This document shows positions 1-32,000 of a DNA stretch of 32,000 nt, in pieces. Numbering within the stretch: position 1 is the stretch's first letter; every line of letters begins with the position of its first letter. This stretch comes from Candidatus Electrothrix sp. GW3-4. GTDB lineage: Bacteria > Desulfobacterota > Desulfobulbia > Desulfobulbales > Desulfobulbaceae. Location: the NCBI RefSeq assembly GCF_037902255.1, contig NZ_CP147990.1, positions 1,710,001 to 1,742,000 on the forward strand. Reading direction: 5' to 3'. The notes below the pieces were generated by a model, which saw only the letters and a list, made by a program, of their open reading frames with translations, had not been told where the DNA came from and ran no database searches. Both the position numbers and the translations under genes were made by a program.

Positions 1-244
1 CAGTCCACATTCTGATGCTGAGTCCTTTTTATTTTCGTATTACTGTTAAAGAGCGGCTCAAGCTGATCAAGAGGTACTGCCTTGAGATTACACTTCAATC
101 GATTTCTTCATCACAGTCGTAAAAAGCAAGAACAGAATATCCATTACCAATGAGCAGAAAATTATTTTTTCTCTTACGCCGTAACATTACGTTAGAGGTA
201 TAGAAAGGTACGGCTCATTTTCTCTGGTATAAGCAGAAGAGAAC

Positions 245-850
245 ATGAGGAACAGGCTTCACATAACAATGAGTATGGGAAGTTGGAAGTTAACAGCGAG
301 ATATAGCATGGATCGAAATATTTGGTTGATGATGGTTAATCAGCATGGTAACGGTTTGTATAAAAAAGGATATCTCGGCAGAGAAGTGCATGAGTTTGAA
401 ATTGAAGCAGCTCTAGAGGCACAAAGAGTTTTTGCTGAGATGACCAGTAGCGATGCCATCCACATTACCTGTATGGAGTTTACAACTCCGCCTGAAGGAT
501 CAACATATCGCAGCATTACTGAGCCTATTCACCGTAAAATTACCGCAGCACCGAGTATCATGGAGTCAACATGGGTAAATGTCTGGCACTCTGTTGCCGA
601 GGCCAGTTTTCTTATCACTGCTGGTACATCTAAGGTTATATCATTTTTGGAAGAATACGGTATTATCGGATTAGCGGCCTATCTTGCGTTTTGCCGTGAA
701 TGCCGTGACTGGGTCCCGACACCGCAGATGTTTCCTGAATTATCCCCAGAAGAACAAGGCGCGTGGCAGGAGGTCGAGGCTGTTGCCGGTCAGATTATGG
801 CTGACGGGTTTATGAAGCTGGACTATCGTCCCAATCAAACAGAGCATTAA
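245..850 (+). CDS. hypothetical protein, no family recognised
   Basis: This 201-aa ORF is the only long ORF in the visibly AT-richer left flank. It has only a weak SD (GAAGAG) before ATG 245, and ATGs at 269 and 275 are alternative starts. I recognise no motif. Confidence 0.4.
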   Translation: MRNRLHITMSMGSWKLTARYSMDRNIWLMMVNQHGNGLYKKGYLGREVHEFEIEAALEAQRVFAEMTSSDAIHITCMEFTTPPEGSTYRSITEPIHRKITAAPSIMESTWVNVWHSVAEASFLITAGTSKVISFLEEYGIIGLAAYLAFCRECRDWVPTPQMFPELSPEEQGAWQEVEAVAGQIMADGFMKLDYRPNQTEH

Positions 851-1105
851 TTGTAATTTACCCATTTTTTCCTGCTGACGTTTTGCTCATTTGAGAAATG
901 GTATTGCAGGGAGAACATAAACTGTATACGCTCTTCCTGAAGCCTTCCTCTTGTGGCGTTAACTGGTCCACAAGTAGGGAGGCTTTTTGAGTTGAGCTGG
1001 AATTTCCAACAGGGCGCGGATACGGTAAAGCAATAATCATGCCAGTAAAATAGGGGCTTTTTGGGGGGGCTATAGGTGAAAAAATAAAAAGAGGTAAAAA
1101 AAAAT

Positions 1106-1135
1106 TTGACTGCTTCTGCTCTTTCGTGTTTTATC
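1106..1135 (+). promoter_or_regulatory. candidate sigma70-type promoter for the 1321 gene
   Basis: TTGACT at 1106-1111 is a near-consensus -35. A TG motif and a T/A-rich -10 candidate (TTTTAT/TTTATC, 1129-1135) follow at 17-18 bp spacing. The -10 is poor, so this is a weak call. Confidence 0.25.
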
Positions 1136-1320
1136 AGTTTCGTAAGAAACTTGTTTTAGAGCAGGTTTAACATATATCCTTTCTGGTCAGAGCAGAACCA
1201 GAAAGTTGCAAAAGCCACAGCCGTCGTGAGGCGGTGTCGGAAAGCTACGGATCTCCAGGAGGAGACCGCCGGGTTGCCTGCTTTCACTTAACGCTCTATT
1301 GTAAAACCAGGAGGAATGTT

Positions 1321-3084
1321 ATGAAAACCACATCCAGGAAAATTCGCAGAAGTTTCGTTGCCGCTGCCGCAGTTCTCTTTGCAGCCCCCTTTGCCGCTCA
1401 GGCGGTCGACGTTAATGGCTCCTATAATGATGATTGGAATCTGAGCGAGGATTTCTTTGCTCCCATGTATAGGGCAGGGAATCCTGATAAGGATCTGTTG
1501 TCCAACGCCTATCTCCGTTATGACAGCAATACCAGCACGGTCTTTGTTCTGGTGCTTGAAGACGCAGGCGCTTTAGTTCCTCTTTCCGATAATCCCGACA
1601 ACGCCTGGGTAAAGGTATATTCTCTTGGTTCGCAAAGCCTCGTCAGCGGCAATAGTGGCAACGACAGTATGGCACCAGATTTTGAGTGGGTCATGAAGGA
1701 TGGTCGTGCTATCGGTTGGGAGGGCTCTTTTAAGCTTGATCCGGGCAGCTATGGCGATGGCCTTGAGATCCATGTCAATCATGGCGGAGAGACCTCTTCA
1801 ACAGGCAAGAAGGTGACAGCAGATGGAGAAGAGCTTAACACCGGTGCATTATCTCCCGATACCCCTGAAGGCCCGCCTGTTGTCACTGGTTCGACAGATC
1901 CTGCATTCATTCCTGATCCGAAATTGGATATCGAAATCAGTACGCAGGGCTTTGATGCCGATGAACCGACAGGTGCCTATATTGAAGTTGGTGATCATGT
2001 GTACACCCTGTACTCCGTTACAAATACCGGCAACGTTACCTTGGAGAATATTGAAGTGACCGGTGTTGAGGGACTGACTCCTGACTGCGACGGTAACGGT
2101 AGTAATATTATCGCCGAGTTGCCTATAGGTGAAAGCTGGAACTGTAGCGTGCTTGGCGCAGCAGTGATTGATCTCCAAGCGAATCCTGGTCAGGCTGAAA
2201 GTGTCTATCCTGGATTTCCTTTGGTTGCAGATGAGGACCCGAGTCACTATTTCGGCGCGAAACCCGGTCTCGACCTTCAGGTCTGCACCGGCAGTGCAGC
2301 GCTGACTTCATGTTCCGAAGGTGCTGCTGATGACCATGACGGCCTGCCTGGCGCAATTGTGCTGGAAGACGAGCCTTTAGTGTACACCTACACCGCCACC
2401 AACACTGGCAACACACCGCTGAATAATGTTGTTGTGACAGACGATAGCGGGTTCCCAGTTGACTGCGGCGACTTTGACGGAACCTTGGCTGTCGATGAGT
2501 CCGTCACCTGCACTGCGGAAGAGACGACCGTGCAGGGGCCGCATGAGAGTGCTGGGCAGGCTGATGCCCAGTACACGGTAGTCAATGATCAGGGGCTTGA
2601 GGAGCAGCGTTCGCTCCAGGATGTTGACCCCATTGCTTACTATGCTCTTTCTCAGGAGCAGCCCAGCCTTGTCCTGACCGTAACAGACTTCGCAGACAAT
2701 AACGAGTTCAATAACGGTCACTTCGTCGTGGAAAACGCCAGCGGTGACTTGGATGTCACTGCTGTCGCCATCACCAACGCCGCCATCACTATTGAATATC
2801 GCAGCAGCGGCAAAGGCAAGACCAGCTGGGTGGATGCAGGCATTAGCAAGACTTGCACAACTGATCCAGCTGTACCCTTTGTCTTCGAGGGAGAAGGTGA
2901 AAAGTCCGGTACTCCTGGACAGCAGGAAGTGGCCTTCAATTGCACAGCGGATGCCGACACTATCCCGGCTGACTACTCCGCAGTACGGGCCACGGTCTGT
3001 GTTCAGATCGCCAACCGCTACGTGAAGGTGAAAGGCCAAGCGACAGATCAACAGAAATGGTTCTGCTCCAGCAGTGATAGGTAA
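1321..3084 (+). CDS. secreted repeat protein with DUF11 / 'conserved repeat domain' type modules
   Basis: AGGAGGA at 1309-1315 sits 5 nt before ATG 1321; the 1234 start in the ORF track is an upstream extension. The signal peptide is MKTTSRKIRRSFVAAAAVLFAAPFAAQA/VD. Repeated modules such as VYTLYSVTNTGNVTLENIEVTG and VYTYTATNTGNTPLNNVVVTDD, with paired Cys, are typical of DUF11/DUF7507 repeats. Confidence 0.75.
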   Translation: MKTTSRKIRRSFVAAAAVLFAAPFAAQAVDVNGSYNDDWNLSEDFFAPMYRAGNPDKDLLSNAYLRYDSNTSTVFVLVLEDAGALVPLSDNPDNAWVKVYSLGSQSLVSGNSGNDSMAPDFEWVMKDGRAIGWEGSFKLDPGSYGDGLEIHVNHGGETSSTGKKVTADGEELNTGALSPDTPEGPPVVTGSTDPAFIPDPKLDIEISTQGFDADEPTGAYIEVGDHVYTLYSVTNTGNVTLENIEVTGVEGLTPDCDGNGSNIIAELPIGESWNCSVLGAAVIDLQANPGQAESVYPGFPLVADEDPSHYFGAKPGLDLQVCTGSAALTSCSEGAADDHDGLPGAIVLEDEPLVYTYTATNTGNTPLNNVVVTDDSGFPVDCGDFDGTLAVDESVTCTAEETTVQGPHESAGQADAQYTVVNDQGLEEQRSLQDVDPIAYYALSQEQPSLVLTVTDFADNNEFNNGHFVVENASGDLDVTAVAITNAAITIEYRSSGKGKTSWVDAGISKTCTTDPAVPFVFEGEGEKSGTPGQQEVAFNCTADADTIPADYSAVRATVCVQIANRYVKVKGQATDQQKWFCSSSDR

Positions 3085-3114
3085 CGCAGTGCTGAGCCGC
3101 TAAGAGCAAAAAAA

Positions 3115-3149
3115 GGGGACAGACCTCCATAAGGTTTGTCCCCTTTTTT
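3115..3149 (+). terminator. rho-independent terminator
   Basis: GGGGACAGACC (3115-3125) and GGTTTGTCCCC (3133-3143) form the stem around a 7-nt loop, followed by T6. Confidence 0.75.
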
Positions 3150-3173
3150 ATTGTCTAAATTAAAAAGGGAGGG

Positions 3174-6086
3174 ATGATTATGAAATCAGGAAAAAAGAAG
3201 GGAATGGCATTCCTGCGTCGTTTGATCATATCTGTTATCTTATTGTTTTATATTCTTCCGGCTACTGTCCAAGCAAATACAGCCAGCCCGCATATTGTCC
3301 ATGAAAATCAGCCTGACGGAACAGAAATAGCACTTCGCATCAAAGGGAGCGAAGCGCTTCGTTGGCAGGAAGATCTTGACGGATTCACAGTGCTTCGTAC
3401 AAAATCAGGGCATTATGTCTATGCAAGACGGGGAGTAAATGGGCGCTTGGTGCCTACGGAACACAAGGTTGGCAAGGCCAACCCGAAGGCCCTGGGCCTG
3501 AAGCGCCGGGAGTTACCCTCCCCAGCTGTCAGGGCGATAATGCGTGCTGATAGCCCAGCAGCCCTGACCTCTGATGAAACAACACAGACAACTCTTCAGC
3601 AAACAACGATACCGCAGGTCTTGAATAATCTCGTTGTGCTGATCAGGTTCAGTGACCATACTGATCGCGCTGTTCCGGCAGAATCTGATATCGATGTGCT
3701 GATGAATGCGATTGGCGGGGATCCTGATCTGGCTCCTGCTGGCAGCCTGCGGGATATTTACCTGAACAACTCCTACGGGGCCCTGACCATTGACTCTACA
3801 GTCGTAGCCTGGGCCACTGTCTCTCACACGGAGGCATATTATGCCGACGGGGCATCCGGTCTGGTCACCAAGGTTCATGAGGCCCTTGGCGAGGCCCTGG
3901 ATATTGTCGACGAGGTTGTCGATTTCAGCAGTTTTGACCAGGATCATGATGGCTATATTGACGCCATCACCTTCCTCCATTCAGGTTATGGTGCCGAATG
4001 GGGTGGAACTGATGCCTACGGAGCCTATTATACAGACCGTATCTGGTCGCATAAATGGGCCATTTCCGGCTCCTGGCTCTCAGCTGAGGGGGTGCGGGTC
4101 TATGACTACCATATCAGTCCGGCACTTTGGGGGACATCAGGCAGCACTATCGGGCGTATCGGCGTAATTGCGCATGAGACAGGACATTTTCTCGGTCTTC
4201 CTGATTTATATGATACCGACACTTCCGGGGGGGATGGAATCGGTTCCTGGGGCCTGATGGCCAACTCCTGGGGCGGTGACGGTAGTCAGCAGCCCCCACC
4301 CCTGATGTCTGCCTGGAGTAAGATGCAGTTAGGCTGGCTGACTCCGACAGACCTCTCTGCCTCGGGATATTATTCTCAGGAAAACTCGCTGGCCTCTGAT
4401 CTGGTCTATAGGGTGACCGATGGTTTTCCCTTGGATGAGTATCTCCTGATTGAGAATCGCAGGAGAAGAGATGCCAGTAATGCGCTGGTGGACAATATTC
4501 CGATCTCTGGAGACGGACTGGTTGTTTATCATGTCGATGATGCTGCCGGGTATAATACAGAGGGGTATCCGGGACAGCCTGGGTGGCCGGAAAACGGGAA
4601 CCATTATCGGGTGGCGGTGCTTCAGGCCGATGGTAACTATAATCTGGAAAAGGGCGATAACCGGGGCGACAGTGGTGATGCGTACCGTTCAGGTGCAGTC
4701 CTCGGTCCGGCAACCACACCAAATACCGACGCCTATCAGGATGGTGTTATTTCCCCGACAGACCATGAGTTCTCAGAATTCAGCGGGGCCGGGGCAAGTA
4801 TGAATTTTGCGTTCAACATTAATCAAATTCCATCTGATCCGCCCACAGCACCCACTGACCTGACGGCAACAGCCGTTTCAGCAGCTCAGATTGATCTGAG
4901 CTGGACTGTTGGCGCGCGTGCTGAAACCCAGGAGGTATTACGCAGTGCTGATGCGGTATCGTTTACCCCTGTTGCCACCCTGGGACCAGAGGTCAATGTC
5001 TATGCAGATAGTGGTCTTGCCGCCGCAACCACGTATACGTATCAGATTCGTGCCGTAAACAGCAGCGGGTCAGCGGTCTCGGCAAGTGCAGCAGCTGTCA
5101 CCATGGATATCTCCCCGCAGGCCTATGCCATAGATGAAAACACCGTGTCCGGGACCCTTATCGGTTCGTATCCAGATACATATGCGGAAGACGGGACAAC
5201 AGAGCAGCTGACTGAAATCCTCGCTGGAAACGCAAAGAACGGGCGTTCCTTGCTGGACCATAGCTGGCAGATAGGACCGGTTGCAGGGGGTGCTCCAATT
5301 ATACTGACTGTTGCAGCCTGGACGGATTCCGCCCTTGAGGGCTTCACCTTTTCCTGCTCAGTTGACAACGGTATTACCTATACTGATGTGCTGACGGTCG
5401 ATCAGACGACACCGCAACAGCAGATGGTCGAATTCCTGGCAGGGGCAAGTGATACGGTTTATCTGCGGGTGACGGATACAGATAATTCCAGAGGTGAAAC
5501 AGCGCTTGATTCCCTCTTGGTTGATTATATTATGATCGAATCTTTGGGTGAGGTGGTCTTGGTCCCCCCGACAAACCTGAGCGGTTCAGCTCTTTCCTCA
5601 TCAGAGATTGCCCTGTCCTGGAATGACGTTATCGGAGAAAGCGGCTATATCGTAGAATACCGTGAAAACGGGACAACAGGATGGCAGCTGGCAATCGCTG
5701 ATCTGGCCGCAGACAGTACCGGGTACACAGTGAACGGCCTGACATCAGGCACGGCCTATGATTTCCTGGTCTCCTCTTTTGATGAGACAAGCCAGACGGC
5801 CAGCGTGCAGACAGTGGAACCGATTACGACCCTGGAGGAAGGAGTGATCGATGTCGTTACAATCGTTACGGCAGAGTATAAGGTGACCCCTCGGCAACTG
5901 TTGGTTGAAGCGATCAGTACGCAGCAGCCGCAGGCTGTTCTGACACTTGTTGGATTTGGTGAGATGACCTACAGTGCTGCTGATGGAAAATATCTGTATC
6001 AGAACAAGACAGACGATCCAGGGGCAACCCTCACTGTCATATCTGACCTTGGTGGGAGCAGTACCACCGTTGTTGTGCAAAAATAA
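3174..6086 (+). CDS. secreted M6-family (immune inhibitor A-like) zinc metalloprotease with two fibronectin type III domains
   Basis: GGGAGGG lies directly upstream. The start is ATG 3174 or ATG 3180 (MKSGKKK). There is a signal peptide with a hydrophobic core ending VQA. HETGHFLGLPDLYD is the HExxH motif in M6-domain context. Two FN3-like segments are present (PPTAPTDLTATAVSAAQIDLSW... and PPTNLSGSALSSSEIALSW...YIVEYRENG...). Confidence 0.85.
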   Translation: MIMKSGKKKGMAFLRRLIISVILLFYILPATVQANTASPHIVHENQPDGTEIALRIKGSEALRWQEDLDGFTVLRTKSGHYVYARRGVNGRLVPTEHKVGKANPKALGLKRRELPSPAVRAIMRADSPAALTSDETTQTTLQQTTIPQVLNNLVVLIRFSDHTDRAVPAESDIDVLMNAIGGDPDLAPAGSLRDIYLNNSYGALTIDSTVVAWATVSHTEAYYADGASGLVTKVHEALGEALDIVDEVVDFSSFDQDHDGYIDAITFLHSGYGAEWGGTDAYGAYYTDRIWSHKWAISGSWLSAEGVRVYDYHISPALWGTSGSTIGRIGVIAHETGHFLGLPDLYDTDTSGGDGIGSWGLMANSWGGDGSQQPPPLMSAWSKMQLGWLTPTDLSASGYYSQENSLASDLVYRVTDGFPLDEYLLIENRRRRDASNALVDNIPISGDGLVVYHVDDAAGYNTEGYPGQPGWPENGNHYRVAVLQADGNYNLEKGDNRGDSGDAYRSGAVLGPATTPNTDAYQDGVISPTDHEFSEFSGAGASMNFAFNINQIPSDPPTAPTDLTATAVSAAQIDLSWTVGARAETQEVLRSADAVSFTPVATLGPEVNVYADSGLAAATTYTYQIRAVNSSGSAVSASAAAVTMDISPQAYAIDENTVSGTLIGSYPDTYAEDGTTEQLTEILAGNAKNGRSLLDHSWQIGPVAGGAPIILTVAAWTDSALEGFTFSCSVDNGITYTDVLTVDQTTPQQQMVEFLAGASDTVYLRVTDTDNSRGETALDSLLVDYIMIESLGEVVLVPPTNLSGSALSSSEIALSWNDVIGESGYIVEYRENGTTGWQLAIADLAADSTGYTVNGLTSGTAYDFLVSSFDETSQTASVQTVEPITTLEEGVIDVVTIVTAEYKVTPRQLLVEAISTQQPQAVLTLVGFGEMTYSAADGKYLYQNKTDDPGATLTVISDLGGSSTTVVVQK

Positions 6087-6127
6087 TTGTAAATTCTGCT
6101 GCGTATAACAGCTGATGAACAAGGTAA

Positions 6128-6155
6128 GGGCTGCCCTCTCAGGGTGGCCCTTTTT
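6128..6155 (+). terminator. rho-independent terminator
   Basis: GGGCTGCCC (6128-6136) pairs with GGGTGGCCC (6142-6150) as 9 bp including two G-U pairs, with a 5-nt loop and then T5. Confidence 0.65.
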
Positions 6156-6270
6156 CGTTAGGGTAACTGGGAAAAAACTTTTCGATCGATTTCTCTTGAC
6201 ATTAAAGCGCATGCTAGTTAACTATATTCTTAATTAGTTAAATGGTGAATCTCTAGGCCGGAGAGAGAAA

Positions 6271-6555
6271 ATGGATAACCAGATTGATGATCTTGCTCTT
6301 TTGCTCAAATCTATCTCCCATCCCATTCGCTTGAAGATCCTCTGTCTCCTCCAGGACAGGGAGCTGACAGTCAGCGAGATTCGGGAAGAGGTGGTGACCA
6401 GCGGGGCAAATATCAGTCAGCATTTGAATATAATGCGAAACCAAGGTATTATCAGCTCACGCAAGGAAGCGAACTTTATTTATAATCACATTGCGGATGA
6501 GCGGATTATCGAGTTAATGAAAACGATGCGGCAGCTCTTTTGCACCATCGTCTAA
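6271..6555 (+). CDS. ArsR/SmtB-family winged-helix transcriptional regulator
   Basis: LLKSISHPIRLKILCLLQDRELTVSEIREEVVTSGANISQHLNIMRNQGIISSRKEANFIYNHI is a typical HTH_5/ArsR core. The protein is 94 aa. Confidence 0.85.
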   Translation: MDNQIDDLALLLKSISHPIRLKILCLLQDRELTVSEIREEVVTSGANISQHLNIMRNQGIISSRKEANFIYNHIADERIIELMKTMRQLFCTIV

Positions 6556-6634
6556 ATCGTTCGGGATTAATTATAAACAAAGAAGCAAGGTTGTGTAGTT
6601 TCAGGTAAGGAAGAGACAAAAACAGGAGGCAGTT

Positions 6635-9268
6635 ATGGACATCTCGACCAGGGCAATTCATTTTTCGCTGCACAAACCCAAGGTCGTTACCGCGATCATG
6701 GTTGTGCTTACCCTTATCGTTGGAGCCTTTATTGTTAAGGTGCATGTGGACACGGACCCGGAAAATATGCTCTCCGAGCATGAGGCGGTCCGGGTCTTTC
6801 ACGATCAGACCAAGAAGGAATTCACCCTCCATGATGTCGTGGTCCTGGGGGTGGTGAATGAGCATGACTCGGACGGGGTCTTTAATCCAGAGACCCTGCA
6901 ACGGGTCTTCACCCTGAGTAAATTCGCCGCCAACCTGGCAGATCCCGATGACCCGGAACGTCGGGTGGTCAGCCGGGACATCATTGCCCCGGATAATGTG
7001 GATAATATCCTCCAGGCCGGGCTCGGGCAGGTGCGCTTTGAATGGCTGATGAAGGAACCGCCCAAGACCCAGGAAGAGGCCCTGAAGATCCGGGATTATG
7101 CCCTGGCCAATCCCCTGCTCAAGGGGACCATGGTTTCCGAGGACGGCAAGGCCCTGGCCATCTACCTCCCTATCACCAAGAAGGATTTTGCCCATTCCGT
7201 GGCTGAGCAGCTTCGGGCCAAGATCGATGAGATCGGTGCAGGCAATGACGAATTCCATATCACGGGCCTGCCTGTGGCAGAGGATACCTTTGGCAAGGAG
7301 ATGTTTATCCAGATGGCGGTTTCCGCCCCCCTGGCCATGCTGATGATCTTCCTGCTCATGCTCTTTTTCTTTCGTAATCTCCAGCTGATCATCGCCCCGA
7401 TGATCATTGCTGTCTGTACCGTGATCGTGACCATGGGGATGCTTATCGGCACTGGCCACACCCTGCATATCATGAGCTCCATGATCCCCATCTTTATCAT
7501 GCCCATTGCGGTGGTGGATTCGGTCCATATCCTGTCGGAGTTTTTTGATGCCTATCAGCAGCGTAAGGACAGAAAGGCGACCCTGATTCATGTCATGGCC
7601 CATCTGTTCAAGCCCATGCTCTTTACCTCCCTGACCTCGGCAGCAGGTTTTGCCTCCCTGGCCTTTACCCCGATCCCGCCGGTCCAGGCCTTTGGTATCT
7701 TTGTTGCCCTGGGCATCCTGCTGGCCTGGCTGTTGACCATCATCTTTGTTCCTGCCTATGTGATGATGATGAGCGAACAGAGCTTGGAGAACTTTGGTGT
7801 TGATACCACAGACACCTCCCATGAGAACTCCCTGTTTAATCGTCATCTGCGCTGGATCGGCAAGACCTCCTCGGGTAAGCCATGGATGGTGATTATCATC
7901 AATATTGGTATCATGATCGTGGGGGTCGTTGGTATCCTGATGATCCAGGTCAACGATAACCCGGTCAAGTGGTTTAAGAAGAGCCATGAGATCCGGGTGG
8001 CGGATAAGGTCCTGAACAGTCACTTCGGTGGCACCTATGAGGCATACCTTATTTTAACCGGCAAGGTAGAGGAGATGAGCGTTGCCCAGGCCGCAGAACA
8101 GCTGAAAGGGAAACTCCAGACTGCCCTGCAGGATACCCCGGCCATCTTGACCTCTGCAATGGAGGATATTGAGCAGGCAGTTGCCGATACCAGGACTATT
8201 CAGGGCCTCCGAGATGCCCTGGCCCAGCTCTGGAATATGGAGCTTGACAATGCCCCGCAGGACGATGATACTGTGTACGATTCCTGGGGAAGAGCCCTGG
8301 ATAGCCTGGGGGGAATAGGTCCCCAGAAGGAGGTCTTCAAGCGTCCTGATGTGTTGCGCTACATCTCAGACCTGCAGGCGCACCTGGCCAAGGAAGGTGA
8401 CGTGGGAAAATCCAACACCGTGGCCGATGTGGTGAAGAAGGTGCATATGGAGCTGTTTGAGGGGGCCCTGGAACGATACACCATCCCGGATACGGTCAAT
8501 GCCGTGGCCCAGACCTTGATCTCCTATCAGAACAGTCATAAGCCCGATGACCTCTGGCATCTGGTGACCCCGGATTACAGCAAGGCCAATATCTGGTTGC
8601 AGCTGCGGAGCGGCGATAATGTGGACATGGAACGGGTGATTGAGGACATTGAGCAGTACTTTGCTGCCAATCCGCCGCCAGTGGAGATGAACCATGACTG
8701 GGCCGGTCTGACCTACATCAACGTGGTCTGGCAGGACAAGATGGTGAGCGGGATGCGCGACTCCTTCCTGTCCAGCTTTGCTGTGGTCTTCATCATGATG
8801 GCCTTTCTGTTCCGCTCCCCGACCTGGGGCCTGCTGGCCATGGTGCCGCTGACCTTCACTATCGGCTTTATTTACGGGGTGATCGGCCTGATCGGCAAGG
8901 ATTACGACATGCCGGTAGCGGTGCTCTCCTCCCTGGCTCTGGGCCTGGCTGTGGACTTTGCCATCCACTTCCTTCAGCGCACCAGGATGACTATGGCCAA
9001 GACCGGGGATTGGGGCGCGGCTATCCGGGATATGTTTGATGATCCGGCCCGGGCCATCCTGCGTAACATCATTGTTATCGCCATCGGCTTTACCCCGCTC
9101 TTGCTGGCACCGCTGGTTCCCTATCAGACCGTGGGAATCTTCCTGGCCACGATTATGCTCTATTCAGGTATGGCTACCTTGTGGATCCTTCCGGCCCTGT
9201 TGACTGTGATGAAGGGTTGGGTCTTTAAGAAGGAGTTGAAGGCCTTTGCGGAGAAGGAGGCAGATTAA
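6635..9268 (+). CDS. RND-superfamily (MMPL-like) exporter, 12-TM with two periplasmic loops
   Basis: AGGAGG precedes ATG 6635. The 877-aa protein has two hydrophobic TM bundles separated by large soluble loops, matching RND/MMPL architecture. LolA-like and OMP genes lie downstream. Confidence 0.85.
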   Translation: MDISTRAIHFSLHKPKVVTAIMVVLTLIVGAFIVKVHVDTDPENMLSEHEAVRVFHDQTKKEFTLHDVVVLGVVNEHDSDGVFNPETLQRVFTLSKFAANLADPDDPERRVVSRDIIAPDNVDNILQAGLGQVRFEWLMKEPPKTQEEALKIRDYALANPLLKGTMVSEDGKALAIYLPITKKDFAHSVAEQLRAKIDEIGAGNDEFHITGLPVAEDTFGKEMFIQMAVSAPLAMLMIFLLMLFFFRNLQLIIAPMIIAVCTVIVTMGMLIGTGHTLHIMSSMIPIFIMPIAVVDSVHILSEFFDAYQQRKDRKATLIHVMAHLFKPMLFTSLTSAAGFASLAFTPIPPVQAFGIFVALGILLAWLLTIIFVPAYVMMMSEQSLENFGVDTTDTSHENSLFNRHLRWIGKTSSGKPWMVIIINIGIMIVGVVGILMIQVNDNPVKWFKKSHEIRVADKVLNSHFGGTYEAYLILTGKVEEMSVAQAAEQLKGKLQTALQDTPAILTSAMEDIEQAVADTRTIQGLRDALAQLWNMELDNAPQDDDTVYDSWGRALDSLGGIGPQKEVFKRPDVLRYISDLQAHLAKEGDVGKSNTVADVVKKVHMELFEGALERYTIPDTVNAVAQTLISYQNSHKPDDLWHLVTPDYSKANIWLQLRSGDNVDMERVIEDIEQYFAANPPPVEMNHDWAGLTYINVVWQDKMVSGMRDSFLSSFAVVFIMMAFLFRSPTWGLLAMVPLTFTIGFIYGVIGLIGKDYDMPVAVLSSLALGLAVDFAIHFLQRTRMTMAKTGDWGAAIRDMFDDPARAILRNIIVIAIGFTPLLLAPLVPYQTVGIFLATIMLYSGMATLWILPALLTVMKGWVFKKELKAFAEKEAD

Positions 9269-9384
9269 GAAGAGGGGAAGGGGGATAACGGTTTGCGGAT
9301 CATATCTCTGGCTAGAAATTTTCTATCTAGCGATTTGATTCGCTTACCATGCAAATCTCAATAAAAGGGAGGGATGATCTCGTC

Positions 9385-9621
9385 ATGAGTGATAAAAGCA
9401 AGAAGGAATCGAATGATAATATGGTTTCTCTGGCTGAAAAAATGGCAGAAAACGCCCAAGGACTTGTTGCAGATTTTTTTGAATCCATACTGAGATTCAT
9501 GAAAGATGCCGCTCGCTGGTATGAAGATGCAAGCAAGAGGATACGTGAATATCTGCGACGTTTCTTTTTCGCCTTATTGCGATTTATGAGCGCTCTTGCC
9601 AAACAAAGCCTCTTTTCTTGA
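9385..9621 (+). CDS. small hypothetical alpha-helical protein (start uncertain; 9349 is also possible)
   Basis: GGGAGGG at 9367-9373 is followed by a 4-codon mini-ORF (ATG 9374, ATGATCTCGTCATGA). Its stop overlaps ATG 9385 in an ATGA junction. No family is recognised. An antisense ORF (9327-9650) competes for the same DNA. Confidence 0.3.
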   Translation: MSDKSKKESNDNMVSLAEKMAENAQGLVADFFESILRFMKDAARWYEDASKRIREYLRRFFFALLRFMSALAKQSLFS

Positions 9622-9624
9622 ACA

Positions 9625-9855
9625 GGAGCCCTTCTCTTTAAAAACGGCAAGGCACTTTCGTAAAAAGGAGACGTACATTTAAGAAAAGAAGCGCCCCTTT
9701 TTTGAATAGAGGCGTCTCTCTTTTAAAGAGAAGCTCCACTCTTTAAAAAAGAGGTCATACAATTTAAAAAAGGAGTCGTCCTCTTTAAAAAAGGACGGGT
9801 ACTTTTCTTAAGAGGAGTAGCCCTCTTTTAAAAAGTACGACCTCTTTTTTCAAAA
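9625..9855. repeat. tandem array of 11 degenerate 21-bp units (consensus about GGAG-N6-CTCTTT-AAAAAA)
   Basis: Direct reading in 21-nt steps shows no indel across 231 bp. A 12th unit starts at 9856 (GGACGAGG). No ORF of 60 aa or more covers the region. Confidence 0.9.
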
Positions 9856-9954
9856 GGACGAGGCAGAACAAGAACAGAAGAGGCCGCAAGATCAGGCGGA
9901 CAGAGCCTGTCGTTAAACAAAAAGGTTGATCAGAAAAAAGCAGGGAGAACGTTC

Positions 9955-10320
9955 ATGACAGAGGTTATCGCTATAATCGGAGCAACAGATAAACCGGAGC
10001 GCTATGCCAATAAGGCCATGCATGCCTTACGAAAACATGAGCACGAAGTGGTCCTGGTCAATCCCTTTAAGCAAGAGGTTGAGGGGCAGGCATGCCTTGA
10101 CTCTGTTGCTGACCACCATGACAAGATTGATACCGTGACTTTGTATGTCAACCCAAAGCGGTTTGAGGATCATATTGATGCGGTCATCAAAGCTAAGCCC
10201 ACGAGGGTGATTATGAATCCGGGCACAGAAGATGATGGGCACCAGCGAATTTTAGAAGAAGCCGGGATAGAGGTGGTTCGGGCCTGTACCTTGGTGTTGT
10301 TGTCCACGAATCAGTTTTAA
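9955..10320 (+). CDS. CoA-binding domain protein (YccU/YneT-like)
   Basis: IAIIGATDKPERYANKAMHALRKHEHEVVLVNP is a Rossmann-like CoA_binding_2 N-terminus. The protein is 121 aa. Confidence 0.8.
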   Translation: MTEVIAIIGATDKPERYANKAMHALRKHEHEVVLVNPFKQEVEGQACLDSVADHHDKIDTVTLYVNPKRFEDHIDAVIKAKPTRVIMNPGTEDDGHQRILEEAGIEVVRACTLVLLSTNQF

Positions 10321-10357
10321 GACGTCTTTATTAATTAAAATAACAGGAGGATACATC

Positions 10358-11149
10358 ATGAAAAAAACAATAATCGCTGCATGCAGCCTGTTTGCCCTGC
10401 TGGTCACCACCCCAGTCATGGCAGAAGACGTGAATGTGGAAGAGGTGGTAAGCAAGGCCAATCTGGCCGCCTACTACGCCGGAGACGACGGTAAGGCAGA
10501 GGTCAATATGACCATCACCGACAGCCAGGGTCGGGAACGAACCCGCGAGTTCATCATTCTGCGCAAAGACAAGGAAGACGGCAAGGCGCAGTTCTTTTAC
10601 GTCTATTTCAAGAAGCCTTCAGATGTCAGCAAGATGGTTTTTATGGTCCATAAGCATGTGGACAAGGACGATGACCGCTGGATGTACCTGCCAGCCCTGG
10701 ACCTGGTCAAGCGTATTGCCGCCTCAGATAAGCGGACCTCCTTTGTTGGCAGTAACTTCATGTACGAGGATGTCTCAGGCCGTAACCTGGCAGAGGATAC
10801 CCGCGAATTGGTGGAGAGCAACGACACCCATTATGTGATCAAGAATACCCCTAAGAAGCCGGACGATGTGGAGTTTTCTTCTTACACCGTGCAGATCGAC
10901 AAGAAGACCTTCCTGCCAGTCAAGGCCGTGTATCTGGACAAGAATGGCAAGGAGTACCGCATCGTCGAGGCTACCAAAGTGGAAGAGATTGACGGCATTC
11001 CCACCGTGACCGAGTCCAAGGTAACGGACCTGGAAGCAGGAAGCCATACCGTGTCCAAGTTCAGCAATGTGAAATATAATATTGGTCTCAAGGAAGACAT
11101 CTTCACCGAGCGCTACCTGCGCCGTCCGCCGCGTGAGGCCCGTCGATAG
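10358..11149 (+). CDS. outer-membrane lipoprotein-sorting (LolA-like) periplasmic protein
   Basis: AGGAGG RBS and signal peptide MKKTIIAACSLFALLVTTPVMA/ED. The core DRWMYLPALDLVKRIAASDKRTSFVGSNFMYEDV is typical of the LolA_like family that accompanies RND/MMPL exporters. Confidence 0.75.
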   Translation: MKKTIIAACSLFALLVTTPVMAEDVNVEEVVSKANLAAYYAGDDGKAEVNMTITDSQGRERTREFIILRKDKEDGKAQFFYVYFKKPSDVSKMVFMVHKHVDKDDDRWMYLPALDLVKRIAASDKRTSFVGSNFMYEDVSGRNLAEDTRELVESNDTHYVIKNTPKKPDDVEFSSYTVQIDKKTFLPVKAVYLDKNGKEYRIVEATKVEEIDGIPTVTESKVTDLEAGSHTVSKFSNVKYNIGLKEDIFTERYLRRPPREARR

Positions 11150-11158
11150 GAGGATCGT

Positions 11159-12448
11159 ATGAAGAAAATAGCATTCATTGCATTATCTGCCCTGTTGGCC
11201 TGTCATGTTGATGTCGGGTCAGCTATGGCTGAAGAAGATATTTCGCTGACTGACCGACTCTACGATGATTACGGCATTGAGATGCTCGGCTTTGCTGAAA
11301 CCCGTTGGGGTGCCCGCTTAGTGGATGATGAGAACGAGGACAGCATGAGTATTGGTGAGGCCCGTGCTCAACTGGAGCTGACCCGCTATTTTGATGCCTT
11401 CACCCTCCAGTTTAAAGGTGATCTGCTGGCAGATGCGGTGACCGAGGAATTTGATGCAGATATCCGCAGCCTGAACGTGGCCTTTCGCCCCAGCGATGTC
11501 CTGGATGTCAAGATCGGACGGATGGTCTCCACCTGGGGAACCGGTGACCTGGTCTTTATCAATGATATGTTTCCCAAGGACTGGCAGTCCTTTTTCATCG
11601 GCAGGGATGACGAGTACTTGAAGCAGGCCTCTAACTCTCTCCGCACCGGCCTCTTTCTCGGTGATTACACCATTGACCTGGTCTACACCCCGCGTTTTCA
11701 GGGGTCTGAGTTTGTCAGCGGCGAGCGCTTGTCCTATTATAATCCCGGTGTGGGCCAGATTGTCGGTCAGAACAGGGTGATGGCAGACGACGCCCCGGAT
11801 GCGTATTTTGAGGACGATGAGACCTCGGTTCGTCTGTCCCGCCGTTTTGGTGGTGTGGAAACAGCCCTGTACGGCTATATGGGCTATTGGCAGGAGCCCG
11901 AGGGCATGGATGCCACCACAGGCAAGGCTATCTATCCCCGCCTCAATGTCTGGGGTGCCTCGGCCCGTTCACCCCTGCTCGGTGGTATCGGTAATGTCGA
12001 GCTGGGCTATTATGATTCCTTTGATGACGAGGATGGCCTGAATCCCTATATCCGGCCTTCGGAATATCGCTTCCTGGTCGGCTTTGAACGGGAGCTGGCC
12101 CATGAGCTCACTGGTGGCTTTCAGTACTATATGGAGGTCATTGATGAGTACGCAAATTATGAACAGACCGTTGCGCCAGGTATGAACGCACGGGATGAGT
12201 ATCGCCAGATGCTCACCATGCGCCTCACCAAGCTGATGATGCAGCAGACCCTGACCCTGTCCCTCTTTGTCTACTATTCACCTACGGATCAGGATGGCTA
12301 TGCCCGCCCAAAATTCCAGTATAAGTTAACCGACAACTGGCTGATTGATGGTGGCTTCAACCTGTTTTGGGGTGAGGATGAACATACCTTCTGGGGCAGG
12401 TTCCAGGATAACAGCAATGCCTTTGTCGGTCTGCGCTATAGTTTTTAG
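11159..12448 (+). CDS. putative outer-membrane beta-barrel protein
   Basis: AGGAGGA RBS and signal peptide ending SAMA/EE. The sequence shows alternating beta-strand-like patterns and a C-terminal aromatic residue (…GLRYSF), as in OMPs. It is 10 bp downstream of the LolA-like gene. Confidence 0.55.
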   Translation: MKKIAFIALSALLACHVDVGSAMAEEDISLTDRLYDDYGIEMLGFAETRWGARLVDDENEDSMSIGEARAQLELTRYFDAFTLQFKGDLLADAVTEEFDADIRSLNVAFRPSDVLDVKIGRMVSTWGTGDLVFINDMFPKDWQSFFIGRDDEYLKQASNSLRTGLFLGDYTIDLVYTPRFQGSEFVSGERLSYYNPGVGQIVGQNRVMADDAPDAYFEDDETSVRLSRRFGGVETALYGYMGYWQEPEGMDATTGKAIYPRLNVWGASARSPLLGGIGNVELGYYDSFDDEDGLNPYIRPSEYRFLVGFERELAHELTGGFQYYMEVIDEYANYEQTVAPGMNARDEYRQMLTMRLTKLMMQQTLTLSLFVYYSPTDQDGYARPKFQYKLTDNWLIDGGFNLFWGEDEHTFWGRFQDNSNAFVGLRYSF

Positions 12449-12517
12449 TCAACAGCAAAGAACAAGCAAGCTGAGGGAAACGCTTCCCTTTGCATAAAAA
12501 GAAACCGGAGGTCTATC

Positions 12518-12760
12518 ATGATCGTCACTGATTGGATTCACAGCATTGCAGGATTTTTTATTATTGTCGGCTTGGCCTTGGGCTTTGATTGCGGTGGTAA
12601 CCCGATCTTTGTTCACCAATATTTTCTCTTTCTCCCCCTCTTTGTTGGCCTGAACCTGTTTCAGTTTGGCTTCAGCAAATTCTGCCCGCTGGGGATTATC
12701 CTGAAAAAGCTGGGCGTACCGGAAACCCGGAAAGGCGGAGGCAGTTGCTGCGGGAAGTAA
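12518..12760 (+). CDS. small membrane protein, DUF2892 (YgaP C-terminal-like)
   Basis: GGAGG RBS and two hydrophobic helices. FGFSKFCPLGIILKKLG resembles the conserved CP..(x)LG motif of DUF2892. Confidence 0.6.
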   Translation: MIVTDWIHSIAGFFIIVGLALGFDCGGNPIFVHQYFLFLPLFVGLNLFQFGFSKFCPLGIILKKLGVPETRKGGGSCCGK

Positions 12761-12782
12761 ACCTAATGTTTATCAAACACCA

Positions 12783-12802
12783 GGGCGAACCAGGGTTCGC
12801 CC
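12783..12802 (+). terminator. GC hairpin after the DUF2892 gene (weak terminator candidate)
   Basis: GGGCGAAC-CAGG-GTTCGCCC is a perfect 8-bp stem, but no U-tract follows (TCTCCCTTCC). Confidence 0.35.
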
Positions 12803-12865
12803 TCTCCCTTCCAAAATGCTCTTGCTCTTTGATACTCTGCTACCCATTCTACCCCCTTGCAATAG

Positions 12866-13963
12866 ATGAACAAGCAACGCGTAAAGAAACTTCAGAAAAC
12901 CCTGCAACGGCGTAAACTTGATGCCGTCCTTATTACAGAGCCGCATAATCGGCGCTATCTCAGCGGCTACACCGCAGCTGATCACGGCATTCAGGAAACT
13001 GCTGGGGTCTTGCTGATCCCGAAAAAGGGCAGGCCCTGGCTCCTGACCGATTCCCGTTTTGCCTTACAGGCCGAGGAGGAGGCCCAGGGCTTTGCGGTTG
13101 AGCTCTATACAAAGGGCATATATGCCCTGCTCAAAAAGCTCCTGCCTGCCTTGAATGTCCGTCGTTTAGGCTTTGAAAGCCATTATTTTCTCCATTCCTC
13201 TTCAGCCAAGCTGGAGGATATGGCGGAGAAGGTCAAGGTAGAGCTGGTCCCGCTTCTTGACCTGGTCGAACGGATGCGGGCGATCAAGACAGAAGAGGAG
13301 ATCCAGCTCATAAAGGAATCGGTGCTCCTCAACGAGCAGGTCTTTCAGGCTGTTTATAAGACCCTTGCCCCTGGTATGACCGAGATCGAGATCGCCTTGG
13401 CCCTGGAACAGAGCATGCAGACTATGGGGGCCGAAGGGCCAAGCTTTGAGACCATTGTCGCCTTTGGCAGCAATGCAGCAAAACCCCATGCCGTGCCCAC
13501 CAATCGGGTCCTGCAGGACGGCGAGATCGTCCTCATTGATATGGGCCTGGTCTTGCAGGGCTATTGTTCTGATATGACCCGAACCTTTGTGATTGGTAAA
13601 GCAAAGAAAAAATTTAAACAGCGTTTACGGATAGTGCGTAAGGCCCAGCTGGCCGGAATCAAGGCCATCCGGGCAGGTGCTGTTTGTCGCGAGGTCGATA
13701 AGGCGGCCCGCAAAGTCATTGCCGATGCTGGTTACGGTGATTTTTTTGGCCATAGCCTGGGCCATGGGGTCGGCTTGGCTGTTCACGAAGCCCCTGGTTT
13801 AGGCTCAAGAAATAGAAAGAAGCTCCAGGCCGGGATGATCGTCACCATTGAGCCGGGGATCTATCTCCCTGACTGGGGCGGGATTCGTCTGGAGAACATG
13901 GCCGTGGTCCGGGAGGACGGCTGTGAAGTACTGAACGAGGACAGCACCGGGCTTGAGCTCTAG
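12866..13963 (+). CDS. M24-family Xaa-Pro aminopeptidase/dipeptidase
   Basis: There is a creatinase-like N-domain followed by a pita-bread fold. Metal ligand contexts include VLIDMG, CSDMTRTF, HSLGHGVGLAVHEAP, IVTIEPGIY and IRLENM. Confidence 0.85.
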   Translation: MNKQRVKKLQKTLQRRKLDAVLITEPHNRRYLSGYTAADHGIQETAGVLLIPKKGRPWLLTDSRFALQAEEEAQGFAVELYTKGIYALLKKLLPALNVRRLGFESHYFLHSSSAKLEDMAEKVKVELVPLLDLVERMRAIKTEEEIQLIKESVLLNEQVFQAVYKTLAPGMTEIEIALALEQSMQTMGAEGPSFETIVAFGSNAAKPHAVPTNRVLQDGEIVLIDMGLVLQGYCSDMTRTFVIGKAKKKFKQRLRIVRKAQLAGIKAIRAGAVCREVDKAARKVIADAGYGDFFGHSLGHGVGLAVHEAPGLGSRNRKKLQAGMIVTIEPGIYLPDWGGIRLENMAVVREDGCEVLNEDSTGLEL

Positions 13964-14134
13964 GTCTTCACAGGTCGGTGTACTCGTTTCCTGTAAAAAG
14001 CGTTCCCCTCGGCCTGCGGCCGAGACCAAACCTATAAATAACAAAAAGATACAAACTTGTTACTTAGAAGGTTTGACGACATAAGGACAATACATCAAAA
14101 TCTTAATCTCAATACAGACAAGGAGAACCTGATC

Positions 14135-15301
14135 ATGAACCATCTTTCCCTGTTGTTGTTCTGCAGCTTCGTGTTTTGCTGTACTGCTGCTGGCTCCAGC
14201 CATGAACTTCCTGAGGGGGCTGTTCCCTTGGCAAGGTCTGAGGAATGCGCTTCCTGCCATCCCACTATCTACAAGGAGTGGCAGGAGTCTTTTCACGCTA
14301 AATCATCTGCCCTTAAGGACCCGGCTCATGGAGCAGTGCATCAGGCCTTTCTCAAGGCTATGGAGAAAAAAGGCAAAAAGGGAAACTATCATTGTGCCAA
14401 CTGCCATGCCCCTATGGCCGATAATATCAAGGAGCTGATGACTGGTACGGCAGAGTTAGACCCCAAGAACTGGACCCATACAGAGGGGACAGGATGCACC
14501 TTCTGTCATCGGGTTGAATCCATTGTTGAGAAAGAACAATTCAATCAGTATCGGCTCAATACGGATGGTGCCTTTCATACCAGCAGGCCAGCCAAAGAAG
14601 GGCTCCCGCATACGATGGGGCAATCTCCCTTATTTGCTGAGGGTAAGGTCTGTATGGGGTGCCATAGTCATAAGCTGAACGGGAAAAAAGTACCGATCTG
14701 CCTGATGAAGGATGAAGCTCAGGGCAACTGCCTGGAATGCCATATGCCAGAAGTCAAGGGGAGGGCCACCGTCGGTACGGATGGCAAGACCCATCGGTCT
14801 CATAAGATGCCTGGCGGTCATGATATGGAGATGCTGCAAAAGGCCACAAGCCTTGATGCGGAAATCGTCACTAAGGGCGAAGGGCGGAGCCTGGTGGTGA
14901 CCGTCAAGAATATGATCAAGCATACCTTCCCCTCAACCAATCCCATGCGTATAGCCTTTGTGAAGGTGGTTGCCAAGGATAAGGAGGGTAAAAAGGTCTG
15001 GGAGAATTTTACAGAGAGCCCGCTGGAGGATAAGCAGGCCCTGTTCTTTAAGGCATTCAAGGCGGGTGAGAAAAAAGGCGTACCTTCCTGGGCCGCTGAT
15101 GGGGTTGCCTTTGATACACGGCTCAAGGCCGGAGAGACCCGGACAATCACTTATCCCCTGGAAGATCAAGCAATCAGCCAGGTGGATGTCATGCTGATTT
15201 ATCGTCTCTTCCCGCCCAAGGCGCTCAAGGCCTTTGCTATTCCCCAAGACGGGGTGAATGAGAAGATATACCCGGTGGCCAAGATGAGTCTGACCCTGTA
15301 G
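14135..15301 (+). CDS. periplasmic multiheme c-type cytochrome (5 CxxCH)
   Basis: AAGGAGAA lies before ATG 14135; the track start at 14057 is a TTG extension. A signal peptide is present. The heme motifs are CASCH, CANCH, CTFCH, CMGCH and CLECH. Confidence 0.8.
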   Translation: MNHLSLLLFCSFVFCCTAAGSSHELPEGAVPLARSEECASCHPTIYKEWQESFHAKSSALKDPAHGAVHQAFLKAMEKKGKKGNYHCANCHAPMADNIKELMTGTAELDPKNWTHTEGTGCTFCHRVESIVEKEQFNQYRLNTDGAFHTSRPAKEGLPHTMGQSPLFAEGKVCMGCHSHKLNGKKVPICLMKDEAQGNCLECHMPEVKGRATVGTDGKTHRSHKMPGGHDMEMLQKATSLDAEIVTKGEGRSLVVTVKNMIKHTFPSTNPMRIAFVKVVAKDKEGKKVWENFTESPLEDKQALFFKAFKAGEKKGVPSWAADGVAFDTRLKAGETRTITYPLEDQAISQVDVMLIYRLFPPKALKAFAIPQDGVNEKIYPVAKMSLTL

Positions 15302-15359
15302 TCTCGCTGCCAGCGACTTGGTGCCGGAATACGTACAGAATACGTAGATGAGTGGCAGC

Positions 15360-15388
15360 CACAGCCCGGAGCGTTGTTCCGGGCTGTG
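15360..15388. terminator. hairpin between convergent genes (candidate bidirectional terminator)
   Basis: CACAGCCCGGA-gcgttgt-TCCGGGCTGTG is a perfect 11-bp stem. Only a partial T-run (ATAATCTTT) follows on the plus strand. Confidence 0.55.
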
Positions 15389-15433
15389 ATAATCTTTCCG
15401 TCGCGTTTAAATAAATATCCCTTCCGCGCGTAC

Positions 15434-16573
15434 TTACTTGACCGCTATCTTTTCGCTCAATTCCTTGTTGCCCTTTAGGGTTCTTTTTCGGCTCTTCTTG
15501 GGTGGGGTATCCCGGGCAATCACAAAAGAGTGTTCATAGCCTTGCCTTGCTAGTTTCTCTTTATGTCTTTTTGCCTCCTTTAACGAGGTACTGCTGAAGA
15601 CCAGGACGCGAAAAAGGCTGGTACCAGCGGCAGCAAACTCCTGAATGAGCACATTCCGGCCTTTGCGCGCAAAGGTGCGGGCCAGCTTCCGTGCATTCTT
15701 TTTCTCTTCAAAGCTGCCAACCTGAATGTAAAAATTGCCTTTGTCAAAATCATGCTGGATCCGCTCTTTCTTGCCGTTAGGGCGAATAACCGCGCACATG
15801 GCCCCGCTAACGCGGGTTGGTTTTTTGGACTTTTTCTTTTTGCCCTGCGCGCTCAGGACAGGGATGTCTCCTTTCTCTTCCTGTTTTTCCTGTTCTTCTT
15901 GTTTACCCTCTTCCGACTCAGCGATAATGGCCTGATCTGTCCCCTGGTCCGTGCCTTGTTCTTCTGCTGCGCACAGCGCGATGATCTGCACCTTCTCGGT
16001 CCCGTGATTGACAATGCCCAGTTTTTTGGCGGTGGTATAGCTCAGGTCAATAATCCGACCATCAACAAAGGGACCCCGGTCATTGACGCGAACGGTCGTG
16101 GTCTTGCCATTGATCAGGTTTTTTACCAGAAGCATGGTATCCATAGGCAGGGTCTTATGAGCCGCTGTTACCCCGTACATATCATAGGTCTCTCCGTTAG
16201 CGGTTTTCCGTCCGTGAAAAGGATCACCATACCAGGAGGCCAATCCTGTTTCTTCGTAGCCCTCAGCTGAAGAAATAGGATAATAGGTCTCCCCCTCAAT
16301 AACATAGGGACGTTGGGTCGGGGGCTGTTTTTTCCTGTGTTTCTGTTTCCCCCTTTTTTTTTGTTCGCTTTCCCTGCTGGCTTCTTTCTTCGCCAGTTCT
16401 TCTTGTTTTTTCTTTTTTTCTTTTTTCCAGAGCGCTTCAAGTTCAGCCGCAGAATTTTTTGCATCCATGGGCAGCTTCTTGCGTGTGCAGCCGTTTACGA
16501 GCAGCAGCAGGCAAAGCAGCAGGAGGGGGGTAAGGGAAATACGCTTCCATCCAGATGATTGTATCGTGCTCAT
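15434..16573 (-). CDS. rlpA: septal ring lytic transglycosylase RlpA-family lipoprotein with C-terminal SPOR domain
   Basis: The start is ATG 16573 (MSTIQSSGWKRISLTPLLLLCLLLLVNGC, a lipoprotein-type signal). The DPBB core is GLASWYGDPFHGRKTANGETYDMYGVTAAHKTLP...VRVNDRGPF. The SPOR-like C-terminus is FYIQVGSFEEKKNARKLA. The middle is low-complexity and K/E-rich. Confidence 0.85.
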   Translation of the reverse strand: MSTIQSSGWKRISLTPLLLLCLLLLVNGCTRKKLPMDAKNSAAELEALWKKEKKKKQEELAKKEASRESEQKKRGKQKHRKKQPPTQRPYVIEGETYYPISSAEGYEETGLASWYGDPFHGRKTANGETYDMYGVTAAHKTLPMDTMLLVKNLINGKTTTVRVNDRGPFVDGRIIDLSYTTAKKLGIVNHGTEKVQIIALCAAEEQGTDQGTDQAIIAESEEGKQEEQEKQEEKGDIPVLSAQGKKKKSKKPTRVSGAMCAVIRPNGKKERIQHDFDKGNFYIQVGSFEEKKNARKLARTFARKGRNVLIQEFAAAGTSLFRVLVFSSTSLKEAKRHKEKLARQGYEHSFVIARDTPPKKSRKRTLKGNKELSEKIAVK

Positions 16574-16586
16574 CACTCTTCTCTGA

Positions 16587-17966
16587 TTACTGGTTATTGG
16601 CTCTTTCCGCATCTGGTGAGGGTAACAGGTGCAGAAAACGGTGTTGGTAAAACAACCCGGCAGGCCCCGTAGTATGTGGGGTGTAGGGCAAGAGCCCCTC
16701 ATCTTTTCCGGTCAGGTTGTCAAAATCAGCAAGGACTTCATCATCCTCATCAACAGCGGAAAGCTGCAGGTCAAGGATCGGTCGGAAGACCTTAATGATC
16801 CCATCCGTATCCTTGCGGATCAGGATATTCTCCCAGCGGCGTGTGCTAAAGCCGGTGTACCATATTCCCGCTTTTCGCTGGCCGTTGAGCTGATCAGGCA
16901 ACGAGGGCGCAAGCAGATCTTCCTCGCTGTACATATTATGCTCAACAAAACGTTCCACTTCAGCGTTGGACTGAACAGCAAGACGCTCCCAGGCATCGGC
17001 ATCATCAGAATAGCTGAGCAGGAGATGGGTTGCCCGGTCATGAAAGGTCCACTGGGCATGGCAGACCTGGCAGGTGACCTGATCTTTATACTTGGCATGA
17101 GCAGGGTGTTGCAGGCGGGGGACCAAGCGCTCTTTCTTGTCGTTTTGTAGGGTGAGAAAGATTTTTTCTCCCTCTGTACGCAGGCTGGCCAAGGCGGGAG
17201 GGCCGTCCGGGGCATGGCAATCCACGCATTGAACCGAAGGACTTTCACCAGCCAGCTCTGTGCCATTATGACAATCCAGGCAGGTCATGCCGCGCTGTTG
17301 ATGAATATCAGGGGCGAGATTATGTAATTCTATCCCGTAGGGGCGAAGAAAGGGGGCCCTGGTGGCAAAGGGGGTACGGTAGGACCAGTCATGGTCTTGC
17401 TCATGGCCGCCATAAAAATCCATACCCACATGATTCCCGTAATGACAGCTCAGGCATTGGCGATCATTTGGCCGGAGAAAGGCATGGTTTTCTTTCCCTT
17501 CCCCAGAGCTCGTCAGCTTGCCTTCCGTATACTGAAGATGACAGGCTGCACAGCCCGTGCCGTGCCGGACATAGGGGTAATTATCCCCTGTGCTGTACAC
17601 ATGGCAGCGCAGGCATTGACGACGGAGCAGGTCATTGACCAGCTCCTCCTTGGTCTGGGGCGGTTGCTCGTTCTCCGGGATCTCTGTCAGGTTGTTCAGG
17701 GGGGAGAGGGAAAAATGCTCCCGAACCAGGTTGACGGCATTGCGCATGCTGAAATGTCCGGACTGACCACAGCGCTGCAGCTGTTCAGGATGGCATGTGC
17801 CACAGGTTGCCTGCATATTTGCCGGGCTTGCTGCCTGGGATATCATCCCCTGGTGGGCCAGGCCTTGGTCATTTGTTGCGTTATTGCCCTGGTGGCAGTC
17901 GGTGCAGGCAAGGTCATGGGCGCTGTCGAGTTGTATCTCGCTATGACAGGCCTGACATCCAGGCAC
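16587..17966 (-). CDS. multiheme c-type cytochrome (9 CxxCH); the N-terminal signal lies in another frame
   Basis: Heme motifs are CQACH, CTDCH, CGTCH, CLRCH, CAACH, CLSCH, CLDCH, CVDCH and CQVCH. As sequenced, the ORF starts at a GTG and has no signal peptide. See the 17843-18115 fragment. Confidence 0.85.
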   Translation of the reverse strand: MPGCQACHSEIQLDSAHDLACTDCHQGNNATNDQGLAHQGMISQAASPANMQATCGTCHPEQLQRCGQSGHFSMRNAVNLVREHFSLSPLNNLTEIPENEQPPQTKEELVNDLLRRQCLRCHVYSTGDNYPYVRHGTGCAACHLQYTEGKLTSSGEGKENHAFLRPNDRQCLSCHYGNHVGMDFYGGHEQDHDWSYRTPFATRAPFLRPYGIELHNLAPDIHQQRGMTCLDCHNGTELAGESPSVQCVDCHAPDGPPALASLRTEGEKIFLTLQNDKKERLVPRLQHPAHAKYKDQVTCQVCHAQWTFHDRATHLLLSYSDDADAWERLAVQSNAEVERFVEHNMYSEEDLLAPSLPDQLNGQRKAGIWYTGFSTRRWENILIRKDTDGIIKVFRPILDLQLSAVDEDDEVLADFDNLTGKDEGLLPYTPHTTGPAGLFYQHRFLHLLPSPDAERANNQ

Positions 17967-18115
17967 TGGCAGAGGTGGGGTGGGCGTTTTTTGACCGCTG
18001 TCGGTGTTGATCTTGTTTCAGGTGGAGGAACAGGACGGGCTTTCTTTTCTTCTTCATGGCATCCGAGAAGCGGGAACAGAAAAAAAAAGGCAAATAATGT
18101 AAAATGCTGTTTCAT
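17843..18115 (-). other. 5' fragment encoding the lipoprotein signal peptide of the cytochrome, out of frame
   Basis: MKQHFTLFAFFFLFPLLGC has a lipobox (LLGC). Adding one A to the coding-strand A6 run (plus-strand T6 at 17987-17992) fuses it in frame: ...TPTAVKKTPTPPLPVPGCQACH. Confidence 0.7.
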
Positions 18116-18205
18116 AATCTTGACAGTCTAGCCTAACCATGCTACATGGATAAAGCTCAATTAAGCAGCGGGTGAACGACTCCTGTTGCACGCAGAAAAA
18201 AAGAT

Positions 18206-18282
18206 GCCGATATAGCTCAGCTTGGTAGAGCGGCTGATTCGTAATCAGTAGGTCTCCGGTTCAAGTCCGGATATCGGCTCCA
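18206..18282 (+). tRNA. tRNA-Thr (anticodon CGT), CCA encoded
   Basis: Hand-folded cloverleaf: acceptor GCCGATA/TATCGGC, D arm GCTC/GAGC, anticodon arm GCTGA-TTCGTAA-TCAGT, T arm TCCGG-TTCAAGT-CCGGA, discriminator T, then CCA. Confidence 0.9.
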
Positions 18283-18294
18283 GAAAATAGAAAA

Positions 18295-18328
18295 GGGTTA
18301 CGTCTTGTTGAGGCGTGGCCCTTTTTTT
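18295..18328 (+). terminator. rho-independent terminator after the tRNA
   Basis: GGGTTACG (18295-18302) pairs with CGTGGCCC (18314-18321), including two G-U pairs, followed by T7. Confidence 0.7.
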
Positions 18329-18488
18329 ATTGCCTTTTGGGGACAGGTGCTGGTCTGGTTTTCATGCGTTTTTTATGCAAAAAAAGCGATAAGAAATTTT
18401 GTCGGAGAAAGTATACCAGCTAGAAAAACCCGCGCAATCACAAAACGACAGATAAGGGCGCTGATTTTTGAAAAAATGCCTCATTTGT

Positions 18489-20347
18489 GGCATGCTTCAT
18501 ATCCACCCAAAAGTAGTTGACACTTTTTTTTAATACAATGCGGCGAAGACGCACCAATACATATCACCGCTGTCACTTTCTCAGAGTTGATTAACGGCTT
18601 CTTAACTGAAGATCAGGAACCGTTGATGTATAATTTCAGGCCGCTGCCGAGAAAAATAGAGGGTCTTTTTCCTCAATCAGGTCAAATAGCAGCTCAGTCC
18701 AGTCTTTTTCCTGCTTTTTACCCGTCAAAATCTCCATCGGTGTTTTCTTGACTCGTTTTCCCGCACGGTATCGCCTGTTATTATGATAAAATGCGATCAG
18801 ATTCAAGGTGTTCTGGTTCACCTGTCCCCGTGAGGTATTCAGATACGGACGAATGACGGAGTTGATACATTCGACCATGGCCGAACTCTGTACAATTGTG
18901 TCCAACTCGTTGTATACACGATCTTTGATAATTTCAAAATCTTCCTGAAGATACCCTACGGCGAATTCAAGATGCCTCTGTTCTCTGTCCGCGCATCTCT
19001 TACGGCGATCCGCCTTTTTTGCTTTGATCACTGCTTTATGATGCTGCCATGCCGAACAGAGCGACGACAGCGCGTTATGATTGATCGGCAATTTTTCGAG
19101 TTCTTCCCTGACCTCGAGGGCTACAACGAAATAATTCAGAAGATTCGGCAGGATATTTTTTATTCCGTCGATTGCTTTGTTGATTTTTTCATTGCCGAGA
19201 GTTTCAATCATCTCAAGAGCTGCCTGAATGTTGCCTTCCGCCTGCTGACGATTCCGCAGTTGGCCGTCGCAGCAGAACGGGTTCAATTCATTGATAATAC
19301 ATCGGTATAGATAAAAAAAGTTATCATACAGCGCCACGGCCTTCCGCGCTTCGCTGCGTGCTTTTTCATAGAGTTCGGTTCGTTTGCGGATAACCGCCTT
19401 CGTTCGTGCAGAAGCAATTTTTCCTTCGCGGTTATACTCCTCCGTAATAGCTTTATAAGCCGATTTTTCTAGTTGTTCCAACCGACTTCCGAGACGATAT
19501 GCAACAGCGTGAAAAGTGTCTGGCTGCCTCATGATGACACCTGAAAAAAGTTCATCGTGAGCCGCGCACAGCCCGGATCCTTCATCGGTGACGAGATAAA
19601 TCGCCTCAATTCCATTATTTTCAAGGCAGATCCAATGCTTTTTCCATTCTTCAGCACGTCGTTTTTCGGCGAGTTCTATCTTTAAAATCGCGGAGCTGAT
19701 CGGATCGACAGTGATTAGAATAGGTACACCGCCGGAAAAGATTTCATCGCTCAGAAAGACAACCCGCAAATCATTGTCTTCAAGCCTCAGCTCAGGGGGA
19801 ACAAGCGAGCCTATATGATTTAAATATGTGCTAACAGTACCTTGAGATGAGAAGCGTAGGCCGATGCGGTTCATTATCGCCACAATAGATCCGATACCGC
19901 ATTTCCCCTCAAGTCGTAATGAAGCTATCATTTCAACAGCTTCTCTTTTGTTTTCAGTATCGGCAGGTTGAACGGGCGGTCCGAGCGCAAGTTCAACAAT
20001 TTCCTCGAAAACCGCCAAGGTGTCATAGATAAACGTCCTGGAAACATTGTAATATTTCGATAATGCGGTTACCGTGCCCCATAGACCGAAAATTTTAGCG
20101 CAATACGCTTCATAAACGATTTGTAGTCGATCGAAAGTTGCTAACTCAGGGCGACGAAGAAATTTATTTCCGAAAATATTGCTCGCGTTATCGGGGACGG
20201 GCACTTGAGGTACGAGAGAAAACATAAGGCGATGTTGGTTCAATTTGGCTGAGGATTATTTGCCATTATAATAGCTGAACCAAGCAGCTTGTCGCAACTT
20301 TATGAATAACTTTCTGTACAAGTGTCAACCCGGATATGAAGGATGCC
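18489..20347 (-). mobile_element. complete insertion sequence (1859 bp), family unassigned
   Basis: The terminal inverted repeats are GGCATGCTTCATATCC...GTTGACACTT (18489-18525, with a 7-8 nt internal insertion) and the reverse complement of 20319-20347 (GGCATCCTTCATATCCGGGTTGACACTTG). The 8-bp direct repeat TCATTTGT flanks them at 18481-18488 and 20348-20355. There is a single transposase ORF, and the element is more AT-rich than its flanks. GG ends, an 8-bp duplication and the size are ISL3-like, but I cannot assign the protein to a family. Confidence 0.85.
18636..20243 (-). CDS. IS transposase (DDE-type, inferred)
   Basis: This 535-aa ORF fills the IS. It has an N-terminal HTH-like region and candidate acidic catalytic contexts FLSDEIF, LVTDEGSG and MVECINSVIRP. 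The TTG at 20243 or the ATG at 20225 could be the start. Confidence 0.75.
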   Translation of the reverse strand: MNQHRLMFSLVPQVPVPDNASNIFGNKFLRRPELATFDRLQIVYEAYCAKIFGLWGTVTALSKYYNVSRTFIYDTLAVFEEIVELALGPPVQPADTENKREAVEMIASLRLEGKCGIGSIVAIMNRIGLRFSSQGTVSTYLNHIGSLVPPELRLEDNDLRVVFLSDEIFSGGVPILITVDPISSAILKIELAEKRRAEEWKKHWICLENNGIEAIYLVTDEGSGLCAAHDELFSGVIMRQPDTFHAVAYRLGSRLEQLEKSAYKAITEEYNREGKIASARTKAVIRKRTELYEKARSEARKAVALYDNFFYLYRCIINELNPFCCDGQLRNRQQAEGNIQAALEMIETLGNEKINKAIDGIKNILPNLLNYFVVALEVREELEKLPINHNALSSLCSAWQHHKAVIKAKKADRRKRCADREQRHLEFAVGYLQEDFEIIKDRVYNELDTIVQSSAMVECINSVIRPYLNTSRGQVNQNTLNLIAFYHNNRRYRAGKRVKKTPMEILTGKKQEKDWTELLFDLIEEKDPLFFSAAA

Positions 20348-20426
20348 TCATTTGTCAGGGATTTTTTTTTTGCCGCCTGTCTGTTTCATTTTTAACTGAG
20401 AGTAATATTAAAGGAAAAACAGTCTT

Positions 20427-21047
20427 ATGCGAAAAACGATATCACTCCTCCTTATCCTTTCCGGTTGTATCGAAGTGGTCACGAGCATTTTTTTGTACAT
20501 GGCCCCCATGGGTCGTATTGCCTACTGGCATGATTATCAATTATTAGGGATGGACAGGGCCCAATGGCGTGATATCCATATCACGGTGGGGACCCTGTTT
20601 CTTCTGGTTGCATTCATTCATATCTATCTGAACTGGCGTCCCATGCTTGCGTACCTGAAAAATAAGTCCAAGCAGCTGACGGTCTTTAATATCCATTTCA
20701 ATGTAGCCCTGCTTATTTCCCTCTACTTTATGGTCGGTACCCTCTATTCCCTCCCGCCAATGGGACAGATTATTCAATTCGGCAAGTACTTGACTGTGCA
20801 GGCCAATAAGAGGTACAGCGAGCCTCCTTTCCATCATGCAGAACGGGCGAGCTTGCAGGAGTTCTGCACAGAAATGGAGATCAGCCAAGAGCCAGTTGTT
20901 GCCCTGCTCAAGGGGGCTGGTCTTGTCGTAGATGGCGTTGATAAGACAATAGGAGAAGTCGCGAAAAAGAATAGCTGTTCACCGCAACAGCTCTACGAGC
21001 TTATCAAACCTATTATTCCGACGGGGAAAAAAGGTGGGCATGATTGA
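20427..21047 (+). CDS. small membrane protein, tentatively DUF4405-like
   Basis: Hydrophobic helices carry conserved-looking His residues (WRDIHITVGTLFLLVAFIHIYLNW). The N-terminus LLILSGC also fits a lipobox. The SD is weak. The stop codon abuts the decayed terminal CRISPR repeat. Confidence 0.5.
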   Translation: MRKTISLLLILSGCIEVVTSIFLYMAPMGRIAYWHDYQLLGMDRAQWRDIHITVGTLFLLVAFIHIYLNWRPMLAYLKNKSKQLTVFNIHFNVALLISLYFMVGTLYSLPPMGQIIQFGKYLTVQANKRYSEPPFHHAERASLQEFCTEMEISQEPVVALLKGAGLVVDGVDKTIGEVAKKNSCSPQQLYELIKPIIPTGKKGGHD

Positions 21048-22985
21048 ATAGATGTCACCCCCGCATGGGGGGCGACAAAAATGATTTTTGACGTATCAGA
21101 TAATAACCTTGTTTCAATCCACGCCCCCGCATGGGGGGCGACTCAGCTACATACTGAGCATAGGCAACTTCTATAGGTTTCAATCCACGCCCCCGCATGG
21201 GGGGCGACAGGGCAGTACCTGAAAAATCCAGCCGCTTACGGTGTTTCAATCCACGCCCCCGCATGGGGGGCGACGCCGGACTTACACCGGTCACTCTCTT
21301 CTTGCCCGGTTTCAATCCACGCCCCCGCATGGGGGGCGACTAAGTTTAACCATCTTGAGAATTCTTCTCTTTTGTTTCAATCCACGCCCCCGCATGGGGG
21401 GCGACCCACGCCTTAACCTCTTGCGTTATATTATCGTTTGTTTCAATCCACGCCCCCGCATGGGGGCGACAAGGTCCAAGAGATCACCCTCAAGCAGGCC
21501 CAGGTTTCAATCCACGCCCCCGCATGGGGGGCGACCAACCAAGCCATCAAAAACATGTAGTGATTGCATGTTTCAATCCACGCCCCCGCATGGGGGGCGA
21601 CGCGTATTCGGCTGCGGAAGCAGGTTTCCACAACCGGTTTCAATCCACGCCCCCGCATGGGGGGCGACGAGCGGTAAACCACGTCTCAGCACTCATCAAT
21701 TGTTTCAATCCACGCCCCCGCATGGGGGGCGACTGGCGGGGCGTTTAGGTTGGTCGCCGCCGAAGCTGAGTTTCAATCCACGCCCCCGCATGGGGGCGAC
21801 GCCTCCCCTGACAACGTGGTACACCGAATGATCTTGTTTCAATCCACGCCCCCGCATGGGGGCGACGAGAATGTTCCTCACCCTCACAAAATTCATATTT
21901 TTGTTTCAATCCACGCCCCCGCATGGGGGGCGACCAATAATATCACCCTCTCCAAGAGAGATTAGGCGTGTTTCAATCCACGCCCCCGCATGGGGGGCGA
22001 CGCACTGATTAAGGGTATCAGGTTAGCGGGCACAGTTTCAATCCACGCCCCCGCATGGGGGGCGACCTGTTTCCTTTGCTACCAACCGCCACTTTCGGCG
22101 TTTCAATCCACGCCCCCGCATGGGGGGCGACGCAGATACTCTTTTTCCGTGCCTGTGTATTGCTCTGTTTCAATCCACGCCCCCGCATGGGGGCGACCTT
22201 TGTGTTTTTGGGCTTTCTTCATAGCCTGCCCGTTTCAATCCACGCCCCCGCATGGGGGGCGACAAGTCCAAGACATTTCATAATGTCTTTGATGTTTGGT
22301 TTCAATCCACGCCCCCGCATGGGGGGCGACAGGTACCGATATTGGTGGTGGTTGGTCTAAATATGTTTCAATCCACGCCCCCGCATGGGGGGCGACATTC
22401 ACTTCTAGTTTATTCTCTGGATTTGGAATGTTTCAATCCACGCCCCCGCATGGGGGGCGACACGGTTTAAGTCAAGATCGGTTTCGAGTATGGACGTTTC
22501 AATCCACGCCCCCGCATGGGGGGCGACGGGAAAATATTGTTTACCAGGATGTAAACGGAAGGTTTCAATCCACGCCCCCGCATGGGGGGCGACGGGCTGC
22601 CCAAGATGGTCGGGGCGTAAAATTATCTGTTTCAATCCACGCCCCCGCATGGGGGGCGACGTAGAACCAAATGTACTGAGGATAAGATTGCATGTTTCAA
22701 TCCACGCCCCCGCATGGGGGCGACGGACTGCCCCGGCCAGTCATCACGCTGGCACCTGTTTCAATCCACGCCCCCGCATGGGGGGCGACAGACGGCCTGA
22801 CGGTTGATACACTCGTTTTGCCGGGTTTCAATCCACGCCCCCGCATGGGGGCGACCTCTGCCCCAGAAAAAGTTGTTGAGGGGGAGGGTTTCAATCCACG
22901 CCCCCGCATGGGGGGCGACATACCTACTGCCAGACTCTGATACCTTGCCGCCAGTTTCAATCCACGCCCCCGCATGGGGGGCGAC
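21047..22985 (-). CRISPR. type I-C CRISPR array: 29 intact repeats, 1 decayed terminal repeat, 29 unique spacers (32-36 nt)
   Basis: The plus-strand repeat is GTTTCAATCCACGCCCCCGCATGGGGGGCGAC (32 nt). Its reverse complement GTCGCCCCCCATGCGGGGGCGTGGATTGAAAC ends in ATTGAAAC, as in I-C repeats, so transcription runs on the minus strand from the cas2-proximal leader. The first repeat is at 22954-22985. The trailer repeat at 21047-21076 keeps only CCCCCGCATGGGGGGCGAC. Confidence 0.97.
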
Positions 22986-23369
22986 TGTCAAGCTGTAACA
23001 TACTGTTACCGCTTGACGAATTACTGCATTTGCGCGAACCGCATTTTTCGGACGCGGTCGCAAAGAACAAAAAGCGTTCTTTTTAATAAAAACCTCCTGA
23101 TTTCAATATGTGCGAACCTCCCGTGTTTTTCTGTCTGTTAGAGGTTCGCGCAAGCGTTTTCGGGGAATTCCGTTGATTCGATCCACCTGTCATACTACTT
23201 TCTTCCGATGTCGTCAATCGGACAAGATCGGACAAACACAGGCAACTCTGTCGAGGGAGTGTCGGGAGAGCTGAAAGCCGCATTTCCGCACCCGGAGTTG
23301 AAACACCGGGCTATTAGCGGCAGTCCCTCCGGGACACTGTTTCCCGGAAGCCCCGCCCCGGAGGGGCGA
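22986..23369 (-). promoter_or_regulatory. CRISPR leader region (between the cas2 terminator and repeat 1)
   Basis: This call rests on its position between cas2 and the first repeat. It has an AT-rich core (23060-23100) and several inverted repeats. I could not define a promoter confidently. Confidence 0.6.
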
Positions 23370-23399
23370 TTGAAAATAGCCCACCGTTTTAACGGTGGG
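23370..23399 (-). terminator. candidate intrinsic terminator of the cas operon
   Basis: On the minus strand, CCCACCG-TTAAAA-CGGTGGG (23380-23399) is followed by CTATTTTCAAT. It begins 8 nt after the cas2 stop. Confidence 0.55.
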
Positions 23400-23406
23400 G
23401 AGCAGT

Positions 23407-23697
23407 TCAGACTATCAGCGTACCCTCCTGGTCAATGGCTTCCTTGGCCCCGATATGTTCGACCCGGTGTTTCCAGTTGGAGCCGAGGAAATAGAAACGG
23501 AGGCTGTCCACTTCTTTATCTATTTCTTTGATAAGCCGCTCCCGCATGACCACCCATTTATCCGGTGGCACAATGCACTCAAACACCGAATATTGCACCC
23601 GCTGACCATAATCGCGACAGACCTTGGCCACCCGGCGCAGGCGTTTGGGTCCGGTTTTATCGCTTGTTTTTACGTCGTAACTCACCAGGACAAACAT
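23407..23697 (-). CDS. cas2: CRISPR-associated endoribonuclease Cas2
   Basis: MFVLVSYDVKTSDKTGPKRLRRVAKVCRDYGQRVQYSVFEC is the canonical Cas2 N-terminus. The protein is 96 aa, and GGAGGGAGAT precedes the ATG. Confidence 0.95.
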   Translation of the reverse strand: MFVLVSYDVKTSDKTGPKRLRRVAKVCRDYGQRVQYSVFECIVPPDKWVVMRERLIKEIDKEVDSLRFYFLGSNWKHRVEHIGAKEAIDQEGTLIV

Positions 23698-23728
23698 ATC
23701 TCCCTCCTTGTACTTTCATGCTATGTTG

Positions 23729-23750
23729 TCCCTCCCCAGAGGGGGAGGGA
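23729..23750. other. perfect 9-bp GC hairpin in the cas1-cas2 gap
   Basis: TCCCTCCCC-AGAG-GGGGAGGGA. On the plus strand it is followed by TGG GCGTT ATTTGAAAG (23751-23767). Confidence 0.8.
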
Positions 23751-23846
23751 TGGGCGTTATTTGAAAGTGGTCGGCAAAGACCAGCCAGGCTTCACCCCCT
23801 TCATGCTTTGTTGTTTCGCCCCGCCAGGAGAGAGGGGGTAAAAAAG

Positions 23847-24875
23847 TTAATGCCAGATCACTGGTGGATAGCCGTCCAGATCCCCCCGAAGAAAACGGGC
23901 CAGCAACAGGGCCTGGGTATGAAAAAATAGGCCAAGGGGCATCTTCTCTTCCAAAAAGGGATGCTGAAGCACATCCTGCTTTCGCTCCTGATAGGTGGTC
24001 AGCAGGGTCTTGCGGGCCTTGTCTTTCATTCGCACCCCGCCGCTTGCGCTGACAACAAAATCCTTGGCCTGCAACTGGCCCCGGTTGATTAGAGATAGGG
24101 CTATACGATCGGCCATAGGGCGGAATTCCTCCATCATATCCAGGGCCAGTCCGGATCGTCCTGGTCGGTCCCGATGAAGAAAGCCCACTGCCGGATCAAG
24201 GCCGGTGCATTCCAGGGCGGAACGCACATCGTGCATAACCAGGGTATAGAGAAAGGAGAGCAGGCAGTTGACCAGGTCCAGGGGTGGTCTCCTGCTGCGC
24301 TGACGAAAGAAAAAGTCCTCTTTATGATGTATGATGAGATGATCAAAGGCAGAAAAATAGATATGGGCCGCATCTCCTTCTGTGCCGCGCACCTTATCCA
24401 GGGGCAGGTCCCGGCCCAGAGATTTGAGCAGGCCAGTAAGGTGATTCACCGCCTTGTTCATCGCATTGGTGTCTATTTTGTCCGCGTGATCACGCAACGT
24501 CCGGTTCAGGAGATAGCGACAGTTGGCGACCTTACCGTTGATAAAGGCCCTGGCCATCAGCGCCGAAAATGTCGGATCATCGGCCCGACGATACTGCTCC
24601 CGCCGCAGGAGGACATTGCCGGAAACCGGCCCCTGCACCCGTGCCAGAAAGCGCCCGTGTTCGGTCAGAAAACTGATTGTCACATCCCGTTCCGCACAAA
24701 ATCCCAGGAGAAACGGGCTGCATCCCACATTGCCAAAGCAGACAACCCCATTCAGGGTATGGACAGGCAGGCGCAGCCGGACCTTTTTTTCCACCCGGAC
24801 AGCCACGGTCTCGCCTTCCTTGGCCAGATAGGCCCCCTGGGTGGTGACAAAGAGCGTATTGAGATGTTTTTTCAT
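23847..24875 (-). CDS. cas1: CRISPR-associated integrase Cas1 (I-C type)
   Basis: The start is ATG 24875 (MKKHLNTLFVTTQGAYLAKEGETV), which overlaps the cas4 stop in an ATGA junction. The track ORF running to 25151 is an upstream extension. The protein is 343 aa. Confidence 0.95.
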   Translation of the reverse strand: MKKHLNTLFVTTQGAYLAKEGETVAVRVEKKVRLRLPVHTLNGVVCFGNVGCSPFLLGFCAERDVTISFLTEHGRFLARVQGPVSGNVLLRREQYRRADDPTFSALMARAFINGKVANCRYLLNRTLRDHADKIDTNAMNKAVNHLTGLLKSLGRDLPLDKVRGTEGDAAHIYFSAFDHLIIHHKEDFFFRQRSRRPPLDLVNCLLSFLYTLVMHDVRSALECTGLDPAVGFLHRDRPGRSGLALDMMEEFRPMADRIALSLINRGQLQAKDFVVSASGGVRMKDKARKTLLTTYQERKQDVLQHPFLEEKMPLGLFFHTQALLLARFLRGDLDGYPPVIWH

Positions 24876-25504
24876 GATTCTGTCATCCTGGTCAGATAGT
24901 TTCGCACCTGCCCCTTTTTTCCTACAGCAGCCTTGGGCAGGCAGGTATCGATAAAAGAACAACTTTCGCAACGACGATTGTACTGGGGGGGTGGGGTAGT
25001 GGTGCCGGAGAGGAGTTCGTGCAGACGGGCAGTAGTCTCCTCCGTGACCTTGCGCAGGCGATCGTTGATCTGTACCGCTGTCCGTCGTTTTTTCTGGCCG
25101 TAATAGAGCGCACCTTCCGGGATCGTGCAGTCCAGCATCTCTTCCAGACACAGGGCCTGGGCGCAGAGCTGGACCTGGTCTGTATCATCCTTTTTCGGGC
25201 GGCCCCGTTTATACTCCACTGGAAAGGGCTGCCAAAAGCCGTCTTCCTGCGGATGCATCTCTACGATATCCGCCCTGCCGGAGAGCCCCAGGCGCAGGGA
25301 GCGGATGGGCATATCGTACTCCACCCGGACCGTGCTGCGGGAATCACTGGCTGCGCTATGGACCCGCTCGTGCAGGACCCGGCCTTCAGCAGTGAAGCGG
25401 TTTTCTGTCCATGCCTGCTCCAGATGAATCAGGGCGCATTGGCGCGGACAGAAGAGGAGATGCTGGAGCGCGGAGAGCATGAGGAGGTCGTCTTCGGAAT
25501 ACAT
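24872..25504 (-). CDS. cas4: CRISPR-associated exonuclease Cas4 (RecB-like, Fe-S cluster)
   Basis: GGAGGA sits 7 nt before ATG 25504 (MYSEDDLLMLSALQHLLFCPRQCAL). There is an N-terminal Cys and a C-terminal CESCSFIDTC cluster. Confidence 0.9.
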   Translation of the reverse strand: MYSEDDLLMLSALQHLLFCPRQCALIHLEQAWTENRFTAEGRVLHERVHSAASDSRSTVRVEYDMPIRSLRLGLSGRADIVEMHPQEDGFWQPFPVEYKRGRPKKDDTDQVQLCAQALCLEEMLDCTIPEGALYYGQKKRRTAVQINDRLRKVTEETTARLHELLSGTTTPPPQYNRRCESCSFIDTCLPKAAVGKKGQVRNYLTRMTES

Positions 25505-25618
25505 GGTGTTTCCTCCGGGGCGTTGGTGCCCAAACATGGTCAGGCGTATTGGTCTGATATCGCGCAGCCGGGTGCGCAGGGCTGCGCTGAGGGTAGGGGG
25601 CTTCTTTCGATAAATTGC

Positions 25619-26499
25619 TTACAAGCGTTCCTGCAAGGTCACCCCGTTGGGAACGTTTTTCGTATCAATACTCACTTCGTAATCGCTGAATTTTCGCGGC
25701 GGTTTTGAGGTGTCTGAACGGTTGATCGTGACCAATTCAAAAAGCTTATGGGCCGGGGCATTACCCAGTTCGCTGTCGTGTTTAAAGACAATGAGCCTTT
25801 GCGCCGCCATTTCACCACGGGCCGCAGAGCGGTCATGATCGAACATGTTGATCAGTGCATCCCAGAGTAGTTGCAGGTCGTCCTCAGAGAAACCGGTGTT
25901 TCCGGCCAGCGGTGCGGAAACATAGCCGTGGGCCCGATAGAGGCCGTAAGGGATATAGGTTTTCCGGCCCATTGTCCGATTGCCGCTGTCTTTGCCTTCT
26001 TTGGCCTGCGCTGCTGCTTCTTTTTCCGTCTCAACAGCCATTCGGGTGATGCTGGCCTCCAACGGGACAACCGGATCAATGCTCTCAGCAAAATTGAACT
26101 GCACCGGCCCGCGTACTTGGCCGCAGTTATTTTTCGTTGTGGACATCACCGCACCGAAGGTCCGTACGTCAAAGAAGTTGGCGCACATCCAGTCGCGGGC
26201 TTTGCTCACCTTATCTTTCTTTTCCTCTTTGACAGCTTCATAAGCTGGGGTTCTGCGCTCGGCAAGCACCGCCCTTTCCTGGATATAGATATTATAGTTC
26301 TTTTGGTACCGTTCCTCTCTTTCACTGAGTATTTCCACAAAATTACGGACTTTGCGTTTCAGGCATACATCCGTGACAATACCGTGACTGGTTTCCGGGT
26401 CAATGCGTGGCAGGTTACCGGAGTCCGGGTCTCCGTTGGGATTGCCGTTTTTGACATCAAAAAGGTACACGAATTCATAGCGGTTCTGAATATGCTCAC

Positions 26500-26503
<4 letters not shown>
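25619..26503 (-). CDS. cas7: type I-C Cascade backbone subunit Cas7c (Csd2)
   Basis: [49 protein letters not shown] is the characteristic Csd2 N-terminus. Its ATG overlaps the cas8c stop (ATGA). Confidence 0.92.
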
Positions 26504-31089
<4,586 letters not shown>

Positions 31090-31319
31090 AGAATTGTGGG
31101 AGGAGGTTGAGAGGAGTGGATAATAAGTAAGAAATGCAAAGAAATGTAATTTATATAAATACAACCATCGGGAAATATTGCAAGATATTTTTATTCTCCC
31201 AAGAGGAGAACGACCCGATGCGCGAATAGCACTTTTGAGTGTGCGGAATATCCTTTCTCCTGAGAGGATGGCATGTTAGTTTCACGACCTGAAATCCATA
31301 TTGTTGAAAGTGAAAAACT

Positions 31320-32000
31320 ATGCTTGAAAATCTCCCTGTTCATAAGATCCTGCCTCAGCTTAAAGAGACGTTAACCCAGCAGGGCAGGGCCGTCCTGATG
31401 GCTCCGCCTGGTTCCGGCAAGACCACCCTGGTCCCCTTAGCCCTGAAAGACGCACCCTGGCTCAAGGGGAAAAAATCCTCCTCCTCGAACCCCGGAGGAT
31501 TGCGGCCCGGCTGGCAGCGGAGTATATGAGCAAGCTTTGCCAGGAAAAGGTCGGGGATACTGTGGGCTATCAGATCCGCTTTGACCGTCGAATCTCGGCC
31601 CGAACCAAGGTGGAAGTGGTCACTGAGGGGATTCTCTGTCGCCGTCTCCAGCAGGATCCTGAGCTGAGTGATATTGGCCTGATCATCTTTGATGAGTTTC
31701 ATGAGCGCAGCCTCAACTCGGACCTGGCCTTTACCCTCTGCCTGGACGTGCTTTCCGGCCTGCGGGAAGATCTCCGTCTCCTGGTTATGTCCGCCACAAT
31801 GGATACAGAGGCGGTGAGTCGTTTGCTGGATAATGCTCCGATCATTAACGGGCAGGGAAGGGTGTTTCCGGTGCGTACAGAGGCTCTCCCCCCTTTGCCC
31901 CAGTTTGCCACTAATCGGCCTGGTCATCTGGCCCGGAGTACAGGACGGGCAATTCTTCAGGTACTTGGCCAGGAGCAGGGGGATCTCCTGGTTTTCCTGC
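31320..32000 (+). pseudogene. hrpB: ATP-dependent RNA helicase HrpB, 5' part (runs off the window), with an apparent 1-nt frameshift
   Basis: LPVHKILPQLKETLTQQGRAVLMAPPGSGKTTLVPLAL is the HrpB N-terminus and P-loop. The frame breaks at the A6 run 31470-31475. With A7 it reads GKKILLLEPRRIAARLAAEYMSKLCQEKVGDTVGYQIRFD...IIFDEFHERS...LLVMSATMD. Confidence 0.8.

What the first reader, a model, noticed from the sequence alone, without database searches (positions are those of the whole stretch)
9625..9855. Eleven exactly phased copies of a degenerate 21-bp unit in a non-coding gap
Cutting 9625-9855 every 21 nt gives these units:
- GGAGCCCTTCTCTTTAAAAAC
- GGCAAGGCACTTTCGTAAAAA
- GGAGACGTACATTTAAGAAAA
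- GAAGCGCCCCTTTTTTGAATA
- GAGGCGTCTCTCTTTTAAAGA
- GAAGCTCCACTCTTTAAAAAA
- GAGGTCATACAATTTAAAAAA
- GGAGTCGTCCTCTTTAAAAAA
- GGACGGGTACTTTTCTTAAGA
- GGAGTAGCCCTCTTTTAAAAA
- GTACGACCTCTTTTTTCAAAA

A 12th unit starts with GGACGAGG. The sequence drifts between units, but the register never slips, which argues for selection on spacing rather than recent slippage.

Twenty-one bp is two helical turns, so every T-tract/A-tract junction lies on the same face of the helix. That suggests either an intrinsically bent segment or a one-sided array of binding sites. Plasmid iterons have comparable unit lengths.

If transcribed, the array would instead present about 11 purine boxes (GGAG/GGAC/GAGG), each preceded by an A-run. 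Many units can form small hairpins across the TTTAAA centre, for example GTCCT-CTTTAAAAA-AGGAC. This is loosely reminiscent of protein-titrating sRNAs with reiterated GGA motifs, although here the GGA tends to fall in the stems rather than the loops.

No ORF of 60 aa or more covers the array. I know of no described element that matches it.
Basis: seen in the sequence. Interest (0 to 1): 0.7.

Follow-up and report, generated by a model that had tools for sequence, protein, structure and literature searches.

The report
Phase-locked 21-bp palindromic repeat array
A cable bacterium carries about a dozen head-to-tail 21-bp units in a non-coding gap just upstream of an operon; three related lineages keep the array in exactly the same register, so it is most likely a row of protein-binding sites on one face of the DNA, but the binding protein and the function are unknown.

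Summary
Window 9625-9855 (Candidatus Electrothrix sp. GW3-4) holds 11 exactly phased 21-bp units plus a degenerate 12th. An independent short-read assembly gives the identical sequence.

Each unit is a variable 8-bp core bounded by G and C, followed by a T-run and then an A-run. The conserved part is a 13-bp palindrome, CTnTT-N3-AAnAG, centred every 21 bp.

Orthologous arrays occur in two other Electrothrix lineages (L267, L002), gap-free and unit for unit at about 27% divergence. Five other relatives lack it.

The palindrome skeleton changes about 2.5 times less often than other positions. The conservation profile is dyad-symmetric. Length differences come only as whole units.

Tested and not supported:
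- intrinsic curvature
- conserved RNA structure
- protein coding
- a GGA/CsrA-type sponge RNA
- plasmid iterons or a partition centromere (no rep or par genes)
- any Rfam family

Best reading (confidence about 0.37): a one-sided array of dyad-symmetric protein-binding sites on duplex DNA, about 100 bp upstream of the CoA-binding/LolA-like operon.

Main rival: a functionless minisatellite in a hypervariable cassette region.

The truncated small ORF upstream results from a secondary deletion.

The parts
9625..9855 (.). Eleven exactly phased 21-bp units. Consensus: G-R-A-G-nnnn-n-C-T-Y-T-T-T-W-A-A-A-A-A, i.e. a 10-bp G...C core plus an 11-bp T-run/A-run linker.
   Evidence: Orthologous unit for unit with L267 276-506 and L002 3181-3411.
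9604..9624 (.). Unit 0, the left flank (CAAAGCCTCTTTTCTTGAACA). It is conserved in all three lineages. In this genome it also supplies the last codons and the TGA stop (9619-9621) of the truncated small ORF.
   Evidence: 14/21 identical to L267 and 18/21 to L002.
9856..9876 (.). Degenerate 12th unit (GGACGAGGCAGAACAAGAACA). It keeps G1 but has lost the T/A linker. In L002 the same positions still look like array units.
9697..9856 (.). The stretch holding the seven perfect copies of the 13-bp palindrome CTnTT-N3-AAnAG: 9697-9709, 9718-9730, 9739-9751, 9781-9793, 9802-9814, 9823-9835, 9844-9856. One-mismatch copies lie at 9634, 9655, 9676 and 9760.
   Evidence: 7 in the array and 2 elsewhere in 32 kb, against 0.64 expected. 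One-mismatch copies.
9877..9954 (+). Non-repeat spacer between the array and the CoA-binding gene. Blocks conserved with L267: GAAGARGCCGCAAG and AAACAAAA.G.TTGATCA.AAAAA.GCAGGGAGAA. It includes the Shine-Dalgarno GGGAG at about 9942-9946.
   Evidence: u13 17/21, u15 17/21, u16 19/21 identical.
9385..9621 (+). Small ORF of 78 aa, truncated relative to its 121-137-aa homologues, which carry a hydrophobic C-terminal half read as two TM helices. It is fused to the array's left flank by a secondary deletion.
   Evidence: L002 has both the intact gene and the array.
9955..10320 (+). CoA_binding_2 gene. It is the first gene downstream of the array here and in L267, and is followed by LolA_like (10358-11149) and a 429-aa ORF with a sub-threshold DUF1302 match (11159-12448).

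Best explanation
The array is a non-coding DNA element made of 11-12 contiguous sites, at least 14-15 in one relative. Each site is a 13-bp dyad-symmetric sequence, CTnTT-N3-AAnAG, and the sites are separated by a free 8-bp GC-rich spacer.

Centres are exactly 21 bp apart, which is two turns of B-DNA, so all sites face the same side of the helix.

The most likely mechanism is that a dimeric DNA-binding protein, or a higher oligomer, occupies the palindromes cooperatively. This would build a long one-sided nucleoprotein complex about 100 bp upstream of the CoA-binding/LolA-like/DUF1302-like operon. The complex would either control or insulate transcription of that operon from the hypervariable toxin-antitoxin cassette region upstream, or act as an architectural site.

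Shown:
- the periodicity and the dyad symmetry
- orthology in three lineages
- slower change of the palindrome skeleton
- strict conservation of register
- a constant position next to the CoA-binding gene in the two lineages where the downstream gene is visible

Inferred:
- that a protein binds, which protein it is, and what effect it has on transcription
For: 1. Periodicity far above chance. The 13-mer palindrome occurs 7 times in the array, against 0.64 expected in the whole window.

2. Orthologous arrays in L267 and L002 are in exact register with no indel over u0-u11, at about 27% pairwise divergence. L002 differs by whole extra units only.

3. Three-lineage comparison. The eight skeleton positions are invariant at 70 of 88 sites, the core at 42 of 88, and the other linker positions at 27 of 55.

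4. On the GW3-4 branch no skeleton change goes away from the consensus and three go toward it. Yet that branch is the longer one in the adjacent gene: 18-24 changes against 10-12 for L267.

5. G1 and C10 are conserved at 20 of 22 sites, against 32 of 51 for the other core G/C sites (p = 0.02).

6. Conservation between orthologues is mirror-symmetric about the linker centre (r = 0.82, permutation p = 0.0016). A symmetric dimer on duplex DNA would give this pattern.

7. The RNA and coding alternatives fail their tests.

8. The same architecture, C-T5A5-G palindromes at 21-bp spacing, recurs beside integrase and excisionase-type genes of Bacteroidales mobile elements. Arrays of protein-binding sites would be expected there, though this was not tested.
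Against: - No candidate binding protein is encoded nearby.
- No promoter-like site was found on the gene strand in or after the array.
- Only three lineages carry the array. At least five other Electrothrix relatives have the same operon without it, so it is dispensable.
- The skeleton is eroding in L267 (77 of 88 matches) and L002 (71 of 88), against 84 of 88 in GW3-4.
- Blocks of units have turned over: u4-u8 in GW3-4 and u9-u11 in L002.
- The rest of the GW3-4 genome could not be searched, so a dispersed repeat family is not excluded.
- The rate argument rests on only three sequences.
Confidence: 0.37

Rival explanations
1. A functionless minisatellite (VNTR-like tandem repeat). It arose by duplication of a 21-bp segment in a recombination-prone cassette region and persists by chance. 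Its regularities would be leftovers of the founding unit.
For: - Restricted to a few lineages and absent from five relatives.
- Copy number differs by whole units.
- Blocks of units have turned over.
- The skeleton decays in L267 and L002.
- It sits in a hypervariable stretch full of TA cassettes.
- Overall divergence (27%) is no lower than at four-fold degenerate sites of the neighbouring gene (21%).
Against: - Cores are near-random, while five columns are invariant in all 11 units. Uniform neutral decay from one founder unit cannot give that.
- Skeleton sites vary at 18 of 88, against 74 of 143 elsewhere.
- GW3-4 has 0 changes away and 3 toward the skeleton on the faster-evolving branch.
- There are no off-register indels in homopolymer-rich DNA in three lineages.
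- Gene conversion would homogenise the cores too, and this is not seen.
Confidence: 0.25
2. An RNA element. The array would be transcribed with the operon (or antisense) and act as a structured leader, a protein or ribosome sponge (A-rich plus GGAG boxes), or a processing/stability element.
For: - Same orientation as the flanking genes, so it is probably transcribed.
- Low folding energy: z = -5.3 on the plus strand and -6.9 on the minus strand against dinucleotide shuffles.
- AAAAAGGAG boxes resemble Shine-Dalgarno sites (seen in the sequence).
- Weak excess of alignment-fold energy on the minus strand with three sequences (3.5% of null alignments fold at least as well).
Against: - Shuffles that keep the unit weight matrix fold as well (plus z = -0.6, minus z = -1.9). 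The low energy therefore follows from the palindromic consensus.
- Real substitutions preserve structure no better than randomly placed ones.
- The three-sequence consensus has an unfavourable covariation term (+3.9) and many broken pairs.
- The null is biased in favour of the real data, because real substitutions are clustered in blocks.
- GGA is not conserved in the orthologues.
- No Rfam family matches; only far sub-threshold miRNA-hairpin hits.
- No terminator or promoter delimits a discrete RNA.
Confidence: 0.12
3. Remnant cis-site of a lost mobile element: replication iterons, or a partition centromere of the sopC/parC type, left behind after integration and decay.
For: - The unit length and contiguous arrangement match iterons. 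Tandem repeats that each contain a palindrome resemble sopC of plasmid F (established knowledge).
- The surrounding region collects mobile cassettes.
Against: - No rep, par, integrase or relaxase gene in the 32-kb window apart from a distant ISL3-like ORF.
- No DnaA-box cluster.
- No similarity to 72,556 plasmids or 50,697 phages.
- Fixed position next to a conserved chromosomal operon in the two lineages where the downstream gene is visible.
- The skeleton is actively kept in GW3-4, which is not expected of a dead site.
Confidence: 0.1
4. Fossil, or recoded version, of a protein-coding heptad repeat (G/E-x-x-L-F-K-K). It would derive from a duplicate of the small membrane-protein gene.
For: - The period is 7 codons.
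- Frame +0 of the array is in frame with both the upstream ORF (9385) and the CoA-binding ORF (9955).
- The left flank resembles the middle of the small gene.
- Positions congruent to 1 mod 3 are the best conserved (68 of 77 against 102 of 154, p = 0.00025).
- L267 has only 2 stops in that frame.
Against: - Every frame on both strands has stops in both GW3-4 and L267.
- No frame shows an excess of synonymous differences (11 of 48 at best).
- In that frame the conserved class would be codon position 1, with position 2 the most variable. This is not a protein-like pattern.
- The conceptual translation has no relative among 5.8 billion proteins.
- The same heptad appears on both strands simply because TTT/AAA and CTC/GAG are complementary codons.
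Confidence: 0.08
5. An intrinsically curved DNA segment: phased A-tracts that act through shape alone.
For: One A-tract per two helical turns is in phase (seen in the sequence).
Against: - Wedge-model end-to-end/contour ratio is 0.90 for GW3-4 and 0.91 for L267. This equals their dinucleotide shuffles and lies at the 18th percentile of windows in the 32 kb.
- The controls behave as published (A5N5 0.53, A4T4 0.45, T4A4 0.99).
- The T-run before each A-run cancels the bend.
Confidence: 0.03

Closest known systems
sopC centromere of plasmid F (12 tandem 43-bp repeats, each with a 16-bp palindrome bound by SopB), and parC of R1 (10 x 11-bp iterons bound by ParR). From established knowledge, not tested here.
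   Same: A contiguous array of about a dozen phased units. Each unit carries a dyad-symmetric site, the rest of the unit is less constrained, and the sites lie on one helical face.
   Different: The unit is 21 bp. There are no parA/parB/parR genes nearby. The location is chromosomal, upstream of a transport operon. The units are much more degenerate.
Plasmid and phage replication iterons (R6K, pPS10, RK2, lambda ori; 17-22-bp units at 21-23-bp spacing). From established knowledge.
   Same: Unit length, and head-to-tail arrangement at about two helical turns.
   Different: Iterons are usually asymmetric and closely alike. They lie next to their rep gene, an AT-rich unwinding element and DnaA boxes. 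None of these is present.
Operators of Lrp/AsnC (feast/famine) regulators: 13-bp sites of the form abcdeWWWedcba, bound by dimers that assemble into octamers or cylinders (PMC2715240).
   Same: A 13-bp palindrome with 5-bp half-sites around a 3-bp, mostly A/T, centre. Binding is by oligomers to several regularly spaced sites.
   Different: Published half-sites end in A before the centre (for example CGAAA-WWW-TTTCG). Here the order is T-run then A-run (CTnTT-N3-AAnAG). No Lrp-family gene was found in the window. Eleven contiguous sites are unprecedented for this family. The resemblance is one of format only.
REP/BIME arrays of enterobacteria. From established knowledge.
   Same: Intergenic tandem arrays of short imperfect palindromes within operons.
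   Different: REPs are dispersed in hundreds of copies. No other unit occurs in this 32-kb window, and none was found in the 78,074 bases of Electrothrix loci held here beyond the orthologous arrays themselves and two isolated 13-mer matches. REP units are longer and alternate in orientation.
Unannotated Bacteroidales element found here: 5-7 phased 21-bp units, C-T5A6-G linkers, cores GATCAAGAGC / GATAACCGCC / GAACAAGAGC.
   Same: Identical geometry: a 10-bp G...C core, an 11-bp T-run/A-run linker, and a 21-bp period, readable on both strands.
   Different: Its cores are conserved across many contigs. There are only 5-7 units. It sits beside tyrosine integrase, HTH_17 and DUF6047 genes at the edge of mobile elements. 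There is no sequence homology to the Electrothrix array.

Membership tests
Plasmid/phage iterons | Tandem direct repeats of 17-22 bp at about 21-23-bp spacing | tested here: met
   11 units at exactly 21 bp.
Plasmid/phage iterons | Adjacent gene for the cognate initiator (Rep) | tested here: not met
   Pfam on the larger ORFs of the window finds MMPL, CoA_binding_2, LolA_like, peptidases, cytochromes and Cas proteins, but no Rep.
Plasmid/phage iterons | Neighbouring DnaA boxes and AT-rich unwinding element | tested here: not met
   TTWTNCACA occurs twice in 32 kb (6074, 6997), as expected by chance, and not near the array.
Partition centromere (sopC/parC type) | Array of phased repeats, each carrying a protein-binding site (often palindromic) | tested here: met
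   13-bp palindrome every 21 bp.
Partition centromere (sopC/parC type) | Adjacent parA/parB or parM/parR operon | tested here: not met
   None in the window.
CsrB/RsmZ-type protein-titrating sRNA | Many GGA motifs, mostly in hairpin loops, conserved among relatives | tested here: not met
   GGA starts 7 of 12 units here but only 2 of 11 in L267 and 2 of 11 in L002. Hairpins are not conserved. No Rfam hit.
CsrB/RsmZ-type protein-titrating sRNA | Discrete transcript with its own promoter and terminator | tested here: inconclusive
   Consensus scans find no promoter on the plus strand and only one minus-strand terminator-like hairpin, which is not conserved in L267. No expression data were available.
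REP/BIME dispersed palindromes | Many dispersed copies per genome | tested here: inconclusive
   No other unit in the 32-kb window. In the 78,074 bases of Electrothrix loci held here, the 13-mer matches outside the orthologous arrays are two isolated ones. The remaining 4.6 Mb of the genome could not be searched.
Intrinsically curved DNA (phased A-tracts) | Predicted or measured curvature above background | tested here: not met
   Wedge-model ratio 0.90 against shuffles 0.885 +/- 0.067. Controls were reproduced.
Protein-coding heptad repeat | Open reading frame and a protein-like substitution pattern | tested here: not met
   Stops in all six frames in both GW3-4 and L267; no synonymous excess; no homologous protein.
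Type III toxin-antitoxin antitoxin RNA (ToxI-like repeats) | Near-identical tandem repeats of about 36 nt directly upstream of an endoribonuclease toxin gene | tested here: not met
   Units are 21 nt and divergent. The downstream gene is CoA_binding_2, which is conserved without the array in many relatives.
Lrp/AsnC operator format (abcdeWWWedcba) | 13-bp palindrome with an A/T centre, bound by a family member encoded in the genome | not testable with these tools
   The format fits, but the half-site orientation differs. No regulator gene is in the window, and binding cannot be tested.

The most novel reading that the evidence does not exclude
The array, together with the look-alike arrays in Bacteroidales mobile elements and in contig L181, represents an undescribed and widespread class of cis-element. 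In this class, C-TnAn-G palindromes are locked at two-helical-turn spacing with free 8-bp spacers. They would nucleate a straight, one-sided protein filament (a chromosomal 'rail') used for insulation, silencing or DNA organisation. In cable bacteria it would be kept by selection next to an envelope-transport operon.
Probability: 0.12. Interest if true: 0.7.

Novelty: new variant of a known kind. Interest (0 to 1): 0.5.

Why it matters
Cable bacteria cannot yet be grown in pure culture, and almost nothing is known about their gene regulation or chromosome organisation.

Here is a sequence element whose register has been kept exactly through about 27% divergence, and whose palindrome skeleton is still being maintained in one lineage. 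That gives a concrete 231-bp bait for finding a DNA-binding protein.

If the same geometry in Bacteroidales mobile elements reflects a shared binding mode, the element would point to a general way of building long one-sided nucleoprotein complexes.

If instead it is a neutral minisatellite, it is a useful caution. A palindromic unit alone produces impressive folding energies, heptad 'peptides' in all six frames, and an apparent codon periodicity.

Tried and rejected
1. Long-range RNA structure. Apparent core-to-core complementarity (u1/u6, u3/u5, u7/u11; a 58-nt inverted repeat) and z-scores of -5 to -7 looked promising. Shuffles that keep the weight matrix fold equally well. Two- and three-sequence tests show no structure-preserving substitutions.

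2. In-situ origin by recent duplication of the TM-coding part of the small gene. This was rejected once L002 showed the intact gene and the array together. The truncation in GW3-4 is a secondary deletion.

3. Coding, readthrough or frameshift ideas (in-frame with both ORFs; A-AAA-AAG slippery motifs). These were rejected by stops in every frame, the lack of a synonymous excess, and the absence of any homologous protein.

4. Curvature. Rejected by the wedge model.

5. Whole-collection pattern scans.
- The strict three-unit pattern in metagenome contigs also hit its limit and was dominated by the Bacteroidales element.
- Neither scan returned Electrothrix loci, so they say nothing about copy number in cable bacteria.

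6. My first lag-21 detector (threshold 0.55) missed the degenerate L002 array. It was found only through the 13-mer palindrome search.

7. Similarity to plasmids and phages: nothing significant.

8. Literature search for 21-bp repeat arrays gave nothing relevant.

9. NikR, CodY, Fis, IHF, sigma-54, LytTR and ArgR motifs were compared by eye, and none fits.

10. The ORF fragment upstream of the L267 array looked ParE/RelE-like by eye, but Pfam gave no hit.

Full report
**Source and context.** The window comes from Candidatus Electrothrix sp. GW3-4, a cable bacterium. This follows from the source name attached to the exact protein matches.

The array lies in a 333-nt gap between two features. 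Upstream is a 78-aa ORF (9385-9621), which follows an MMPL/RND transporter gene (6635-9268). Downstream is a CoA_binding_2 gene (9955-10320), followed by a LolA_like gene and a 429-aa ORF with a sub-threshold DUF1302 match. All of these are on the plus strand.

- Identity at lag 21 is 0.615. The maximum over 1000 shuffles is 0.394.
- G1, C10, T13, A18 and A19 are invariant.
- A four-unit skeleton pattern matches 13 times in the array and never in shuffled windows.
- No other unit exists in the 32 kb.
- Tandem Repeats Finder sees only 2.8 copies.
- A Logan assembly of a different run (L264) is identical across 9385-10320, so the array is real.

**Anatomy.** The unit matches its own weight matrix on both strands in phase, so it is dyad-symmetric. 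It can be read two ways:

- as a 10-bp G...C core plus an 11-bp T-run/A-run linker; or
- more informatively, as a 13-bp palindrome CTnTT-N3-AAnAG followed by a free 8-bp spacer.

The palindrome runs from C10 of one unit to G1 of the next. Seven perfect copies lie in the array, against 0.64 expected in the whole window.

**Relatives, first pass.** Homologues of the small ORF in other Electrothrix are 121-137 aa and carry a hydrophobic C-terminal half that I read as two TM helices. In GW3-4, homology stops where the array begins. This first suggested that the array had replaced coding sequence.

Syntenic loci of five relatives have the MMPL...CoA-binding...LolA-like arrangement but no array (L254, L257, L260, L261, L268; CoA-binding protein 75-86% identical). 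Instead they carry a variable run of small same-strand ORFs, many of them toxin-antitoxin parts.

**Orthologous arrays.** The closest CoA-binding homologue (L267, 88% aa identity) has an orthologous array directly upstream of its gene. Window 9601-9954 aligns to L267 252-605 without a gap, unit for unit, at 72.7% identity.

A search for the 13-mer then revealed a third array at the end of contig L002 (3157-3488). It is again in exact register over u0-u11, with at least three additional whole units.

L002 also carries the intact 137-aa small gene, 2 kb upstream. The array's left flank resembles the middle of that gene. Hence the truncated ORF in GW3-4 is best explained by a deletion between these two similar segments. 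The array did not arise inside the gene. (This is an inference.)

**Evidence of constraint.**

- In a three-lineage parsimony count over u1-u11, the eight skeleton positions are invariant at 70 of 88 sites. Core positions are invariant at 42 of 88, and the other linker positions at 27 of 55.
- The GW3-4 branch has no skeleton change away from the consensus and three toward it. L267 has 4 away and L002 has 10 away.
- Yet in the adjacent CoA-binding gene the GW3-4 branch is the longer one (18-24 changes against 10-12, with four different outgroups).
- G1 and C10 are conserved at 20 of 22 sites, against 32 of 51 for other core G/C sites (p = 0.02). Core G/C and A/T sites diverge equally, so mutation bias does not explain the pattern.
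- The conservation profile between orthologues is mirror-symmetric about the linker centre (r = 0.82, permutation p = 0.0016).
- No indel occurs over u0-u11 in any of the three lineages despite the T and A runs. The only length difference is whole units.
- I could not calibrate the expected indel rate on other intergenic DNA of these genomes, so that argument rests on general knowledge of indel-to-substitution ratios.

Overall divergence of the array (27%) is not below that of four-fold degenerate sites in the neighbouring gene (21%, n = 47). Selection, if present, therefore acts on the skeleton and the spacing, not on the cores.

**Rejected readings.**

*Curvature.* A dinucleotide wedge model was used, with Bolshoy-Trifonov parameters recalled from memory. 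It was validated on A5N5 (0.53), A4T4 (0.45) and T4A4 (0.99). It gives 0.90 for the array and 0.91 for L267, the same as their shuffles.

*RNA structure.*
- Low MFE on both strands is reproduced by shuffles that keep the weight matrix.
- Real substitutions are no more structure-preserving than randomly placed ones.
- With three sequences the covariation term is unfavourable and many pairs break.
- The marginal minus-strand signal is expected from block-wise conservation.
- Rfam gives nothing at gathering thresholds and only far sub-threshold miRNA-hairpin hits.

*GGA sponge.* GGA is not conserved in the orthologues.

*Coding.*
- All six frames read xxLFKK-like heptads, because TTT/AAA and CTC/GAG are complementary codons.
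- All frames carry stops in both GW3-4 and L267.
- No frame has a synonymous excess.
- The conceptual translation has no relative among 5.8 billion proteins.
- That the array frame is in phase with both flanking ORFs remains unexplained; I treat it as coincidence or relic.

*Iterons or centromere.* There are no rep or par genes and no DnaA-box cluster, and no significant similarity to plasmids or phages.

**Best explanation.** The array is a phased, one-sided row of dyad-symmetric protein-binding sites on duplex DNA, about 100 bp upstream of the CoA-binding/LolA-like operon. It would act as an operator, insulator or architectural element.

The protein is unknown, and binding is inferred rather than shown. 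The 13-bp 5-3-5 format recalls Lrp/AsnC operators (PMC2715240), but the half-site orientation differs and no such gene is nearby.

Confidence is about 0.37. The main rival (0.25) is a functionless minisatellite in a recombination-prone region. It is supported by the restricted distribution, the unit turnover and the erosion of the skeleton in two of three lineages.

**Wider occurrence.** They did show the same geometry elsewhere:

- an abundant Bacteroidales element of 5-7 units, next to integrase, HTH_17 and DUF6047 genes;
- a roughly 16-unit array with variable cores in contig L181.

These are analogues in architecture, not homologues.

**Verdict.** This is a real, conserved, phase-locked non-coding array that matches no described family. 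Its function is unresolved. I file it as a new variant of the known kind 'tandem arrays of protein-binding sites', with moderate interest.

Noticed in passing
window 1204-1281: c-di-GMP-I riboswitch (Rfam, 50.7 bits). It overlaps the listed GTG start (1234) of a 616-aa DUF7507 protein, which is followed by a 970-aa M6-peptidase/FN3 protein.
   Followed up: no
window 21242-21470, 22365-22733, 23354-23399, 23847-31164: Two CRISPR arrays (repeat GTTTCAATCCACGCCCCCGCATGGGGGGCGAC) and a type I-C cas operon on the minus strand: Cas1, Cas7, Csd1, a Cas3 helicase and a separate HD ORF. An Rfam Acido-Lenti-1 hit lies between the second array and cas1.
   Followed up: partly
L257 1067-3824; L002 1420-3079; L261 1381-3991: Between the MMPL and CoA-binding genes, Electrothrix relatives carry a hypervariable run of small same-strand ORFs. 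Many are toxin-antitoxin parts (Unstab_antitox, DUF4258, MqsA-like, DUF4160, DUF2442, PIN_3), plus RNase_H. The stretch looks like a cassette array or integration hot spot.
   Followed up: partly
window 9385-9621: The 78-aa ORF is a truncated version of a 121-137-aa Electrothrix-specific protein with no Pfam family, whose C-terminal half is hydrophobic (read as two TM helices). L002 keeps the full gene and also a second, array-linked remnant of its middle part.
   Followed up: yes
L147 516-615; L125 3396-3495; L136 8005-8125; L195 3159-3250 and dozens more: An abundant Bacteroidales element (one hit to Phocaeicola) of 5-7 phased 21-bp units with C-T5A6-G linkers and conserved cores GATCAAGAGC / GATAACCGCC / GAACAAGAGC. 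It lies beside tyrosine integrases, HTH_17 and DUF6047 genes. No annotation was found.
   Followed up: partly
L181 5128-5470: An array of about 16 units at a 21-bp period, with variable GC-rich cores and T-run/A-run linkers. It is intergenic, after an MFS transporter gene in an unidentified GC-rich organism. This is the closest architectural twin of the Electrothrix array.
   Followed up: partly
L007 1303-1407, 4449-4574, 5690-5794: Clostridiales bacterium UBA3678 has three arrays of near-identical 21-bp units (GAACCGTCCC-CTTTCAAAAAA) within 8 kb, in both orientations.
   Followed up: no
window ~18500-18850: The wedge model predicts the strongest intrinsic curvature of the whole window here (ratio 0.60). 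The site is next to the tRNA gene at 18206-18279 and overlaps the 3' end of a minus-strand ORF (18636-20243) with a weak ISL3-transposase match.
   Followed up: no
L001 (starts at window 9888): One short-read assembly of the same organism breaks 32 nt after the array, while another (L264) spans it. The cause was not determined; coverage, secondary structure and population heterogeneity are all possible.
   Followed up: no
window 9385-10320: The small ORF, frame +0 of the array and the CoA-binding ORF all share one reading frame, interrupted by five stops (TGA 9619, then stops in u2, u4, u5 and u10). L267 has only two stops in that frame within the array. No coding signal was found, so the coincidence remains unexplained.
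   Followed up: yes

Follow-up and report, generated by a model that had tools for sequence, protein, structure and literature searches.

The 149-nt gap between cas1 and cas2 of the type I-C CRISPR-Cas locus studied here is a real but ordinary feature: it is a strain-specific structured intercistronic spacer, and it is not a crRNA-like gene. We tentatively believe, at somewhat less than even confidence, that the gap is a lineage-specific, self-folding non-coding insert at an insertion-prone junction and that it gates the translation of cas2. This cis-acting translational gate is the favoured reading because the predicted fold of the gap RNA masks the Shine-Dalgarno sequence (SD) of cas2, and its effect would most likely be a modest adjustment of Cas2 translation. 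A neutral fossil is nearly as likely. Among the four roles that the original prediction had proposed for the gap, an mRNA hairpin affecting cas2 expression and a fossil remain, and a CreA/CreR-like RNA gene and an internal promoter have been given up.

In the window (the whole stretch of DNA that was analysed, 32 kb), NCBIfam models identify a complete type I-C locus, encoded on the minus strand (Table 1). Gene calls on the identical Logan contig bear out the ATGA-type 4-nt overlaps described earlier for cas5c/cas8c, cas8c/cas7 and cas4/cas1, and an in-frame TGA at 23715-23717 excludes a longer cas2 N-terminus. In crRNA sense the repeat reads GTCGCCCCCCATGCGGGGGCGTGGATTGAAAC (minus strand), and the spacers of the array are 33-36 nt long. 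The nearest kin of the locus are cable bacteria: Cas1 is 91% identical to that of Candidatus Electrothrix marina, and Cas2 is 93% identical to the representative of an Electrothrix Cas2 cluster. In the nearest other loci, the identity of Cas1 is 87-91%, and that of Cas2 is 88% in the metagenome scan and 93-95% among the Electrothrix genomes; the gap sequence was absent from all of these loci in both the genome and the metagenome scans. By exact-protein look-up, Cas1 was found on the Logan contigs L161 and L162, which come from the same strain only, and no record was returned for Cas2. The Logan contigs SRR28154588 and SRR28154589 equal the window except at one base, and both terminate within the gap hairpin; since the same-strain contigs stop there, the Cas1 look-up yields no variation data.

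Table 1. Features of the type I-C locus and of its cas1-cas2 gap, in positions of the window
Feature	Positions	Strand	Details
cas3	30238-31164 and 28877-30286	minus	two overlapping ORFs; NCBIfam
cas5c	28212-28913	minus	NCBIfam
cas8c	26500-28239	minus	NCBIfam
cas7	25619-26503	minus	NCBIfam
cas4	24872-25537	minus	NCBIfam
cas1 (type I-C Cas1c)	23847-24875	minus	stop TAA 23847-23849; NCBIfam TIGR03640, 506 bits
cas1-cas2 intercistronic spacer	23698-23846	minus	149 nt; MFE -57.9 kcal/mol, z about -2.5
CU tract CUCUCUCCU (predicted anti-SD)	23826-23834	minus	13-21 nt past the cas1 stop
Weak second hairpin	23816-23839		CCCC/GGGG arms, long loop; about -8 kcal/mol alone
Direct-repeat copy B	23800-23822		plus strand TTCATGCTTTGTTGTTTCGCCCC; cas-sense GGGGCGAAACAACAAAGCATGAA
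57-nt imperfect palindrome	23712-23768		7-bp outer stem ACTTTCA/TGAAAGT and perfect inner hairpin, separated by an internal loop; MFE structure
Perfect 9-bp hairpin TCCCTCCCC-AGAG-GGGGAGGGA	23729-23750		
Direct-repeat copy A	23715-23737		plus strand TTCATGCTATGTTGTCCCTCCCC
cas2 SD AGGAGGGAG	23700-23708	minus	inside CAAGGAGGGA
cas2	23407-23697	minus	ATG 23695-23697; NCBIfam TIGR01573, 70.7 bits
Leader			396 nt, after cas2
CRISPR array	21045-23010		about 30 repeats

Every string and coordinate that the original prediction gave for the gap was correct on re-check, including TCGCCCC at 23816-23822. Two tandem copies of a single module, a C-run/G-run hairpin with ACAACAWAGCATGAA behind it, make up the gap and have diverged from each other. 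In the copy proximal to cas2, the perfect 9-bp stem sits within the 57-nt palindrome, and this hairpin reaches -18.7 kcal/mol on the cas-sense strand and -20.1 kcal/mol on the plus strand when folded alone. The weak second hairpin includes TCGCCCC and overlaps the CU tract. The perfect hairpin is above chance (p approximately 0.006, estimated as 149 positions x 10 loop sizes / 4^9), and only about five comparable hairpins occur in the whole 32 kb. The duplicated 15-mer was also confirmed (23715-23729 and 23800-23814, 14/15 identical). The duplication grows to 23 nt with 19/23 identical (83%) at a spacing of 85 nt, and the score of this direct repeat was matched by 1 of 500 shuffles (p approximately 0.002). 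The whole gap folds more stably than its shuffles in either orientation, with a z of about -2.5 for the cas-sense strand and -2.0 for the plus strand.

Several further readings of these elements were tried and dropped. A tandem segmental duplication taking in the 3' end of cas1 was rejected, as the similarity is confined to the 23 nt. The small ORFs starting from the ATG inside each 15-mer (15 and 20 codons) were not considered genes, because the SD-like sequence is at least 11 nt off and stem-locked and the peptides are unrelated. The 11-mers common to the gap and two array spacers (21733-21743 and 22878-22888) are at chance level (E 0.86). Rfam gave no match to the gap at gathering thresholds and only noise at E up to 10. 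The 15-mer was not found in the viral-contig scan. The stem sequence of the hairpin was present in 27 unrelated viral contigs, and since its flanks there are unrelated, there is no mobile-element origin to report.

The duplication of the 15-mer above chance, at a spacing of 85 bp that is close to eight helical turns, would suit an internal promoter or regulator-binding region, in which the ACAACAWAGCATGAA copies would serve as operators or a promoter would drive cas2 and the array. Against this, prediction over both strands of 23000-24100 gave no sigma-70-like promoter, the 15-mer lacks dyad symmetry and, within 3 mismatches, has no third copy save one chance-level match, and the element is not conserved among relatives. 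We consider this role, one of those suggested originally, to be highly improbable. The lack of a promoter-like site in 23000-24100 fits co-transcription of the gap, which is presumably transcribed within a cas4-cas1-cas2 mRNA. Both hairpins lack a trailing U-run on the cas-sense strand; transcription termination is therefore unlikely, and the perfect hairpin is not an intrinsic terminator there. Its stem is trailed by CAACAUAGCAUG on this strand and by only a weak GCGTTATTTG tail on the plus strand.

The length of the gap had been called unusual, and this is true of I-C loci generally but not of the genus. Across 155 related I-C loci, the median distance between cas1 and cas2 is 11 nt, and 9-12 nt is normal; longer gaps are found in 30 loci at 40 nt or more and in 13 loci at 100 nt or more. 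In the nine other Electrothrix loci (L001-L003 and L163-L168, which cover E. marina, E. aestuarii, E. rattekaaiensis and MAGs), however, all nine gaps measure 99-132 nt. These nine gaps are made of two related palindromes that lie in inverted orientation to each other, GGGGCAGGcccCTGTGCCTGCCC and GGGCGAACACAGGGGTTCGCCCC. The window and its congeners have only the SD block CAAGGAGGGA in common, of which L167 carries an identical copy (p 0.007). Over its distal 114 nt, the gap could not be aligned with the congeners (p 0.2-0.4); homology of this part to the palindrome pair was rejected on the same values, and a 'GACAAYCA' resemblance in the MAFFT alignment lacks statistical support. BLASTN found no homologue of the gap among 168 related loci. 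The nine congeneric loci thus hold a gap at this place without the conserved hairpin or tail, which is the outcome that the original prediction itself had named as refuting its repeat-like unit. The junction holds many unrelated inserts in relatives and is therefore insertion-prone; cas1 and cas2 of I-C loci flank a hot spot of insertion. The long inserts found there are strongly structured (z of -3 to -9), and the window lies at -2.6.

The contents of this junction in other lineages are diverse. Inverted-repeat-flanked (MITE-like) elements are present in L037, in L047 and in L069 and its relatives, a GIY-YIG gene in L080 (Pfam, 47.7 bits), a YafQ toxin gene directly upstream of cas2 in L081 (Pfam, 115.8 bits) and an 84-nt tandem repeat in L013. 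Solitary repeats on the sense strand, 14-24 nt upstream of cas2, were found in L008, L009, L013, L018, L130 and L034, that is in 6 of 38 long gaps against 0.18 expected, and there were none in antisense at 2 mismatches or fewer. The four that were scanned with a covariance model (L018, L008, L130 and L034) reached 11-34 bits with GGATTGAAAC kept; L009 and L013, outside the model scan, keep the tail at 1-2 mismatches and have local alignment scores of 22 and 12, respectively. No PAM-flanked targets were found for these sense-strand solitary repeats, and a guide function was not retained for them. Repeats at the cas1-cas2 junction were not described in the literature searched.

The original prediction read the gap as a repeat-like/spacer-like/repeat-like unit on the strand opposite to cas. 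According to this explanation, a degenerate crRNA-like gene on the plus strand (CreR, crlRNA or a solitary repeat unit) would yield a hairpin plus AUUUGAAAG that is processed by Cas5c, and the next 48 nt would guide Cascade to a partially matching promoter. Studies have shown that such regulators do occur in I-C loci, where they lie between cas3 and cas5c and have a PAM-flanked promoter target (10.1101/2024.12.27.630466; 10.1101/2023.03.10.532045). On the plus strand of the gap, GTC-stem-TGG ... ATTTGAAAG equals the repeat at 24/32 positions when three insertions are allowed, and at 12/15 without gaps. A simple local alignment on the plus strand (score 12, p approximately 0.01) was the sole positive repeat signal, and its null was made of mononucleotide shuffles, in which the hairpin is not preserved.

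The other comparisons with the repeat gave no significant similarity. A covariance model was made from 32 distinct I-C repeats of related loci with the 7-bp stem annotated. With the filters off, a search of 23011-32000 at E up to 10 left the gap without any match. On 171 nt, the best scores were 1.5 bits on the plus strand and 1.0 bit on the minus strand, at E above 1 and with only the stem covered, whereas the real degenerate repeats at the cas1-cas2 junction that served as positive controls gave 33.5 (L018), 31.3 (L008), 20.2 (L130) and 11.1 bits (L034). BLASTN with the parameters of Shmakov et al. found 12/15 matches on the plus strand (GGGCGTTATTTGAAA, 23752-23766, E 0.32 in a gap-only search) and 11/16 on the minus strand (E 1.4 in a gap-only search), both under the permissive threshold of at least 16 matching nt for repeat-like sequence (Shmakov et al. 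PMC10120712). The best match of the weak second hairpin to the repeat was 11/16. Elsewhere in the locus, a palindrome in the leader (23339-23375) clears this 16-match threshold on both strands.

The handle is also displaced. In crRNA-like RNAs of I-C systems, an 11-nt 5' handle follows directly after the hairpin, and Cas5c cuts at the 3' base of the stem (10.1101/2024.12.27.630466). In the gap, the handle-like ATTTGAAAG ends 17 nt past the stem on the plus strand instead of the expected 11, which is a shift of about 6 nt; the handle-like string of the cas-sense strand ends 16 nt past the stem, and the handle-like strings end in G, not C. TGAAAGT (23762-23768) and ACTTTCA (23712-23718) form an inverted repeat around the hairpin, and TGAAAG therefore follows the hairpin on both strands, with the tails TTTGAAAG on the plus strand and CATGAAAG on the cas-sense strand. 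Both repeat-like "tails" belong to a single imperfect palindrome of 57 nt, in which each forms one arm, and this is the simpler explanation.

For a crRNA-like function, the PAM-proximal part of the spacer should be complementary to a promoter over 10 nt or more, with a TTC PAM for I-C. Three candidate spacers were considered, one after TTTGAAAG on the plus strand and one behind each of the two GCATGAA(A)G strings of the cas-sense strand, and none of them had a TTC-flanked seed match within the 32-kb window. The best candidate target, TTGTCGGCAAAG (28288-28299), lies inside cas5c approximately 50 nt upstream of cas8c and matches at 11/12 positions, but its PAM position is ATC rather than TTC, seed position 2 is mismatched, and chance alone would give about 0.1-1 such matches over the trials made. 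The gap has 7 exact 9-mers in common with other parts of the cas region, against 9.6 expected from shuffles. The 'spacer' would be 48 nt long, in contrast to the 33-36 nt of the array, and the unit has no promoter-like site and is not kept in the congeners. All four testable defining features of a crRNA-like gene failed, and the lack of repeat similarity, the displaced handle, the missing promoter and conservation and the absence of a target from the 32-kb window speak against the CreA/CreR-like RNA gene that had been suggested. We regard a degenerate plus-strand gene of this kind as very unlikely. A real I-C crRNA-like example lies in L018 at 5081-5175, immediately upstream of cas5c, and nothing comparable is present in the window.

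The hairpin might instead be a decayed solitary repeat in the cas sense, at which Cas5c would bind or cleave the cas mRNA and control the cas2 transcript. True sense repeats stand in the same place in the 6 long gaps mentioned above, and the hairpin plus GCATGAAAG ends exactly 15 nt before the cas2 ATG, like the repeats of L009 and L013. On the other hand, the minus-strand scores are only 1.0 bit with the covariance model and 11/16 with BLASTN, the tail matches at 7/10 at best with a 6-nt insertion, and no such repeat exists in the closest relatives (Electrothrix, Cas2 93-95% identical). The outer stem of the palindrome already accounts for the tail, and we consider a decayed repeat improbable. 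The same low standing is given to the idea that the hairpin and tail are an extremely degenerate repeat mimic recognised by Cas5c or Cascade on the cas mRNA or on an antisense transcript, which we doubt. If it were true, the element would be a decayed relation of the genuine sense repeats found 14-24 nt upstream of cas2 in at least six other I-C loci, and the effectors would cut or cover the cas2 mRNA at its 5' end and so link the supply of Cas2 to the level of free Cascade subunits.

The reading that we prefer, a translational gate on cas2, comes from the predicted fold of the cas-sense RNA. The gap is predicted to fold as a closed multibranch domain in which the SD AGGAGGGAG (23708-23700) pairs with the CU tract CUCUCUCCU (23834-23826) across about 120 nt, and the final cas1 codons (CACCAG...GGCAU) are predicted to pair with the first cas2 codons (AUGU...CUGGUG). 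The probability of the SD/anti-SD pairing was 0.66-1.0 in four sequence contexts; it stood at 0.98-1.0 when the flanks were short and at 0.66-0.72 when 240-310 nt of context were included. When the SD region was fixed and the remainder was dinucleotide-shuffled, only 1 of 200 shuffles equalled or exceeded this sequestering; owing to the C/U-rich composition of the gap, the pairing of the SD is already high in the shuffle background (mean 0.73). GGAGGGA, the core of the real SD, also occurs in the 3' arm of the perfect hairpin, so the 5' arm is a second potential anti-SD.

We propose that the gap RNA would close into one domain, with the CU tract paired to the cas2 SD and the cistron ends paired to each other, and that the translation of cas2 would be held down by the masked ribosome-binding site. 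Release would occur mainly when ribosomes completing cas1 open the closing helices. Such a gate would restore the cas1-to-cas2 coupling that is given elsewhere by gaps of 9-12 nt, and a gate that stays unopened would simply reduce the output of Cas2. Thus, we infer both a translational effect and a coupling to cas1 termination from the modelled structure. In the original prediction, one option was an mRNA processing or stability hairpin that uncouples cas2 from cas1; a cis-acting mRNA structure is indeed favoured, but the fold suggests sequestering of the ribosome-binding site over simple uncoupling.

Several points weaken the translational gate. The gap sequence is unique to the strain and comparative support is absent; in the congeners there is no equivalent long-range pairing, and their SDs pair locally with UCCU in cas2 codons 3-4. 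Shuffled gaps already pair the SD 73% of the time. A ribosome halted on a stop codon covers only about 9 nt downstream, and the anti-SD starts at +13, just outside the reach of the terminating ribosome, so its direct unwinding is not guaranteed. The idea that the fold draws the cas1 stop and the cas2 start unusually near was dropped: when exterior-loop distances were compared with shuffles for the window and for other long gaps, the distance was not below that of the shuffles, and the end-to-end compaction of the gap is no better than theirs.

The neutral fossil, which we regard as possible but not probable, holds that the gap has no function and is what decay has left of palindromic DNA (REP- or MITE-like) that was once inserted or duplicated at a tolerant junction. 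The SD pairing would then be a by-product of the C/U-rich composition or of the terminal inverted repeats, in which CTCCCTCCTTG (23700-23710) corresponds at 9/11 positions to the reverse complement of CCAGGAGAGAG (23824-23834). The presence of these terminal repeats is consistent with such an origin, as are the confinement of the content to one strain, unlike all nine congeners, the unrelated inserts gathered at the junction, the degenerate second copy of the module and the generic nature of the stem, a stable hairpin that also occurs in unrelated phage contigs. However, the perfect inner stem and the symmetric outer stem imply that the structure is recent or maintained, the sequestering of the SD is above that of 99.5% of shuffles, and neither a further copy in the 32-kb window or the 168 related loci nor a target-site duplication was seen.

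These results bear on how such elements are called. C-run/G-run hairpins near I-C arrays mimic the repeat stem on both strands, and mini-CRISPR calls need a model-based score, a PAM-flanked target and conservation. The genuine cas-sense solitary repeats upstream of cas2 in relatives are a better entry to effector control of the adaptation genes; their presence in six loci hints that the cas2 mRNA may be a substrate of the effector machinery in some lineages.

The window element can be compared with four kinds of known systems. Like the I-C CreR and crlRNA regulators, it lies in an intergenic gap of the cas operon and has a C-run/G-run hairpin resembling the repeat stem, and its string ATTTGAAAG resembles the 5' handle ATTGAAAC. 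Unlike them, its similarity to the repeat is below every tested threshold, its handle does not adjoin the stem, it has no TTC-flanked partial target in the 32-kb window, no conservation and no promoter-like site on the proposed strand, and it is placed between cas1 and cas2 instead of between cas3 and cas5c. It shares the junction and the distance to the cas2 start (14-24 nt) with the true solitary repeats of relatives, but it scores approximately 1 bit where the four scanned ones score 11-34 bits.

Among palindromic elements, the E. coli REP between malE and malF modulates mRNA stability. As in REP/BIME and MITE palindromes, the gap contains tandem GC-rich imperfect palindromes in an intercistronic position; the congeners carry an inverted palindrome pair at the exact junction, and other loci carry inverted-repeat-flanked elements there. 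In contrast to REP and MITE elements, the window element is present in one copy in 32 kb and in none of the related loci, its two units are direct and not inverted, and there is no target-site duplication. Long-range sequestering of an SD is known from the coat-replicase interaction of MS2 and from the E. coli infC-rpmI-rplT operon. In the gap, unlike in these cases, the anti-SD is 13-21 nt past the stop and not in a translated region, and its opening by ribosomes is uncertain. As in both of them, a pyrimidine tract where the upstream cistron ends is predicted to pair with the downstream SD over about 120 nt, and the ends of the two cistrons are predicted to pair with each other.

In this study, true CRISPR repeats in cas-sense orientation, ending 14-24 nt 5' of the cas2 start codon, were found in six of the related type I-C loci. 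Such repeats were present in 6 of the 38 long cas1-cas2 gaps against 0.18 expected, and the number of antisense repeats in the same 38 gaps was 0. At least four lineages were represented, namely Electronema, Desulfosudis oleivorans and two uncultured groups. A search for PAM-flanked targets gave none. One possibility is that Cas5c processes or binds the cas2 message at these repeats.

In the cas1-cas2 gaps of all other Electrothrix loci (L001-L003, L163-L168), an inverted palindrome pair, GGGGCAGGcccCTGTGCCTGCCC / GGGCGAACACAGGGGTTCGCCCC, was conserved. The same stem (AGGGCGAACC/GGTTCGCCCT) recurred in a palindrome of the window, located in an unrelated intergenic region (12782-12803). The cas7-cas4 junction of the window was also long and contained GC-rich palindromes (CAGCGCAGCCCTGCGCACCCGGCTGCGCG). 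Locus L041 had a hairpin, CCCTCCCC...GGGGAGGG (9357-9379), in a comparable location on the upstream side of cas1.

L161 and L162, the two Logan assemblies built from short reads of the window's strain, both ended within the perfect hairpin of the window's cas1-cas2 gap (approximately 23729-23745), and the assembly was evidently disrupted by the stem. Therefore, loci with such hairpins are expected to be truncated frequently in metagenome assemblies. The contig L161 was otherwise identical to the window except for one base in the G-run of the cas3 Walker A codons, which was G5 in the window and G6 in L161; cas3 was intact in L161, and the difference left two overlapping ORFs in its place in the window. 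Either a sequencing error in the homopolymer or a real frameshift accounts for this difference.

Immediately 3' of the cas2 stop, the CRISPR leader of the window contained a match to the Acido-Lenti-1 RNA, which consisted of the cas2 terminator-like hairpin CCCACCGTT/AACGGTGGG and the palindrome CGCCCCTCCGGGGCG (23339-23375). The two strands of this palindrome had 17 and 19 matches to the repeat, both above the 16-match threshold of repeat-likeness (PMC10120712). We believe that this leader element is probably "unit 1" of the original prediction. E. aestuarii had a second Acido-Lenti-1 match, at L164:652-697, which lay on the opposite strand and upstream of cas4.

Inserted genes were found at or beside the adaptation module in L081, L080 and L163-L165. 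In the fetched flanks of L163, L165 and L164, PIN/PhdYeFM or Fic genes lay upstream of cas4 instead of effector cas genes. Judged by eye, L082 resembled L081, where a YafQ toxin gene directly precedes cas2.

Features located in the window and in related I-C loci
Feature	Location	Strand	Remark
c-di-GMP-I riboswitch	window 1204-1281	+	50.7 bits
tRNA gene	window 18206-18279	+	69 bits
535-aa ORF downstream of array	window 18636-20243	-	weak ISL3 transposase match (19.7 bits, below cutoff 23)
Acido-Lenti-1 RNA	window 23354-23399	-	Rfam match, 46.3 bits; gathering score 37
cas7-cas4 junction	window 25505-25618	-	114 nt (gene calls on L161)
cas3 G-run (CCGGTGGGGG-AAAACG)	window 30309-30313	-	window vs L161
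Cas-sense repeat near cas2	L018:11072-11103
Cas-sense repeat near cas2	L008:2145-2176
Cas-sense repeat near cas2	L130:1148-1174
Cas-sense repeat near cas2	L034:11054-11070
Cas-sense repeat near cas2	L009 gap positions 135-164
Cas-sense repeat near cas2	L013 gap positions 426-453
YafQ toxin gene	L081:254-520		directly upstream of cas2
GIY-YIG gene	L080:11099-11416		between cas1 and cas2
Two-repeat mini-array	L018:5081-5175		repeats 22.8 and 13.3 bits, spacing 61 nt

The mini-array of L018 is a clear example of a unit directly adjoining cas5c on the upstream side, and this is the same position, just upstream of cas5c, as that described for I-C crRNA-like regulators.
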